Below are positions 1 through 64,000 of a stretch of 64,000 nt of DNA, one piece after another. Each line of letters begins with the position of its first letter. The first letter of the stretch is position 1. A program made the position numbers and the translations under genes. The notes under the pieces were generated by a model that was not told the DNA's origin, ran no database searches, and saw only the letters and a list, made by a program, of their open reading frames with translations. Origin of the DNA: Candidatus Latescibacterota bacterium (GTDB lineage Bacteria > Latescibacterota > UBA2968 > UBA8231); NCBI GenBank assembly GCA_965204725.1, contig OZ242005.1, positions 4,640,001-4,704,000 on the forward strand, given 5' to 3'.

Positions 1-56
1 TAGGGCATTCCTGAAGGATTTTTTGTGCGTGATCGGCTCGTTGGGATGCAGATAGC
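1..56 (+). promoter_or_regulatory. Second copy of the 2739-2796 upstream element, with a degenerate sigma54-like -24/-12 site (42-56)
   Basis: 1-44 matches 2739-2783 with 3 mismatches and 1 gap; TGGGATGCAGATAGC keeps the GG-N10-GC spacing. Confidence 0.55.
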
Positions 57-99
57 CTCTGTCCATTCGTTATATCTCGTTGCATGTTTAGAAGCTATC

Positions 100-582
100 T
101 CATAAATACCGTAGCAGTATGAGGATGCATCCGAGTTGTACAAAGCCGAGGTAGTTTTCAGCATAGTATTCGTATCGAACCACGATGCGGCGGAAGTTAT
201 GCAACCAAGCAAACAGTCTTTCTATTTTCCAGCGTCTTTTGTAGCCCCGCAACCGCCGCCCGTCCTGGGTTTTGGCCTGCGTACGATTGCGGCGATGCGG
301 CGCGATCATCTCAATGCCTTGGTCGGCCAGGCTCGCATCCAATCGATCCGAGTCGTAGGCTCGGTCCCCGATGAGTCGTTGCGGTCGGGGCTGGACCCAT
401 CGGTTTTCCAGGGTGGCTTCTACGAGGGTGACTTCGTGCGGCGAAGCACTTTGGATGAGTACGGCGATAGGAAGACCAGCGCGGTCTGCCACTGCCATGA
501 GCTTCGTACCTTTGCCCCGCTTGGTCGGACCCACTTGGTCCCCCCTTTTTTCGCCGCGACAAACAGGCCATCGATGAAGCAT
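100..582 (-). CDS. IS5 transposase OrfB (DDE domain), probably expressed by -1 frameshift at A6G (545-551)
   Basis: [32 protein letters not shown] motifs; slippery AAAAAAG in the ORF overlap. Confidence 0.92.
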
Positions 583-869
583 TCGCTCACATCAAGGCCC
601 CCGCGCTCATGCAAGTCGTGCGCGAGGGTGCGCAGAATATGTTCAAAGGTGCCATCAGACGACCACTGTTGGAATCGACGATGGCAGGTCTGGTAGGACG
701 GATAGCGAGCAGGCAGGTCATGCCCAGGCGCCCCGGTGCGGAGAATCCACAGAATACCATTGAGCACCGCTCGGTTACAACGCCACGGACGACCCCGGCC
801 ATCGCGGCGTTTGGGACACGCCGGCAGCAGTGGGGACACTATCGACCACTGTTCGTCTGTAAGATCCAT
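420..869 (-). CDS. IS5 transposase OrfA (N-terminal part, DUF4096-like)
   Basis: MDLTDEQW...GRP...[30 protein letters not shown], typical IS5 N-terminus. Confidence 0.92.
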
Positions 870-978
870 AAGAGATACCTCCGAAAGGGAATACCACTAA
901 CGTAGCACAGCCAGACTATTTATGAGATAGCTTCTAGACAAACATATATTCCATCCCCTATTTGCCGGAGGTCGTGTT

Positions 979-2556
979 ATGCTCGGTGTACGCCATTCCT
1001 CATCTCCTATTAGGTTGCGTCCTAGGCTCGTGCGTCCGACGAGGGGCTGTCTGGTGCTGTTGCTGCTGTTGCCTGTTGGGCTTTCGGGGCAAGAAACCCA
1101 GCAGGTGACCCTATATACGTCGGATGGCTCGCAGCAGCGGCTGATCAGTGCGCCGCTGGTGGTCGATGTGGGACTACCCAGCCCGATGGAGGCCCCTATC
1201 TCAGCGGTGATCGGCACGGGCACGGGTACGCGGCGGACGGAGGTGGAGGTCGTCGTCCGTGACAGCGCGGGTAGGCAATCCAGCTATGCGAAAGGAGGGG
1301 TTCGGGCCTTGGCGGCTGACATGTCGGGCAATGTGTGGGTGGGGACTTCAACGGGTCTGAGCCGGTTCGATGGCCAGCAGTGGATGACCTTCACGTACGA
1401 TCACATCCGCCTGGCCGTCCGCTCGCTGGCCGTGGATGGTCAGGGGCAGGTGTGGGTCGGAAATTGGGGGGATGTCACCCGGTTCGATGGCCAGCACTGG
1501 ACCTGCTATAAAGGACTATGGGGACACAGGATCGCGGTAGCACCGAATGGGGATGTGTGGTGTACCGGCACCGTCTACGGAAGTTCGGTTGGGTTCTCCC
1601 TGCTGGCGCGTTTCGACGGGCAGGCTTGGTGGACCTACGACTACGCCGATATGGGGGTCGTTGATAGCGAGCCTTGGTGGACCTACGCCATCGGCCTGCT
1701 GGAGCGTTTCGACGAGGAGGGTGGGTGGTGGAAAGAGGCCAATATTACACGGGGCTTTAGTAGCGTCCTCGTTACCGACATCGCGGTTGATCGATCCGGC
1801 ACACTCTGGGCGGTTCTTGAGTTTTACAAGCCTAGGGGCACCTCTGGGGAATATATATGGAGTAGCCTGCTCTCCTTTGATGGGACGCGGTGGACATCGT
1901 ACTTGGGCAGTTTCGGGAATATCTTCTCTGACAGCCAAGGTCGCGTTTGGTTGGATTGTGGGGTATTGAGTGTCAAGGACGGTTGGACGTGGGGATTGTG
2001 TTTCAAGGAGGGTTCGACGTGGAGGTATTACAAAGGTTTGAATCTTTATAATTGGGGGGCTGCCAGGAGCCGCCTGTGGGCGAGGAAAGGAGAGTATTTT
2101 GGCATGCTGGAGGGGACCACTTGGACCGGGTTCTCTTGGGAGGAGTTCCGAGTTGAGCATGCCCCGGTCTTCGACAGTCGGGGTGATCTGTGGATTCCCG
2201 CACGCGATGGCCTGTACCGATGGCACCGTCCCGATCTACCTACGGCGATTGCATCCTCGTCTATGTCCGGTGCGCCGCGCTCGTTCCACCTAGCACAGAA
2301 TTATCCCAACCCCTTCAATCACGCCACGCACATCGGCTTTACCCTCCAACAGCCATCGGCGATGTCGCTGCAAGTGTTCAACACCCACGGCCAGTTGGTG
2401 GCCACCTTGGTAGAAGGCATGCGGCAGGCGGGGACCTATCAGGCTGCTTGGGACGGGCGCGATGCTCACGGCCAAGCTGTCAGCAGTGGGGTGTATATTG
2501 TGCGGCTGGACGCTGAAGGGCGGCAGGCTACTCGCAAGATGCTGCTGATTCAATAA
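979..2556 (+). CDS. Secreted beta-propeller (Reg_prop-like repeats) protein with C-terminal FlgD-Ig/T9SS type A sorting domain
   Basis: Hydrophobic signal segment; repeated D..G.VWVG...RFDG..W blades; C-terminal LAQNYPNPFN...WDGRD..G..VSSGVY...RKMLL; true start may lie slightly downstream. Confidence 0.85.
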   Translation: MLGVRHSSSPIRLRPRLVRPTRGCLVLLLLLPVGLSGQETQQVTLYTSDGSQQRLISAPLVVDVGLPSPMEAPISAVIGTGTGTRRTEVEVVVRDSAGRQSSYAKGGVRALAADMSGNVWVGTSTGLSRFDGQQWMTFTYDHIRLAVRSLAVDGQGQVWVGNWGDVTRFDGQHWTCYKGLWGHRIAVAPNGDVWCTGTVYGSSVGFSLLARFDGQAWWTYDYADMGVVDSEPWWTYAIGLLERFDEEGGWWKEANITRGFSSVLVTDIAVDRSGTLWAVLEFYKPRGTSGEYIWSSLLSFDGTRWTSYLGSFGNIFSDSQGRVWLDCGVLSVKDGWTWGLCFKEGSTWRYYKGLNLYNWGAARSRLWARKGEYFGMLEGTTWTGFSWEEFRVEHAPVFDSRGDLWIPARDGLYRWHRPDLPTAIASSSMSGAPRSFHLAQNYPNPFNHATHIGFTLQQPSAMSLQVFNTHGQLVATLVEGMRQAGTYQAAWDGRDAHGQAVSSGVYIVRLDAEGRQATRKMLLIQ

Positions 2557-2603
2557 AGTGTTGCCTTGGCCTTAGCAGCTTGAGCGGCGTGGTTCCGACG
2601 ACC

Positions 2604-2662
2604 AAAAAGTTGTTCACATAAAGAAAAAGCTGCCCAACATGACCAAAAAGCTATCCAACATG
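2604..2662 (+). repeat. Three phased direct repeats (AAAAAG(C/T)T...ACAT), candidate enhancer sites
   Basis: Copies start at 2604, 2624 and 2645 (20-21 bp period), about 120-180 bp upstream of the sigma54-like site. Confidence 0.6.
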
Positions 2663-2780
2663 GTGAGCAACAACGGCTGATCTGCTAAGTGTAGAAAAGT
2701 TCCTTTTACATTTTTTAAGTTCATGTTTTTCAATCCTTTAGGGTAATCCTGAAGGATTTTTTTGTGCGTGGTCGGCTCGT

Positions 2781-2796
2781 TGGCACGAAATGTGCT
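2781..2796 (+). promoter_or_regulatory. Sigma54 (-24/-12) promoter
   Basis: TGGCACGAAATGTGCT vs consensus TGGCACG-N4-TTGCW (one mismatch), preceded by an AT-tract region. Confidence 0.7.
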
Positions 2797-2944
2797 TATA
2801 GCTGATTGAAGTCGAAGCCGATGCAGGAAAGGAGGCCGCGCTCGGTATTCGGTATATTGATCATTCCGCACCACTCACATTCCGTCTCTGTCTGGCCGCT
2901 CGCCGATGGAACGGATTTCTCATCTCTCACGGAGGAGACGTATC

Positions 2945-3754
2945 ATGAAAATGAAGAAGATTCGCTTGCTCTTGGTAGTGCTGCTCGGCTTGAGCCGGGT
3001 GCTGCCAGCCGACGCCACGGACGACGAGGCGTCGGATTACCTGCCGCTGGCCGTGGGCAACTCGTGGACCTACGGCCACGATTACTATGACCTATTCAAT
3101 CATTTGGATGCGGTTCAGTGGTATCCCGCGTACTATAGATCTTCGACCCTCGATGAATCTACCCAACTTCCCAAGTTCACCATCACGGTGCAGGGCACAG
3201 AGGTCATTGATGGCAAGACGTATTACGTGCTCAGCGATATGCCCGCCTATTGGCCGCCAGCCCCCCCGCACTTCATCGCCGGCAAGAAGCTACGCTGGGC
3301 GGGTACGCACCTGATGGAACGCACCGCCGATGGCGAGCAGGCCATCTTTCGCTTTGACGGGACCACCGACGATTATAGCCAGACCGATTCCTTCTATGGA
3401 GGATATCTGAATTTCCGCTTTGAGGAATCGAAGGTGTACAGGACCGAATACGCCATCCCAACGACGGAGGGAGACAACCGGGTCGAAGTGGAAGCGGGTC
3501 TGAAACCGGTACCGTGGTATGTGTTCCAGTTTTATGGCAACGATGCAGGGGGGCGTGCGTGCGGCTTTCTTGCAGGCTACGGTTGCAATCTGTGCGGATG
3601 GGGGACATTCGGCTCCGATTTTCTCTCGTTCTTCAACGAACTGACCCCTCTCCGAGCGGTTATCGACGGCACTTCGGTGGAATTTGACGATGCGTTAGTT
3701 CCTACGAACATCTCGTCGTCGTCTTGGGGCCAAGTCAAGAAGGAGGTTCACTGA
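2945..3754 (+). CDS. Secreted hypothetical protein with C-terminal SSWGQVK tail
   Basis: RBS GGAGGAG at 2931-2937; signal peptide MKMKKIRLLLVVLLGL; YLPLAVGNSWTY N-terminal motif; stop overlaps the next ATG (TGATG). Confidence 0.8.
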   Translation: MKMKKIRLLLVVLLGLSRVLPADATDDEASDYLPLAVGNSWTYGHDYYDLFNHLDAVQWYPAYYRSSTLDESTQLPKFTITVQGTEVIDGKTYYVLSDMPAYWPPAPPHFIAGKKLRWAGTHLMERTADGEQAIFRFDGTTDDYSQTDSFYGGYLNFRFEESKVYRTEYAIPTTEGDNRVEVEAGLKPVPWYVFQFYGNDAGGRACGFLAGYGCNLCGWGTFGSDFLSFFNELTPLRAVIDGTSVEFDDALVPTNISSSSWGQVKKEVH

Positions 3755-6700
3755 TGTACAATAGATACGTATTGCTCGCTATCCTCTTGATACAGACGCT
3801 CGGTGCGTCTGAGGTCGGTGCTCGCGGTTCGGCGATTACGGGTCGGGCGTCTCTTCGTGCGGACACGACATATCCCTGTACGCTGGATGTGGTGTTGGTC
3901 ACCTTCCAAAATGCGACAGTGCGCGTGGGCAACTTCGACTATCACCTCCATGACCGGCCCCACGGCTCCAACGACGACGGGACGTATCCTGACCCTGATA
4001 CTAGTTACACGTTGCGCGATTTTGAACGGCTGTTCAGCGGCGGCTACGGTCGCTTGGAGAATTTGCCTCTTGTCGGCGACACGGTCACGGTGGGCAATCG
4101 GGAGGCTAACCGCGAGACGCTGAAGGAAGTGTTCGGCAGTGTGCGGGCGTATTACGACTCGGTGTCCAATGGGGCGTTCCAACTGCACGTGCGCATGATC
4201 AATCCGGCCGATGACAACGGATTCCCTCGCTGGGTCGAACTGCCGCAAACCAAGGCCCGTTATGACAGGACCAACTTGACGATAGGTGAGCACCGATTCT
4301 GGCGAGACGCGTATGCGGCGGCGTGGGATTCGGTGCGCTGCTGGAATTCGGATCCGAATCTATTCCCTCCGGATCCTCCTAACTGCGGGGCGTCGGTAGA
4401 AGGATACGCCATCGATGACCTCCCCAATAACTCTTACAATACTGATCGCCGCTTACGTCGTAAAGTGGTTTACCTGTATTCCGGGACGACCTATCACAAC
4501 TACGGCCTGCTACATCCGCATGCGGATAGGACTACACTGCCCAACCCAAGTCCAAGGTTTCCCACAGATGTCGGCTACCGCTATGTCATGGGTGAGCGTC
4601 AAGGCTGGGGCAACAACGACGATGACATTGACGAGTTCGCCGGTATCGGCATGCACGCCCATGAAATCGGCCATCTGCTGGGCCTCCATCACGGGGACGG
4701 CCTGTGGACTGATCCCGATAATCAGTATGTTGATGGCGCACAAGAATATAACAATGATGGTGGTGCCAACATGCTGGGGTGGACGTTGATGCAAGGCGGG
4801 GGCGAACAGGGGCCGGCATTAGAAGACACCAATAACGATGAGGGTGAGCGATTAGTAGGTTACCGCTCGTGCCCCAATCCGATCAATCCCTTTTACCTGA
4901 TGGACCTCGGCTGGATCAATCCGCCCACGATTAGTGGGAGTCAGGATAATTACGCCATCGCGGCTGGGACGACCCATCGGATTGACCGCGGCGGGGTTTC
5001 CTATTTACTCAATCGCCGCACGACTCAGCCGTTTGGCGGGCGCTACCTCGCGTTCTACGACTACGCCGCCGAAGACAGCGAAGATCAGGGTCTGATGATT
5101 TGGCGGCGAGAGATTAACGGGGAAGAGCGGCCGATTCTGATCGTCGCCGACGGAAGGCGTTACCGAGACGCTCGGCCGGGGTATCCCCGGAGGGAATACT
5201 TTGACATGCTCTCCGACCCGTTCCCGGGCAGGGAGAACATCACGGCGGTTGATGCTCTGTCAGACTCAGTAGGTCTGCGCCAAAAAACCTATCCTAGCAT
5301 TGACAGGAATAGACAACCTCGCGGCGAGAACGTGGACCCGGGCCGCTTGAACTTGGCACTTACCGACATAACCTACAATAGCACCACCGATGTGATAACG
5401 GTGGACATCTACATGGCCCCTCCGACTACCCCGACCGGTCTGACGGCGGCAACCCAAAACGGGCAGGTGACGTTGAGTTGGCGGCCTCTGTCCTACTCTG
5501 GTCCCCCGCCTAGCTACGAGTACCGACAGAGCATCGATAGGGGCACCAATTGGGGAGAGGAGATACAGGTAGATGCCAATGCGTGTAGCCAGACGGTGTG
5601 CAGTCAGACGATAAGCGGGCTGACCAATAGTACGGACAACGCTTTCGCGGTACGGGCAGTCAACCCCGTAGGTTCCAGCGACTGGGTAAGCATACGCCCC
5701 TTGGTGCTGGCAGGCTCGACCGCGATAGAGGGTTTTTCCGAGGTCGTCTCGCCCGAGCCCGGCCGTCGCACGGTGGCTAACTACACGGCGACCGATCCGG
5801 AGGGCGGCTCGATTACGTGGTCCTTGGGGGGTACGGACGCGGCGGATTTCCTCCTGAGTCCGAACGGTCAGTTGACCTTTCGGACGGGTCCAGACTTTGA
5901 GGCCCCGACGGACCAAGATACCGACAATATCTACCAAGTGACCGTGCAGGCCAGTGCCGGGCAGCAGTCGGCGGCGCTAGACGTGACCGTGACCGTGACG
6001 AATGCGAATGATCCCGGCGTATTGTCGCTGGGTACATCCCCGCCGCAGGTGGGGGTGCCGTTGACAGCCGAACTGACCGACCCAGATGGGGGGGTGAAGC
6101 ACCTAAGCTGGCAATGGCATGGACAGCAACCGCCTACGACGGTGTGGCGATCTCTTATGGAGGAGGGGTCGGACAACTCGTCTGCGAGCTATACGCCGAA
6201 GGCCGAGCAGGTGGGCTGGGCGCTGCGAGCAATGGTCAAGTCCTATCACGACGCACTCGGCGGGAACAGTACTGTTACGAGCACGACGACCGATCCGGTG
6301 CGAGCCGGGGTGCCGGGTGCGCCACCGAATTTTATACCCTCGCCGGGGGATGGTCGCGTGGTCTTGGGGTGGGATGCGGCTTCGACCAATGGCTCGCCCA
6401 TCACTCGCTATGACGTTCAATGGCGGGTGGCCAATTCGGGGCACGGCTGGCCGGGTTGGTCCCCTGTGTTGGGCGGCGGCACTGCCCGCGATAGTACGGT
6501 TACAGGACTGACCAATGGGGTGCTCTACGAGTTCGCGGTGCGAGCGGTCAACAGCGCTGGCGGGGGTCCGTCGGCCTCGCAATCAACGATACCGCAGGCG
6601 CCGCCGCAGAATTGGTCCGGGACCGCATCGTTTGGGGCCGTGTCGTACCAAGCGACCGAAGGGGGTGCTAGCGCGTCCATCACGGTGTCGCTGTCGCCAG

Positions 6701-9587
6701 CACCCGCGCAGACCTTGCACATTCCGGTGGTGGTGTCGGCGGATGCGGGCACTGAGGCGGGCGACTACGCGGTGGCGAATCTGACGGATGGAACGGTGTG
6801 GTTGTCGTTTGCCGCTGGCACATCGTCGCAGTCGTTTACCCTGACGGCCAACGAGGACACCGATATTGCCGACGAGACCGTGACGCTGTCGTTTGGGAGT
6901 CTGGTTTCGGGAGTGGCCGTCGGTACGACGCGACAGGCGACGGTGACGCTGCTCGACAACGATACCGATCTCATGCCGACGTTCGCCTCGTTGGGCACTT
7001 CCAGAGCCGCGGTTGCGGGCCAGTATTTTAGTTTTACTCGTCCGTCGGCCAGCGGCGGCAATGCCCCTTTGAGCTACTCGGCCAGCGGTGCCTGCTCTGG
7101 CCTAGCGATTAGGGCCTCGTCGGCCAGCGGAGTCCCTAACTCAATCGGCCAATGTAGGATTACTTGGACGGTTACAGACTCCGATGGCGACACGGACACG
7201 TACTTGCTCCGAGTCGCGGTTGTCGCCGACACCGAGCCTACGTTTGCCTCGTCGGGGGCTTCCAGATCCGTGATTGCAGGCCAGTCTCTCAGTTTTGCCC
7301 GTCCATCGGCCAGCGGTGGCAACGCCCCTTTGAGCTACTCGGTCAGCGGCACCTGTCCCGGCCTAACGGTTACGGCCTCTGAGGTCAGCGGGTCGCCCAC
7401 CACGGCAGGAGAGTATGCGATTACTTGGACGGTGCGCGATACGGATGGCGACACGGACACGTACTCGCTGCAAGTCGCGGTGGCCGCCGACACCTCTCCT
7501 GCGTTTGCCGCGTCGGGCGTCTCCAGATCCGTGATCGCGGGCCAGTCTTTCAGTTTTACTCGTCCATCGGCCAGCGGTGGCAATTTGCCCTTGACGTACT
7601 CGGTCAGCGGCAGTTGCGATGGCCTAACGGTTACGACCTCTGCGGTGAGTGGCTCGCCGAGGACGGCTGGACAGTGTGGGATTACTTGGACAGTACGGGA
7701 CACCGATGGCGACACGGACACGTACTCGCTGCAAGTCGCGGTGGCCGCCGACACCTCGCCTACGTTTGCCGCGTCGGGTGTCTCAGAGGGCGCGATTGTA
7801 GGTCAGCCTTTCAGTTTCAGCCGTCCGTCGGCTAGCGGCGGCAACTCGCCCTTGCGCTACTCGGTTAGCGGCAGTTGCGATGGCCTAACGGTTACGACCT
7901 CTGCGGTCAGCGGAACACCTAGCTCGACCGGGCAATGTGGAATTACTTGGACGGTGCGCGACACCGATGGCGACACGGACACGCACTCGCTGCAAATTTC
8001 CGTGGCCGCCGACACCTCGCCTACGTTTGCCTCGTCGGGTGCCTCAGCGGGCGCGATTGTGGGTCAGCCTTTCAGTTTCAGCCGTCCGTCGGCTAGCGGT
8101 GGCAACTCACCTTTGCGCTACTCGGTCAGCGGCAGTTGCGACGGCCTAACAGTTACGACCTCTGCGGTCAGCGGAAAGCCTACCACAGCAGGAGAGTATG
8201 CGATTACTGGACGGTGCGCGACTCCGATGGCGACACGGACACGTACTCGCTGCAAGTCACGGTTGCGGCTGACACCTCTCCTACGTTTGCTTCGTCAAGC
8301 ACCTCAGAGGACGCGATCGTAGGGGTGAATTTCAGTTTTACCCGTCCGTCCGCCAGTGGCGGCAACTCGCCCTTGCGCTACTCGGTCAGCGGCAGTTGCG
8401 ATGGCCTAACGGTTACGACCTCTGCGGTCAGTGGAACACCTAGCTCGACCGGGCAATGTGGAATTACTTGGACGGTGCGCGACACCGATGGCGACACGGA
8501 CACGCACTCGCTGCAAATTTCCGTGGCCGCCGACACTTCGCCTACATTTGCTTCGTCAAGCACTTCGAGGTCTGCGATCACGGGCCAGTCTTTCAGTTTT
8601 AGCCGTCCGTCGGCCAGCGATGGTAACTCGCCTCTGCGCTACTCGGTCAGCGGCAGTTGCGCTGGCCTCACAGTTACGACCTCGTCGGTCAGCGGGTCGC
8701 CGCGATCGGCCGGCCGATGTGGGATTACTTGGACGGTACGTGACACGGATGGCGACACGGATACGCACTCGCTGCAAATTTCCGTGGCCGCCGACACCTC
8801 GCCTACGTTTTCCTCGTCAGGCACTTCCCGGTCTGTGATCGCAGGCCAGTATTTCAGTTTTAGCCGTCCGTCGGCCAGCGGTGGTAATTCGCCTCTGCGC
8901 TACTCGGTCAGCGGCAGTTGCGCTGGCCTCACAGTTACGACCTCGTCGGTCAGCGGATCACCGCGGTCGGCCGGCCGATGTGGAATTAGCTGGACGGTGC
9001 GCGACACCGATGGCGACACGGATACGTACTCGTTGCAGATTTCCGTAGCCGCCGACACCTCGCCTACATTCGCCTCGTCGAGCACTTCGAGGTCTGCGAT
9101 CACGGGCCAGTATTTCAGTTTTAGCCGTCCGTCGGCCAGCGGTGGTAACTCGCCCTTGCGCTACTCGGTCAGCGGCAGTTGTGCTGGTCTAACGGTTACG
9201 ACCTCGTCGGTCAGCGGATCACCGCGGTCGGCCGGCCGATGTGGAATTAGCTGGACGGTGCGCGACACCGATGGCGACACGGATACGTACTCGTTGCAGA
9301 TTTCGGTTGCCGCCGATAGGTCCCCTACGTTTTCCTCATCGGGGGCGTCTAGGTCCGCGATTGTGGGTCGGTATTTCAGTTTCACCCGTCCATCGGCTAG
9401 GGGCGGCAACTCGCCTCTGCGCTACTCAGTCAGCGGCAGTTGCGCTGGCCTCACGGTTACGACCTCGTCGGTCAGCGGTTCGCCGCGGTCGGCCGGCCAA
9501 TGTGGGATTACTTGGACGGTACGCGACACCGATGGCGACACCGCCACGTACTCGCTGCAACTAAGCGTCCGTCAACTTGGGGCTTGA
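3754..9587 (+). pseudogene. Giant secreted M6-like zinc metalloprotease/adhesin (protease-Fn3-cadherin-Fn3-Calx-beta-10x putative Ig), frameshifted near 8208; ~1944 aa if restored
   Basis: HEIGHLLGLHH zinc motif, WTLM Met-turn-like segment, Fn3 (FAVRAVN), cadherin (PDFEAPTDQDTDNIYQVTV), Calx-beta-like segment; ORFs ending 8322 and 9587 are joined by restoring one T; could be a sequencing error. Confidence 0.85.
6976..9575 (+). repeat. Ten tandem 261-bp (87-aa) intragenic Ig-like (He_PIG-like) repeats
   Basis: Unit starts 6976, 7237, 7498, 7759, 8020, 8280, 8541, 8802, 9063, 9324; unit 5 is 260 bp. Confidence 0.95.
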
Positions 9588-9592
9588 ACTAA

Positions 9593-9633
9593 GCGGGCCG
9601 GCCCTCCACCGCGATGGTCGGCCCGCAAAAAAA
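9593..9633. terminator. GC-rich hairpin, probable terminator
   Basis: GCGGGCCGGCC...GGTCGGCCCGC followed by an A-run (U-tract on the minus strand). Confidence 0.55.
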
Positions 9634-9944
9634 CCGCTTGTCAACTGACGAAAGGAGGCTCGACAGCGGCTAGCGCATAAAGAGGCCGACGGCGCAGACG
9701 ATGTGTGCCGCCGGCCTCTTTATGTCATCTGGAGACTCCCGTCCTGTTCACACCCGCTCGCGCCATCCTATCTTGCTAACAGGTCGCAAGAAACCCGCAT
9801 CCCTCAAGGGCGTCTGATCCCGGAAGGACGAGCCGTTGCAAGGCGACCCTCTGAAATTTTCCCGTCAACAGTCTTTATCTTTATTATCTTGTCTCGGTTC
9901 CTACGTGCAGAAATTTCTGCGCTAAACCCAAGAGAGGTACGCCA

Positions 9945-11645
9945 ATGAGAACCTTTTCCAGACTTCTATGCCTTTGCCTCGTCGCGGCCGGCGTCCGAGC
10001 CGAGACCCCTTCGCCGCTGCTACAGGCCATGCGGGAAGAGTTGACGCGCTCCTCCAGTCTGCTTGCGGAGCAGCCGGTCTCGCCCTACTTCCTCAGCTAC
10101 GAAATTACCGAGACGCAGGGAATCAATGTCAGAGCCTCTTTCGGCGCGCTGACTTACAGCAATGAATCGCGCCGCCGCCAACTCGACATCGACCTGCGCG
10201 TGGGAGACTACGCCTTCGACAATACGCATCAGGTCCGCGGCGGCCCTAGGAATTGGTCCGACCGCTATTCGATGATCGAGATTCCCGTTGAAGACGACCC
10301 AGACGCCATTCGCAGCGTGCTCTGGTATCACACCGACAAAAAGTACAAGCGCGCCCTCGAACAACTGACCACAGTCAAGACCAACGTCCAAGTCAAGGTG
10401 GAAGAGGAGGACCAGTCGGACGACTTCTCCAAAGAGCCGGTTGAGCACTACGTCGAAGACATCGCCTCCTTTGACATTTCCCGCGACGAATGGGAGGCCA
10501 AGCTCAAAAAATACACGGCCCCCTTCGCCCAATACGGCGACATGTACGAAGCTGACGCTAGCCTGTGGGCCAATATCTCGACTCGCCAATACGTCAACAG
10601 CGAGGGCAGCGAGATCCAGACCTCGCAAGTGCTCTACCGCCTGTTCATCTACGCCTTCACCAAGGCCGACGACGGCATGGAATTGCCGCGCTACGAATCC
10701 TTCTCCGCCTTTGCCCCAGAGGGCCTGCCCAGCGACGACGAAGTCCTCTCCTTAGTGGATCGCATGATCGACGACTTGCACGCCTTGCGCGACGCTCCGG
10801 TGGTGGCCCCCTACGCCGGCCCGGCGATTCTCTCGGGCCGCGCCAGCGGCGTCCTCTTCCACGAAATTTTCGGGCACCGCATTGAGGGCCATCGCCAAAA
10901 GCGCGAGGACGAGGGCCAGACCTTTAAGAAGAAAATAGGAGAGAAAGTCCTGCCCGAGACCTTCTCGGTTTACTTTGACCCGACTCAGACGCGCAGCACC
11001 GGCAAGGATTTAGTGGGTGCTTATGCGTACGACAATCAAGGGGTCAAAGGACAGCGGGTGGCGGTGGTCGAGAACGGGATTTTTCGCCGCTTTCTCATGT
11101 CGCGCTCGCCGATCGAGAATTTCCCCCATTCCAATGGGCACGGACGCAAGCAGCCGGGCTATACCCCGGTGGCGCGCCAGTCCAACCTCATCGTCGAGAC
11201 CTCGGAGCCGCTGACCCGGGAGCAACTCAAGGAAATGCTCATTGACCAATGCCGCATGGAGGACCAGGAGTTCGGTCTCTATTTCGAGGACATCCAAGGG
11301 GGCTTCACCATCACGGGCCGCACCATACCCAACGCCTTCAACGTGCTTCCCATCATGGTGTACCGCATTTACACCGATGGGCGCGAGGAACTAGTGCGCG
11401 GCGTGGATCTAATCGGCACGCCGCTCACCGCCTTCAGCCAGATCGCCGCGGCCGACGATCAGATCGACGTGTTCAACGGCATCTGCGGGGCCGAGTCGGG
11501 CGGGGTGCCGGTGGCTGCGGTCTCGCCCGGCATTTTCATCTCGCAAATCGAAGTGCAGAAGAAGGAGAAGTCCCAAGAGCGCCGGCCCATCCTCCAAGCA
11601 CCGTTCTCCGAGTCCGCTGAAGAAGAAGCGGACGACCTCCCTTGA
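9945..11645 (+). CDS. TldD/PmbA family metalloprotease, catalytic subunit, with signal peptide
   Basis: FHEIFGHRIEG (HExxxH), YDNQG, SNGHGR, GICGAESG motifs. Confidence 0.88.
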   Translation: MRTFSRLLCLCLVAAGVRAETPSPLLQAMREELTRSSSLLAEQPVSPYFLSYEITETQGINVRASFGALTYSNESRRRQLDIDLRVGDYAFDNTHQVRGGPRNWSDRYSMIEIPVEDDPDAIRSVLWYHTDKKYKRALEQLTTVKTNVQVKVEEEDQSDDFSKEPVEHYVEDIASFDISRDEWEAKLKKYTAPFAQYGDMYEADASLWANISTRQYVNSEGSEIQTSQVLYRLFIYAFTKADDGMELPRYESFSAFAPEGLPSDDEVLSLVDRMIDDLHALRDAPVVAPYAGPAILSGRASGVLFHEIFGHRIEGHRQKREDEGQTFKKKIGEKVLPETFSVYFDPTQTRSTGKDLVGAYAYDNQGVKGQRVAVVENGIFRRFLMSRSPIENFPHSNGHGRKQPGYTPVARQSNLIVETSEPLTREQLKEMLIDQCRMEDQEFGLYFEDIQGGFTITGRTIPNAFNVLPIMVYRIYTDGREELVRGVDLIGTPLTAFSQIAAADDQIDVFNGICGAESGGVPVAAVSPGIFISQIEVQKKEKSQERRPILQAPFSESAEEEADDLP

Positions 11646-11670
11646 GCCATTCCATCCGGCAGGAGCCATC

Positions 11671-13440
11671 ATGTACAAAAGGACCTTTATCCACGTTCTG
11701 ACGACCGCGACCGCGCTGGCGTTTTCCGCGGTCCACGCCGAAGATAGCATTCTGCAACGCGCCCTGCGCGACGAACTGGTGCGCTCAACGCAGCAACTCC
11801 AACTCGAAGAGCTAGAGCGGCCCTACTTTGTCTCCTACCTCGTGCGCGAAGTAAAAACCAAGAGCAGCTCGGCGACCTTCGGCAGCCTGCTCAACAGCGA
11901 CGAGGGGCACTCGCGCCAACTCAGTGTCGAAGTGCGGGTCGGCGACTACGCGCTCGATAACACCAACTTCCGCTCGTTCTCCTTTGGCGGTTCGGGAGTG
12001 GTGCGCATGTACGGGGGTAGCATGCAACTGCCCCTTGAGGACGACTACGACGAATTGCGGCGCAAAATCTGGCTGGCCACCGACGGCGCTTATAAGAAGG
12101 CTCTTGAAGATCTGGCGAGGAAACGCGCGGCCTTGCAGAACAAAACCCGCACCGAGGAAATTCCCGATTTCAGCCGGGAAGAACCTGCCCCTGCAGTACG
12201 CGCAGAGCGGCCCGCTGTCTTGGATCTCGACTCGCTAGACCAGCGAGTGCGCCTGCTTTCGGGCCTATTCCGCGAGATGCCTGACGTCTATACGTCGCGG
12301 GTCCGTTTCAGCGGGTCCAACACCTTGGTCCACTATCTCAACAGCGAAGGCTCTTCCTTCTCCCGCACGCGCTCGTCGCTGGCCTTCACCGCAGTTGCCG
12401 CGACCCAAGCTCCCGATGGGATGCCGCTGGAGGACTTCGTCGCGGTGTACGCCCGTTCACCGGAAGACCTGCCTAGCTACGACGAGTTGGCCGCGCAGAT
12501 CAAGGCCATGGGCGAGCGTCTCAAGCAGCTCCGTCAGGCACCGCTGGTCGAGCGCTATACCGGCCCGGTAATTTTCGCGGGTCAAGCGGCCACCGAACTG
12601 TTCAACCAAGGGTTTGTACCGTACATGCTATCGACGCGGCGGGCACTGACCGACAACCCGAGCTATGAGCGTTTCTACCCCCAGAAAAAGGAAAACCCTT
12701 TCTTGGACAAAATTGGCGTGCGCGTCCTGCCCGAATTCCTCAGCGTGCGCGCCGAGCCGCTCATGGACGCCTACAAAAAGCAGCCCCTGTTCGGTGGCTA
12801 CCGGGTTGACGACGAAGGCGTACTGGCGCGCCCTATCCGCCTAGTGCGGAACGGTGTGCTGGAGACGCTGTTGACCACGCGGACGCCCGTGCGCGGTATT
12901 GACCAGAGCACCGGCAGCCGCCGAGGCGCGGGCGTCGCCCCCAGCAACATTCTGGTCGAGGCGGAGAAGGGCCTGAGCGAAAAGCAGGTCCGCAAGGAAT
13001 TCTTCAAGCTGATCAAAAGACAGAAGAAACAGTACGGCTACATCGTCACCCACATCGCCAACTCGTCATACAACATTCTCGAACCTCAGGTTATCTACTA
13101 TTCCTCTGGTTCCGACGACGAGGACGAGTTGGAAAACGCGATCTTCGTCTATAAAGTCTATCTCGACGGCCGCGAGGAGCTCGTGCGCAATGCGGAGTTT
13201 GCTGGCATCGGCCTTTATACCTTCAAGGACATCGTAAAGGTGTCCAAGACGCATGCGGTCAACACCGTCCCCTTTCGCTCGGAGGACAACTCCTCTCCTT
13301 TTTCTAGAGGGCGCAGTGATGAAGTCCTAGTGAGTATTGTCACGCCTCGCTTGATCCTGTTTGAGGACATCACGCTCAAGCCTCCTAGCGGCGAGATCCC
13401 CAAAGCACCTGTGTCCGTACATCCCTACTTCGACAAGTGA
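11671..13440 (+). CDS. TldD-related (TldE/PmbA-like) non-catalytic partner, with signal peptide
   Basis: Paralogous to the upstream gene (PYFVSY, VRVGDYALDNT, DDEGV, GREELVR) but lacks HExxxH. Confidence 0.82.
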   Translation: MYKRTFIHVLTTATALAFSAVHAEDSILQRALRDELVRSTQQLQLEELERPYFVSYLVREVKTKSSSATFGSLLNSDEGHSRQLSVEVRVGDYALDNTNFRSFSFGGSGVVRMYGGSMQLPLEDDYDELRRKIWLATDGAYKKALEDLARKRAALQNKTRTEEIPDFSREEPAPAVRAERPAVLDLDSLDQRVRLLSGLFREMPDVYTSRVRFSGSNTLVHYLNSEGSSFSRTRSSLAFTAVAATQAPDGMPLEDFVAVYARSPEDLPSYDELAAQIKAMGERLKQLRQAPLVERYTGPVIFAGQAATELFNQGFVPYMLSTRRALTDNPSYERFYPQKKENPFLDKIGVRVLPEFLSVRAEPLMDAYKKQPLFGGYRVDDEGVLARPIRLVRNGVLETLLTTRTPVRGIDQSTGSRRGAGVAPSNILVEAEKGLSEKQVRKEFFKLIKRQKKQYGYIVTHIANSSYNILEPQVIYYSSGSDDEDELENAIFVYKVYLDGREELVRNAEFAGIGLYTFKDIVKVSKTHAVNTVPFRSEDNSSPFSRGRSDEVLVSIVTPRLILFEDITLKPPSGEIPKAPVSVHPYFDK

Positions 13441-13516
13441 ACGTTGTGTTATGACGCTGAGGAACGGTCTGAAAACTCATGTTGCTTTTAGCTCGCCTTG
13501 CCTGACGACGCTAGGC

Positions 13517-13570
13517 GTCATTCCCGCGAAAGGACGTCACCCCGTGCCCCGACACGGGGCGGGAATCCAG
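13517..13570. repeat. REP-like palindrome containing a nested second palindrome
   Basis: GTCATTCCCGCGAAAG...GCGGGAATCCAG interrupted by GTCACCCCGTGCCCCGACACGGGG (13536-13559). Confidence 0.7.
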
Positions 13571-13605
13571 AAAAGGACCCAGCCGAGTTTCTAAGGAGGA
13601 ATGCC

Positions 13606-14307
13606 ATGAAAACTATCCAGCGGGGCCTATGCCTTGTTGCAGTGCTCTTTGTTTTAAGCTGTTCGCAAGAAAAAACCATTGCCAGAAATGGTTCGTCGAT
13701 GCCCGAGTCGTTTGTCGTGGTCAACGATGCGATCCCATCTCTCATTTTTGATATCCGATATTATTCAGATGATAATTTTTTGGGAACAAAAGTGAGAGGG
13801 TATGAAAGCGCGAAGTGCATTCTCACCAAGCCGGCCAGTGAAGCACTCAAAGAAGTACAGCGCGAACTAAGCGAGGCAGGGTACACGTTGAAAATTTTTG
13901 ATTGCTATCGCCCGCAAGAAGCAGTGGATCATTTTGTAGCATGGGTACGCGATGTAGGCGATCAAAAAATGAAGGCGCAGTACTATCCCAACGAAGACAA
14001 ATCTCAACTCATCGACAAGGGTTATATCGCAGACCAATCGGGCCACAGCAGGGGCAGCACACTCGATTTGACTTTGGTCGAGAACTCGAGTTCTACAGAG
14101 TTGGATATGGGTACGCCGTTTGATTATTTCGACACATTGTCCAACACGGACGATCCGCGAATTTCGGCGCAACAGAGACGCAATCGGCTGCTATTAAAGG
14201 CCGCGATGGAAAACCACGGCTTTGTGAATTACGACAAAGAATGGTGGCACTATACGCTTAAAGACGAACCGTATCCAGACACGTACTTTGATTTTCCTGT
14301 GAGGTGA
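13606..14307 (+). CDS. ddpX: D-alanyl-D-alanine dipeptidase (M15D, VanX/DdpX family), predicted lipoprotein
   Basis: DCYRPQ, SGHSRGSTLD, DMGTPFD, EWWH motifs; RBS AAGGAGG; VLSC lipobox-like signal. Confidence 0.9.
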   Translation: MKTIQRGLCLVAVLFVLSCSQEKTIARNGSSMPESFVVVNDAIPSLIFDIRYYSDDNFLGTKVRGYESAKCILTKPASEALKEVQRELSEAGYTLKIFDCYRPQEAVDHFVAWVRDVGDQKMKAQYYPNEDKSQLIDKGYIADQSGHSRGSTLDLTLVENSSSTELDMGTPFDYFDTLSNTDDPRISAQQRRNRLLLKAAMENHGFVNYDKEWWHYTLKDEPYPDTYFDFPVR

Positions 14308-14366
14308 TGCTCGCGTTCACAGCAAACGTTGCAGGCTATAGGTTTATCTTCGTATAATAAATAACC

Positions 14367-14396
14367 TTGACATAGCAGGCAATTTCGGGCTATCTT
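14367..14396 (+). promoter_or_regulatory. Sigma70-type promoter
   Basis: TTGACA-N18-TATCTT upstream of the two-gene PIN cassette. Confidence 0.6.
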
Positions 14397-14508
14397 GATT
14401 AAGTATTCAACGCGACGTCTCAACGCAATTTACTTGTTCTATCACGTGCAACACTGCACGAGAGCAATCTCAGCACTGAATAGTGATTCTAATATAGGGG
14501 TGATTCCC

Positions 14509-15279
14509 ATGACTAATGCGACCTATCCTATTACACTTAGAAATGCTGAGCCTGAAACTACTCCCTTGGGAGAGTTCGCGAAACTGATTGGTAACTTAAA
14601 TACTATCATCGTTGAGACGGCTCATGCTTGCAACATAGAGCTACCCGAAGACCAAGCCGTTATTTCGCTAGTTGACGTAGAAAAGGGCAGCAATCGGCTC
14701 ATTTTTTCTTTTTTGCCTGCTATATGCCAGATTTTCGCCAAGGTAACGGATTCGGTTGAAGAAGGAGACTTTACTGCACTTCCGATAAAAGCTCACAATG
14801 CACTGCACGATATTTCTCATCAGGCAGAGAAGCAAAGATGGGATGTTTTGTTTGCAGAAGAACAAATGTATCGTATTCGGGAAACCGAAATATCGGCGCG
14901 ACGGCCAATAGCTCCTCCTCGACTTCAATTTATTAAAGGCACAACCACGATTTTTGGTAGGTGTGTACGGGTCGGTGGAAAAACGCCTAAAGTGGACCTC
15001 GCATTGCCTAATCGAAGACTACTTATTCACTGTGAGACGACGATGGAAATTGCAATCAGCCTGTCCCGGAGTCTGTACAAGAATGTCGCTTTACACGGAC
15101 GCGCTTTATGGGATCCTCATACTTTGGAATTGGTCGAGTTCAAGGCTACAGAAATCGCCAAGCAAACACACCATTCGCCGGTAAAAGCACTAGAAGAAAT
15201 TTCTGAACTAGTAGGGGACCAATGGAAAGATACTGACGTCATTGACTTTATCAATAAGACTCGTGCGGAAGGTGCTTAG
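14509..15279 (+). CDS. Hypothetical protein (256 aa), putative large antitoxin/sensor
   Basis: AT-richer ORF, RBS GGGGTG, ends 3 bp before the PIN gene; C-terminal GDQWKDTDVIDFINKTRAE resembles VapB-type tails. Confidence 0.7.
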   Translation: MTNATYPITLRNAEPETTPLGEFAKLIGNLNTIIVETAHACNIELPEDQAVISLVDVEKGSNRLIFSFLPAICQIFAKVTDSVEEGDFTALPIKAHNALHDISHQAEKQRWDVLFAEEQMYRIRETEISARRPIAPPRLQFIKGTTTIFGRCVRVGGKTPKVDLALPNRRLLIHCETTMEIAISLSRSLYKNVALHGRALWDPHTLELVEFKATEIAKQTHHSPVKALEEISELVGDQWKDTDVIDFINKTRAEGA

Positions 15280-15282
15280 ACG

Positions 15283-15762
15283 ATGGTCTGTCTCGACACA
15301 CATGTTATCATCTGGGGCATTAAAGGGGAAGCAACTCAAGGCCAAGAGGAAATGGTGCAACGAGCGAAGAGTTATATCAGACATCAGGACGAACAAGATG
15401 TGGAACTAATGGTTCCTGCACCAGTCGTAGCGGAAGCGATGGTACGAGGCGATGTTGATCAATTGCGAACCATCCGAACCATTCTCGAGCGATCCTTTTT
15501 TATCGCTTCATTTGACTCTCCCGCTGCGTTCCTAGCGGCAGAACTAGAGCGAGGTCGTAGTGTGGCTAAATTACTTGAAGAAGGAGAAGTTCCTCGTAAG
15601 CACATAAGAATAGATGCTCAGATTGCTGCCATTGCCATCGCCCAAAAGGCAGAAAAGATAATATCTCACGATCCACATATGCGTACGGTAGCACAAAATC
15701 ACATTCAAGTTACTGAATTACCGGATATTCTCGAACAGGGAGATTTGCAATTTCCTCAGTAA
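15283..15762 (+). CDS. PIN-domain (VapC-like) ribonuclease
   Basis: Four acidic motifs: LDTHVIIW, VVAE, IDAQIAAIA, SHD. Confidence 0.88.
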   Translation: MVCLDTHVIIWGIKGEATQGQEEMVQRAKSYIRHQDEQDVELMVPAPVVAEAMVRGDVDQLRTIRTILERSFFIASFDSPAAFLAAELERGRSVAKLLEEGEVPRKHIRIDAQIAAIAIAQKAEKIISHDPHMRTVAQNHIQVTELPDILEQGDLQFPQ

Positions 15763-15870
15763 GCATTTCTCTTCAGCTAACGTGCGTTCCCGCCTCAAGC
15801 TCACTCCAACTCCGGCGGCCCTTCGACGATGCGATTGGTTGCCATGCGCTAGTTCCGATAGCGTATTGTT

Positions 15871-17967
15871 TTAACAGGCTTCTGTCGCTGTCAGCACCAT
15901 CAGTCCAACCTCGTCAACGCGCACTTGGTACTGCGGATGGACGACCGTGGTTGAATCGATCTCCTCGACGATGGCCGGTCCTTGCACCTCTGCGCCAGCC
16001 CCCAGCGCATAGCGGTCGTACACCGGGCAATCGACGAATCCCTCGCGCTCGGCAAAATACACCGGGCGGTTTCCCTTTGTCGTTACCTCTCCGGCGGCCT
16101 TCGCCAGCGGCGCCAGCGCGGGTTTGGCGATCTGGCCGATGGCTGAGAGCCGCACACTGACCAACTCGATGTCCTCACCCGGTGCGCTGAAGCCATAGGC
16201 GCGCTCGTGTGTGCGGTGGAACTGGGCTAATAGCTGCTCTAGCTGGGCTGGGCCCAAGGCGCCGGTCGTCAACGGCAGCGTCAGCTCGTGGCTCTGCCCA
16301 ACGTAGCGCAGATCCACTTGGCGTCTGAATTCCATGGCCGCTTCCGCCATCCCTTCGCGCCCCAGCGTTTCCCGACCCTGCGTCTCCAACGTGCGGAAGG
16401 TCTGCTCTAGGGTTTGGGGAGCTACTTGGTCTAGCCGCTGGATAAGGGTGGTTGCGTAATCGTGTTTTAAGTCCGTCACCAACAGGCCCAACGCCGAGGC
16501 CGTGCCTGGGCTTTGGGGTATGATCGCCACGGGGATCTCGGTCAGGGCGGCGAGGCGATTGGCGTGAGCCGGCCCCGCGCCACCAAAGGCCACTAGCGCG
16601 AAGTCGCGCGGATCGTAGCCTCGCTGCACGGAGACCAACCGCAGCGCGTTGACCATGGCGGTGTTGGCGATCTCGACGATGCCATAGGCCGCCGCGACCA
16701 AATCCATGCCCAGCGGCCGGGCGCAATGTTGTTCGATGGCGCGTTGGGCGGCCGCCGGATCAATGGCGATTTCGCCGCCGAGGAAATAGCTCGGGTTGAG
16801 CCGTCCCAATACGAGGTTGGCATCGGTGACCGTGGGGTGCGTCCCGCCTTGGCCATAGCAGGCCGGCCCGGGATCGGCCCCGGCACTTTGAGGGCCGACC
16901 CGCAGGATGCCGCCGGGGTCCACCCAAGCGATGGACCCGCCGCCCGCGCCGATTTCCACGAGGTCAATCACAGGGGTGCGGATGGGATACCCCGCGCCGC
17001 GCGTCGCCCCAATGCCCGCTTGCGCGGTCGTTCCGACCTCGTAGTCCTTGGTTACGCTCGGCGCACCGTCTTGGATCAGCGCGGCTTTGGCCGTCGTTCC
17101 ACCCATATCGAAGGAAATCACGTGCTGATACCCCCGCGCCTGCCCCAGATGCGCGGCCGCAATCACACCGGCGGCCGGGCCGGACTCAACCATGTAAACC
17201 GGCTTTTGCCGTGCCGCCGCAAAGGGGTACACCCCGCCGCTGCTCTGCATTACGAGTAGCTCGGCGGCAATACCGGCCTGTGCCAACCGATTTTCGATCC
17301 GCTGCAAATAGCGTGCGACGACCGGACGGATGCAACTATTGATCGCGGTCGTGCTAGCCCGCAAATACTCGCGGAACTCGGGTGCCACTTCGGCCGACAG
17401 CGAGACGATGGCCTCGGGAAAGACTTCGGCGAGAATCGCCCCGGCCCGCCGCTCGTGGACGGGGTTGGCGTAGGCGTGCAAAAAGCAGACGGCGATGGCC
17501 TCCACGCCCTCCGCTCGCAGTGTGGCCGCTACTTGGCGCAGGGCGTCTTCGTCGAGCGGTGTCAGCACGGTGCCGCCGGCATTGAGGCGCTCGGGTACGC
17601 CAAAACAGCGGTGGCGCGGCACGAGCGGCCGGGGCTTTTCAAACTGCAAGTCGTAGAGAGCGGGACGAATTTGGCGGGCGATCTCCAGCATATCGCGGAA
17701 ACCCTCGGTGGTGATAAAGCCCGTTGGCGCGACCTTGCCCTCAATGATGGCGTTGGTGGCGATTGTGGTGCCGTGAACGATGTAAGCCACGTCTTTAGCG
17801 GCGATCTGCTGCTTGGCGAGCAGCCGCTGCACAGCTTCCATAAACCCGCCAGACGGGTCTTGGGGGGTCGAAGAGACTTTGCCGGTGTAGATGCGCCCCG
17901 TCGTCTCGTCAATGAGCGCAATATCGGTAAAGGTGCCGCCGATATCGACGCCGAGTCTATAGGCCAT
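15871..17967 (-). CDS. Hydantoinase A/oxoprolinase family subunit
   Basis: GVDIGGTFTD, HGTT.ATNA, ESGPAAG, DMGGT, GPQSAGADPGP motifs. Confidence 0.95.
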   Translation of the reverse strand: MAYRLGVDIGGTFTDIALIDETTGRIYTGKVSSTPQDPSGGFMEAVQRLLAKQQIAAKDVAYIVHGTTIATNAIIEGKVAPTGFITTEGFRDMLEIARQIRPALYDLQFEKPRPLVPRHRCFGVPERLNAGGTVLTPLDEDALRQVAATLRAEGVEAIAVCFLHAYANPVHERRAGAILAEVFPEAIVSLSAEVAPEFREYLRASTTAINSCIRPVVARYLQRIENRLAQAGIAAELLVMQSSGGVYPFAAARQKPVYMVESGPAAGVIAAAHLGQARGYQHVISFDMGGTTAKAALIQDGAPSVTKDYEVGTTAQAGIGATRGAGYPIRTPVIDLVEIGAGGGSIAWVDPGGILRVGPQSAGADPGPACYGQGGTHPTVTDANLVLGRLNPSYFLGGEIAIDPAAAQRAIEQHCARPLGMDLVAAAYGIVEIANTAMVNALRLVSVQRGYDPRDFALVAFGGAGPAHANRLAALTEIPVAIIPQSPGTASALGLLVTDLKHDYATTLIQRLDQVAPQTLEQTFRTLETQGRETLGREGMAEAAMEFRRQVDLRYVGQSHELTLPLTTGALGPAQLEQLLAQFHRTHERAYGFSAPGEDIELVSVRLSAIGQIAKPALAPLAKAAGEVTTKGNRPVYFAEREGFVDCPVYDRYALGAGAEVQGPAIVEEIDSTTVVHPQYQVRVDEVGLMVLTATEAC

Positions 17968-19696
17968 CGCCGGTCATCTCCCGCCGTTGCGCCGCGGTCG
18001 CGGCTTGATCGGCTTGCCCGGTGGTGCTGTCGATGACCACGCCATACTCCGCCCGCGCCCGCTCCGCGCTCACCTTGCCCTCGCGCACATCCTCGGCCAC
18101 CGCTTGAGGGTCGCGGCGATGGGGCGGTCCGTAGCCGCCGCCGCCGCAAGTGCGATAGCTGAAGACGGTATCGGCCGCGAGCGCAATCGTCGTCTTGGAC
18201 CCCAATTCGACGTGCTCCCCTTGGGGATCGAGGATGTACCGAGCCTTGCCCCCGGCTTGCCCTCCAGCCAGTCCTTCCGGTCCCCAGCGGTCCCGGTCCG
18301 ATAGAACGGTAAAGGACACTTCGTGATCGATAAATCGGTAGTCTCGCCGCAGTCCCAAGCCGCCGCGATATTGCCCGGCACCCTCTGAATCCTCTATCAG
18401 CTCATAGCGATCAATCCGCAACGGATAGTTAATCTCGATTTCCTCAATCGGCGCGTTCTCGGTGTTTTGACCGTGGCACTGCACGGCGTCCGGCCCGTCC
18501 TTAGTACTGCGCCCGCCATAGCCGCCCGCCATCGTCTCATAGTAGGAATAAAGCTGCCCGGTGCGCGGGTCTGTGCCGCCAAACCCCACTTGGCACATCG
18601 TCCCCTTGGTCGCGGCCGGTATTGTCTCGGGCAGTGCCGGATGCAGTGCCCTGAGCAGGACATCGGTGAGCCGCACTTGGGTCTCCCAGCCCCCAACCAC
18701 GGGCGAGGGGGCCGTGCAGTTGACGACCGTCCCCGCGGGAGCGACGAGCCGCACTTGGTCGTAAAACCCAGCGTTGACCGGCACGTCTTGGTCAATCAGG
18801 CACTTGAGTACGTACGCGCAAGCCGCATAGGTCTGCGCGTACGTGGAATTGACCGGGGCCCGGCGCTGGGGGTCGCACCCGGTTAGGTCGAAGAGCACCC
18901 CATCTTCGTCGATGACGACGCGGGCTTGGAGCCGCACGGGTTCGTCGGTAAAGCCGTCGTTATCGACGACACCAGCGGCCGTGAATTCCCCCTTGGGCAA
19001 TTTGCCTAACTCGGATAGGGTCCGCTCCCTAGTGTAGTCAATGAGCCGATCCATGTAGAAAGACGCCGGGGCCAGTCCAACCTGCTCGACGAGGGCGTTG
19101 AGCCGACGAATCCCCGAGTTGTTGGCCGCCACTTGGGCGCGAAAGTCGCCGCGCGTCTCCCGCTTGGAGCGAATTTGGGCAATGACCAACTCAAAGACAT
19201 CGGTCGCGATTTCCCCGCCGCGCACCAACTTTACCGGCGGGATGATGACGCCCTCTTGGTACACCTGCTGGAAGGCTCCAATGCTGGCGGGCGCACCGCC
19301 CCCCACATCGACGTGATGGGCGAGATTGGCGACATAGCCAAAAAGTTCCTCGCCGCAATAGACCGGCGAAATCAGGGTGATGTCGTTGAGGTGGACTCCG
19401 CCGCGATAGGGATCGTTGACGAGGATCGCGTCGCCGGCTTGCAAGCGCTCAGGCCCGTATTCGGCGACTGCGCGGGGCGTGAGGATGGTCAGCGAGCCGA
19501 GGTGGACCGGCTGGGTAAAGGCTTGGGCGACGGGCCGCAACTGGCGGTCGAAAAAGGCGCAGGAGAAATCGGCGCGGGTTTTGATGTTGGTGGAATACGC
19601 GCTGCGCCGGAGGGCGATGGCCATCTCCTCGGTAGCTTCGAGCAGGGCGTTGCGAATGACCTCGAATTGGATGGGGTCGATCTGGTCGGGCCGCAT
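17957..19696 (-). CDS. Hydantoinase B/oxoprolinase family subunit
   Basis: RSAYSTNI...DFSC, NDPYRGGVHLND, HHVDVGG, GAGQYRGG, GGGGYG motifs. Confidence 0.95.
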   Translation of the reverse strand: MRPDQIDPIQFEVIRNALLEATEEMAIALRRSAYSTNIKTRADFSCAFFDRQLRPVAQAFTQPVHLGSLTILTPRAVAEYGPERLQAGDAILVNDPYRGGVHLNDITLISPVYCGEELFGYVANLAHHVDVGGGAPASIGAFQQVYQEGVIIPPVKLVRGGEIATDVFELVIAQIRSKRETRGDFRAQVAANNSGIRRLNALVEQVGLAPASFYMDRLIDYTRERTLSELGKLPKGEFTAAGVVDNDGFTDEPVRLQARVVIDEDGVLFDLTGCDPQRRAPVNSTYAQTYAACAYVLKCLIDQDVPVNAGFYDQVRLVAPAGTVVNCTAPSPVVGGWETQVRLTDVLLRALHPALPETIPAATKGTMCQVGFGGTDPRTGQLYSYYETMAGGYGGRSTKDGPDAVQCHGQNTENAPIEEIEINYPLRIDRYELIEDSEGAGQYRGGLGLRRDYRFIDHEVSFTVLSDRDRWGPEGLAGGQAGGKARYILDPQGEHVELGSKTTIALAADTVFSYRTCGGGGYGPPHRRDPQAVAEDVREGKVSAERARAEYGVVIDSTTGQADQAATAAQRREMTGDGL

Positions 19697-19708
19697 GGTT
19701 CGAGGCCC

Positions 19709-20785
19709 TCAGCCCAAGTCCAAACCAAAATCCGCCGGGTTGAGGCCACTGTCTTCGGCTAGGCCCCGTAGGCTGATCAGGACGTCCTCGGGCATGACAA
19801 TACCCTCGGCTAGTGCTTGTTCCCGCTTGTTCCACTCGATCTCGCCCGGCAGGAAGATGGTTCCGCCCTTCGCTGTGGACGCACCCTTGATCTCTTTGCA
19901 GACGGCGTCCATGCGGGCGTGGAATTCCGCCAGCGGCATCATCGCGCCGACGTCGAGGGCCACAAAGGCATGGCCTTGGTTTGAGGGCGCGTCCGTGTCT
20001 GCCACCCAGCTTTGGACGCCGCTCATCATGGCCGCTCCAGTCAGGGTGGCCGTCAGCAGTTCCACTAGCACGGCCAATCCGTACCCTTTGTGTCCGGCCA
20101 TGGGCAACTGCGCCCCTTTTTCCGGGAACTCGGTGGGATCGGTCGTTGGAATGCCGTCTTCATCCACCAGCCAAGTGTCTGGAATGCTGCGCCCTTCGTT
20201 TTTGGCGGCGAATATCTTGGTGGCCGCAACCGCGCTCGTGGCAATGTCCAACATGACGGTGCGGTCGGTGCCGGTCGGGGCGGCGTAGGCGATCGGGTTG
20301 GTCCCCAGAACGCGGCTCTTGCCGCCCGGCACGGTCATGCAGGGTTCCACGTTGCACATGGAAAGGCCGATCATGTCGTTTTCGGCGATCATGTTGGCGT
20401 AAAACCCGGCCGCCCCGTAGTGGCTGCTGCCGCGGATGCCGATGTAGCACATACCGCTTTTGCGGGCTTTTGCAACGGCGAGTTCAACGGCGCGGCAGGA
20501 GATGGCGGGCGGCATGCCGTCGCAGGCGTCGATAATGGCCCAAGACGGGCCTTGAGCGACGATATGCTCTTTCGCGGTTGCAACCAGACGACCGCGCCGC
20601 GCATTCTGCATCAAGCCGCGGATTTGCCGGGTGCCGTGCGTAAAGGTGCCCCAAGTGTCGGTGGTGACGAAGACGCGGGCGCTCAGTTCGGCGTCTTCTC
20701 TGCTGAGGCCGGCTTTGACCATGGCGGCGATGCAAAAGGCCGTCAGGTCGTCCGGTCGGATGCTTTGGCGGGTAGATTCAGTCAA
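19709..20785 (-). CDS. Ldh_2 family (malate/L-lactate/ureidoglycolate-type) oxidoreductase
   Basis: THG, SSHYGAAG, GTNPIA, LDIATS, GHKGYGL, LPGE motifs. Confidence 0.92.
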   Translation of the reverse strand: MTESTRQSIRPDDLTAFCIAAMVKAGLSREDAELSARVFVTTDTWGTFTHGTRQIRGLMQNARRGRLVATAKEHIVAQGPSWAIIDACDGMPPAISCRAVELAVAKARKSGMCYIGIRGSSHYGAAGFYANMIAENDMIGLSMCNVEPCMTVPGGKSRVLGTNPIAYAAPTGTDRTVMLDIATSAVAATKIFAAKNEGRSIPDTWLVDEDGIPTTDPTEFPEKGAQLPMAGHKGYGLAVLVELLTATLTGAAMMSGVQSWVADTDAPSNQGHAFVALDVGAMMPLAEFHARMDAVCKEIKGASTAKGGTIFLPGEIEWNKREQALAEGIVMPEDVLISLRGLAEDSGLNPADFGLDLG

Positions 20786-20961
20786 TGGGTAGGCTCCTTT
20801 TTGATTGGTGCGGGATTCGCAAGTAGGATAAAGAGATTTTTCGCGGCCCGGTCAAGGTCCCTGAGAGGCGTCCTTTATTGACGACGGACGGGTATAGGGC
20901 CTTGTCCACAGCAATAGAATTGGGCATTATTGCGCAGGTCCTAAACGGAAGTGAGCACACT

Positions 20962-22545
20962 ATGCGTTTCTTCAACACAACCGGCCCCATCGTCGCGGCC
21001 GATCACTACCACATCCCGCCGCTGGAGCGGATCGACCGCGACGAAGTCCTGCTGCGGATCGAGCAGCAGCGGTACTGTGTGCTACACGCGCCGCGGCAGA
21101 CGGGCAGGACCTCCGTGCTACTGGCACTGCGGGACGAACTGAACGCCAGCGGGCGGTATCGCTGTCTGTACATCAACGTCGAGATCGGCCAGTCGGCGCG
21201 GGAGGATGTAGGGGAGGCTATCCGGGCCATTCTCGGTCAGCTCGTCTTAGAGGCGGAGTTTGTTTTGCGCGACCTGACGCTACGGGACATAAGCCTCGAC
21301 ACGCTAAAGACGTTTGGCCCGCACCAAGCACTACAAGAGACGTTGCGCCGCTGGTCGGCGGCCGATGATAAGCCGCTGGTGCTGCTGATTGACGAGATCG
21401 ACGCGCTGATCGGCGACACGCTCTTGGCCGTGCTGCGGCAACTGTGCGCCGGCTATCCCGACCGGCCGCAGCACTACCCGCAGACCGTCGTTTTGTGCGG
21501 CGTGCGCAATGTGCGCGATTATCGCATCCAATCCACGGCCGAGAACGCCATCGTCGCTGGAAGCAGCGCGTTCAACATCCGCGCCGAGTCCCTGCGGCTG
21601 GACGATTTCTCACCGGGCGAAGTGCAGGCGCTGTTGGCGCAGCACACCGAGACCACCGGGCAGGTGTTTGCCGAGGACGCACAAAACGAGGTTTGGCAAT
21701 TGACGCAGGGGCAGCCGTGGCTGGTGAATGCTTTGGCGGATGAAGCGTGTTTTAGGAACAAGGCCGGGCGCGACCGCAGTCGCATTATCACGGCCGAGGC
21801 GATATACGACGCCCGCGAGCAACTCATCCTGCGGCGCGAACCCCACCTCGACCAACTCACCGACAAGCTGCAAGAGAAGCGCGTGCAGCGCGTGGTCGAG
21901 CCGCTGCTGAGCGGCACCGACTTCGACTTGGCACTCCCCCGAGACGACTTGCAATACGTGCGCGATTTGGGCCTTTTGTGCCGACAAGGAGCCTTCGCCA
22001 TTGCCAACCCGATCTATCGAGAAGTCATCCCCCGCGACCTGACCTACACCACGCAGGAATACTTAACGCAAGACCCGGCTGGGTACGTGGATGCCGAAGG
22101 TCGGCTGCGCCTCGACGACTTGCTGACTGCGTTCCAAGCGTTCTTCCGCGAACATTCGGAGCACTGGATCGAGCGATTCCAGTACAAGGAAGCCGGTCCC
22201 CAACTGCTATTGCAGGCGTTCTTGCAGCGCATCGTCAACAGCGGCGGGCGCATGGAGCGCGAGTATGGCTTGGGTCGGATGCGCACAGACCTGCTGATCC
22301 TATGGCCGGTCCCCGGCGACGCGCCAGCGCAGCGGGTGGTGATCGAATGCAAACCGCTGTACAACAGCTTGGAGCAGACCCTCGTCGTGGGCCTCAACCA
22401 GACCCGCGTCTATATGAATCGCTACGCCGCCAGCGAAGGCCACCTCGTGATCTTCAACCGCACCGCCGGGGTGTCGTGGGACGACAAGATATTCCGCCAC
22501 GAGGAGGGCATAGGCGAGGCGAGAGTCACCGTGTGGGGTATGTGA
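20962..22545 (+). CDS. AAA-like ATPase with C-terminal PD-(D/E)XK-like domain; Walker A has K->R
   Basis: MRFFNTTGP start, APRQTGRT, LLIDEID Walker B, REY...RTDL...VIECK. Confidence 0.85.
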   Translation: MRFFNTTGPIVAADHYHIPPLERIDRDEVLLRIEQQRYCVLHAPRQTGRTSVLLALRDELNASGRYRCLYINVEIGQSAREDVGEAIRAILGQLVLEAEFVLRDLTLRDISLDTLKTFGPHQALQETLRRWSAADDKPLVLLIDEIDALIGDTLLAVLRQLCAGYPDRPQHYPQTVVLCGVRNVRDYRIQSTAENAIVAGSSAFNIRAESLRLDDFSPGEVQALLAQHTETTGQVFAEDAQNEVWQLTQGQPWLVNALADEACFRNKAGRDRSRIITAEAIYDAREQLILRREPHLDQLTDKLQEKRVQRVVEPLLSGTDFDLALPRDDLQYVRDLGLLCRQGAFAIANPIYREVIPRDLTYTTQEYLTQDPAGYVDAEGRLRLDDLLTAFQAFFREHSEHWIERFQYKEAGPQLLLQAFLQRIVNSGGRMEREYGLGRMRTDLLILWPVPGDAPAQRVVIECKPLYNSLEQTLVVGLNQTRVYMNRYAASEGHLVIFNRTAGVSWDDKIFRHEEGIGEARVTVWGM

Positions 22546-22574
22546 AAAAGATCAAAAGCTAGGAGATAGAACTT

Positions 22575-23360
22575 ATGAACGAGAGTACGGGGCTTGAGCA
22601 GTACGTAACAATACAAGAATACCTCAAGGATCGGCGCTGCATTATCACCGGCTCTAGTGGGACGATTGGGAAAGTTTTTGCGACCTTTATCGCCTCGTGC
22701 GGCGGAATCCCCATTCTGGTAGATGTCGTGCCCCAAGACGACACAGTGGAGGCCGTCGCGTCCTACGGCGGCAAGTACAGCACCCATCGCGTGGATCTCA
22801 GCGACGTTGCCCAGATCAAATCCTTGTACGCTGAAATAGCCGAACAGTACGACGGCCTCGATATGCTCATCAACAACGCCGGGCTCCTCAGCGAGGTAAA
22901 GCTGCTCGATATGACCGAGGACAACTGGGACCGCGTCCTCAATGTAAATGCCAAAGGCGCGGCCTTTATGAGCCAAGGGGCGGTCGGCCTGATGAAAGGC
23001 GGCAGCCGCGATCGGCAAATCATCAACATCGTGTCGCTAGCCGCACTGGTGGGCGGGCTGTACGTAGGGGCACCCTATGTTTGCAGCAAGGCGGCCCTGC
23101 TCGGTCTCAGCCGCAACTATGCGGTGCAAGCCGGTAGGGAATTCGGGATTCGCGTCAATTCCATCAGCCCGGTTATTGTCAGCGGCCAGATGATTTCCAA
23201 CACGCCACGCGAAGCCATTGACGGAGTCAAAAACCTAATGAAGGTGTGGAAGCAAGAAGTTCCCCCCGTGCATCTGCTCTATGTTTTTGAAATGCTGTGT
23301 AGAACCCCGTCGATGACCGGCAAAAACATCGTCCTCGATGGCGGCATTTTGTTGGAGTAG
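22575..23360 (+). CDS. Short-chain dehydrogenase/reductase (SDR)
   Basis: TGSSGTIG, NNAG, YVCSK, IRVNSISP, LDGG motifs. Confidence 0.9.
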   Translation: MNESTGLEQYVTIQEYLKDRRCIITGSSGTIGKVFATFIASCGGIPILVDVVPQDDTVEAVASYGGKYSTHRVDLSDVAQIKSLYAEIAEQYDGLDMLINNAGLLSEVKLLDMTEDNWDRVLNVNAKGAAFMSQGAVGLMKGGSRDRQIINIVSLAALVGGLYVGAPYVCSKAALLGLSRNYAVQAGREFGIRVNSISPVIVSGQMISNTPREAIDGVKNLMKVWKQEVPPVHLLYVFEMLCRTPSMTGKNIVLDGGILLE

Positions 23361-23390
23361 AACAGAATTGCTTGTGGAGGCGATACACCC

Positions 23391-24038
23391 ATGCACAGTT
23401 CAATACTCAGCGACAGCGACTTTGAGATGATCGCCCGCGGCCACCCGGTCGCGCTGGCGGAGTACTTTCGCGGCTTTACCAACACCAAAAGGCTGGGGCT
23501 GCTAGCGCCCAATCGCCTAGAGGGCGTCGGGGCCGTCAATTTGGTCATGGCCCACACAACCGCCTTTTACAACACGTACCGCGCCCGCGGCGAGGATTTC
23601 TTCTCGTACCCCGACTACTTCACCTTCCAATCGCGTGCGCCCAAGGCGGCCTACGGAATGTTCGACATCTGGCCGGCGCACAAAGACGTGTTGGTCGGTG
23701 CCGATGCGGCCGAGCGGCTCAACGCGATCACCGACCGTGCGGTCAACATCTTGCTCGTGCCCGACGGCCCCCCGGCCCCGTGCGAGTACCAGCGGCAGCA
23801 GTTAGCCGCGGCCGAGCGGCTCATCGAAACCTGCTATGCGTATTCGGCCACCGGCGCGGTCGCTGACCCCGACTTGGTCATCCGCTGCCCGGTCGATCCG
23901 CTCGCCGCTTGGTGCCAAAGCGTTGTTGAGTCCGTGCCCGACAGCGAGCGCGGAAAGGGCTGGCATGGCCAAGGTCCCGTCCTCGAACAGTCCTTCCGCC
24001 GCATCAGCCGCCAAGACGCGCTCGCTCGCCTCGCTTAA
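23391..24038 (+). CDS. Hypothetical protein
   Basis: 215-aa ORF with RBS GGAGG, operonic spacing between the SDR and PhyH genes. Confidence 0.75.
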   Translation: MHSSILSDSDFEMIARGHPVALAEYFRGFTNTKRLGLLAPNRLEGVGAVNLVMAHTTAFYNTYRARGEDFFSYPDYFTFQSRAPKAAYGMFDIWPAHKDVLVGADAAERLNAITDRAVNILLVPDGPPAPCEYQRQQLAAAERLIETCYAYSATGAVADPDLVIRCPVDPLAAWCQSVVESVPDSERGKGWHGQGPVLEQSFRRISRQDALARLA

Positions 24039-24053
24039 CCCAAGGAGCTTGCC

Positions 24054-24839
24054 ATGACCGTTCTCCACGCCCCCGCGCTCAGCGCCGCCGAACTCGACCA
24101 GTTTCACGAGCAGGGATACGTGCGCCTCGGCCACGTCGCCCCGCGCACAGAAATCGACGCCCTCTGCCAGCGCATTGACCAGATCATGCTCGGCACAGTG
24201 CGCTACGACGACATGCTCATGCAGCTATGTCCTTCGGTTGGCAATCCCGATCTTGCGCGGCAGACGAAGGAGTTTAAGGGCTCTTCGCTCAAGTACCGCA
24301 AAATTCAGGACTTGGAGCAGGATCCGCTGTTCTTGGGCTATTTGCAAAAGCCACTCTTCCGCGACCTAACCGGCAAAATTATCGGCGCGGAGGTCTCGAT
24401 CTTCCGCGCCATGTTTTTCAACAAGCCGGCCGAGCAGGGCATCACGATCAACTGGCACCAAGACGGCGCGGGCGGCTGGCATCTGAGCATTCCCCCGCAA
24501 GTCACGGTGTGGACCGCGCTCGACGACACGTGCGTTGCCAACGGCTGCCTGCAAATCATCCCCGGCTCGCACCACAGCATGATCCCCGAAACGGGCGACC
24601 TGCTTTCGGCGGACGAGCGCGCGCTGCATGCACCCGATGAGAAGCGGCTCTATTTGGAAATGGAAAAAGGCGAGGTGGTGCTTTTGCACAACTGGACCTT
24701 GCACCGCTCGGAGACGAATAACACCAACCGCCCGCGCCGTGCGTTCAGCGTCTGCTACATTGACGCGGCTACCCGCCAAACGACTACGGGCCGCGCCTTC
24801 CCCGGCGTCTTCCCGACCTACCGGCCTATTGGTAGTTGA
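24054..24839 (+). CDS. Phytanoyl-CoA dioxygenase (PhyH) family Fe/2OG enzyme
   Basis: WHQD, WTALDD...NGCL..IPGSH, LHRS, RRA motifs. Confidence 0.92.
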   Translation: MTVLHAPALSAAELDQFHEQGYVRLGHVAPRTEIDALCQRIDQIMLGTVRYDDMLMQLCPSVGNPDLARQTKEFKGSSLKYRKIQDLEQDPLFLGYLQKPLFRDLTGKIIGAEVSIFRAMFFNKPAEQGITINWHQDGAGGWHLSIPPQVTVWTALDDTCVANGCLQIIPGSHHSMIPETGDLLSADERALHAPDEKRLYLEMEKGEVVLLHNWTLHRSETNNTNRPRRAFSVCYIDAATRQTTTGRAFPGVFPTYRPIGS

Positions 24840-26274
24840 TAAAAGCGACCTTGTGCTCGGTGAAAAACTCGATCCCGGTGTCGCCCGATTCTGGAATCCC
24901 GTGCCCGGAAGCCTTCACCCCGCCAAATGAGAGCTGAGGCTCGCGGTAGGCCGTCATCATGTTCACGTGCGTCAGCCCCACGTCGGTCTTTGCCAAAAAC
25001 TCGAAAGCCCGCGCAAGGTCCCGCGTGAAAATGGACGACGCCAGCCCAAACTCCACGCCATTGGCGATTGCTAGGGCCTCAGAAAAATCCGCTGCTACCA
25101 TTAGGCACAACACCGGGCCGAAAATCTCCTCCTGCGCGATGCGCATCTGCGGCTGAACATCGGTAAAGACCGTCGGCGCGATAAAACACCCTTTGTCCAG
25201 CCCATTGGCGATCAAGCGCTCGCCCCCATGCGCGATGCGGCCCCCTTCCGCTTTGCCGATCTCGATGTAGCCCTCAATGGTTTCGAGTTGGTCCGTGCCG
25301 CACACCGGCCCCATATCCACCCCAGCCGCCACCCCATTCCCCACCCGAATTTGCTGGACGCGCGCTAGCACCTTGTCGGCGAAGGCGGCGGCGACCTCGC
25401 GCACGACGATGGCCCGGCTCGTCGAAGTACACCACTGCCCAGCGCAGGCGTAGGCCGCCTTGACGACCGCATCCGCCGCCAAGTCGAGGTCGGCGTCTGC
25501 CAAGATGACCGCGGGGTTTTTGCCGCCCATCTCTAGCTGGGTGCGGATTAGCCCTTGGGCCGCGCGCTGCTGAATGCCCTTGCCCACTTGGGTCGAGCCG
25601 GTAAAGGAAATCGACTGCACCAACGGATGCGTAATCATGGTTTCCCCGACCGTACTCCCCCCGCCGCAGACGAAGTTCAGTACGCCCGCTGGCAGCCCGG
25701 CCTCGACGAAAATATCCACGAAGGCCCGCCCGGCCCCGGGCGTTAGGCTCGCCGGCTTGAAGACGATGGTGTTGCCGCTGATCAGGGCCGGCGTACACTT
25801 GCGCCCCGGCACGTTGAACGGAAAGTTCCAAGGGCTGATGATCGACGCCACCCCGAGGGGCCGCCGCATGCTGTAGGCAAACACCTTAGGTTGCGCCGAG
25901 GGCGCGGTCTGGCCGCATAAGGAGATCCCTTGGGCGATCTGGAACTCCATCTCACGCACCGCCGACCCCACTTCGGTGCGCGCTTCGTCGAGCGTCTTGC
26001 CGTTTTCCGCGGTGAGGATGGCGGCGATTTCTTCGGATCGCCCCTTTAGCACTGCGACCGCCCGCGACAAGCACTCTGCCCGCTGGTACACCCCCATGTC
26101 GGCCCACGCCGGAAACGCCGCGTGTGCCGCTTCAATGGCCTGCTCGGCGTCGGCTCTGGTGCCTTGGGGCCACTCCCCGGTTACGTGTTCTAGGTCGGCT
26201 GGATTGCGCTGGGCAAAGGTCTGTCCGTCCGAGGCCCCGACCCACTGGCCGTCGATGTAGTTTTGGGATTTCAT
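24826..26274 (-). CDS. Aldehyde dehydrogenase (KGSADH-like)
   Basis: PWNFP, FTGS, LEMGGKN, GQWCT, EEIFGPV, FGGVKASG motifs. Confidence 0.95.
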   Translation of the reverse strand: MKSQNYIDGQWVGASDGQTFAQRNPADLEHVTGEWPQGTRADAEQAIEAAHAAFPAWADMGVYQRAECLSRAVAVLKGRSEEIAAILTAENGKTLDEARTEVGSAVREMEFQIAQGISLCGQTAPSAQPKVFAYSMRRPLGVASIISPWNFPFNVPGRKCTPALISGNTIVFKPASLTPGAGRAFVDIFVEAGLPAGVLNFVCGGGSTVGETMITHPLVQSISFTGSTQVGKGIQQRAAQGLIRTQLEMGGKNPAVILADADLDLAADAVVKAAYACAGQWCTSTSRAIVVREVAAAFADKVLARVQQIRVGNGVAAGVDMGPVCGTDQLETIEGYIEIGKAEGGRIAHGGERLIANGLDKGCFIAPTVFTDVQPQMRIAQEEIFGPVLCLMVAADFSEALAIANGVEFGLASSIFTRDLARAFEFLAKTDVGLTHVNMMTAYREPQLSFGGVKASGHGIPESGDTGIEFFTEHKVAFINYQ

Positions 26275-26340
26275 AATAGCTCCAGCTAAGTACGCGACAC
26301 TTGCGTTGAGTCCGCCTTTTCTGGCGTTGCCGCTGCGTCC

Positions 26341-26368
26341 GGGATCGAGGGCGTCCCGCCCTCGATCC
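26341..26368. repeat. REP-like palindrome
   Basis: GGATCGAGGGCG-TCC-CGCCCTCGATCC perfect inverted repeat in an intergenic region. Confidence 0.6.
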
Positions 26369-26433
26369 TAGAAAGGTTGACCGCTGGTGTCGTGTAGTAA
26401 GTAGCTCCAGTTAAAAGTGATCCGCCGATGCGT

Positions 26434-27594
26434 TCAGGACCACAGCGGCACCCCGGCCGGTAGCACGGCGGCGATGGCCTCTTCGTCTAGATTGACGCCC
26501 AAGCCCGGGCCGTCGGGCACGGCGATGTAGCCTTGCTGAATGGGGTTTTTGATGTCGAGCATGGTGCTCCACAGCGGGATGTTGCGCGAGTGGTGCTCTA
26601 AGGCGAGGAAATTGGGCAGGGTGGCGCAGATATGGACCGCGGCCATGCCCGTAACCGCGCTCCGCATGTAGTGGGGCGCTAGCGATATATGGTACATCTC
26701 GGCCAGTTCGGCGATGCGGCGGATTTCAATGGCGCCGCCGCTGTGGGGGATGTCCGGCTCCAGCAGGTCGCATGCCTGTTGTTCCATTAGCTCGCGGAAC
26801 ATCTTGGCGCCGTAAAAAATCTCGCCGGTGCAGATCGGCGTCTCGGTCTGTCGGCAGATTTTGGCCAAGGCGGCGACATTGCCCCATTCCCAGCGAATGG
26901 GATCCTCCAACCAAAGCAGGTCGAGGTGCTCCACGTCTTTGCATATCCGCAGGGCGTCGGCTAGGTTGAAGGAACCGTGCAAGTCGATAGATAAGTCGAT
27001 GTATGGGCCAATCGCTTGGCGCAGGCTTTCGATGGTGGTGACGATGTGATGGTGCTGCCGACGACTGATGGAGCGGTCGTACACGTCAAGCTTCCAAGGG
27101 TTGGGCACATCGAGATCGAATTTGACCGCGGTGTATCCCTCGGCCACCACCTCTTGGGCCATGGATACGTAGGCACTGGTTTCGTACACCGGGTCCAATT
27201 GCCCGCTGGCCCGCGTCTCCCGCCAGCGCCGCTCGTAGTCTTCTCGCGTCCAGTGTGCCCCCGAGTGGCAGTCGCAGTACACGCGGATGCGGTCGCGCAG
27301 TTTGCCGCCCAGCAACTCGTACATGGGCGCGTTTAGCTGCTTGCCGCGAATGTCCCACAGGGCGATTTCCACGCCGGCGCCGCGGCCCTGCATCTGCCAC
27401 AGGTGGTCGTAGTGTAGCCGATTGATGTTGGTCGGGTCGCGGCCGATGAGCATTTGTTTGAGCTGCTCAATGGGGCCTCCAGCGGTCCACTCGCCGAGGC
27501 CGACAATGCCTTCGTCCGTGAAAATTTTCAGCAAGGACCAGTGGCGATTTTCCGCGCCGAGGGAGGGCGTGACCTTAATGTCGGTGATCTTCAT
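26434..27594 (-). CDS. Mandelate racemase/muconate lactonizing enzyme family (acid-sugar dehydratase-like)
   Basis: EIALWDIRGK, AVKFD, DLH, WLEDP, TGE, GPGLGV motifs. Confidence 0.92.
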   Translation of the reverse strand: MKITDIKVTPSLGAENRHWSLLKIFTDEGIVGLGEWTAGGPIEQLKQMLIGRDPTNINRLHYDHLWQMQGRGAGVEIALWDIRGKQLNAPMYELLGGKLRDRIRVYCDCHSGAHWTREDYERRWRETRASGQLDPVYETSAYVSMAQEVVAEGYTAVKFDLDVPNPWKLDVYDRSISRRQHHHIVTTIESLRQAIGPYIDLSIDLHGSFNLADALRICKDVEHLDLLWLEDPIRWEWGNVAALAKICRQTETPICTGEIFYGAKMFRELMEQQACDLLEPDIPHSGGAIEIRRIAELAEMYHISLAPHYMRSAVTGMAAVHICATLPNFLALEHHSRNIPLWSTMLDIKNPIQQGYIAVPDGPGLGVNLDEEAIAAVLPAGVPLWS

Positions 27595-27702
27595 GTTCTC
27601 GCTTTCGCTGGCAAACGTAATTCGTTGATTTACGGATCGTTACAAACATCAGTGTATGACTCTTCGAGGTGCTGATCACGGAAGTTTTCGCTTTCTATGG
27701 TC

Positions 27703-27732
27703 AAAGTAGGCTCCGCTGAGACATGGAGTCAA
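27703..27732 (-). promoter_or_regulatory. Sigma70-type promoter
   Basis: TTGACT-N18-TACTTT on the minus strand upstream of the enolase-superfamily gene. Confidence 0.5.
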
Positions 27733-27818
27733 GGTTGTCCAAGTCGTCGTTCAGGACGCTGTTCACTCTGGTGCTGACGGCCAGCCTCTCGCACGGACTG
27801 CGTCCCAAGATTGCGCGA

Positions 27819-28850
27819 TTACGACCTTTTCGAGTCACGATCTTTTGTTAGGTCATTTAGTTCATCTTCCTCGAAAGTGGCCGGAATCCATCCCCGCGGA
27901 TGCGGAGTATATAGCTCGTCCAGCTTCAACGCGTCACGATACCACTTGGGCAAACCGGCCGTTGGTAGTTTGTCCTCTTCGTAGATGGGTTGGTTCCATT
28001 GGGGCATCCCCACGGTCGGCCAATGGTCGTCGTCGCGCTTTATGAGATATACCCACCAAGGATTGATGCCGGTTTCCACCAAGTAAATCTCATCCGGCGC
28101 ATCCGTGTGCTCCGCCAACAACTTGGGAAGCAGATTGCCAATGAGGTCAAATCTCGTGCGAGCGATGTCGCCGCTTTCCAGCACTAGGACGGTTCGCGCC
28201 CCCTCTTTCTTGCACTTCTGTAGCTTGGGAGACTTTTTGGAAAATGCCCGCCTCAGCCTGTCAATACGACGATCTTCCAAATCGCTGAAATCGTTGGGAC
28301 AATAAAGCCTCATTCTAAGAGAACCCGGTTTTCGCCTTATGAGAGCCGCATCCGGCCAGCGCAGTAATTCGATTATGCAATTGAAACCCGTTGGTGTGTC
28401 CTGCACGTAATCATCAGACCAAATGGGGCTATGCGCTGATCTAGTTCGCCCTAAGTTCCTTTCATGCAGACATTCCGCGTTCGTCTGAATCCATTCGACA
28501 AGATTGTTCAGAGCTTGGTCGCGCTTTTTCTTTTTTTTAGGAAGGCGAACATTAACCGGAAGATGCAACTCGTAATACGCTGATCCCGGCAGTGAGGCCG
28601 AAAGTCTTTCTCTGAGGTAGTCACTAATCTTTTTGAGTACCAGATCGGTCTCGATTTGATTCTCGAACGGCTCGATTCGCGTGTGCTCGATCGCATACTC
28701 TTGGGTGCCTAGCTTTAGACGTAATTCCACGGGAGGACCGTCACCATCCTTTTCGGGATGACGAATGCCCACGCTTGTTTCGCCTGTCCATTTTTCAAGG
28801 AGCCTCACAATGGCATCGCAGGCCTTGCCCTCATTGTCTGGGATGTGCAT
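27819..28850 (-). CDS. Hypothetical protein, possible restriction-endonuclease-like fold
   Basis: 343-aa AT-richer ORF with RBS GAGGGGAG; PPVE...YAIEHT resembles a degenerate PD-(D/E)XK core. Confidence 0.7.
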   Translation of the reverse strand: MHIPDNEGKACDAIVRLLEKWTGETSVGIRHPEKDGDGPPVELRLKLGTQEYAIEHTRIEPFENQIETDLVLKKISDYLRERLSASLPGSAYYELHLPVNVRLPKKKKKRDQALNNLVEWIQTNAECLHERNLGRTRSAHSPIWSDDYVQDTPTGFNCIIELLRWPDAALIRRKPGSLRMRLYCPNDFSDLEDRRIDRLRRAFSKKSPKLQKCKKEGARTVLVLESGDIARTRFDLIGNLLPKLLAEHTDAPDEIYLVETGINPWWVYLIKRDDDHWPTVGMPQWNQPIYEEDKLPTAGLPKWYRDALKLDELYTPHPRGWIPATFEEDELNDLTKDRDSKRS

Positions 28851-28886
28851 AGGCGGTGGCTCCCCTCAGCCCTTTCTTTTGCTCAC

Positions 28887-29378
28887 TCACTCGTCCACGA
28901 TCTCTAGTATAGAGCCGTCGGGCTGAATCCGCCGCCGTTCCGGCTCAACCCCCTCAAACCACCCCTCCAACGCCCCGAGCATCCGGCTCGCACGTTCCGG
29001 CTCGGACGACGCCATGTTGTTCTGTTCCAGCGGGTCGTCGTCAATATTATACAACTCCAAATCAGCCGGCGGCGGTATAATCATCTCCGGATCCGGTTCG
29101 CTCATCAGTTCCGTCACCTCGTCAAGCGCGATGCGGTCCATCCCGCGCACCTCCATCGGCGTCAACGCGCCAGTGCGGTGAGGGTAACGACCCGTCAGCA
29201 GTGCCGCCCGCGATGGCGAGCAGGCTGGCGACCCGGCGTAGTGTTGGGTTAGACAGACCCCCTCGCCAACCAGCGCGTCGAGATGGGGGGTGCGGGCCGG
29301 GCCGTCGTTAAAAACGCCGAAATCGCCATAGCCCATGTCGTCGGCGACGATAAGAATCACATTGGGTCGTTTTGGCAT
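28887..29378 (-). pseudogene. Arylsulfatase with large in-frame internal deletion
   Basis: PNVILIVADDMGYGD and CSPSRAALLTGR N-terminus joined near 29115 directly to the ELYNIDDDPLEQNN C-terminus; only 163 aa. Confidence 0.85.
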
Positions 29379-29509
29379 TACGATTATCCTGAGTCGTAGA
29401 GAAATTTCAAGCGGGTCTCATGTGCTCTCGTGTGCTTATTGATAGGCGTGCGCCCTTCTGGAGTAGGTGCGATGAAGGAAACGCCCCGTCGGAGGGCGTT
29501 GAGATTCCG

Positions 29510-29630
29510 ATGTCGCCGTGCGCTACCGATCGAGATGGCTTGCAGCAGGTGTTGACCCGCTTGGGTGCGTCCGGCGTAGCCCGGTTACGTAAACTGTGGG
29601 GCGATGGCGGCTATCGAGGCGAGGCGATCG
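29510..29630 (+). mobile_element. IS5-family transposase remnant
   Basis: Translates to DRDG...RLRKLWGDGGYRG, an IS5 DDE-domain signature; no TIRs or full ORF. Confidence 0.65.
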
Positions 29631-29661
29631 TCATGCCCGAGATTATGAGGTGTTGAATAGA

Positions 29662-29694
29662 AAGCGCGACTCCGAATGTGCAGAAGTCGCGCTT
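29662..29694 (-). terminator. Terminator hairpin downstream of tmRNA
   Basis: AAGCGCGACT...AGTCGCGCTT stem followed by TCTATT on the minus strand. Confidence 0.65.
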
Positions 29695-29699
29695 AAAGA

Positions 29700-30058
29700 T
29701 GGTGGAGGCGGCGGGAATCGAACCCGCGTCCGAAACCGGTTCTACCGAAATATGCTACGTGCGTAGTCGGGCTTAGTTATCTCGCCTGTTGCGCTGCCGA
29801 CCGACGGGCCGCGCAACAAGCCAGCCCGAAAAATCTCATCCCATCCCCTCGGGCGCGAGTTTGGGACCAGCCTGCTAAGAGATGGCATTGGGACCTGTCG
29901 CGCAGGCTCAACAGGCCCCAATGGGCTGCGCTAAATTTAGGCAGCCAGAGCGTACGTGTTATTTTCGTCGCTTAATTGTTTCCCGAGGATTTACGAGGTG
30001 TCGGGACCTCGGCACGCAATTTGGGCTTTTCCGACCCCGTCGAAGCCATGTCGCCCCC
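29700..30058 (-). ncRNA. ssrA: tmRNA (359 nt); tag peptide (A)DENNTYALAA* at 29969-29937
   Basis: 5' GGGGGCGACATGGCTTCGAC, 3' GACGCGGGTTCGATTCCCGCCGCCTCCACCA, tag ending YALAA. Confidence 0.97.
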
Positions 30059-30065
30059 TGTGCAG

Positions 30066-30095
30066 ATAATAACAGACAATCGGGCACGATGTCAA
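30066..30095 (-). promoter_or_regulatory. Sigma70 promoter of ssrA
   Basis: TTGACA-N18-TATTAT with TG extension, 7 nt before the mature 5' end. Confidence 0.75.
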
Positions 30096-30143
30096 CGCTC
30101 GGCAGTGGGTCCGGTTGAAATGACGCACGACCGATTGACGTTT

Positions 30144-30389
30144 TTATCTGAGATTTTCCAAGAAATCTTCTATTTCCACGTTAGCTTTTTTTAAGTTGGT
30201 CTTCAGCGTCCCTTTGGCCATCTCGTTGCCTTGAATAAGAACCATTGTATCGATCTGGTCGGTGTCTGGGTATGTTCTGGTCATCACTATATGACTTCCC
30301 CTTTGTCGCTTAAAAGTAAACCCTAAGCGTTGAAGGGCGTTTTGGGCTTTCTCCGACGAGATACCAGAGGGAATTTTGGGATTAGGCAA
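30144..30389 (-). CDS. hicA: HicA family toxin
   Basis: LQRLGF..KRQRGSHIVM, KGTLK..LK.A; probable TTG start overlapping the hicB stop. Confidence 0.85.
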   Translation of the reverse strand: MPNPKIPSGISSEKAQNALQRLGFTFKRQRGSHIVMTRTYPDTDQIDTMVLIQGNEMAKGTLKTNLKKANVEIEDFLENLR

Positions 30390-30579
30390 GGTGCAGTTCT
30401 CTCTGGTGGCTTTCTGTAACTTCTTCAAGGTAGAGAGATACGGCTTCTTTGAGGTTGTTAAAAGCCTCTTCCTCATCCTTGCCTTGGCTGGCTATTCCGA
30501 TCTGAGGGCAATGGGATACGTACAGTCCTTTCTTCTCTTGATAAATTTCAGCCGTTAGGATTGTTCCTTGTTTCGGCAT
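30382..30579 (-). CDS. hicB: HicB family antitoxin (short, no DNA-binding domain)
   Basis: YVSHCPQIGIASQGKDEEEAFNNLKEAVSLYLE; RBS AAGGAG. Confidence 0.88.
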   Translation of the reverse strand: MPKQGTILTAEIYQEKKGLYVSHCPQIGIASQGKDEEEAFNNLKEAVSLYLEEVTESHQRELHLA

Positions 30580-30683
30580 AAGGAGCTCCTTCTTTGGGAT
30601 GAGTGTTAGAAGAAAATTTGGAGGGAGTTCTTTTCCTTAGCAAGTTGAGCCACTTCCCCACCAACTAGCCCACTTCCCAACGC

Positions 30684-31640
30684 TCAATTCACCACGTTGA
30701 TCGGCGCACCGGCCAAGAAGGCCCGCACGTTTTCTGCCGTCATTTGCATCAGTCGCTGGCGCGCCTCTAGAGTGGCCCAAGCGATATGGGGCGTGATGAG
30801 TAGATTCGGTGCCTGTAAGAGCGGGTTGCCGCTGGCCATCGGCTCGACCGAAGCCACGTCGGTCGCTGCCGCTCGGGGCTTGCCGGCGCGCAGGGCCTGC
30901 AAAAGGGCCTGCTCATTGACGAGTGCCCCGCGTGCCGTGTTGATAAAAAGCGACCCTTCCTTCATGGTTGCCAACAATTCGGCGTTGACAAAGCCCGTGT
31001 TGTCCGGGGTCTGTGGGCAGTGCAAGCTGACCACGTCGGCCCCGGCGAAAATCTCCGCCGTGCTCTTGAGGGCAAACGGCGCGTACCCCGGCGGGTCCTT
31101 GGGCGACGGCGCGTAAGCCCAGACCTCCATGCCAAAAGCGTGGGCCAGCTCGCCGACGCGCTGGCCGATGCGCCCAAAGCCCACTAGGCCGATAACCTTT
31201 CCCACGAGCTCCATCAGCGGAGTCTCCCAAAAGCACCAATAGCCCGATTCGGCCCACCCTCCTCGATGCACGGCCGCGTCGTGATGCCCGATTCGGTGGC
31301 ACAACTCCAGCAGCAGGGCCATGGTGTATTGGGCGACCGAATCGGTGCCGTAAACCGGAATGTTTGACACCGGAATGGCGCGGGCGCGGGCCGCCTCCAC
31401 ATCGACGATGTTGTACCCGGTGGCCATAACCGACACAAAGCGCAAGTTGGGTAGCTGGGCAAACGTCTCGGCCGTCAGCGGCACCTTATTGGTCAAAATC
31501 ACGTCGGCGTCCGCAGCCCGGGCCAAGATCAGGTCGTCTGGAGTGGTGTCGTGTACTGCAAACTCGCCCAATGCCGAGACCGGGTCCCAAGGATTGTCGC
31601 CGGGGTTTAGGGTGTGTCCGTCTAGCACTGTGATCTTCAT
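30684..31640 (-). CDS. D-2-hydroxyacid dehydrogenase (glycerate dehydrogenase-like)
   Basis: MKITVLDGHTLNPGD, GFGRIG, SLHCP, INTARG, TPHIAW motifs. Confidence 0.92.
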   Translation of the reverse strand: MKITVLDGHTLNPGDNPWDPVSALGEFAVHDTTPDDLILARAADADVILTNKVPLTAETFAQLPNLRFVSVMATGYNIVDVEAARARAIPVSNIPVYGTDSVAQYTMALLLELCHRIGHHDAAVHRGGWAESGYWCFWETPLMELVGKVIGLVGFGRIGQRVGELAHAFGMEVWAYAPSPKDPPGYAPFALKSTAEIFAGADVVSLHCPQTPDNTGFVNAELLATMKEGSLFINTARGALVNEQALLQALRAGKPRAAATDVASVEPMASGNPLLQAPNLLITPHIAWATLEARQRLMQMTAENVRAFLAGAPINVVN

Positions 31641-31654
31641 AGAGTTCCTTTTAG

Positions 31655-33496
31655 CTATTTCTGGAGTTGTCCCACGTCTCGCACTGCCCCGTGCGCCGCG
31701 CTCGTCGTCAGTGCAGCATAGGCTTGTAGCGATTGAGGGATGTGGCGTTGGCGGTTGCGGGGCCGATAGGCGTCTATTTTTTGCCGTCGGGCGGAGAGCG
31801 CGGCGTCTGCGATCTGCACGTCAATTTTGCGATTGGGAATGTCGATGCGAATCCGGTCGCCGGTTTCCACGAGGGCCAGTGCTCCGCCCTCGGCCGCCTC
31901 TGGCGAGACGTGGCCAATCGACAGGCCGGAGGTGCCGCCGGAAAAGCGGCCGTCGGTCAACAGCGCACAGGTCTTGCCCAGCCCCATGGACTTGAGATAC
32001 GACGTTGGATAGAGCATCTCCTGCATCCCCGGCCCGCCCTTGGGCCCCTCGTAGCGGATTACTACCACGTCGCCATCGCGGACCTTGCCGCCGAGGATAC
32101 CCTCGCATGCTTCGTCCTGCGACTCAAAGATCCGGGCCGTGCCCTCAAAGACCCAGATCGACTCATCGACGCCCGCGGTCTTCACGATGCAGCCATCCTC
32201 AGCGATGTTGCCGAAAAGCACGGCCAGCCCGCCGTCTTGCGAATAAGCGTGCGCGACCGAGCGGATGCAGCCGGTTTGCTCGTCGGTGTCCGACTCGGGA
32301 TAAAAGTTGTTTTGGGAGAAGGCGACCTTGGTCCGCACGTTCCCCGGGGCGGCCAATGCCCGCTGCTTGGCCGCCGCTTCCACCGCACCCGGCCCGCGAA
32401 TGTCGTTTGCGGCGATTAGCTCGCCCAGCGACAGCCCGGCCACGGTGTTTGGCTCGGGGTGGATTTTGCCGGCGCGCAACAGCTCGCCGAGGATGCTCAT
32501 AATGCCGCCGGCGCGTGCGACGTCCTCTAGGTGAAACTCCTGCGAGGCCGGTGCTACCTTGCAGATGCAGGGGACCTGCCGCGAGAGCCGGTCGATGTCG
32601 GCCATGGTGAAATTGACTTCGGCCTCGCGGGCCATGGCCAACAGGTGCAGGACCGTGTTGGTGGAGCCGCCCATGGCAATGTCTAAGCTCATGGCGTTTT
32701 CAAAGGCCGAGAAGGTTGCAATGCTGCGCGGCAGCACCGACGTGTTGCCCTCTAAGTAAAATGCCTTGGCCATTTCGACAATTCGCTTGCCGGCCGCGGC
32801 AAAAAGCTCCCAGCGCAGTGCGTGCGTGGCGAGGACGGTGCCGTTGCCCGGCAGGGCTAGGCCGATGGCCTCGTTGAGGCAGTTCATGGAGTTGGCGGTG
32901 AACATGCCCGAGCACGAGCCACAGGTCGGGCAGGCTTGTTCTTCCATCTTGGCGACGTCCTCGTCGCTCAAGTTGGGATCGGCCGCGGCGACCATGGAGT
33001 CGATCAAATCGAGCTTGGCGCTGCCTGTTGATAGCTCGGCCTTGCCGGCCTCCATCGGCCCCCCAGAGACGAAGATCGCCGGGATGTTGAGCCTGAGCGC
33101 GGCCAGCAACATGCCTGGGGTGATCTTGTCACAATTGGAGATGCAGACGAGGGCGTCGGCCTTGTGGGCCTGCACCATGTATTCGACGCTGTCGGCGATT
33201 AGCTCGCGGCTCGGCAGGGAGTAGAGCATCCCGTCGTGCCCCATGGCAATGCCGTCATCTACGGCAATGGTGTTAAACTCCACACCGTAGCCGCCGTGCT
33301 GGTCGATCACTTCCTTGACCTGCTGGCCAATGGGGTGCAAATGCACATGCCCGGGCACGAACTGAGTAAAGGAGTTGGCGATGGCGACGATGGGCTTTTG
33401 AAAGTCCTCGGTCTTCATGCCAGTGGCGCGCCACAGGGCACGCGCCCCGGCCATTCGCCGCCCCTGCGTGGTGGTACTGCTGCGAAATGATTGCAT
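31655..33496 (-). CDS. ilvD: Dihydroxy-acid dehydratase
   Basis: [53 protein letters not shown]. Confidence 0.98.
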
Positions 33497-33572
33497 AAAA
33501 GCCCTTTCAGGAAGCTGCCGTCTGGCAGCGGGTTTTATAGTTAAGATGTGGTAAATCTGCGTTTTGCGCTTG

Positions 33573-33648
33573 CTCTGTCATGCTGAGCGAAGGCGAAGCA
33601 TCTGCTGCCTCCATTACTCTGTCATGCTGAGCGAAGCGAAGCATCTGC
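33573..33648. repeat. Tandem pair of REP-like elements
   Basis: CTCTGTCATGCTGAGCGAAG(G)CGAAGCATCTGC at 33573 and 33617. Confidence 0.75.
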
Positions 33649-33650
33649 GT

Positions 33651-34505
33651 CTATCTGGCGAAATCAAATTCCAACACATCGCCCAAAGGCACGTAGCCGA
33701 TTTTCTCATAGATGCTGTTAGAGGTTGGATTGGATACGTCGGCAAATAGGCTGCAAAACGAATAGTGCTCTGAGAGCAGCTTCTGGGTCAACGACGCGAC
33801 GCATGAAGTGGCATATCCTTTGTTGCGCTGCTCGGGCGGCGTGTACACCGCGTTGATCGTCGTGCCGTTTGTCAGCGGGCGAGAGGCTTTGGCGATGGAG
33901 ACCGGCCCGTTGCAATCCCATACGTGTAGTTGCCCGTCGCCGATGGCCCGCTCGGCCTCTCTCGTCTTTTGGTCGCTATCGGCTGGCTCGCCCAACGCCT
34001 CTTGCGAAAAGGCGGCCATCCACTCCGCCATGAGCGGATAGTCGGCCATGCTGGCCAAGCGCAGCTCCCCCGCCGAAAGGGGGACAGCGGCCACCGTGCG
34101 CGCCTCAAATACGCGCATCCGCGCGGCCACCCTAGGCGATGCGCTAGGCACGGCCTCTGCCCAGCAAGCGGAAAAGGCGCGCGCTTGGGACGCCGGCCCG
34201 ACGACGCCGGGGATGAGCGCGTCCGTTTTAAGCAGGTAGCGCACGAGATGAGCCATAATCCCATGTGCAACAAACGTGCTCAGGACGAGTCGCCGCGGCG
34301 GCGTCATTACGGCCACGCCGACCACTTCCCCTTGCTCCAAGACACTCAATAGCAGCGGTGGCTCAGGACCATAGCGCAGGGGGTCTTTGGCGAGCGCGTA
34401 CGCGAGGCCGAGCGGCAAGTTGTTTTCGCTCTCCCGCGCTTCGAGGCAAGCACCTGAAAGCGCAATCAACTCGCTGGCGCTGGCGTGATGTATTATTTCG
34501 GGCAT
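33651..34505 (-). CDS. GNAT family N-acetyltransferase
   Basis: VYTPPEQRNKGYA acetyl-CoA motif, NPTSNSIYEKIGY. Confidence 0.9.
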   Translation of the reverse strand: MPEIIHHASASELIALSGACLEARESENNLPLGLAYALAKDPLRYGPEPPLLLSVLEQGEVVGVAVMTPPRRLVLSTFVAHGIMAHLVRYLLKTDALIPGVVGPASQARAFSACWAEAVPSASPRVAARMRVFEARTVAAVPLSAGELRLASMADYPLMAEWMAAFSQEALGEPADSDQKTREAERAIGDGQLHVWDCNGPVSIAKASRPLTNGTTINAVYTPPEQRNKGYATSCVASLTQKLLSEHYSFCSLFADVSNPTSNSIYEKIGYVPLGDVLEFDFAR

Positions 34506-36601
34506 TAAAAGGCCTGACCAATAGAAAAGTAAAACCGCACTCGCGGCCCCTCGTCCAAGTCGTCGTTGAGGGAGCCATCGTTAAAGGCTATGTCGAGCCG
34601 GAGGGGAAAACCCAAGACGTAGCGCACCCCCACCCCATAGCCATCTACCATGGGCCGCAAGGCCGCCTCGCTGGGCCGACGCCAGACCTGCGCCCGATCC
34701 CAAAAGCCAACGAGGCCGAAACTGTTCCGCTGATAGCGCAATTCCCCGCGCATATTCAGGCCGAGGCGTCCGCCGCCCGTCGCCTGTATAGCATCGTATT
34801 CGACTCCACGCACCGATCCCTCGCCTCCGTACGCCTTCCAGTACTTCTGCGGCAGGGCGCGTCCTCGACGCAGCGAACCCGTCCGCGTCCCTTGCAGGGC
34901 TAGGGCCAACACGAGCTGGCGCGAGAGTGGCTGGTAATATATAAGCTCGGCCTCGCCGTCAATCACATAGGTCTGGTGCCGACCCAGAATGAACGAATAG
35001 GCGTACAGTCCGGTCAACCGCAAAAACGCGCCGCGGGTGGGGGCAAAGGGGTCATCGCGCGAGTCGCGCAAAAACTCGGTCCGCAAATTGACCGAGCGCT
35101 CGCGTTCCGTCAGAATCTGGAGCCAATCCGCGGTCACGGGGATTTTGCCGTCGCTGTAGTCTATGATCTCGTCTTGGGCGAGGGAACGGCCTTTGCCAGA
35201 GAAGTCGAAGTCGTCGTCGCCGAACAGGTCTTCCGCATCGGTCGGCTCATCGCTGCCGCTTTCTCCCCCTTCGGCGGGATTGGGCGCGTAGGCTATGCGC
35301 TTGCTCGGATCGGGCTGGATACGCGAGTCTTCCCCGCTAAGAGAGACTTGGGCTTGATAAATCTCGCGCCAGCCTTTGGTGAGCGTTGCTTCGGCTTTCC
35401 ACAAGTGCTCAATCGAGCGGTATTTGAAGGTGGCCGTGTTGATGTACTCCCGCGCATCTACTTCCCCAGAGAACAACAAAAGGCCGTTGAGTATTGAGTC
35501 GTTGGCCGTCAAAAGCGCGAATTGCCGCTGGTCGTCTGGGTCGCCAGACCGCCTCGTGTTGTCTTCCCATTCGTCGGTGACCCCGGTCGATAGCACTAGG
35601 TCGGCCCCCGTGCCTAGCAAGTTGCGCTCGGTAAAGGACGCGGTGATGCCCTGCTCCGGCTGCCCCCAACTGGCGTCGAGGCTTAGCCGAGCGCCGCGGC
35701 CCAGCCAGTTGTTGTGTTGCACGAGCCCTTCCACGCGCGGCCTCGTGTTGCTGAACAAGGCGTTGGCACTCAGGGCGATGCGCTTTTTTTCGCTCAGGCG
35801 CACCACGATGGGCTGCAAGCTATCGCCCGTCTCGGGCGTGAGCAAAAAAACCGAGCGGAACAGGCCGGTCCGCGCCAGTTGCTCGCGGCTTTTGGCGAGC
35901 TGCTCGGGATCGTACACGTCCCCCGGCTCAAAGTGCATGTAGCGCTCGATTAGCTCCTTGCGCGTGTATAGCTGGTCGAGGTTTTCGACCTCGACGGCGC
36001 CGAAGTACATCTTGCGCCCGGGATCAATGCGGAAAACGACCTCGGTGCTGCGGCTGGCGCGGTCGTCCCCTACCCACTCGTTGCGCACGGCGGCGTGAGG
36101 ATAGCCGCGCTGATTGAGGAAGCCTTGGAGTTGGCGCTCGCCTTCGAGCACCTTGCCGTAGTCAAGGGGGGCACCAGCGCGCAAGCTGACCTGAGTACGC
36201 AGGGTGTCGGCCGCAAAGGGCGCGCCTCCTACGAGCGTTAGACGACGCACCGTCCACAGCGCGCCGCTGTCGATTTCAATGTGAATGTTTACCCGGTCTT
36301 TGGCGTCCAAGCGCAGGTACTTGCGGACGATCTCGGCGTCGCGGTAGCCTTTGCTGCGGTAGAGGTTGACGAGTTGGCTCAGGTCGTTTTTGAAGAAGCG
36401 GCGGTGGAAACGCTTGCCTTCTTGGGTCTGCATGGCCGCGCGCAAGGTCTCGCCTTTGATGCGCTTTTCGCCGCGGTGAACGAAGCGTATCTGGGCCACC
36501 TTGTGGCCATCGGCTTGGCGGGCCGCTGTTTCGCGCAACTCCCCTTGGGCCGAGACAGCCTCGGCGAGGGCCAGACAGAGCGCGGCGGCGAACAAGCTCA
36601 T
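34505..36601 (-). CDS. Omp85 family (TamA/BamA-like) outer-membrane protein
   Basis: Three POTRA-like segments, GGEGSVRG, C-terminal FYFSIGQAF; coupled to the tamB-like gene. Confidence 0.88.
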   Translation of the reverse strand: MSLFAAALCLALAEAVSAQGELRETAARQADGHKVAQIRFVHRGEKRIKGETLRAAMQTQEGKRFHRRFFKNDLSQLVNLYRSKGYRDAEIVRKYLRLDAKDRVNIHIEIDSGALWTVRRLTLVGGAPFAADTLRTQVSLRAGAPLDYGKVLEGERQLQGFLNQRGYPHAAVRNEWVGDDRASRSTEVVFRIDPGRKMYFGAVEVENLDQLYTRKELIERYMHFEPGDVYDPEQLAKSREQLARTGLFRSVFLLTPETGDSLQPIVVRLSEKKRIALSANALFSNTRPRVEGLVQHNNWLGRGARLSLDASWGQPEQGITASFTERNLLGTGADLVLSTGVTDEWEDNTRRSGDPDDQRQFALLTANDSILNGLLLFSGEVDAREYINTATFKYRSIEHLWKAEATLTKGWREIYQAQVSLSGEDSRIQPDPSKRIAYAPNPAEGGESGSDEPTDAEDLFGDDDFDFSGKGRSLAQDEIIDYSDGKIPVTADWLQILTERERSVNLRTEFLRDSRDDPFAPTRGAFLRLTGLYAYSFILGRHQTYVIDGEAELIYYQPLSRQLVLALALQGTRTGSLRRGRALPQKYWKAYGGEGSVRGVEYDAIQATGGGRLGLNMRGELRYQRNSFGLVGFWDRAQVWRRPSEAALRPMVDGYGVGVRYVLGFPLRLDIAFNDGSLNDDLDEGPRVRFYFSIGQAF

Positions 36602-39600
36602 CGGAACTCTCGCTTGAGGCCGATGCCCAGCCCATAGCTTTCGTACTTGCTTTGGGCCGAGCCGACGATGGTCAGAAAGGACTTGATTTTGTGCTCGATC
36701 TGCACCTCGCCCGCCGCCATGTCTTTTAGTAGGGCCTCGTAGCGCACCCAGAGCGGCAGAGGCAACCCGCCGAGGTACTTGCCGGCGCGGAGGACGGGAG
36801 CCCCAGGCGAAGCACCGGCAATCGCGCTCGACGGCAGAACCGTGAATTCGTTAAGCCCCACCTTTTCGACTTGCTTGCTCAAAAGCTGGCCAGCGGCCGT
36901 GCCAAAGGCCACGGCCGCTGTATTAAAGGACGCGATGGTGTCGGGGTTGGCCATGTTAAAGGCCAGCAGGTTGACGATGCTTGGAAGGTCCAGCGGGTCC
37001 ACATCTGAATCCTCCGAGTTTGCAGAAAACTCCGGCACGATTTTCTGCGTCGGCCCTCGCAGCGTCAAAATCACGTCGTATTTCGCGCCGGTCTGAATGT
37101 CTTCGATGCCCTCGATCGCGGCCTGCACGTCGAGGGTGGGGTTCAGTTCGAGGGGGTCGTACATCACGTCGAGGATGGACTTAGTCGGCGCGAGGCGGTT
37201 TAAGACGACGCGCCCTCGGGTGATGGCAAACGGCTGGTTGAGTACGAAGACCTTCCCTTCGTCTATGGTGATGTCGCCTTGGAAGAGCGGCTTGTAGAAG
37301 GTGCCGCCGACCTCGACCGCACCGGACGCTTCGACCTCGGCTAGCTCGCTGTCGAGGGCGAGGCCGCGGAGATCGACCTCGACCGCGAGGGCCATGTTCT
37401 CCAAGAACTCGTTGCGCAAGGCCGGCGGTGGCGGTGGCGTGGGAAGCGTGAGAGCCACGAGGCTCGCCTCAGACTGCGGCCGGTCAATGCGGATGCGCCC
37501 CGCCAACTCGGATGCGCGAATCGAGCCGGCGAAAGATAGGTCCAAGTCGATGTCATCCGCCTCAAAGGACTGGGCGACGGCCTCGTAGTAGGAGGTCATC
37601 CGCTCGGCTTGGAGCCGCAAGTCAAAGCTAGGGTCGTCGAGCCGCGCTAGGTTGAGCCGCCCGGCGAGCGACGCGCTGCGAAACCCCCGCTTAGGCTCGT
37701 TCTCAACGGCGAAACCCACCAATTCGACCTTCCGGCCCTTGAATTGCAACTGCCCGTCGGGCAGGGCGTACATCGGCTCGAGATCGAGCAGGGCAAATTC
37801 GAGGTCCGCGACCCCTATTTGGCCCTGTAATGACAGCGTTGAGTCCAGCCCGTCGGCCCGGAGGTCCGCGCTAACCCGGCCGTCGAGATGGTCCAGTTCG
37901 GCGATTAGATCGCCGAGGAAGAGGAGGCCGATGCCGTTGGAACGCGCCGCTAGCCAGCCCTCGTCTAAGGAGAGCGCGCCGGCCGGCAAATCCCAAGGCA
38001 CGCGACCGGTCACGATGAGGCTGTCGTCGAGCGAGGTCGTCCAGTTCAAGTGCCAATCGCCGCCGCCCCGATCGCCGACGAGCCGGCCGCGCAGCACCCC
38101 TAAGTCCTCGGTTGCCGCGTCCAGATCGACGGCGAGCTGGGGGGCGGATGCCGTACCGCTGACTTCGGCGCTGAGCTGGACCAGCCCCTTGGGGCCGCCG
38201 AAGAAAGCCAAGTCTGCGTCTTTAAGGGCCAACTCAATCTGCGAGTGCTCGGTGTCCGCCAGTTGGCCCGCCAGTCGCAAGGTGCCGGCTGGCTGGAGGG
38301 CGCGGTCGTCGCGGTCGTAACGCCACAAGCCAATCGCGACCGAGTCCAGCAGCACGCGGCCCTCCCCGAGCGCGAATCGCCCGCCGGACAAAAGGCCCAG
38401 CCGCAGCGAGTCGGCCGCTTGCGACTGGAGGGCCAAGCCGCGCACGTCGATATGCCCGGCCAAGTCCTGCCAGCGCGGCATGGCCCCCTCCAAGGCCGCT
38501 TCTAAGCGCCCTTCGAGATCGAGCCGCCCGTGCAGCGGGCGTCCCAAAGCATAACTGAGCACCGGCCCCAAGTCGGCCTCGACCGCCTCGATTGCGAGCT
38601 GGGCAGCGGCTTCCCCCGGCCCGAAGAGCGGGGCGGCTCGGCAGGTGAGCGCGAGGCGGACGCCGGCATCGGCGGTCAACTCGGCCCGGAGCGAATCCGC
38701 CAGCGCGAGGCGCAACTGAACATTGCCGAGGGCAAAGGTGTCGAGGCGCGTCTCCGCCAGCGTCACCACCCCCTGCGCCTCCGGTCTGGCCAGCGTCCCG
38801 CCAACTCGCAGATGCCCTGCGCCTGTCGCGCTGAGGTCGGGCACGAGGTTCGCCAGCGCAAGGCCCGGCAGGTCCACGGCAAACGCGAGCGAATCCCGCC
38901 CGATCTGACCGGAAAGGCCCACTAGGCCGACCGGCGTTTGCAAGTGTACCGCGGCGAGGTCCAAGCGTCCGTCTCCATAGTCGGCTCGGAGCGGACCGTA
39001 GCTCTGCAATGCCCATGCCCCCTGCCGCAGCAAGAGCGAGTCGAGCGCGAGGCTCCCTTGGGCCGCGTACAGGCTGTCCAACGGCCCTTCCCACCGCAAA
39101 GTACCGCTCAATGCGGTCACTGCCCCATCTGCTCCCCGCAACAAGGTGTCGGCGAAATCCGCTTGGGCCATTAAGTGCCCGGCCGCGTCTAGCTCCGCCA
39201 GTACGCTCACGCCCGACCCTCGGCCAGCGACCCGCGCCGCGCCTTGGTCCCAGCCCATGTCCAGCGCGAGTTCGCCGGTCTGCCACCCCGCGTACGCCAG
39301 CGGCGTAGTCGCGCTACGCCCGGCCAGCCGCAGCCCGTTGAGCGACAGCCCGCCTCCCCCGCGCAAATTCGCGTCGAGCTGTCCGCTCAACCCGGGCATG
39401 ACCCGCTCCAGCACCAGCCCGTTCACGGCGGCCGTCAGCGTATCGATCTCCTCGGTCGCTAGGTCGATGTCCGCCCGCGCCACCAAGAGATCGCGCTCTA
39501 AGCGCAGCGCGGTCGTGAGATAGCGGTTGGCAAACAGGTGTAGATCGGCCGAGAGCGGCCCGAACCCTTTGCCCAATTTGCCGGGGAGACGGCTGGTCGT

Positions 39601-40869
39601 TAGCTGCACCGCCAGCGTATCGGGCTTAGCCTGCCCGGCGATAGCTACGGGTGCTGCATCGCGCAAAAAGAACGCCGCCTGCACCGCGCCCTTGAGCGCG
39701 AGGTCGTAGTCCGCTAAGCTCGCAGAGCCGGTGGCCGTAAGCCCCAGCAAGGGCGATTGCAGGTTGAGATGAGTCGCCCCATCGGGCCGGTGCCAAGCCG
39801 TTATCTCGGCGTCGAACCGCCGATCGGGAAAAAAATCCACATCGCGCAGGCGGGCGGCAAAGTCCGCTGCATAGCGCTGGTGCTGCGTATTCACCCCAGC
39901 CGCGAGATCGAATTCCGCCCGTCCCGCCAAGGGCAAGTGGCCCACGAGTCCTAGGTCAAATCCCTCGCCGTGCAGATCGGTCTGCAAGCTGTCGCGGCCG
40001 GAAAAGTAAGTCGCCCCGCCCGTCAGGGTGCCGTCAAACAAAGAGACGAGTAGAGAGTCCAAGACGAAGCGCGTACTATCGGCCTGTACGCGCCCGCGGA
40101 GATCCACCGCGGAGACCGCCGGTGCGCTACCCTTGCCGCTAAGCGTCCCGCGCAGTTGCAGCGGCACCAACGCCCCGCCTATGTCCGCTGCTAGGGAACC
40201 CCGCGTGGAATCGGCCTCTACCGTCGCCTCGGCGGCCACCTGTAAAGGCCGCGGCAGTTTCAGCCCCAAGGTAAACGAGGCTTGCAAAGCGGCCCTTAGA
40301 CTGTCGCTAAGGCCCACGGCCTGTAGCTCGCCGCGGTCAATGCGGTGCGGACTGAGTTCGAGATCGAGCGTTAGCGAGCGCAACGGCACTCCTTGCCATT
40401 CGGACAAGGCCAGTTCTAGGTGCGCCGAGGTGTCGGCTACCGAGCGATACGCACCGCGCCAGTCCCGCGCCACGATCCGCGTTTCGCCCAACTGCCAATC
40501 GAGCACCCCGGCGGTCGCGCTGAGGTTGGGGAGGAAGGCGAGGGGCAACTCGATATCCGCCGCGGTCGCCGCCTTCGCCGCGGTGCTTGGCTCAATCCGC
40601 ACCGTGGGTGCCCGCATTTCGACGGCCCAAGACCACGGTCGCACGGCGAGATGCTCGACATCAACAGCCACCCCCAGCGCGGGGTTTTGGCACTGTACGT
40701 CGGAAAAGAAAAACCCGTAGAGCAAGCCCCCCCCGCGACCGCCGACGGCGACCTGCCACCCCCCAACTCCGCGCTCTAGCAGGTGCGCGAGCGTGGCCGG
40801 TCCTAACGGCGTGAACGCGACGAGGCCGAGGACCAAAACGGTCGCGGCCCCGAACAGCTTCTTTTTCAT
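36598..40869 (-). CDS. Translocation/assembly module TamB-like protein
   Basis: 1423 aa, N-terminal anchor, Gly/Leu-rich beta repeats, C-terminal DUF490-like region; 4-bp overlap with the Omp85 gene. Confidence 0.82.
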   Translation of the reverse strand: MKKKLFGAATVLVLGLVAFTPLGPATLAHLLERGVGGWQVAVGGRGGGLLYGFFFSDVQCQNPALGVAVDVEHLAVRPWSWAVEMRAPTVRIEPSTAAKAATAADIELPLAFLPNLSATAGVLDWQLGETRIVARDWRGAYRSVADTSAHLELALSEWQGVPLRSLTLDLELSPHRIDRGELQAVGLSDSLRAALQASFTLGLKLPRPLQVAAEATVEADSTRGSLAADIGGALVPLQLRGTLSGKGSAPAVSAVDLRGRVQADSTRFVLDSLLVSLFDGTLTGGATYFSGRDSLQTDLHGEGFDLGLVGHLPLAGRAEFDLAAGVNTQHQRYAADFAARLRDVDFFPDRRFDAEITAWHRPDGATHLNLQSPLLGLTATGSASLADYDLALKGAVQAAFFLRDAAPVAIAGQAKPDTLAVQLTTSRLPGKLGKGFGPLSADLHLFANRYLTTALRLERDLLVARADIDLATEEIDTLTAAVNGLVLERVMPGLSGQLDANLRGGGGLSLNGLRLAGRSATTPLAYAGWQTGELALDMGWDQGAARVAGRGSGVSVLAELDAAGHLMAQADFADTLLRGADGAVTALSGTLRWEGPLDSLYAAQGSLALDSLLLRQGAWALQSYGPLRADYGDGRLDLAAVHLQTPVGLVGLSGQIGRDSLAFAVDLPGLALANLVPDLSATGAGHLRVGGTLARPEAQGVVTLAETRLDTFALGNVQLRLALADSLRAELTADAGVRLALTCRAAPLFGPGEAAAQLAIEAVEADLGPVLSYALGRPLHGRLDLEGRLEAALEGAMPRWQDLAGHIDVRGLALQSQAADSLRLGLLSGGRFALGEGRVLLDSVAIGLWRYDRDDRALQPAGTLRLAGQLADTEHSQIELALKDADLAFFGGPKGLVQLSAEVSGTASAPQLAVDLDAATEDLGVLRGRLVGDRGGGDWHLNWTTSLDDSLIVTGRVPWDLPAGALSLDEGWLAARSNGIGLLFLGDLIAELDHLDGRVSADLRADGLDSTLSLQGQIGVADLEFALLDLEPMYALPDGQLQFKGRKVELVGFAVENEPKRGFRSASLAGRLNLARLDDPSFDLRLQAERMTSYYEAVAQSFEADDIDLDLSFAGSIRASELAGRIRIDRPQSEASLVALTLPTPPPPPALRNEFLENMALAVEVDLRGLALDSELAEVEASGAVEVGGTFYKPLFQGDITIDEGKVFVLNQPFAITRGRVVLNRLAPTKSILDVMYDPLELNPTLDVQAAIEGIEDIQTGAKYDVILTLRGPTQKIVPEFSANSEDSDVDPLDLPSIVNLLAFNMANPDTIASFNTAAVAFGTAAGQLLSKQVEKVGLNEFTVLPSSAIAGASPGAPVLRAGKYLGGLPLPLWVRYEALLKDMAAGEVQIEHKIKSFLTIVGSAQSKYESYGLGIGLKREFR

Positions 40870-41696
40870 TTGGATTTGAGGCGGGTCAGGGCCTTGGACA
40901 CGTGGAAGAGCGAGTCGGGCAACGGCGCGTGCGCCATGGTCTTGATCGTGCGCTCCAAGCGGAACACTTGGCTGGTCTTGTCCTTTCCGGGGAGCTTGAC
41001 GGCGGCCGTCAGGGTTGAGCGCAACGCGAAGCCTTTGAGTTCCTCGGCGTTTTCTAGCTGGTCGCTCAGGGCCTTGTGGTCTTCTAGCCCTTCCAGCCCG
41101 CCGCCGATTAGCGACGGATAGGACGTGCGAGCGTCCTGCAAGGCCGCAAAGGCCGAGATCTCCTGAGAGCCGGGGAATTGCTTGGCAATACAGGCATCGT
41201 ACGTGTAGCGGTTTTCGCGGCGGAGCTTTTGGGTTTTGGGTTCGAGGTAGCGGGCGCGCATCTGGGCGACGACCCGCTGGCAGGAAATTCCAGCGATGCG
41301 CAGGGTGTCTCCCGGCACCTTGACCGCAAGGGCCACCTGTGGTCCGCTTGGGGCGGCTTCCGGCTTGGCAGCGGCCTTGCGCGCCGGCGGGGCTTTCTGC
41401 TGGACAAAGGTCTGGGCCGTCAAGTCAATTTCGTACACTTGCACTTGGTCCAGCCGCAAAATGGTGCATGTGTTGAGAGGCTGGCCCTGCTGCCGGAGGA
41501 CCTTTGCCGTTTTCGCATCGGCCTCAATCCGCTGCTCGACCCGCTGGCTCGTGCCCTTGATGTAAATTTTGTTGGTCGTCTTGCGCGCTCCAGCTTTGTC
41601 TTTGCCAAAGCCGCGATTGACGACCTCTTCCTCAAAGTACACATCGGCCCCCGCGCTCGCGGCCCCGGCAAGCAATGCACATAACAGCAAGATCAT
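40866..41696 (-). CDS. Secreted hypothetical protein (DUF4412-like)
   Basis: Signal peptide, G....IAG..C motif, LPDSLFHV C-terminus; RBS AGGAGA. Confidence 0.7.
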   Translation of the reverse strand: MILLLCALLAGAASAGADVYFEEEVVNRGFGKDKAGARKTTNKIYIKGTSQRVEQRIEADAKTAKVLRQQGQPLNTCTILRLDQVQVYEIDLTAQTFVQQKAPPARKAAAKPEAAPSGPQVALAVKVPGDTLRIAGISCQRVVAQMRARYLEPKTQKLRRENRYTYDACIAKQFPGSQEISAFAALQDARTSYPSLIGGGLEGLEDHKALSDQLENAEELKGFALRSTLTAAVKLPGKDKTSQVFRLERTIKTMAHAPLPDSLFHVSKALTRLKSK

Positions 41697-41761
41697 GCTC
41701 GCACTCTCCTGTGATGAGGTGGAACGATAATATAGCGAAACGCGGTGGGTAGCCCATAAGC

Positions 41762-41792
41762 AAAAGGCCCCTACCCGCAAGGGCGAGGGGCC
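41762..41792 (-). terminator. Intrinsic terminator after the zinc peptidase gene
   Basis: GGCCCCT...AGGGGCC hairpin followed by TTTT on the minus strand. Confidence 0.6.
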
Positions 41793-41816
41793 TCCAAGCA
41801 CTTGCCGCGCCTGCTA

Positions 41817-42491
41817 TTACTCGTCTGAGCCGCGCATGAGCAACATGGACGCTAGCTGTAGCACGGCGGTGGCTGCTGTTGCTACGTAGGTCATGGCTGC
41901 TGCGTTGAGCACCTTCCGGGCCGAGCGCACCTCGTCGCTGGCTAGGTAGCCCTGCGAGAGGAGCGCCATGGCCCGCGAACTGGCATTGAACTCTACCGGC
42001 AGGGTGACGATTTGGAAGAGCACTGCGCCGGCGAAGAACAAGATGCCGATATTCATCAGGCCGGCGGCCCCGAAGAACATCCCCGCCATAATCAAAGGAA
42101 AGCCCAGCGTTGATCCCAAGTTGGCGACGGGCAGGATCGCGTGTCGCAGATTGAGCGGCACATAGCCGTGGGCGTGTTGGATCGCGTGACCGACCTCGTG
42201 CGCGGCCACGGCCAAGCCGGCTAGGTGATTCCCGTGGAAGTTGTCCGAAGAGAGGCGCACGGCTTTGGCGCGGGGGTCGTAGTGATCGGAAAGCATCCCG
42301 CCGGTCTCCTCAACCGACACGTCGTATATGCGTTGCTGTTGCAGGATGCGCCGCGCGGTCTCAGCACCCCAAAGGCGCGAGGCCGAAGCCACTTGGCTGT
42401 ACTTTTTGAAGGCACTGCGGACCCGCATCTGGGCCCAGCCGACTAAGAGGATCGGCAGAATGAAAAACGGACTAAAAAGAAACGATAACAT
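41817..42491 (-). CDS. Membrane zinc metallopeptidase (YugP/Zn_peptidase_2)
   Basis: LSDHYDP, AAHEVGHAIQH, TLPVEFNASSRA, AAAMTYV. Confidence 0.93.
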   Translation of the reverse strand: MLSFLFSPFFILPILLVGWAQMRVRSAFKKYSQVASASRLWGAETARRILQQQRIYDVSVEETGGMLSDHYDPRAKAVRLSSDNFHGNHLAGLAVAAHEVGHAIQHAHGYVPLNLRHAILPVANLGSTLGFPLIMAGMFFGAAGLMNIGILFFAGAVLFQIVTLPVEFNASSRAMALLSQGYLASDEVRSARKVLNAAAMTYVATAATAVLQLASMLLMRGSDE

Positions 42492-42599
42492 CGCATCATC
42501 TCCTCACTATGCGAAGGGCTTTTAGTTGGGACGCGCAAGGGACGCCCTGAGTTTCTCAGCGAGAATAACGAAAGCACTCGACCATCGCAAGAAAAGGAC

Positions 42600-43256
42600 T
42601 TAGACGTCCTCTTCAGCAGGCAGGGAAAGGGCCGGGGGCACGACGACGCCCGCCGAGACGATCATCTTCAGGGCCTCTTCGACGCCGAGTTCGGTGGGAC
42701 GCAACTGTTCGGGCGGCACGATGAGCATAAAGCCGGTTGTGGGATTGGGCGCCGTGGGGACGAAGATGCTGTGCGCTGGCACTGCTTCGGCCTCGCGGGG
42801 GACATCGCCGGCCAAAAAGCCCAAGGTCCACAGCCCGGTGCGCGGATATTCGACGAGCACGACTTTCTCAAAGCCGGCCTTGCTTGGAGAGGTCAGCGTC
42901 TCCATGAGCTGCTGCACGGGCGCGTAGATCGTGCGCACCAACGGCAGGCCCTCTAACGCTCCGCGTCCGTATCGCAATAGGCTGCGCCCCACTACGTTGG
43001 CAGCGAATGCGCCGACGATCCAGAGAATGACGAAGGTCAGCACAAAGCCCAAGCCGGGGATGTGGAATTCGGGATAGCCCAACGGCTTGGCCATTTGGCG
43101 AATCAACGGCGCGGAGAAGCCGTCGGCCCAGTTGAACAGCGTCTTGAGTACCCAGCCGGTGACCCACAGGGGCGCGATGATCGTCAGACCGGCCATGATC
43201 GTGCGCCGAAGCCGCTGTAGCCGAGTAGTGCTCTGGCGCAGGGGCGTCTCACTCAT
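42600..43256 (-). CDS. DUF502 membrane protein
   Basis: VVLVEYPR.G, FVPTAPNPTTGF, EALKMIVSAG. Confidence 0.92.
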   Translation of the reverse strand: MSETPLRQSTTRLQRLRRTIMAGLTIIAPLWVTGWVLKTLFNWADGFSAPLIRQMAKPLGYPEFHIPGLGFVLTFVILWIVGAFAANVVGRSLLRYGRGALEGLPLVRTIYAPVQQLMETLTSPSKAGFEKVVLVEYPRTGLWTLGFLAGDVPREAEAVPAHSIFVPTAPNPTTGFMLIVPPEQLRPTELGVEEALKMIVSAGVVVPPALSLPAEEDV

Positions 43257-43377
43257 AGCGCGATTTATCCATGTACATTGGCATTTTTTGAATATCCAAC
43301 CGGGTCAAATTACTGTCAACAACGGATGCCCTTGCTCAGGGCTTACGCTTTTTGCGCGATGGCTTATTTTATCCTTT

Positions 43378-44052
43378 ATGACAACGACAGCAATTCTATT
43401 CAGCGGCGGCATGGACTCGACCACCTTGCTCTGGTGGCTGAAGGAGCGGCAACAAGACCCCATCCACGCCATTAGCATTGACTATGGCCAGCGCCACCGC
43501 GTCGAGCTCGAATGCGCCACCCGCCTCGCCCGCTGCGCCGAGGTCGCGTCCCACGAGATGCTCGCGTTGGATTCGGCGGCCCTAGGCGGCAATCCGCTGA
43601 CCGACCTCACGCTGGACGTGCCCACCGCTGAGTCCAAACGCCAACGCGACACCATCGTTCCCTTCCGCAACATGCTCTTTGCAACGCTAGCGGCGGCCTA
43701 TTGTGTAACCAAGGGCATTGTCGATCTGTATATGGCGCCGGTCAAAGACGACTACGCGGCCTATCGAGACTGCCGTCGCCCCTTTTTCGATAATCTCGAA
43801 CAGAGCCTGCGCTTGGGAGCGGCCCACGACGCGCCTTGGGCGATCCACACGCCCTTTGTCAAGCTGCGGAAGCGAGACATCGTTGCCATCGGGCTCCAGC
43901 TCGGCGTTCCCTACGGGGAAACTCACACCTGCTATGAGGGCGTCCGGCCAGCCTGCGGCTTGTGCGACGCCTGCTGCGAGCGGCTCGCGGCCTTTGCGGC
44001 GATCCGCGCCAGCGACCCCCTAGAATACGTTGCTGGCGAGCAGACGCCGTGA
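43378..44052 (+). CDS. queC: 7-cyano-7-deazaguanine synthase
   Basis: FSGGMDST, YGQRH, VPFRN, DCR, C-terminal CY...CGLCDAC..R. Confidence 0.95.
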   Translation: MTTTAILFSGGMDSTTLLWWLKERQQDPIHAISIDYGQRHRVELECATRLARCAEVASHEMLALDSAALGGNPLTDLTLDVPTAESKRQRDTIVPFRNMLFATLAAAYCVTKGIVDLYMAPVKDDYAAYRDCRRPFFDNLEQSLRLGAAHDAPWAIHTPFVKLRKRDIVAIGLQLGVPYGETHTCYEGVRPACGLCDACCERLAAFAAIRASDPLEYVAGEQTP

Positions 44053-44687
44053 CCAACCAGTCGGAGCCTGCCGAAGAGCGCGTCGATCGCTTGCCGGTAT
44101 GGAGCGACTCGGGGCGCGTCTTGCAGGTCAACGACATATTCTACTCGATTGAGGGCGAGGGGCTGCGCGTCGGCGAGCCGACCACTTTTGTGCGCTTGGC
44201 GCGCTGCAATCTGCGCTGCCCATTCTGCGACACCGAGTTTGACCGCTTCACTCCAATGGACATCGAGGACATTGCCGCCGAGGTGGCGCGCCATCCGGCC
44301 GAATGGGTGTGCTTGACCGGCGGCGAGCCTTTGGGCCAAAACCTCGCGGTGCTGGTCGGTCGGCTCAAAGAAGCGGGCTACAAGCTCCACGTTGAGACCA
44401 ACGGCACTATCGCGCCCGATCCGGCGCTGTTCGAGCTAATTGACCATTGGACCGTGTCGCCTAAGTGCTACCCGGTCGTCGCTGGTTTTGGGCGCATTAC
44501 CGAGCTCAAATACGTCGTCGGCCGGGCTTTCCGCGAGGAGCGCGTCGAGGAGCAACTCGCCGACTACGTCTATTTGCAGCCCGAATCCTCTGAGCCGCGC
44601 TACGTGCAGAAGGCCCTCGACATACTCAAGCGCCATCCGCGCTGGCGCCTCTCCACCCGCATCCACAAGACGCTCGGCCTGCCTTGA
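44049..44687 (+). CDS. queE: 7-carboxy-7-deazaguanine synthase (radical SAM)
   Basis: IFYSIEGEG, CNLRCPFCDT, TGGEP, ETNGT, VSPK, YLQP, WRLS..HK. Confidence 0.93.
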   Translation: MTNQSEPAEERVDRLPVWSDSGRVLQVNDIFYSIEGEGLRVGEPTTFVRLARCNLRCPFCDTEFDRFTPMDIEDIAAEVARHPAEWVCLTGGEPLGQNLAVLVGRLKEAGYKLHVETNGTIAPDPALFELIDHWTVSPKCYPVVAGFGRITELKYVVGRAFREERVEEQLADYVYLQPESSEPRYVQKALDILKRHPRWRLSTRIHKTLGLP

Positions 44688-44700
44688 GAAGATGCCCCCA

Positions 44701-44725
44701 CTTGATTCCCGCTTTCGCCGGAAAG
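44701..44725. repeat. Degenerate REP-like palindrome of the 13517 family
   Basis: Minus strand reads TTCCGGCGAAAGCGGGAATCAAG. Confidence 0.5.
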
Positions 44726-44733
44726 GAGCTCCC

Positions 44734-45597
44734 ATGCCCAACGTAGCCGAAATTTACAAGTTCGACGAGCTTACTTGGCCCGAAGTCAACCAAGCCGTAG
44801 CCATGGGCAAAATTCCCATCATACCCACCGGCTCGGTTGAACAACACGGCCACCACCTCCCGCTCAAGGTGGATCACCTCTGCGCCAACGCGGTGGCGAC
44901 CGAAGCCGCTCGTTTAAGGCCCGAGCTCGCCCTCGTCCTGCCGCCGGTGAGCTACGGCTATGTCCACCACGTGATGGACTTCCCGGGTTCGCTCAACATC
45001 CACCACGAGCACTTCGTCCAATACGTCCTCGACATCACCAAGAGCTTGGCCTATCACGGCTTCAAGAAGATGATTCTCGTCAATGGCCACGGTTCCAACC
45101 ACAACCTCGTGGACATGGTCGCTCGGCGCACCATCGTCGAGACCGACGCGAGCTGCACGTTTTGCTCGTGGTGGCATCTGCTCCGGGTCCATCCCGGCTT
45201 CGACGAAAAATGGCGAGAGAGCGTGTATCCGGGGGGCTGTTCGCACGCCGGTGAGTTGGAAACCTCAATGATGCTGTATCTCGCGCCGGAGAGCGTGCGC
45301 CAAGACAAGATCAAGAGCGAGATCGCCAAGACGAACCAGCTCGGCTCCAAGTTTGTGTACACCGACCTGTTCGGGCACGGGCCGATGGGCTTGATCGAAT
45401 GGACGAGTCAGTATTCGGACAGCGGGGTGATGGGCGAGGCAGAGAAGGCCACGGCTGAGAAGGGCAAAATCGTCTTTGAGGAGGCGAGCCAAAACTTGGC
45501 CGAATTTGTCGAGGAATACCACGCGATGAAAATTGAGCCGCGCACTCGGCGACAGGACCAAGCGCCGACCATTCCGCTGTCGTTTGCGACGGATTAG
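44734..45597 (+). CDS. Creatininase family amidohydrolase (MftE/ArfB-like)
   Basis: GSVEQHGHHLP..D, NGHGSN, HAGELETS, SGV.G, ATAEKG. Confidence 0.92.
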   Translation: MPNVAEIYKFDELTWPEVNQAVAMGKIPIIPTGSVEQHGHHLPLKVDHLCANAVATEAARLRPELALVLPPVSYGYVHHVMDFPGSLNIHHEHFVQYVLDITKSLAYHGFKKMILVNGHGSNHNLVDMVARRTIVETDASCTFCSWWHLLRVHPGFDEKWRESVYPGGCSHAGELETSMMLYLAPESVRQDKIKSEIAKTNQLGSKFVYTDLFGHGPMGLIEWTSQYSDSGVMGEAEKATAEKGKIVFEEASQNLAEFVEEYHAMKIEPRTRRQDQAPTIPLSFATD

Positions 45598-45647
45598 AAT
45601 GCAATCTGTCAGATGTCCGTTGCGTAGCGCATACATGGAGACACGAC

Positions 45648-45917
45648 GTGATGAAGAGAACATTGACCATTGACTACGGCGATGAGGTCCTACTGGCCTT
45701 GGGATGTTCACCCAAGCAATTCAGTGAAGAGGCCAAGCTCCTCGTCGCCATCAAGCTCTACGAGTTGGGACGGCTGTCCTCGGGGGCGGCAGCCAAGTTA
45801 GCCGACATACCCAAGCCCTTGTTCCTAACGAAGCTAGCCGACTATGGCGTCGATTCCTTCCAACTGACCGAGGAAGACCTCCAACAGGACTTGGCTAGTG
45901 CCCGACGTCATCTGTAA
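45648..45917 (+). CDS. UPF0175 family putative antitoxin
   Basis: KLYELGRLSSGAAAKLA...FL..L..YGV HTH pattern. Confidence 0.88.
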   Translation: MMKRTLTIDYGDEVLLALGCSPKQFSEEAKLLVAIKLYELGRLSSGAAAKLADIPKPLFLTKLADYGVDSFQLTEEDLQQDLASARRHL

Positions 45918-46386
45918 TACTTCTCCGCTCCAGTACCTACACCAAGCAGGCGTGTTGGAACTTCTGCCGGCACTCGCCGGACAAGTGTACGTCCCGGAAG
46001 CAGTGGTAGTAGAGCTGCGAGAGGGGCAGCGTCGGAATATACTTCTGCCTACGCTGGAGGAGTTTGCTTGGCTGACCGTGCGGCCGGTGCGAGACCGGAC
46101 ACTGCTACCGCTGGTCACGCATCTTGGGGATGGCGAGAAGGAAGTGCTTGCCTTGGGACTGGAAACAGAGGATGCCCTGCTGATCCTCGATGATAGAGAC
46201 GCACGGCGGTATGCGCGAGCACTGGAGTTGGAGATATCCGGCACCCTCGGCCTCTTGTTGCAGGCCAAGGAGCGCGGCATTCTCGATGCGGTCCGGCCCG
46301 TTTTGGATCGTCTTCAAGGACTGGGGTTCCGGCTGAACGCTAGGACGCGCCAGATGGTGCTGAAGTGTGCCAACGAGACGATGTGA
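45898..46386 (+). CDS. DUF3368 PIN-like putative toxin
   Basis: VICNTSPLQYL, VPEAVVVEL, LGDGEKE, ILDD..AR, GTLGLL..AK, GFR. Confidence 0.9.
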   Translation: MPDVICNTSPLQYLHQAGVLELLPALAGQVYVPEAVVVELREGQRRNILLPTLEEFAWLTVRPVRDRTLLPLVTHLGDGEKEVLALGLETEDALLILDDRDARRYARALELEISGTLGLLLQAKERGILDAVRPVLDRLQGLGFRLNARTRQMVLKCANETM

Positions 46387-46452
46387 GAAGAGGCAGCACA
46401 TCATCCGCCGGTAAAACAAAGAGCTGACGTTTTTGCTGTCGTTTCCGACGGA

Positions 46453-47565
46453 TTAGGGGAAAGGATAGGTCATCGCACTTTCGAGCAGTGATTTTACTCG
46501 AGCCGCGACATCGTGTGGAGAGGCGTGGTAAGAAAGGTCAGCAGATAGGTCTAGTCGATACCTACGTTGTTGTTCTTCCACTTCTTTCCAATAATTACGT
46601 TCTTGCGTTGTCTCTAGCCAAGGTCTTAATCGTTGGAAATCTCCTTCTCTAGGAAAGACATCAATACCCCATCCCTCTGGGGAGATATAGGTATCTATAG
46701 CAATGATAAAACCGTCTTTAATCTCTATATTATGCACCAAAGTGTCGAAAAACGTGTGAGATTCCCGATACAAAAAACCAGTGATTGGCCGGCTTTGACC
46801 TTGTAAATTAGATATATCTAAAGCTCCCCTGAGTTTCTTGACAAGACCACGCATCTCTTTCTTTAGTGTCTCGGCTTCCTTCCACAGGGCTTCGACATCC
46901 TCCCTGTTGTTCTTAATGAAATCTAGCTTTTCTGGATTCACGGCACTGCCCTCCTTCAGGTGTTTTACAGTTTCAATCATTTCCATTACGAATTTCAGAT
47001 ATCGATCTTTTGACCCTATGAGAGTAGGGCCGATTCGCCGCAGTATCTCGCCAAAGTACTCTTGATAGGTAATGGGCTTAAAGCCGAATAATTCGTTATC
47101 GTCATTCGGCAAATTTAATCCGAGAAGGATCTTGCAGATACGCCGCCTGTGGCCGTTGGCTTTGGCTTGTTTGGTAAGATGCTGCCCGTAATCTTCCAAG
47201 TCGTTGTGAAGATGGTGGTATATCTTGTTTTCTATGCCGACAATGAGCGTGTCCGTAGAAATCACCAGATCGATTCGCTTACGGGTTCCAGTGATTTCTT
47301 CTCTGTTGACCTCTACCGCTTCACCGTCTTTTATCGCCATCTCCTCCTTATCGTATTCAGCGACAGACAGCAGCGATTCAAGAAAAATTGGCCCGAAGCC
47401 GTGTTCGCATCCGGGATCGAGGAAAAAGGCCAGTATATTGCTGTAAACATCTTCCAGATGGGGATAGCCTGATATTTCCAAGGTGGTAGGATCGCGTTGA
47501 AGCGTTGGAGGCAACTTCTTAAATGCGGCAAGCAATGCCTTAAATTGATCTATCGTCGCAGTCAT
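46453..47565 (-). CDS. PD-(D/E)XK nuclease family protein (PDDEXK_4-like)
   Basis: E...SNILAFFLDP...HG.G..FL, V.REE, RIDLVI, GIENKI motifs; AT-richer. Confidence 0.85.
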   Translation of the reverse strand: MTATIDQFKALLAAFKKLPPTLQRDPTTLEISGYPHLEDVYSNILAFFLDPGCEHGFGPIFLESLLSVAEYDKEEMAIKDGEAVEVNREEITGTRKRIDLVISTDTLIVGIENKIYHHLHNDLEDYGQHLTKQAKANGHRRRICKILLGLNLPNDDNELFGFKPITYQEYFGEILRRIGPTLIGSKDRYLKFVMEMIETVKHLKEGSAVNPEKLDFIKNNREDVEALWKEAETLKKEMRGLVKKLRGALDISNLQGQSRPITGFLYRESHTFFDTLVHNIEIKDGFIIAIDTYISPEGWGIDVFPREGDFQRLRPWLETTQERNYWKEVEEQQRRYRLDLSADLSYHASPHDVAARVKSLLESAMTYPFP

Positions 47566-47955
47566 TGCCGACTGATCCTTTGAGTGGATTCGACCGTAAA
47601 CGGCGCACAAATGTAAGGCAGCCCGCATGACGGTCAAGTCTTGAGCTAGCCCGAGCCCTCTTGTTACGCCTCTTTTGGTCCTTCGATAACAGTGAGAATC
47701 TCTTTCCGTAACTCCCCAAGCCCAGTCAGGAGCGTCCGGCTAGCCGGCTAGAGTGTGAGTATCCCGTGCTCCTTCCGGCTTACCGATGTCGGTTTCGCCC
47801 GGCTGTTGTCGAGTTCCAAGCCATCATCGTTTGGGCATATAGGCAACCCCAAATCGATTTCCCGACCCTCATTCGTCCCGATCACAAGGGTCTGTTCAGC
47901 TATCGACCGGAAGGGTTTTTCTCGATGCGGCCGACGGACTAGGGAGCGGAGAAGG

Positions 47956-48477
47956 TTATTCCGGCAGGGGGAAAGGATCGATCTGGGCGCTTTTGATCAG
48001 GCGGCGCAACTGATCGGCGACTTCGCTGGGCTCGGCGTTATACGGAAAAGTGCGAGGCCCCGCTTGCGCTTCATACCAAGAAATGGCCCGTTGATTATTT
48101 TGTTCTGACGGGCGATTCCATAACTTTCTCGCGTAAACTCTGAATCGCCACCCCTTGGGAGCAAGGATGGCCTCTATAACGAGGTAAAAGTTTTCGTCAA
48201 TCTGTACTTCATGCTCACAAATGCCGTGAAGCTTATACGCCGGTACCCAGCTAGTAAATCGGACTTTCCGATCTTGCTCTGGAGACTCAAGGTCGCCCAA
48301 AGCCTCAGCGACCCTATCGATGCGTTCACACGTGTCCATCTTTATCGCTTCTATTTTCGACAACAGGAACTGGATGTCTTCCTCGTTGCTTTGAAAAAAA
48401 GATAACATTTCTGAACTCACGAACCTGCGCTCTTCTAGGCGTTTTGCAGCCTCAAGCACTTCCATTGCGGATTCCAT
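47956..48477 (-). CDS. Hypothetical protein, paralog of the C-terminal domain of the adjacent nuclease
   Basis: Aligns by eye with the C-terminal half of 46453-47565; RBS AAGGAG. Confidence 0.72.
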   Translation of the reverse strand: MESAMEVLEAAKRLEERRFVSSEMLSFFQSNEEDIQFLLSKIEAIKMDTCERIDRVAEALGDLESPEQDRKVRFTSWVPAYKLHGICEHEVQIDENFYLVIEAILAPKGWRFRVYARKLWNRPSEQNNQRAISWYEAQAGPRTFPYNAEPSEVADQLRRLIKSAQIDPFPLPE

Positions 48478-48539
48478 AAAAAACTCCTTTTGGAAACGTA
48501 GTCTTGCGTTACTAGTTCAGGCGACACCAGCGGCCCGCC

Positions 48540-49106
48540 TCAAGCTAGCGGTTGCAGCCGCCCTTCTTTCGCCTCGTAGCCTGCGCCACATTCCCCACAG
48601 ACCAGATCATTGCCTAGCGTGACGCCGCAACGGCAGGCCCAGCCCGTCTGCCGCCCCGGTACGCCGGTTATCAGGGAGTAGGCCGGCACGTCGCGGGTTA
48701 CGACCGCGCCGGCGCCAACGAGGGCGTACTCGCCGATTTCGACGCCGCAGACAATGGTTGAGTTGGCTCCCAGCGAAGCGCCCTTTCGCACCCGCGTCTC
48801 TTGGAATTCGCGGCGGCGGTCGATAAAGGCGCGGGGATTGACGACGTTGGTGAATACCATGGACGGGCCGCAGAAGACCGCGTCTTCGAGCGTGACTCCC
48901 TTGTAGATCGAGACGTTGTTCTGTATCTTGCAGCCGTCGCCGATTACCACGCCGCGGTCGATATAGACGTTCTGGCCGAGATTGCAGTTTTGACCAATGT
49001 GCGCCCCGGGCATTAGGTGGCAGAAATGCCATATATGGGTCCCCGCGCCAATGGCAACCGGCTCATCGACGCACGCGCTGGGATGGACGAAGTATTCTTT
49101 TGCCAT
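48540..49106 (-). CDS. Hexapeptide-repeat N-acetyltransferase (WbpD-like)
   Basis: IWHF, CNLGQNV, KIQNNVSIY.GV, GPSMVFTNV.NPR, C-terminal CxC...CxxC. Confidence 0.92.
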   Translation of the reverse strand: MAKEYFVHPSACVDEPVAIGAGTHIWHFCHLMPGAHIGQNCNLGQNVYIDRGVVIGDGCKIQNNVSIYKGVTLEDAVFCGPSMVFTNVVNPRAFIDRRREFQETRVRKGASLGANSTIVCGVEIGEYALVGAGAVVTRDVPAYSLITGVPGRQTGWACRCGVTLGNDLVCGECGAGYEAKEGRLQPLA

Positions 49107-49195
49107 GACGATTGAATATAAATTGTCCCTATCTATTTACCAATGCACCGGTCATTTGGTCGGCGCATAAACCCTTATTCATAACGGAGGAAACC

Positions 49196-50155
49196 GTGAA
49201 ACTGGTCACGTACTCTGCCGCTGGCGAACAATTCGTCGGGGCCGTCGTAGCCGACGACTCCGTGGTCGTGGACCTCAGAGCCGCCGACCGCGCCTTGGCC
49301 CGCCAAGAAAAGCGCAAAATACATCCCTTCTTTACCGATATGCTGACCCTGCTCTCGGCGGGTGCCAAGGGCCTGCGTGCCGCCAAACAGGCCGCCGCGT
49401 ACGCCGAGGGCAAGGAACCCAACGGCAAGACCATCCACGCCCTCAACCAAGTCCGCCTCCGCGCTCCAATACCCAACCCGCGCAAGGTCTTCTGCTTGGC
49501 CGGCAACTACCAAGACCACATCGAAGAGGGCGGCGGCAAAATGGAGGCCCAAGACAAGGAAACCCCGCGCGTCTTTATGAAGCCGCCGACGACTACGGTC
49601 ATTGGCCCCGGCGACCGCATTCTCATTCCCCCGATTGCCAACAGCATCGATTGGGAAGGCGAGTTGGCCGTGGTCATCGGCCGCAAGGCCAAGGGCGTCA
49701 AAGCCGAGGACGCGCTCAAATACGTGGCCGGTTACACCGTTATGAACGATGTGTCCGAGCGCGAGTTGGTTATCAAGAAGCGCACCGATAGCCGCCCGCG
49801 CGACGAGTGGTTCGACTGGCTCAATGGCAAATGGCTCGACACCTTTGCCCCGCAGGGACCTTGGATCGTCACCCGCGACGACATTCCCGATCCGCAAGTC
49901 CTCGACATCAGCACGTACATCAACGGCGAGCGCAAGCAACACAACAACACCGGCCAGATGCTCTACCCGGTTGACAAGATCATCGAGTACATCTCGGCGA
50001 TTATTACCTTAGAGCCGGGCGACCTGATCAGCACCGGCACCGTATCGGGCGTCGGCGCGACCACCGGCACCTTTATGAAAAAGGGCGACAAAGTCGAAAT
50101 CGAGATCTCTGGGATCGGCGTCCTCAAAAACTCGGTCGCGGCTAGCAAGAAATAG
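49196..50155 (+). CDS. Fumarylacetoacetate hydrolase family protein
   Basis: NYQDH, FMKP, DWEGEL, NDVSER, GK..DTF.P.GP, LEPGD.ISTGT; GTG start after GGAGG. Confidence 0.93.
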   Translation: MKLVTYSAAGEQFVGAVVADDSVVVDLRAADRALARQEKRKIHPFFTDMLTLLSAGAKGLRAAKQAAAYAEGKEPNGKTIHALNQVRLRAPIPNPRKVFCLAGNYQDHIEEGGGKMEAQDKETPRVFMKPPTTTVIGPGDRILIPPIANSIDWEGELAVVIGRKAKGVKAEDALKYVAGYTVMNDVSERELVIKKRTDSRPRDEWFDWLNGKWLDTFAPQGPWIVTRDDIPDPQVLDISTYINGERKQHNNTGQMLYPVDKIIEYISAIITLEPGDLISTGTVSGVGATTGTFMKKGDKVEIEISGIGVLKNSVAASKK

Positions 50156-50158
50156 CCC

Positions 50159-51376
50159 TTGGACGCAGCATCCGCGACCGCGCGCGAGGAAGGCGGGTTG
50201 CTCAGCCGCGCCTTCCTCGCCCTTTGTTTGATTTACCTGCTCGATAGCTTCCTCTCCGCTCCCTTCCAAGCACTCTTTCCCGTTTATATCGAAGCCGACT
50301 TGGCGCGGCCCCCGTGGTTTACCGGCTACCTGCGCGGGCTGATGCTGCTCCTAGGCGGGATATTTGCCGTTGTGGCCGGTCGGCTCTGCGACCGCTTTGG
50401 CCGCAAGCCTACCCTGATGATCGGCCTCGTCGGCAGCGTGCTCACCGGCTTGGTTTTCCGCACCGCAGACCCGTGGGGGCTCTCGTGCTTGGTCTTGGCC
50501 ATGGGCGCGGCCAGCGGCCCTTGGTCCACCGCCGGCCAGAGCATCCTCATCGCCGCCGTCACCCCCGCTCGACTCGGTTTGGGCAGTGCCCTCTACTTTC
50601 TCAGCAATACGCTCGGCAGCGCGCTCGGCAACCTCTGTACCGGCTTGGTTAAGACCGCCTATTCCTTCGCCCAGATCGGCGCCGCCATGAGCATCGGCAT
50701 GGTCGCGGTAATCGCCCTAGCGCTGGTGCTATTGCCCAACGACGCACCCGCCCCCACCGCGGCCCAGACAGCGCGCCTCAATACGTGGGCGGCCTACCGC
50801 CCGCTTTTGGGCCGCGGCAATGTTCACCTCCTCCTTAGCCTGCGCCTGACCATCACCACCTTCTGGGGCATGGCGACGCTGGCACTGCCGCTGTTGATCT
50901 ACCGAGTAGGCCAGAGCGAGGCCCTCCCCGCGTACTTTGCCGCCGCTTCGCTGGTCGCGGCCGCTTGTTGCCAGCTCGGCGTCGGCTATCTCAACGACCG
51001 CTTGGGCCGCACCACACCGCTTATCGGCTCGGCGGCCGGCGTCTTCCTCAGCGCCTTGGGCCTTTGTTTTTTGCACGATTCCCTCGTCGGCCTCTTTGCC
51101 TGCGGCACTGCCCTCACGGCCACGGCTTGGGCCGTCTCGACGCTGATCCCCCGGCTCATCAACGACATCGCCGCTTCCGAAGAAAAAAACCGCCTCGTCG
51201 GCTTGGGCCATCTCGCTTGGAGCGGCTCGATGGTGGTCGGCAGCCTAATCGGCGGCTACCTGATCGAGATAAATGCCGCCCTGCCCTTCTATGTTGGCGC
51301 GGCCCTGAGTGCTCTCGGTGCTCTCGGTGCCTTGGGCCTCTGCCGCCGTCTGGACGACGCCGGGGTTACAGCTTAG
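50159..51376 (+). CDS. MFS transporter
   Basis: GRLCDRFGRK motif A, about 12 hydrophobic segments. Confidence 0.88.
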   Translation: MDAASATAREEGGLLSRAFLALCLIYLLDSFLSAPFQALFPVYIEADLARPPWFTGYLRGLMLLLGGIFAVVAGRLCDRFGRKPTLMIGLVGSVLTGLVFRTADPWGLSCLVLAMGAASGPWSTAGQSILIAAVTPARLGLGSALYFLSNTLGSALGNLCTGLVKTAYSFAQIGAAMSIGMVAVIALALVLLPNDAPAPTAAQTARLNTWAAYRPLLGRGNVHLLLSLRLTITTFWGMATLALPLLIYRVGQSEALPAYFAAASLVAAACCQLGVGYLNDRLGRTTPLIGSAAGVFLSALGLCFLHDSLVGLFACGTALTATAWAVSTLIPRLINDIAASEEKNRLVGLGHLAWSGSMVVGSLIGGYLIEINAALPFYVGAALSALGALGALGLCRRLDDAGVTA

Positions 51377-51385
51377 ACTAGGCGG

Positions 51386-52540
51386 ATGCAAAAACTCCGC
51401 CTGTTCCTCCTCACGCTCTCGCACTTTTGCGTTGATAGCTACGCCACGATGTTGGCCCCGCTCCTACCCCTGCTCAAGGCCAACTTGGGGCTGAGCTTGG
51501 CGCAGGTCGGGTTTTTGGGTTCCATCGTCTCTATATGCAATATCAGCCAGCCGCTCATGGGTTTGTGGGCCGACCGCATGGCTTGGCGCTGGCTGATCGT
51601 CGGTGGTTTGGCATTGGCGACCGTTTTCTCCCCGCTCATGGGGCTGGCGTCCAATTATCTGACCCTCGTCGCCATCCTCGCGTTGGGTGGAATTGGGGTC
51701 GCCGCCTTCCACCCGCAAGTCTTTTCGCTGGCCGGCGAACTCAGCGGTCCGCGCCGCTCCTTCGGCTTGGCGCTCTTTATCTTTGGCGGTACGCTGGGGC
51801 TGGGCCTAACGCCGCTGTGGGCACCCGCGTACACCAACTCCTTCGGGCTGGCCGCCCTGCCGTACCTCTCCGCTCCCGGCCTGTTGTTCCTCCTGCTCGT
51901 CTGGCGTGCGGTGCCGCTCGGCAACCCAAACTTCGCCCACGGCAGAAGTACGGCCCACTGGCGCAGTCTCGGTGCTCAGGCCGGTCCCCTCGTGCTGATC
52001 ACCGCCATCGTCGTTTTGCGCTCGGTATCGGGACTGGGCTTTGGCACGTTTTTGACGCTCATGGCCGAGGAGCGCGGCCTCGGGCTCGTCGCCGGCGGCA
52101 TCCCCTTGGGAATCTACAATATCGCCGGCGTGGTCGGTGCCCTCGCCGTGGGCTACCTAGCCGACCGCGTCGATCCGAAACCGCTGGTGTGGGGGTCGCT
52201 GCTGTGCTCGGTGCCGCCGCTCTACGCCTTCATCTATGCCGAGGGGATGCTGGCCAGCAACGTCCTGCTCTTTTTGGGCGGCGGTCTGTTGATGGCCTCC
52301 AACTCGATTATGGTCGCCTTGGCGCAGGAGTTTTCGCCGGAAAACTCAGGCTTGGTCTCCAGCTTGCCGCTGGGCTTTAGCTGGGGCTTGGCCAGCCTCG
52401 CGCTGCCGCTAATCGGCCATTTTGGCGACCAGATCGGCGTCGCTGAAACCTTGAAGTACCTAGCCTTGCTGCCCATATTGACGGCCGGCTTGGCCTTCTT
52501 CCTGCCCAGCCGCCCAATCCCAAAGGATGCTACGCCATGA
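51386..52540 (+). CDS. MFS transporter (Fsr-like)
   Basis: HF.VD.Y, QP..G.WADR, G.AAFHP, GYLADR. Confidence 0.9.
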   Translation: MQKLRLFLLTLSHFCVDSYATMLAPLLPLLKANLGLSLAQVGFLGSIVSICNISQPLMGLWADRMAWRWLIVGGLALATVFSPLMGLASNYLTLVAILALGGIGVAAFHPQVFSLAGELSGPRRSFGLALFIFGGTLGLGLTPLWAPAYTNSFGLAALPYLSAPGLLFLLLVWRAVPLGNPNFAHGRSTAHWRSLGAQAGPLVLITAIVVLRSVSGLGFGTFLTLMAEERGLGLVAGGIPLGIYNIAGVVGALAVGYLADRVDPKPLVWGSLLCSVPPLYAFIYAEGMLASNVLLFLGGGLLMASNSIMVALAQEFSPENSGLVSSLPLGFSWGLASLALPLIGHFGDQIGVAETLKYLALLPILTAGLAFFLPSRPIPKDATP

Positions 52541-53319
52541 GCTTGCTCATCTTAGACCCCGAGCAGAAGCAGTTCTTCGACGACAACGGCTACCTGCTGC
52601 TCAAAGGCTTCTACGGCCCGGCCGAGATGGAGCCGATGCGCTGCGAATTTCAGCGCTTGATGGTCGATATTGAAAACCGGCCCAAGAACGTCCGGTACTC
52701 CTTCATGGACGCGCCGGAAGGCTACTCGCCCGACCCCTTCAACCCGCACAATGTCGTCGGCATGATGGACCAGACGTTGGCTGGCGACTACTGGTTTGAC
52801 CAGTTTACCGAGCCGCGCATCGTCTCGGTTATGGTCGATCTCTTAGGCCCCGACCTCGATTTCCACAACGGCAAGGTCCGCAACAAACCCCCCGGCTTTG
52901 TCTGCACCCAAAGCTGGCACCAAGACTGGCCCTACGAGCGCCACACCGAGCCAGACTTGGCCGCGGCCATTACGTACCTCGATCCGAGTGGATTTGAGGC
53001 CGGAGCGACCGAAGTCCTGCCCGGCAGCCACCGCAAGGGCGAGTACCCCACTCTAGAAACCAGCCACACCATCCCCGACGAGCACATTCCCCCGGCCGAG
53101 TGCGTGGTCTTGGAGGCCGAGCCGGGCGACGTGGCCATCATTCACGTTCTCGTCGTCCACCGCGCCGGTCACAACTACACCCCACGGGCGCGCCACGCCA
53201 TCATCAACGAGTACAAAACTGCGGCCACCATCGACCAATGGGGCAACTCCTGCGCCTTTGCCGGCTTACCGCTGGCCCGCAATGGTGCGCTCCTGATGCC
53301 GCGCGTTTACCAAGGATAA
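52537..53319 (+). CDS. PhyH family Fe/2OG dioxygenase
   Basis: WHQD, LPGSH, VHRAG.N, R motifs. Confidence 0.9.
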   Translation: MSLLILDPEQKQFFDDNGYLLLKGFYGPAEMEPMRCEFQRLMVDIENRPKNVRYSFMDAPEGYSPDPFNPHNVVGMMDQTLAGDYWFDQFTEPRIVSVMVDLLGPDLDFHNGKVRNKPPGFVCTQSWHQDWPYERHTEPDLAAAITYLDPSGFEAGATEVLPGSHRKGEYPTLETSHTIPDEHIPPAECVVLEAEPGDVAIIHVLVVHRAGHNYTPRARHAIINEYKTAATIDQWGNSCAFAGLPLARNGALLMPRVYQG

Positions 53320-53348
53320 CCGGGGCCTTGAAGGACGCCCCACCTTGA

Positions 53349-55322
<1,974 letters not shown>

Positions 55323-55344
55323 GGGCCGTTTGAGCAAAAAGCAG

Positions 55345-55374
55345 TTGACACGGTTCTTGGGCGTTAGTCATATT
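55345..55374 (+). promoter_or_regulatory. Sigma70-type promoter
   Basis: TTGACA-N18-CATATT preceded by an A-tract. Confidence 0.6.
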
Positions 55375-55379
55375 AAACG

Positions 55380-55680
55380 CAAGACGGGTTCAGGGGCCAT
55401 AAAGCCTCTGTTGCCGCCACGCTGAGGCTCGAGGCTACGCGAGCGAGCCAGCCCGGCTTTGTAACTGGCCGCAACGACGCGCAGAGTTGGAGTATGGATA
55501 TGAGGCGCGCACAAGCGAAAGGAGGTGGTCCATTGAGTAGTAATTGTACCGCAGGGAGGTTGATCACTTGATCAACTCCAGGTGATTAACTACCTGGTCA
55601 GGAGCTATGCGGCCCCGGTCGCGTAACTTCTGAGAGTACAGCCGGGCGCATCCCATCTTAGCGGGTGCGCCCGGTTTTTT
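55380..55680 (+). ncRNA. Candidate structured small RNA / micro-ORF transcript of unknown family
   Basis: Bounded by its own promoter and terminator; several hairpins; 16-nt complement to the 16S rRNA 3' end at 55517-55532. Confidence 0.55.
55641..55680 (+). terminator. Intrinsic terminator
   Basis: GCCGGGCGCATCC...GGGTGCGCCCGGT stem followed by a T-run. Confidence 0.85.
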
Positions 55681-55751
55681 GTTCGCGTTGGGCTTGATTG
55701 GTTCCCACGCGGTGTTTTTGCCATATTGTCCGCAAGGAGAGGAGGCCGAGT

Positions 55752-56726
55752 ATGAAGCGCGTCGCTAAGCCCGCAGGGGCCTATAACATCGTGATAGAAG
55801 AGGTCGAGATGCCGGCTATTGCTCCGACCGAGATTTTGATCCGCGCCGAGTGTTCGCTAATCAGCCGCGGCTCGGAGATTTGGCGTCGCTACGTGCGCGA
55901 AGAGGCGATAGACCATCGCGCCATGGGCTACTCGCTGGTCGGTCGAGTCGCAGCGGTTGGCTCGGCGGTCGAAGAGTTCAAAACCGGCGACTGGGTCGCG
56001 GCTCTGGCGCCGCACGCCGAATACGTGGCGGTCGAAGTCGTAGCCAGCCGACACAAGCCGGCGGTCGTGTCCTTGCCGCCGGGCCTGTCGCCCGAGGCGG
56101 GGACCTTCTGGCCGTTGGCAACCAGCTCGGTCCTGTGGATGTGGGAGACCGGGGCCGGTGCGGATCACGTCGTGGTCATCCAAGGGCAGGGCTTGGTCGG
56201 CAGCGGTTGTATGCAGGCGGCCAAAGCGCAGGGCGCGGGGCGCGTCATCGGGATTGATGCGTTGCCCTTGCGCTGCGAGTTGGCGCACGAGTTGGGGGCC
56301 GACGCGGTAATTGACGCCAGTGCCGGCGACCCGGTCGCGCAGGTCTTGGAGCGGACGGACGGAGACGGGGCGGACGTGGTGGTTGAGGCCGTTGGGGGTC
56401 GGGCTGGGGCGCGCGCTTTTGCCGAGGCGCAGGACATGCTCAAGCACGGCGGCCTCTTGCAGGTGCTGGGGCTGTACGAAGAAGAGCCGCTGCCGCTTTA
56501 CTCGGGCAAAATCATGGGCAAGCGCCTCGTAGGTAGCTACCTCGACCCCGGCCTGCGGCCCCAAGGATCGGCCCGGGCGCTAGAACTGTTGGCTACAGAC
56601 CAGATCCAGTTCGCCAAGATGATCACCCACCGCTTCCCCTACACCGAAGCGGCAGCGGCCTTCGACCTGCTCTACAATCGGTTGGGCGAGACGATGGCGG
56701 TATTGCTGATGTGGGAAACTGACTGA
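55752..56726 (+). CDS. MDR (alcohol dehydrogenase-like) oxidoreductase, canonical zinc ligands absent
   Basis: GQGLVG nucleotide motif, GADVVVEAVG, ITHRF; SLISRGSE and GYS replace the Cys/GHE ligands. Confidence 0.88.
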   Translation: MKRVAKPAGAYNIVIEEVEMPAIAPTEILIRAECSLISRGSEIWRRYVREEAIDHRAMGYSLVGRVAAVGSAVEEFKTGDWVAALAPHAEYVAVEVVASRHKPAVVSLPPGLSPEAGTFWPLATSSVLWMWETGAGADHVVVIQGQGLVGSGCMQAAKAQGAGRVIGIDALPLRCELAHELGADAVIDASAGDPVAQVLERTDGDGADVVVEAVGGRAGARAFAEAQDMLKHGGLLQVLGLYEEEPLPLYSGKIMGKRLVGSYLDPGLRPQGSARALELLATDQIQFAKMITHRFPYTEAAAAFDLLYNRLGETMAVLLMWETD

Positions 56727-56730
56727 GGAG

Positions 56731-57438
56731 ATGACGATGAGTAGGAGCATAGAGAAGCTCTTTCGCGCCCCCTACGGGGTGCCCAATGCGCTGCAAGCCG
56801 TAGAAGAAGGGCTGTGGATTACCGACCAAATTACCGACCGAGTGGCACTGGTCGAAATCGCCGCGCCGTCTGAATACGGCGTCACCCGCCTAATCCGCGA
56901 TATTCCCAGCGAGTCGTCCAACACCAGCGGCATGGCTTGGGGCGGCGGTTCGCTGTGGTTGGCGGCCAACGGGGCGGGTACGCTCTGGCGGCCCGAGCGC
57001 CCCACGGACGCCAAGTCGGGGCAGGGCGAGATATTCGAGGTTGACCCAGATACTGGCGCGACCCGCAATCGCTACCCAGTGCCCGGCGGGGGCGGGGTTC
57101 ACGGAATGGAGTACGATCCGGTTGAAGCGGGCTACGTGTGGATCACCACCCTCAAGAACCAGACGCTGAGCAAAGTCAAGATCGCCGGCTGGTCGGTCGA
57201 GCACGTGCTGGACCTGCCCTACGGGCGGGCGCACGGCGTGGTGCGGGTTGCCGATGGTATCTGGGTCGTGCATACGTCCGACCGCGTGATCGTCAAGCTC
57301 GACGTGGAGAGCGGGGCCGAGTTGGATCGAGTCATGGTCCCCGACAGCGACCCCCAGCCGCATGGTCTGTCGATTTTTGGCGAGGATTTGGTCTATTGCG
57401 ACGCCGCCTCGGGGTGGGTCGCCAAAATCCGGTTGTAA
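56731..57438 (+). CDS. Hypothetical beta-propeller protein (Vgb/glutaminyl cyclase-like)
   Basis: Repeated PNAL/SGMAW/HGME/HGVV/HGLS blades each followed by LW/VW/IW. Confidence 0.72.
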   Translation: MTMSRSIEKLFRAPYGVPNALQAVEEGLWITDQITDRVALVEIAAPSEYGVTRLIRDIPSESSNTSGMAWGGGSLWLAANGAGTLWRPERPTDAKSGQGEIFEVDPDTGATRNRYPVPGGGGVHGMEYDPVEAGYVWITTLKNQTLSKVKIAGWSVEHVLDLPYGRAHGVVRVADGIWVVHTSDRVIVKLDVESGAELDRVMVPDSDPQPHGLSIFGEDLVYCDAASGWVAKIRL

Positions 57439-57443
57439 AAGGC

Positions 57444-57941
57444 ATGGCTGGAAAGTACTGGCTCGTCAAATGCGAACTCGACGAGTGCTCCTTTGACGAG
57501 TTGAAGAAGCGTCCGCAAAGCACGGGCTACTGGCGGGGGGTCCGCAACTATCAAGCGCGCAATTTCATCCGCGACCGCATGGAGGAGGGAGACTTAGCGT
57601 TTTTCTATCACTCCAAATGCGACGAGCCGGGGATCGCTGGAATCGCGACCATCACGAGAGCCGGCTACCCCGACCCCAGCCAGTTCGACGCCAAGCACCG
57701 CTACTACGACGCAAAATCCACTGAAGACGAGCCGCGCTGGTTTTCCTTCGACGTGCAGTGGAAGTGCAAATTCAAACGGTTTGTCCACCTCGCCGACCTC
57801 AAGGCCAACGACAAGCTGGTCGCCATGCAGGTGGTGCAGCGGGGTCAGCGGCTCTCGATTCAGCCGGTCGCCGAGCGGGAGTGGAAGGAGGTCTGCAAGA
57901 TGGGGGGCGTCCGTGCTGCTGTTCACGAGCTTGGACTTTAA
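57444..57941 (+). CDS. EVE domain protein
   Basis: YWLVK.E, W.GVRNYQARNF, FFYHS, YPDPSQFD...YYD.KS, RLSIQPV. Confidence 0.93.
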   Translation: MAGKYWLVKCELDECSFDELKKRPQSTGYWRGVRNYQARNFIRDRMEEGDLAFFYHSKCDEPGIAGIATITRAGYPDPSQFDAKHRYYDAKSTEDEPRWFSFDVQWKCKFKRFVHLADLKANDKLVAMQVVQRGQRLSIQPVAEREWKEVCKMGGVRAAVHELGL

Positions 57942-57958
57942 GAGCCGGAGGAGATCGC

Positions 57959-58972
57959 ATGAAAATTGCCATGTTGCACGGTCCGCGCGACTTGCGGATC
58001 GAAGATCTAACGCTGGACACGGAGCATTTGGCGGACGACCAAATTTGGGTGGAGACGGAGATTACGGGCTTTAAGATCGGCACGGACCGCGGCAACTACG
58101 AAGGCGCCGAACAAGTGCCCGGAGCACCGGATTTTCCGCGCTGGGTGGGCGATAGCAACCTCGGCGTAGTGCGAGGGGTTGGCCGCAAAGTAACCAAGTT
58201 CGCGGCTGGGGATCGGGTGGTGTCGCGGCATCCCCATCAGTCGGCGTACGTGGCGAGCGACCGCGAAAGCATCGTACCCGTACCGGACGGAGTTGCGGCC
58301 GAAGACGCGGTATTCGCCCACTTGTACGCCTTGAGCATGCATTGCTACACCAAGGCCTTTTTCGCGCCCGGCGAGACCGTGGCCGTAGTCGGGTTGGGCG
58401 TCTTGGGGTTAGGGGCGGTGGCGCTAGGCCCGCTTTTTGGCGCGCGCGTAGTGGGGCTGGGCAACAGCCCGGTGCGCTTGGACATGGCGCGTCAGATGGG
58501 GGCTCACGAGGCCCTGTTGTCGGATGATCCCGCGCTCGCGGCCAAGCTCGACGAGTTCACTCACGGGCAAGGGATCGACTTGGTGATCCTGACGGCCAAC
58601 CCGTGGCCGGCGTATCGCACGGCCCTCGAAGTAGTCCGGCCCAACGGGCGGGTGTCTATCGTCAGCTTGCCCGGGCGAGGCGAAGCACCGCTAAATTTTA
58701 ACCCGTTGGACATGCGCTGGTTTTACTTCAAGGGCATTTCGCTCTGCGCCGTCAACGACCGGGCCGGGTCGCTCTTCCCGCCGCCGGATGGCGATCGCTT
58801 TGACAACGACAGCCGTTGCGCCCACGTGCTCTCCCTGATGCAGGATGGCAAGCTCCAGCCGAGCCGCTTGGTCACGCACCGGCTACACTACTCGGACATG
58901 GTCCAAGCCTACGAAATGGCGTACCGCCGCGAGAAAAACATGCTCAACGTGGTATTCAACTGGAAGGACTGA
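57959..58972 (+). CDS. MDR family oxidoreductase, canonical zinc ligands absent
   Basis: LHGPRDLRIE, GLGVLG, GIDLVI, LVTHR. Confidence 0.88.
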   Translation: MKIAMLHGPRDLRIEDLTLDTEHLADDQIWVETEITGFKIGTDRGNYEGAEQVPGAPDFPRWVGDSNLGVVRGVGRKVTKFAAGDRVVSRHPHQSAYVASDRESIVPVPDGVAAEDAVFAHLYALSMHCYTKAFFAPGETVAVVGLGVLGLGAVALGPLFGARVVGLGNSPVRLDMARQMGAHEALLSDDPALAAKLDEFTHGQGIDLVILTANPWPAYRTALEVVRPNGRVSIVSLPGRGEAPLNFNPLDMRWFYFKGISLCAVNDRAGSLFPPPDGDRFDNDSRCAHVLSLMQDGKLQPSRLVTHRLHYSDMVQAYEMAYRREKNMLNVVFNWKD

Positions 58973-58978
58973 AGACTT

Positions 58979-59818
58979 ATGGAACTGCTGCCCACGACCA
59001 ATGCCGACGGGCTGGACGTCGTCCCGATGACCGAGGCCCAGAAGTACCTTTTTGACCTCAAGGGATTTATCCTCTTGCCCGCGCTGTTGAGCGAAGAAGA
59101 GCTGGCGACGATTCGCGCCCATCAGCATAGGTTTCTCTACGAGCGCGAGTCCCTGCCGCCGCACGAGCGCGACAATCACGGCGGCCCGGCGCAAATTTTG
59201 CTCGACCACCCGGCGGTAGTGGGCGTACTCAACGAAGTGCTCTCGCACCAAGCGTTGGCCAGCGAAGACTGCTATGGGTTCCGCTACGACCACACCTATA
59301 CCAGCCATCGCCAAGCTGGACACGACAACTTCGGCCCGCACGGCGGCGGCGGGTACTTCAACTTTCGCGGCAATTCGCACATCTATCAGATGCACCCAGG
59401 CAAAATCCATTCCGGGCTGACGCGGGTGGTGTGGGAGCTCAACGAAGTCGGCGCGGGCGACGGCGGTACGCTTTTTCTGCCGGGCAGCCACAAGGCCGCC
59501 TTCTCCCGGCCCGAAGCGCTGAGCCAGCGCGACAGTGCGCTGTGGGAGAGCTATACCTGCCCGGCCGGTTCAGCCGTGATTTTCACCGAGGCCCTGTGCC
59601 ATTCGGGTACGCGCTGGACCAACCAGCAGCGGGACCGGCTGAGCTTGTTCACCTGCTACGACACCGTCAATGCCAAGTGGGGCAAGGGCTGCCCGGAGGC
59701 CGAAGTGATCGCCTCGTTCCCAGAAAAGCGCCGCACACTCTTCCGGGGCGTGTGGCACGGGATGAGCGACGTGCCTAGCATCAACAAGTACTACGAAACA
59801 GCCAACCAAGCCGTTTGA
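58979..59818 (+). CDS. PhyH-fold Fe/2OG enzyme with HxG (halogenase-type) motif
   Basis: YLFDLKGF, PHGGG, VVWEL...DGG..FLPGSHK, FTEALCHSG, R. Confidence 0.85.
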   Translation: MELLPTTNADGLDVVPMTEAQKYLFDLKGFILLPALLSEEELATIRAHQHRFLYERESLPPHERDNHGGPAQILLDHPAVVGVLNEVLSHQALASEDCYGFRYDHTYTSHRQAGHDNFGPHGGGGYFNFRGNSHIYQMHPGKIHSGLTRVVWELNEVGAGDGGTLFLPGSHKAAFSRPEALSQRDSALWESYTCPAGSAVIFTEALCHSGTRWTNQQRDRLSLFTCYDTVNAKWGKGCPEAEVIASFPEKRRTLFRGVWHGMSDVPSINKYYETANQAV

Positions 59819-59837
59819 CCCGACGAAAGAATTCTGC

Positions 59838-62561
59838 ATGCGCGAAAAAGTTCTCTTCCTGCTCGATGGCATGGCCCTCGTCTATCGGGGGCACTTCGCG
59901 ATGATGCGCAATCCGCGCCTGACCTCAAAGGGCCTAAACACGTCGGCCGTTTTTGTCTTTGCCAACACCGTGCTCTCCATTATCGAAAAGGGCGAGCCGA
60001 CGCATATCGCCGCCGTCTTCGACACCCCGGAGCCTACGCACCGGCACCACAAGTACGAAGAGTACAAAGCCCAGCGCGAGGCGATGCCCGAGGAGCTGAG
60101 CCAAGCGCTGCCATACGTATTCCAACTCTGCGAGGCGTTTAACATACCAGTCCTGCGCGAGCCGGGGTGGGAGGCCGACGACGTGATCGGCACCTTGGTC
60201 AAAAAGGCCGAGGCCGAGGGATTTGCGACCTACATGGTCACGCCCGACAAAGACTACGGCCAGCTCGTTTCCGAGCGGAGCTTTATGTACAAGCCGGGGC
60301 GCGGCGACGAGGCCGAGGTTTTGGGGGTGCCGGAAATCCTCGCACAATGGCAGGTCGAGCGAATTGACCAAGTGATCGACATGCTGGGGCTGATGGGCGA
60401 CTCTTCGGACAATGTGCCCGGCGTCCCTGGGATCGGCCCCAAGACCGCACAAAAGCTCATTGCCCAGTACGGCAGCGTCGAAGAATTGCTGGCGCACTCC
60501 GACCAGCTCAAGGGCAAGCAGAAGCAGAACGTAGAAGATCACCGGGAACAGGCCCTGCTCTCCAAGGAGCTCGTCACCATTGAGTGCGATGTGCCCCTCG
60601 ACGTAGGACTGGCGGATTTGGCCAAGGCCGAGTGGGACCGCCCAAAGCTCGAAGCCCTCTGCACCGAGCTCGAATTCAATACGCTGGGGCGGCGGCTCCT
60701 CGGCGACGAGTTTCGCGTCGAAAAAGATCAGGCCCACGGCCCACTCAAAGGGGTGGCCGATGTGGAGCACGCCTATCAACTCGCCGATGCGCCCGACAAG
60801 CGCCGGGCGTTGGTCGCGGCGCTGTTAGAGCAGCCGGCGTTTTGCTTTGACGTTGAGACCAACGGTCTCGATGTCCGGCAATGCGATTTGATTGGCTTGG
60901 CCTTTTCGTGGGCACCGGGCACGGGGCACTACGTGCCGCTGTCTAGGGAGCGGGCTGAGGGGCTGGCCGTTTTGGAGGAATTTCGCCCGGTCTTTGCAAG
61001 TGCAGCGAGCGAAAAAATCGGCCACAATCTCAAGTACGATCTCGGCGTGCTCCGCTGGCACGGCATGCAGGTGGAAGGGCCTTTCTTCGACACGATGCTA
61101 GCGGCGACCTTGGCTGAGCCCGAGCTAAGGCGCAGCATGGACGAGCTGGCCAAGAGCCTGCTGGCCTACGCGCCCAAGTCCATATCCGATCTGATCGGCG
61201 AGCGCGGCGGCGAGCAGCTAACGCTCTTGCAGGTGCCAGTGGAACAAGTGGCTGAATACGCCTGCGAGGATGCGGACATCACCTTCCAACTCGCCGCGGC
61301 GCTGCGGCCAAAAATCGAGGCCGTGGGGCAACGCCAAGTGTTCTACGAAATCGAAGCCCCGCTCCTGCCGGTGCTGGTCGATATGGAATACGAGGGCATC
61401 CGCATGGAGAGCACGGCTTTGGCCGGACTCTCGCGGCAGTTTGAGGAGGCCATCGAGCGGGCCGGTGAGCGCGTCTTTGAGCTGGCTGGCGAGCGTTTCA
61501 ACCTCAATTCGGGCCACCAGCTCGGGCGCGTGCTCTTTGAGAAGTTGGCACTGGATCCCAATGCGCGGCGGACGCAAAAAACCGGGCAGTACCAGACGGG
61601 CGAACAGGTCTTGCGTCGGCTGGCTCACCGCCACGAGATCGCCCGGCAGGTGCTCAACTACCGATTGCACACCAAGCTCAAGTCAACCTATGTCGATCAG
61701 CTGCCCAGCGCGGTCTATAAGGCCACCGGGCGCGTCCACACCAACTACGAGCAGCTAATGACCGCCACCGGCCGGATGAAGTCCGACCGCCCGAACCTGC
61801 AAAACATCCCCATCCGCAGCGAGCAGGGGCGGGAAATCCGCCGCGCCTTTGTGCCGCGCAGCGGTGACTATCTGCTTTTCTCGGCCGATTATTCGCAGAT
61901 TGAGTTGCGAATCGCGGCCGCGCTTAGCTGCGACGAGGGGATGCTGGACACCTTCAACAGCGGCGGCGATATCCACGTGGCCACCGCCGCAAAGATTTAC
62001 CAAGTCGCAGAAGACCAAGTGACAGCCCAGATGCGCCGCCAAGCCAAGACGGTCAACTTCGGCATCATCTACGGGATCTCGCCCTTTGGCTTGGCCGAGC
62101 GGCTCGACATCACCCGCCGGGAGGCCACCGAGCGAATCGAGCAGTACTTTGCCCAGTACCCCGGGGTGCAGCGCTATGTCGCCGAGACCGTGGAGTTCGC
62201 CCGCGACAAGGGCTACGTCGAGACGGTGACCGGGCGGCGGCGCTATCTGCGCGACATCAACTCGCGCAACGCCACCGTCCGCAAAGGGGCCGAGCGCAAC
62301 GCCATCAATACCCGGATTCAGGGAACGGCCGCGGATATGATCAAGCTCGCCATGAGCCGCATCCACCGGCTACTGCGCGAGGAGGGGTTCCGCTCGGCCC
62401 TGCTGTTGCAAGTCCACGACGAGTTGGTCTTCGACCTACACCGAGACGAGGTAAAGACCCTGCCGCCGCTAGTCGCCCGCGAGATGCGCGAGGCCCTGCC
62501 GATGGAGGTGCCGATAGAAATCGAGATGGGCACAGGCGAAAATTGGCTGGAGGCGCACTAG
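59838..62561 (+). CDS. polA: DNA polymerase I
   Basis: 5'-3' exonuclease (EADDVIG, GDSSDNVPG), 3'-5' exonuclease (FDVET), PNLQNIP, DYSQIELR, K.VNFGIIYG, QVHDEL. Confidence 0.98.
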   Translation: MREKVLFLLDGMALVYRGHFAMMRNPRLTSKGLNTSAVFVFANTVLSIIEKGEPTHIAAVFDTPEPTHRHHKYEEYKAQREAMPEELSQALPYVFQLCEAFNIPVLREPGWEADDVIGTLVKKAEAEGFATYMVTPDKDYGQLVSERSFMYKPGRGDEAEVLGVPEILAQWQVERIDQVIDMLGLMGDSSDNVPGVPGIGPKTAQKLIAQYGSVEELLAHSDQLKGKQKQNVEDHREQALLSKELVTIECDVPLDVGLADLAKAEWDRPKLEALCTELEFNTLGRRLLGDEFRVEKDQAHGPLKGVADVEHAYQLADAPDKRRALVAALLEQPAFCFDVETNGLDVRQCDLIGLAFSWAPGTGHYVPLSRERAEGLAVLEEFRPVFASAASEKIGHNLKYDLGVLRWHGMQVEGPFFDTMLAATLAEPELRRSMDELAKSLLAYAPKSISDLIGERGGEQLTLLQVPVEQVAEYACEDADITFQLAAALRPKIEAVGQRQVFYEIEAPLLPVLVDMEYEGIRMESTALAGLSRQFEEAIERAGERVFELAGERFNLNSGHQLGRVLFEKLALDPNARRTQKTGQYQTGEQVLRRLAHRHEIARQVLNYRLHTKLKSTYVDQLPSAVYKATGRVHTNYEQLMTATGRMKSDRPNLQNIPIRSEQGREIRRAFVPRSGDYLLFSADYSQIELRIAAALSCDEGMLDTFNSGGDIHVATAAKIYQVAEDQVTAQMRRQAKTVNFGIIYGISPFGLAERLDITRREATERIEQYFAQYPGVQRYVAETVEFARDKGYVETVTGRRRYLRDINSRNATVRKGAERNAINTRIQGTAADMIKLAMSRIHRLLREEGFRSALLLQVHDELVFDLHRDEVKTLPPLVAREMREALPMEVPIEIEMGTGENWLEAH

Positions 62562-62649
62562 AAGTGCTCTGTGTATTCCGAATATCCGATCTCCGCCACA
62601 TCCGCAACTTGAACTCAATCCGGCACAACAGAGAAAGGCATGGGCCATA

Positions 62650-63699
62650 ATGGGCGAGCGCATTCGCGGCTTTGGCAGCGACAATCACGCCGGAGTCCAT
62701 CCCGAGGTCATGGCGGCCTTACATCGAGTCAACGTGGGGCACGTGCATTCTTATGGGGACGATCCCCACACGGCTGAAGCTGTCGCGCTGTTGCGCGAGG
62801 TGTTGGGGTCGGAGGTAGAGGTTTTCTTTGCGTTCAACGGCACCGGGGCCAATGTTACGGCCCTCGCCGCACTCACGCGCTTTTACGACGCAGTGATCTG
62901 CTCGGACACCGCGCATCTTCACATCGACGAATGCGGTGCCCCCGAACAGGTGGCCGGCGTCAAGCTCCTGCCCGCGCCCGCACCCGACGGCAAGATTGCG
63001 CCCGAGGGAATTGCCGCACACCTTGCGGCTCGCGGCGACGAGCATCAAGTGCGCCCCCGCGTGGTGTCAATTACCCAGTCCACCGAGCTGGGCACTGTTT
63101 ATACGCCCGAGGAAATACGCGCCCTCGCCGACTGCGCCCACGAGCACGGGTTGCTCCTGCATGTCGATGGGGCGCGGATTGCCAACGCAGCCGTGAGCTT
63201 GGGGTTGGAACTGCGGGAAATCACCGGGGATTGCGGGGTTGATGTGCTGTCGTTTGGCGGCACCAAGAACGGCCTGATGCTAGGGGAAGCCGTGGTCTTT
63301 TTTAAGCCGGAGCTAGCCGCGCACTATCGCCGGGCGCGCAAGCAGGGAATGCAGCTCGCGTCTAAGATGCGCTTTGTCGCCGCGCAATTTACGGCCCTGC
63401 TGACCGACGACTTGTGGCGACGGAGTGCCCAGTACGCCAACGATATGGCGCAAGCACTGGCCGAGCGAGTGCGGCCCATTCGCGGGGTAGAGGTGATTTA
63501 CCCGGTGCAGGCCAACGCCGTCTTCGCCCGCTTGCCGGTGGAAGTGATCCCCACTTTGCAACAGGAGTTTTTCTTTTACCCTTGGAATGCCACGCGGGGC
63601 GAGGTGCGCTGGATGACTTCCTTTGACACCCAACTCGAAGACGTGGAAACTTTTGCAGCCCTAATCGAAACCACCATGGCGGAAAGGAGCCTATCGTGA
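62650..63699 (+). CDS. ltaE: Low-specificity L-threonine aldolase
   Basis: FGSDN, YGDD, GTGAN, TELGTVY, HVDGARIANA, GGTKNG. Confidence 0.92.
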   Translation: MGERIRGFGSDNHAGVHPEVMAALHRVNVGHVHSYGDDPHTAEAVALLREVLGSEVEVFFAFNGTGANVTALAALTRFYDAVICSDTAHLHIDECGAPEQVAGVKLLPAPAPDGKIAPEGIAAHLAARGDEHQVRPRVVSITQSTELGTVYTPEEIRALADCAHEHGLLLHVDGARIANAAVSLGLELREITGDCGVDVLSFGGTKNGLMLGEAVVFFKPELAAHYRRARKQGMQLASKMRFVAAQFTALLTDDLWRRSAQYANDMAQALAERVRPIRGVEVIYPVQANAVFARLPVEVIPTLQQEFFFYPWNATRGEVRWMTSFDTQLEDVETFAALIETTMAERSLS

Positions 63700-64000
63700 T
63701 CATCGACACCCATACCCACTTCTACGATCCCACGCGGCCGGAAGGCGTGCCTTGGCCACCGGCCGACAACGAGTTGCTCTACCGCACGGTATTGCCCGCG
63801 CACCACCGCGCTCTGGCCGCGCCCGAAGGAGTGACCGGGACGGTGGTGGTGGAAGCGAGTGCGTGGCTGGCGGACAATCAGTGGATTTTGGATTTGGCCG
63901 CGGCCGACCCTTGGATAGTCGGGCTGGTGGGGCACGTCGATCCCAATCGAGCGGCGTTCAAAGGCGACATCGACCGCCTTGCGGAAAACGCGCTCTTTCG
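63696..64000 (+). CDS. Amidohydrolase family protein (5' part, runs off the window)
   Basis: GTG start overlapping the ltaE stop; IIDTHTHFYDP...WP, VVVEA, GLVG. Confidence 0.8.
   Translation, partial: MIIDTHTHFYDPTRPEGVPWPPADNELLYRTVLPAHHRALAAPEGVTGTVVVEASAWLADNQWILDLAAADPWIVGLVGHVDPNRAAFKGDIDRLAENALF

Follow-up and report, generated by a model that had tools for sequence, protein, structure and literature searches.

A transcription unit downstream of metG

In the 64,000-nucleotide stretch of DNA analysed here (the window), which comes from a sponge-associated bacterium, a unit of about 300 nt runs from promoter to terminator over positions 55345-55680 of the forward strand. Its upstream neighbour is the methionyl-tRNA synthetase gene metG (53385-55322; Pfam tRNA-synt_1g and tRNA_bind), and its downstream neighbour is a gene of the zinc-dependent dehydrogenase family (55752-56726; Pfam ADH_zinc_N). 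The unit is made up of the following parts:

55345-55374, forward strand: sigma-70-type promoter with a -35 box TTGACA (55345-55350), an 18-nt spacer and a -10 box CATATT (55369-55374), 10/12 matches
55381-55680, forward strand: the sRNA itself, ~300 nt, with its 5' end inferred from the -10 box
55641-55680, forward strand: intrinsic terminator, a 13-pair G+C-rich stem (55641-55674) followed by T6 (55675-55680), seen in the fold

An earlier note on this DNA, written from the letters alone, had described a TTGACA promoter, some 300 nt lacking a long sense ORF, and a strong intrinsic terminator, and all three are borne out. The promoter, with its -10 box CATATT, is the sole sigma-70-like site in the region 55000-56000, where shuffled sequences average 0.2, and TTGAC and TAT(A)TT are conserved across 24/24 sequences of the genus, even where the upstream flank differs. 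The longest sense ORF within the unit encodes 25 amino acids. A terminator scan of the 55000-56000 region did not report the terminator at 55641-55680; the fold of the sRNA (-130.6 kcal/mol, z = -3.4) shows its 13-pair stem with T6, and 4 pairs of this helix (helix 13 of the 20-sequence alignment discussed below) carry compensatory changes.

The gene order around the unit differs between genera. The same-strand, syntenic ADH_zinc_N gene lies downstream only in genera g1 and g16, and the downstream genes in genera g6, g12, g19, and g11 are convergent and unrelated (a URO-D-like gene, two sigma-54 activators, and a response regulator; Pfam-confirmed). Because the neighbours vary in this way, the sRNA unit is not the leader of one particular gene, and with promoter and terminator both conserved the description of the unit as stand-alone holds. 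No Rfam family was found at the locus at gathering scores. RNase P and SRP RNAs are located elsewhere in the genome, tmRNA lies at 29700-30058 of the window, and the 6S RNA model (RF00013) matched nothing genome-wide at E ≤ 1, in agreement with the earlier note, which had not recognised the transcript as 6S, SRP, or RNase P RNA.

By BLAST, the unit is present in 23 of 24 other genomes sampled from the genus (81-93% identity) and in 11 of the family's 18 genera. R1, a covariance model built on the 96-nt core, found one strong match per genome in 69/76 genomes of the family, representing 17/18 genera and including 12/12 high-quality genomes; the unit is a conserved single-copy gene. Compared with relatives, nucleotide identity is 81-94% for the element and 91-100% for its core versus 75-89% for the downstream gene, so that at the nucleotide level the RNA is the more conserved of the two in 22/22 loci (the downstream protein is 79-89% identical in amino acids).

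Contigs from RNA libraries of four metatranscriptome studies match the unit, with lengths of 164, 189, and 251 nt and many of 53-96 nt; they derive from relatives that are 90-99% alike, and their strand, ends, and freedom from DNA are not readable from the contigs. All of the listed RNA contigs fall within 55400-55655 and none touches a flanking gene, with a word depth of about 11,000 in one run. Together this is good but indirect evidence of an abundant, discrete RNA in these relatives. The stretch is also present in DNA runs labelled as sponge or marine metagenome.

The anti-16S segment, the mini-ORF, and the internal GGAGG

The central part of the sRNA contains two Shine-Dalgarno (SD)-like segments and, between the first of them and the 3' part of the molecule, a very short reading frame:

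55517-55532, forward strand: SD1, a 16-nt complement of the 16S rRNA 3' tail with one G-U, GAAAGGAGGTGGTCCA, with its GGAGG core at 55521-55525
55533-55571, forward strand: mini-ORF of 12 codons, TTG...TGA, encoding MSSNCTAGRLIT, with a conserved frame
55555-55559, forward strand: SD2, an internal GGAGG 9 nt ahead of the stop codon

The 16S gene of this genome, the single one detected, has the 3' end ...GCGGCTGGATCACCTCCTTTCTAAGG (in longer form ...GGATCACCTCCTTTCTAAGG), and with this tail the 16-nt pairing with one G-U that the earlier note had derived from a typical bacterial 16S end is correct for this organism. The computed duplex of SD1 with the tail has a free energy of -29.1 kcal/mol over 16 nt and -21.6 kcal/mol over 13 nt. 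The suggested reach of this pairing into helix 45 is present here, but the CCA extension is not conserved: in 24/24 sequences of the genus only the first 13 nt of SD1, GAAAGGAGGTGGT, are invariant, and the next bases are CCA, TCA, or TAA. Bases 3-13 are unchanged in 27/27 aligned sequences from several genera, making the anti-16S segment that had been singled out the most conserved part of the RNA.

There are two copies of the 12-mer AAGGAGGTGRTC in the 5.43-Mb genome, one at this locus and one antisense to the 16S end, so that SD1 is its only non-rRNA location. Since the reversed control of the 12-mer also has 2 occurrences in the genome, this count alone is unremarkable. Chance is excluded by conservation: the motif GAAAGGAGGTGRT-N17-40-GGAGG was found in 120/132 genomes of the class, versus 6 matches of the reversed pattern overall. 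By family, it is present in 64/75 (f1), 31/31 (f2), 3/3 (f3), and 21/22 (f4) genomes. The class that carries the element is labelled Latescibacterota in public titles. In families f2 and f4 a sister type of the element (type B) occurs, in which SD1 begins about 12 nt past the inferred transcription start and the ORF encodes MSDMTSGGGCS; both types co-occur in two genomes. The R1 model had no match in 36 sampled genomes from other classes of the phylum, and its negatives mean little because it overlooked type B in f2, where the plain motif was found in every genome.

The TTG start codon (55533) of the mini-ORF lies 7 nt past the GGAGG of SD1, and its TGA stop codon is at 55569-55571. Across the genera and families of the class the frame comprises 9-13 codons, beginning with TTG, GTG, or ATG and ending with TGA, TAA, or TAG. 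Wherever a difference in length was observed, it was a multiple of three; in the genus, two species have lost 3 nt and one has gained 3 nt. A frame conserved through changing start and stop codons supports that half of the earlier interpretation that saw a highly translated micro-ORF. The codons used are rare ones, with AGT making up 8% of Ser, AGG 6% of Arg, and GCA 10% of Ala codons in the window's genes. The encoded peptide of 9-13 residues is hydrophilic. Its N-terminal half varies freely within the genus (N/K/T, C/R), and its C-terminal residues are constant within clades (TAGRLIT, for example).

The internal GGAGG of SD2 lies 9-11 nt ahead of the stop and is conserved at the nucleotide level although it falls in three different reading frames, encoding GR, RR, GG, or EEV depending on the clade. 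Across genera of the class, where the spacing is 9-10 nt, a shift of frame at SD2 is offset elsewhere and the ORF as a whole is still a multiple of three. A peptide that varies around a GGAGG kept in three frames points to selection on a ribosome start, on a stop at a fixed place, and on the GGAGG nucleotides themselves. Three other readings of the frame were considered and rejected. A longer ORF from an ATG at 55500 is interrupted by TAA in two genomes (G017 and G015), in many species a 1-nt insertion puts a start at ATG 55494 in another frame, and selenocysteine insertion or read-through at TGA is at odds with a post-stop frame that, read by eye, differs between genera.

RNA structure and alternative pairings

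RNAalifold predicted 80 base pairs when 14 sequences of the window's genus were aligned with 6 of a second genus. In this 20-sequence alignment 97.9% of cells are paired, and 23 of the 80 pairs show compensatory changes on both sides; 0/500 shuffles match these values, and structures slid by 1-3 columns pair at 36-42%. The transcript is thus structured, as had been proposed. Support is strongest for two hairpins in the 5' domain, for the stem at 55598-55633, and for the terminator. Upstream of the terminator, the structural elements are:

55391-55410, forward strand: 5'-domain hairpin H1, CAGGGG/CCTCTG, both-side changes in 3/6 pairs, 99% of cells paired
55413-55418, forward strand: GCCGCC, a possible long-range partner of GGTGGT (55524-55529), RNAalifold helix 2
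55426-55449, forward strand: 5'-domain hairpin H3, GGCTCG/CGAGCC, 4/6 pairs compensatory
55451-55493, forward strand: long 5'-domain hairpin H5, 12 pairs, 97.5% paired, changes mostly wobble
55525-55552, forward strand: hairpin P1, GTGGT (55525-55529) pairing with ACCGC (55548-55552), start codon in the loop
55552-55597, forward strand: switch region, in which the ORF end and stop, GATCACTTGA, pair with CAGGTGAT in a long hairpin or form part of two hairpins (55559-55576 and 55578-55597)
55598-55633, forward strand: stem TCAGGAGC/(G)CTTCTGA enclosing a small hairpin, helix 11, 7/8 pairs compensatory

Two of the predicted helices involve the 3' half of SD1. The long-range helix between GCCGCC and GGTGGT could possibly mask this half of the anti-16S segment; it was seen only in genera g1 and g16, and it is not proven because its changes fall on one side only. 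P1 (helices 1-2 of the core alignment) is 93-98% paired, again with one-sided changes, and its partner inside the ORF, in general form, is ACCRC, pairing with the 3' part of SD1. For the core helices P1 and hairpin 2 no covariation beyond wobble was detected, and shuffles do equally well. The invariant G of SD1 that forms the G-U with 16S makes a G-C pair in P1, which would explain why this base is never A. In accessibility predictions SD1 is 0.36 unpaired and SD2 0.34, and SD1 is the more open of the two in just 53/104 sequences; by prediction, SD1 thus spends about two thirds of the time paired, with its GAAA being 0.74 unpaired. Because the two sites are alike in this respect, a simple picture in which SD1 is open and SD2 closed is not supported thermodynamically.

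In the switch region RNAalifold favours the long hairpin. The two shorter hairpins that the earlier note had drawn at 55559-55576 and 55578-55597 exist, but its enclosing CCGCA/TGCGG pairing occurs in only 1/24 sequences (G000), and the GTAC/GTAC pairing is identical in 20/20 sequences and so offers no variation in which covariation could be seen. The end of the ORF and the stop codon sit in hairpin P2, the opposite strand of which is anti-SD-like (CACCU). Four segments recur in the core: SD1 (AGGUGGUC), the ORF end (GAUCACUUGA or GACCACCUGA, for example), a downstream purine arm (CCAGGUGAUC or CCAGGUGGUC), and, in this family, a second pyrimidine arm (CCACCUGG). The ORF end and the purine arm co-vary between genera when the alignments are read by eye (GAUCAC-GUGAUC, GACCAC-GUGGUC), and further arms that change together in such a reading are GCGACC-GGUCGC versus GAGACC-GGUCUC and CGUCUG-CAGRCG. 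A cruder numerical check than covariation, a comparison of own with foreign binding, agrees with this: in 35/41 distinct cases the ORF end has a stronger partner in its own downstream region than in the median foreign one, with means of -18.8 versus -15.0 kcal/mol. Alternatively, the purine arm pairs with the second pyrimidine arm to give hairpin 2. A single RNA in this way holds three SD-like and two anti-SD-like segments.

The stem at 55598-55633 is missing in several other genera. A proposed mimic of the Era-binding site, GAUCACCU, was rejected, as other genera have GACCACCU, GACCGCCU, or GUCGUCU in its place.

Related RNAs, competing explanations, and a possible mechanism

The expectation that the transcript belongs to no known family stands insofar as no Rfam gathering score is reached, but the design of the element is shared with the actinobacterial Rfam sRNA family Ms_IGR-5 (RF02471), and the alphaproteobacterial sRNA family CC2171 (RF01867) has its best match here in 44/76 genomes of the family. 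The element of the window scores 12.5 bits with the Ms_IGR-5 model, below the gathering score of 45, and the model overlaps the element in just 2/76 family genomes (E ~0.9). Type B aligns with the whole Ms_IGR-5 model at 23.1-40.9 bits in 5/6 loci scanned, and a Gordonia locus (L096) reaches 45.2 bits, above the gathering score. The architecture of Ms_IGR-5, which recurs here, comprises a GGAGGUGGUCC ribosome site near the 5' end and an ORF of about 12 codons; also shared are another GAGGUGG ahead of the stop, a hairpin that encloses the stop, and a terminator. The element of the window differs in that it has an additional 5' domain, about 130 nt long, and is carried by a different phylum. It is a divergent relative (type A) of Ms_IGR-5.

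With the CC2171 model the element of the window scores 21.9 bits against a gathering score of 75. Across the 76 genomes of the family the scores are 17-37.4 bits, with 0/76 above the cut-off; 57 genomes have any match at E ≤ 1, and the 44 mentioned above are those in which this element is the best match genome-wide. The CC2171 consensus begins with GAAAGGAGGUGAUCCA, has a GUG 0 nt later, and continues with a multi-hairpin body, a closing long-range helix, and a terminator; this likeness to the element is one to the Rfam consensus and model rather than to real CC2171 sequences. To our knowledge, Ms_IGR-5 and CC2171 have long been in Rfam as sRNAs to which no function is assigned, and a literature search confined to main texts found no functional study of either. 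Published accounts describe expression of Ms_IGR-5 in two Streptomyces species (PMC8079986, PMC8780764), ribosome-protected reads that map to the MS_IGR-5 homologues of M. abscessus and M. smegmatis (PMC4974804), and Northern validation of CC2171 in Methylorubrum (bioRxiv 10.1101/2022.01.24.477521).

A wider scan of one genome per species (185,579 species) with a stricter pattern returned at least 119 stretches; this pattern prescribes the GGAGG-to-stop spacing and the class of the final codon, and neither counts as a finding for the set. By title, the taxa among the matches listed include Candidatus Latescibacterota (some labelled Gemmatimonadetes or Handelsmanbacteria), many Planctomycetota, Tsukamurella, Gordonia, Patulibacter, Solirubrobacterales, Bdellovibrionales, Oligoflexus, KSB1, and Acidobacteriota; none of the titles among the matches listed names an alphaproteobacterium. 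A canonical start codon 6-11 nt past the GGAGG and in frame with the stop is present in 111 of the 119 matches listed, and in 3 more on inspection, where by our own arithmetic a random in-frame start without an intervening stop would be expected in about one tenth. Five Patulibacter-type loci among the matches listed offer only an in-frame AUC. Peptides of different phyla are unrelated and share no motif among the matches listed. The same two hairpins are predicted in the out-of-phylum loci, with P1-equivalents of other sequences. The gene context of these loci is obscured by spurious ORFs in high-G+C DNA. The element of the window is a divergent variant, not filed before, of a class of translated small RNAs that is widespread and includes Ms_IGR-5.

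Our best reading is that of a translation-gated regulatory RNA. We tentatively propose, at somewhat less than even confidence, that the unit is a stand-alone, strongly transcribed sRNA gene whose purpose is to engage a ribosome and be translated briefly, with the RNA and its change of shape being what matters rather than the peptide. The 16S 3' tail would pair with SD1, at its open GAAA and its GGAGG, and extend into UGGUCC, and this extension would displace P1, or the long-range GCCGCC helix, and expose a weak start codon. In translating the 9-13 codons the ribosome would have to melt P2, in which the second SD-like GGAGG is predicted to be paired with the anti-SD-like CACCU strand. Termination would take place at a stop in or beside the P2 loop, and the anti-SD of the ribosome would then be at the right distance to hold SD2. 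The freed pyrimidine strand could re-pair with SD1, shutting the site, with the alternative arm to form hairpin 2, or, in trans, with the SD of another mRNA, and in this way the RNA would report or buffer translational capacity. The sequence features used by this scheme are observed ones, each acting step is something we infer from them, and any output of the switch, be it in cis, in trans, or through a sponge effect, is purely conjectural.

The main rival to this reading is a micro-peptide gene, in which the 9-13-residue peptide (here MSSNCTAGRLIT) would be the product and the RNA would only tune a very high level of translation. We consider this unlikely. The frame is kept despite varied start and stop codons, SD1 is very strong, in several phyla the internal GGAGG is preceded by a Cys or a Ser/Thr-rich stretch, and the C-terminal half of the peptide is constant within clades, with T-[A/T]-G-R-x-I-T found in several genera. 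Yet the peptides of different phyla have no motif in common and GGAGG is read in three frames, the N-terminal half (N/K/T, C/R) varies within the genus, the codons of the ORF are rare ones, and neither the covarying 5' domain of about 130 nt nor the covarying 3' stem would be needed for a peptide. The constant C-terminal residues, moreover, coincide with nucleotides paired in P2, so that constraint on the RNA explains their constancy. The variability of the sequence weakens a role for the peptide, the C-terminal conservation within clades cuts the other way, and the peptide remains a serious alternative.

A second rival dispenses with translation: the RNA would act as a 30S or anti-SD sponge, titrating free 30S subunits through the 13-16-nt pairing. 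6S RNA, which mimics an open promoter and titrates RNA polymerase, provides the model for such a function. As an analogy only, both RNAs appear abundant and housekeeping-like and mimic a substrate of a core machine, but the element mimics an initiation site, with ribosome binding being a prediction, and its consensus fold is branched, unlike the 6S rod with a central bubble. The computed duplex energies (-21.6 kcal/mol for 13 nt to -29.1 kcal/mol for 16 nt), the standing of SD1 as the sole non-rRNA site of its kind in the genome, the very high depth of the RNA-library contigs, and the three SD-like and two anti-SD-like segments all fit a sponge. Sequestration without translation, which the earlier note had offered as one of its two readings, leaves unexplained why start, stop, and frame have been retained in spite of indels and codon changes; the CCA that would carry the pairing into helix 45 is not conserved, and SD1 is predicted to be paired for about two thirds of the time. 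We regard a sponge as improbable.

It is also improbable that the unit is a leader-peptide attenuator sensing the charging of Ser, Thr, or Cys tRNAs, either controlling the zinc-dependent dehydrogenase in cis or acting as an attenuator-derived sRNA in trans. Such attenuators have a regulated same-strand gene or operon directly downstream, conserved together with the leader, and a run of codons for one amino acid. Like rnTrpL and other leader attenuators, the element has a short translated ORF amid four alternately pairing segments (SD1, ORF end, arm, and 3' arm) and ends in an intrinsic terminator. Its ORFs are Ser/Thr-rich here and contain 2-4 Cys codons, up to four of them consecutive, in Planctomycetota, and the ADH_zinc_N gene lies downstream on the same strand in synteny in g1 and g16. 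For action in trans there is a published precedent in rnTrpL (PMC6614838). Unlike leader attenuators, however, the element has no conserved downstream operon, the next gene being convergent and unrelated in other genera (URO-D-like, sigma-54 activators, response regulator), and no regulatory codon repeated family-wide. The ORFs of Actinobacteria and of many Latescibacterota lack a repeated regulatory codon, and in Tsukamurella and Gordonia (MVNFRTEEVAAA) there is no such run. The terminator is a separate hairpin outside the alternating helices, and fold predictions showed no competing antiterminator.

Type I toxins are hydrophobic peptides of about 20-60 residues with an overlapping or adjacent antisense RNA, and the type I toxin-antitoxin-like unit suggested earlier is very improbable: it has in its favour only a strong SD and a small ORF, whereas the peptide is hydrophilic and 9-13 residues long, one-nucleotide indels in the genus alignment would disrupt any opposite-strand ORF, and the gene is single-copy and nearly universal in the class. 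The observation from which the earlier note started is real and not a product of chance, and its interpretation was half right.

The reading as a translation-gated regulatory RNA can be extended into a bolder one that we put forward as speculation and think unlikely. It would make the element one member of a family of abundant small RNAs that act as ribosome-gated switches in at least five bacterial phyla: a toehold for the 16S tail loads the ribosome, translation of 9-13 codons melts an internal mimic of the SD:anti-SD duplex, and after termination the anti-SD of the ribosome rests on the internal GGAGG. Ms_IGR-5, and perhaps CC2171, would be two clades of this single ancient system, with which the cell would measure or buffer its free translational capacity; if true, the ribosome would have in it a counterpart of what 6S RNA is to RNA polymerase.

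The element links an RNA of Latescibacterota to Ms_IGR-5 and CC2171, sRNAs listed without a function in Rfam. Comparison alone brings out what has been selected in it: a complement of the 16S tail, a translated frame whose peptide can change, an internal SD whose distance to the stop is fixed, and a stop codon enclosed in a hairpin with an anti-SD-like strand. These features add up to a concrete design, open to testing, for an RNA whose action depends on its translation, and the Ms_IGR-5 branch offers tractable hosts in Streptomyces and Mycobacterium smegmatis. Should the element sense or buffer the availability of ribosomes, it would represent a widespread layer of translational control; if it is no more than a micro-peptide gene, it would still rank among the shortest conserved coding genes known.

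Closed frames and a second 16S complement

Straight after the start of the mini-ORF, the string ATTGAGTAGTAA (window 55533-55545) carries TGA, TAG, and TAA, which shut both other frames within 11 nt. This string is unchanged across most of the genus. Just 5' of SD1, the 16-nt complement of the 16S rRNA 3' tail, a hairpin-plus-linker unit, CGGGATTGACCCGCTTAAAAGA, occurs as a tandem duplicate at a single locus (L044), whose genome (G050) is the only one showing the duplication. Two further features lie elsewhere in the genome, the first of them within the window:

Window 29700-30058, (-) strand: tmRNA gene (full-length match to RF00023, 209.9 bits)
G000:C1:3543899-3543939, (-) strand, outside the window: locus L200, with a 13-nt complement of the 16S tail

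The complement at L200, GAAAGGAGGTGAT, is a second such site in the genome of the window organism (G000). It is followed by a 56-amino acid, very hydrophilic ORF beginning MAKSRSGGGKAGADNRANQLNPNNDVYW, and genome G070 has this same start of the gene as well. L200 has the look of an ordinary gene for a small protein, preceded by a very strong Shine-Dalgarno.

Planctomycete and Patulibacter-type loci

In planctomycete loci (L089, L101, L116, L128, L142, and others), the mini-ORFs are Cys-rich, as in VTSDCCCCQGGGTA, and a CGGCGGGCTG-like box is conserved. Approximately 70 nt downstream lies GGATCACCTC, which matches the 16S tail exactly and could mask SD1. The Patulibacter-type loci (L083, L088, L104, L108, and L151) contained no in-frame ATG, GTG, or TTG, and the one in-frame candidate with suitable spacing from GGAGG is AUC. 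Either AUC serves these loci as a non-canonical start, or they represent a variant without translation.

Carriers of the element types

Both element types, A and its sister form B, occur together only in 2 genomes of family f4, at C1:4924294 and C1:6904617 in G094 and at C35:10666 and C704:2140 in G096; every other genome of the class has a single type. The type A element has so far been seen in Latescibacterota. Among the listed matches of the stricter pattern scan, record titles of type A carriers name Latescibacterota, Gemmatimonadetes/Gemmatimonadota, Handelsmanbacteria, and, in the case of L150, Planctomycetota. With several phylum labels on type A records, some public labels therefore look inconsistent.
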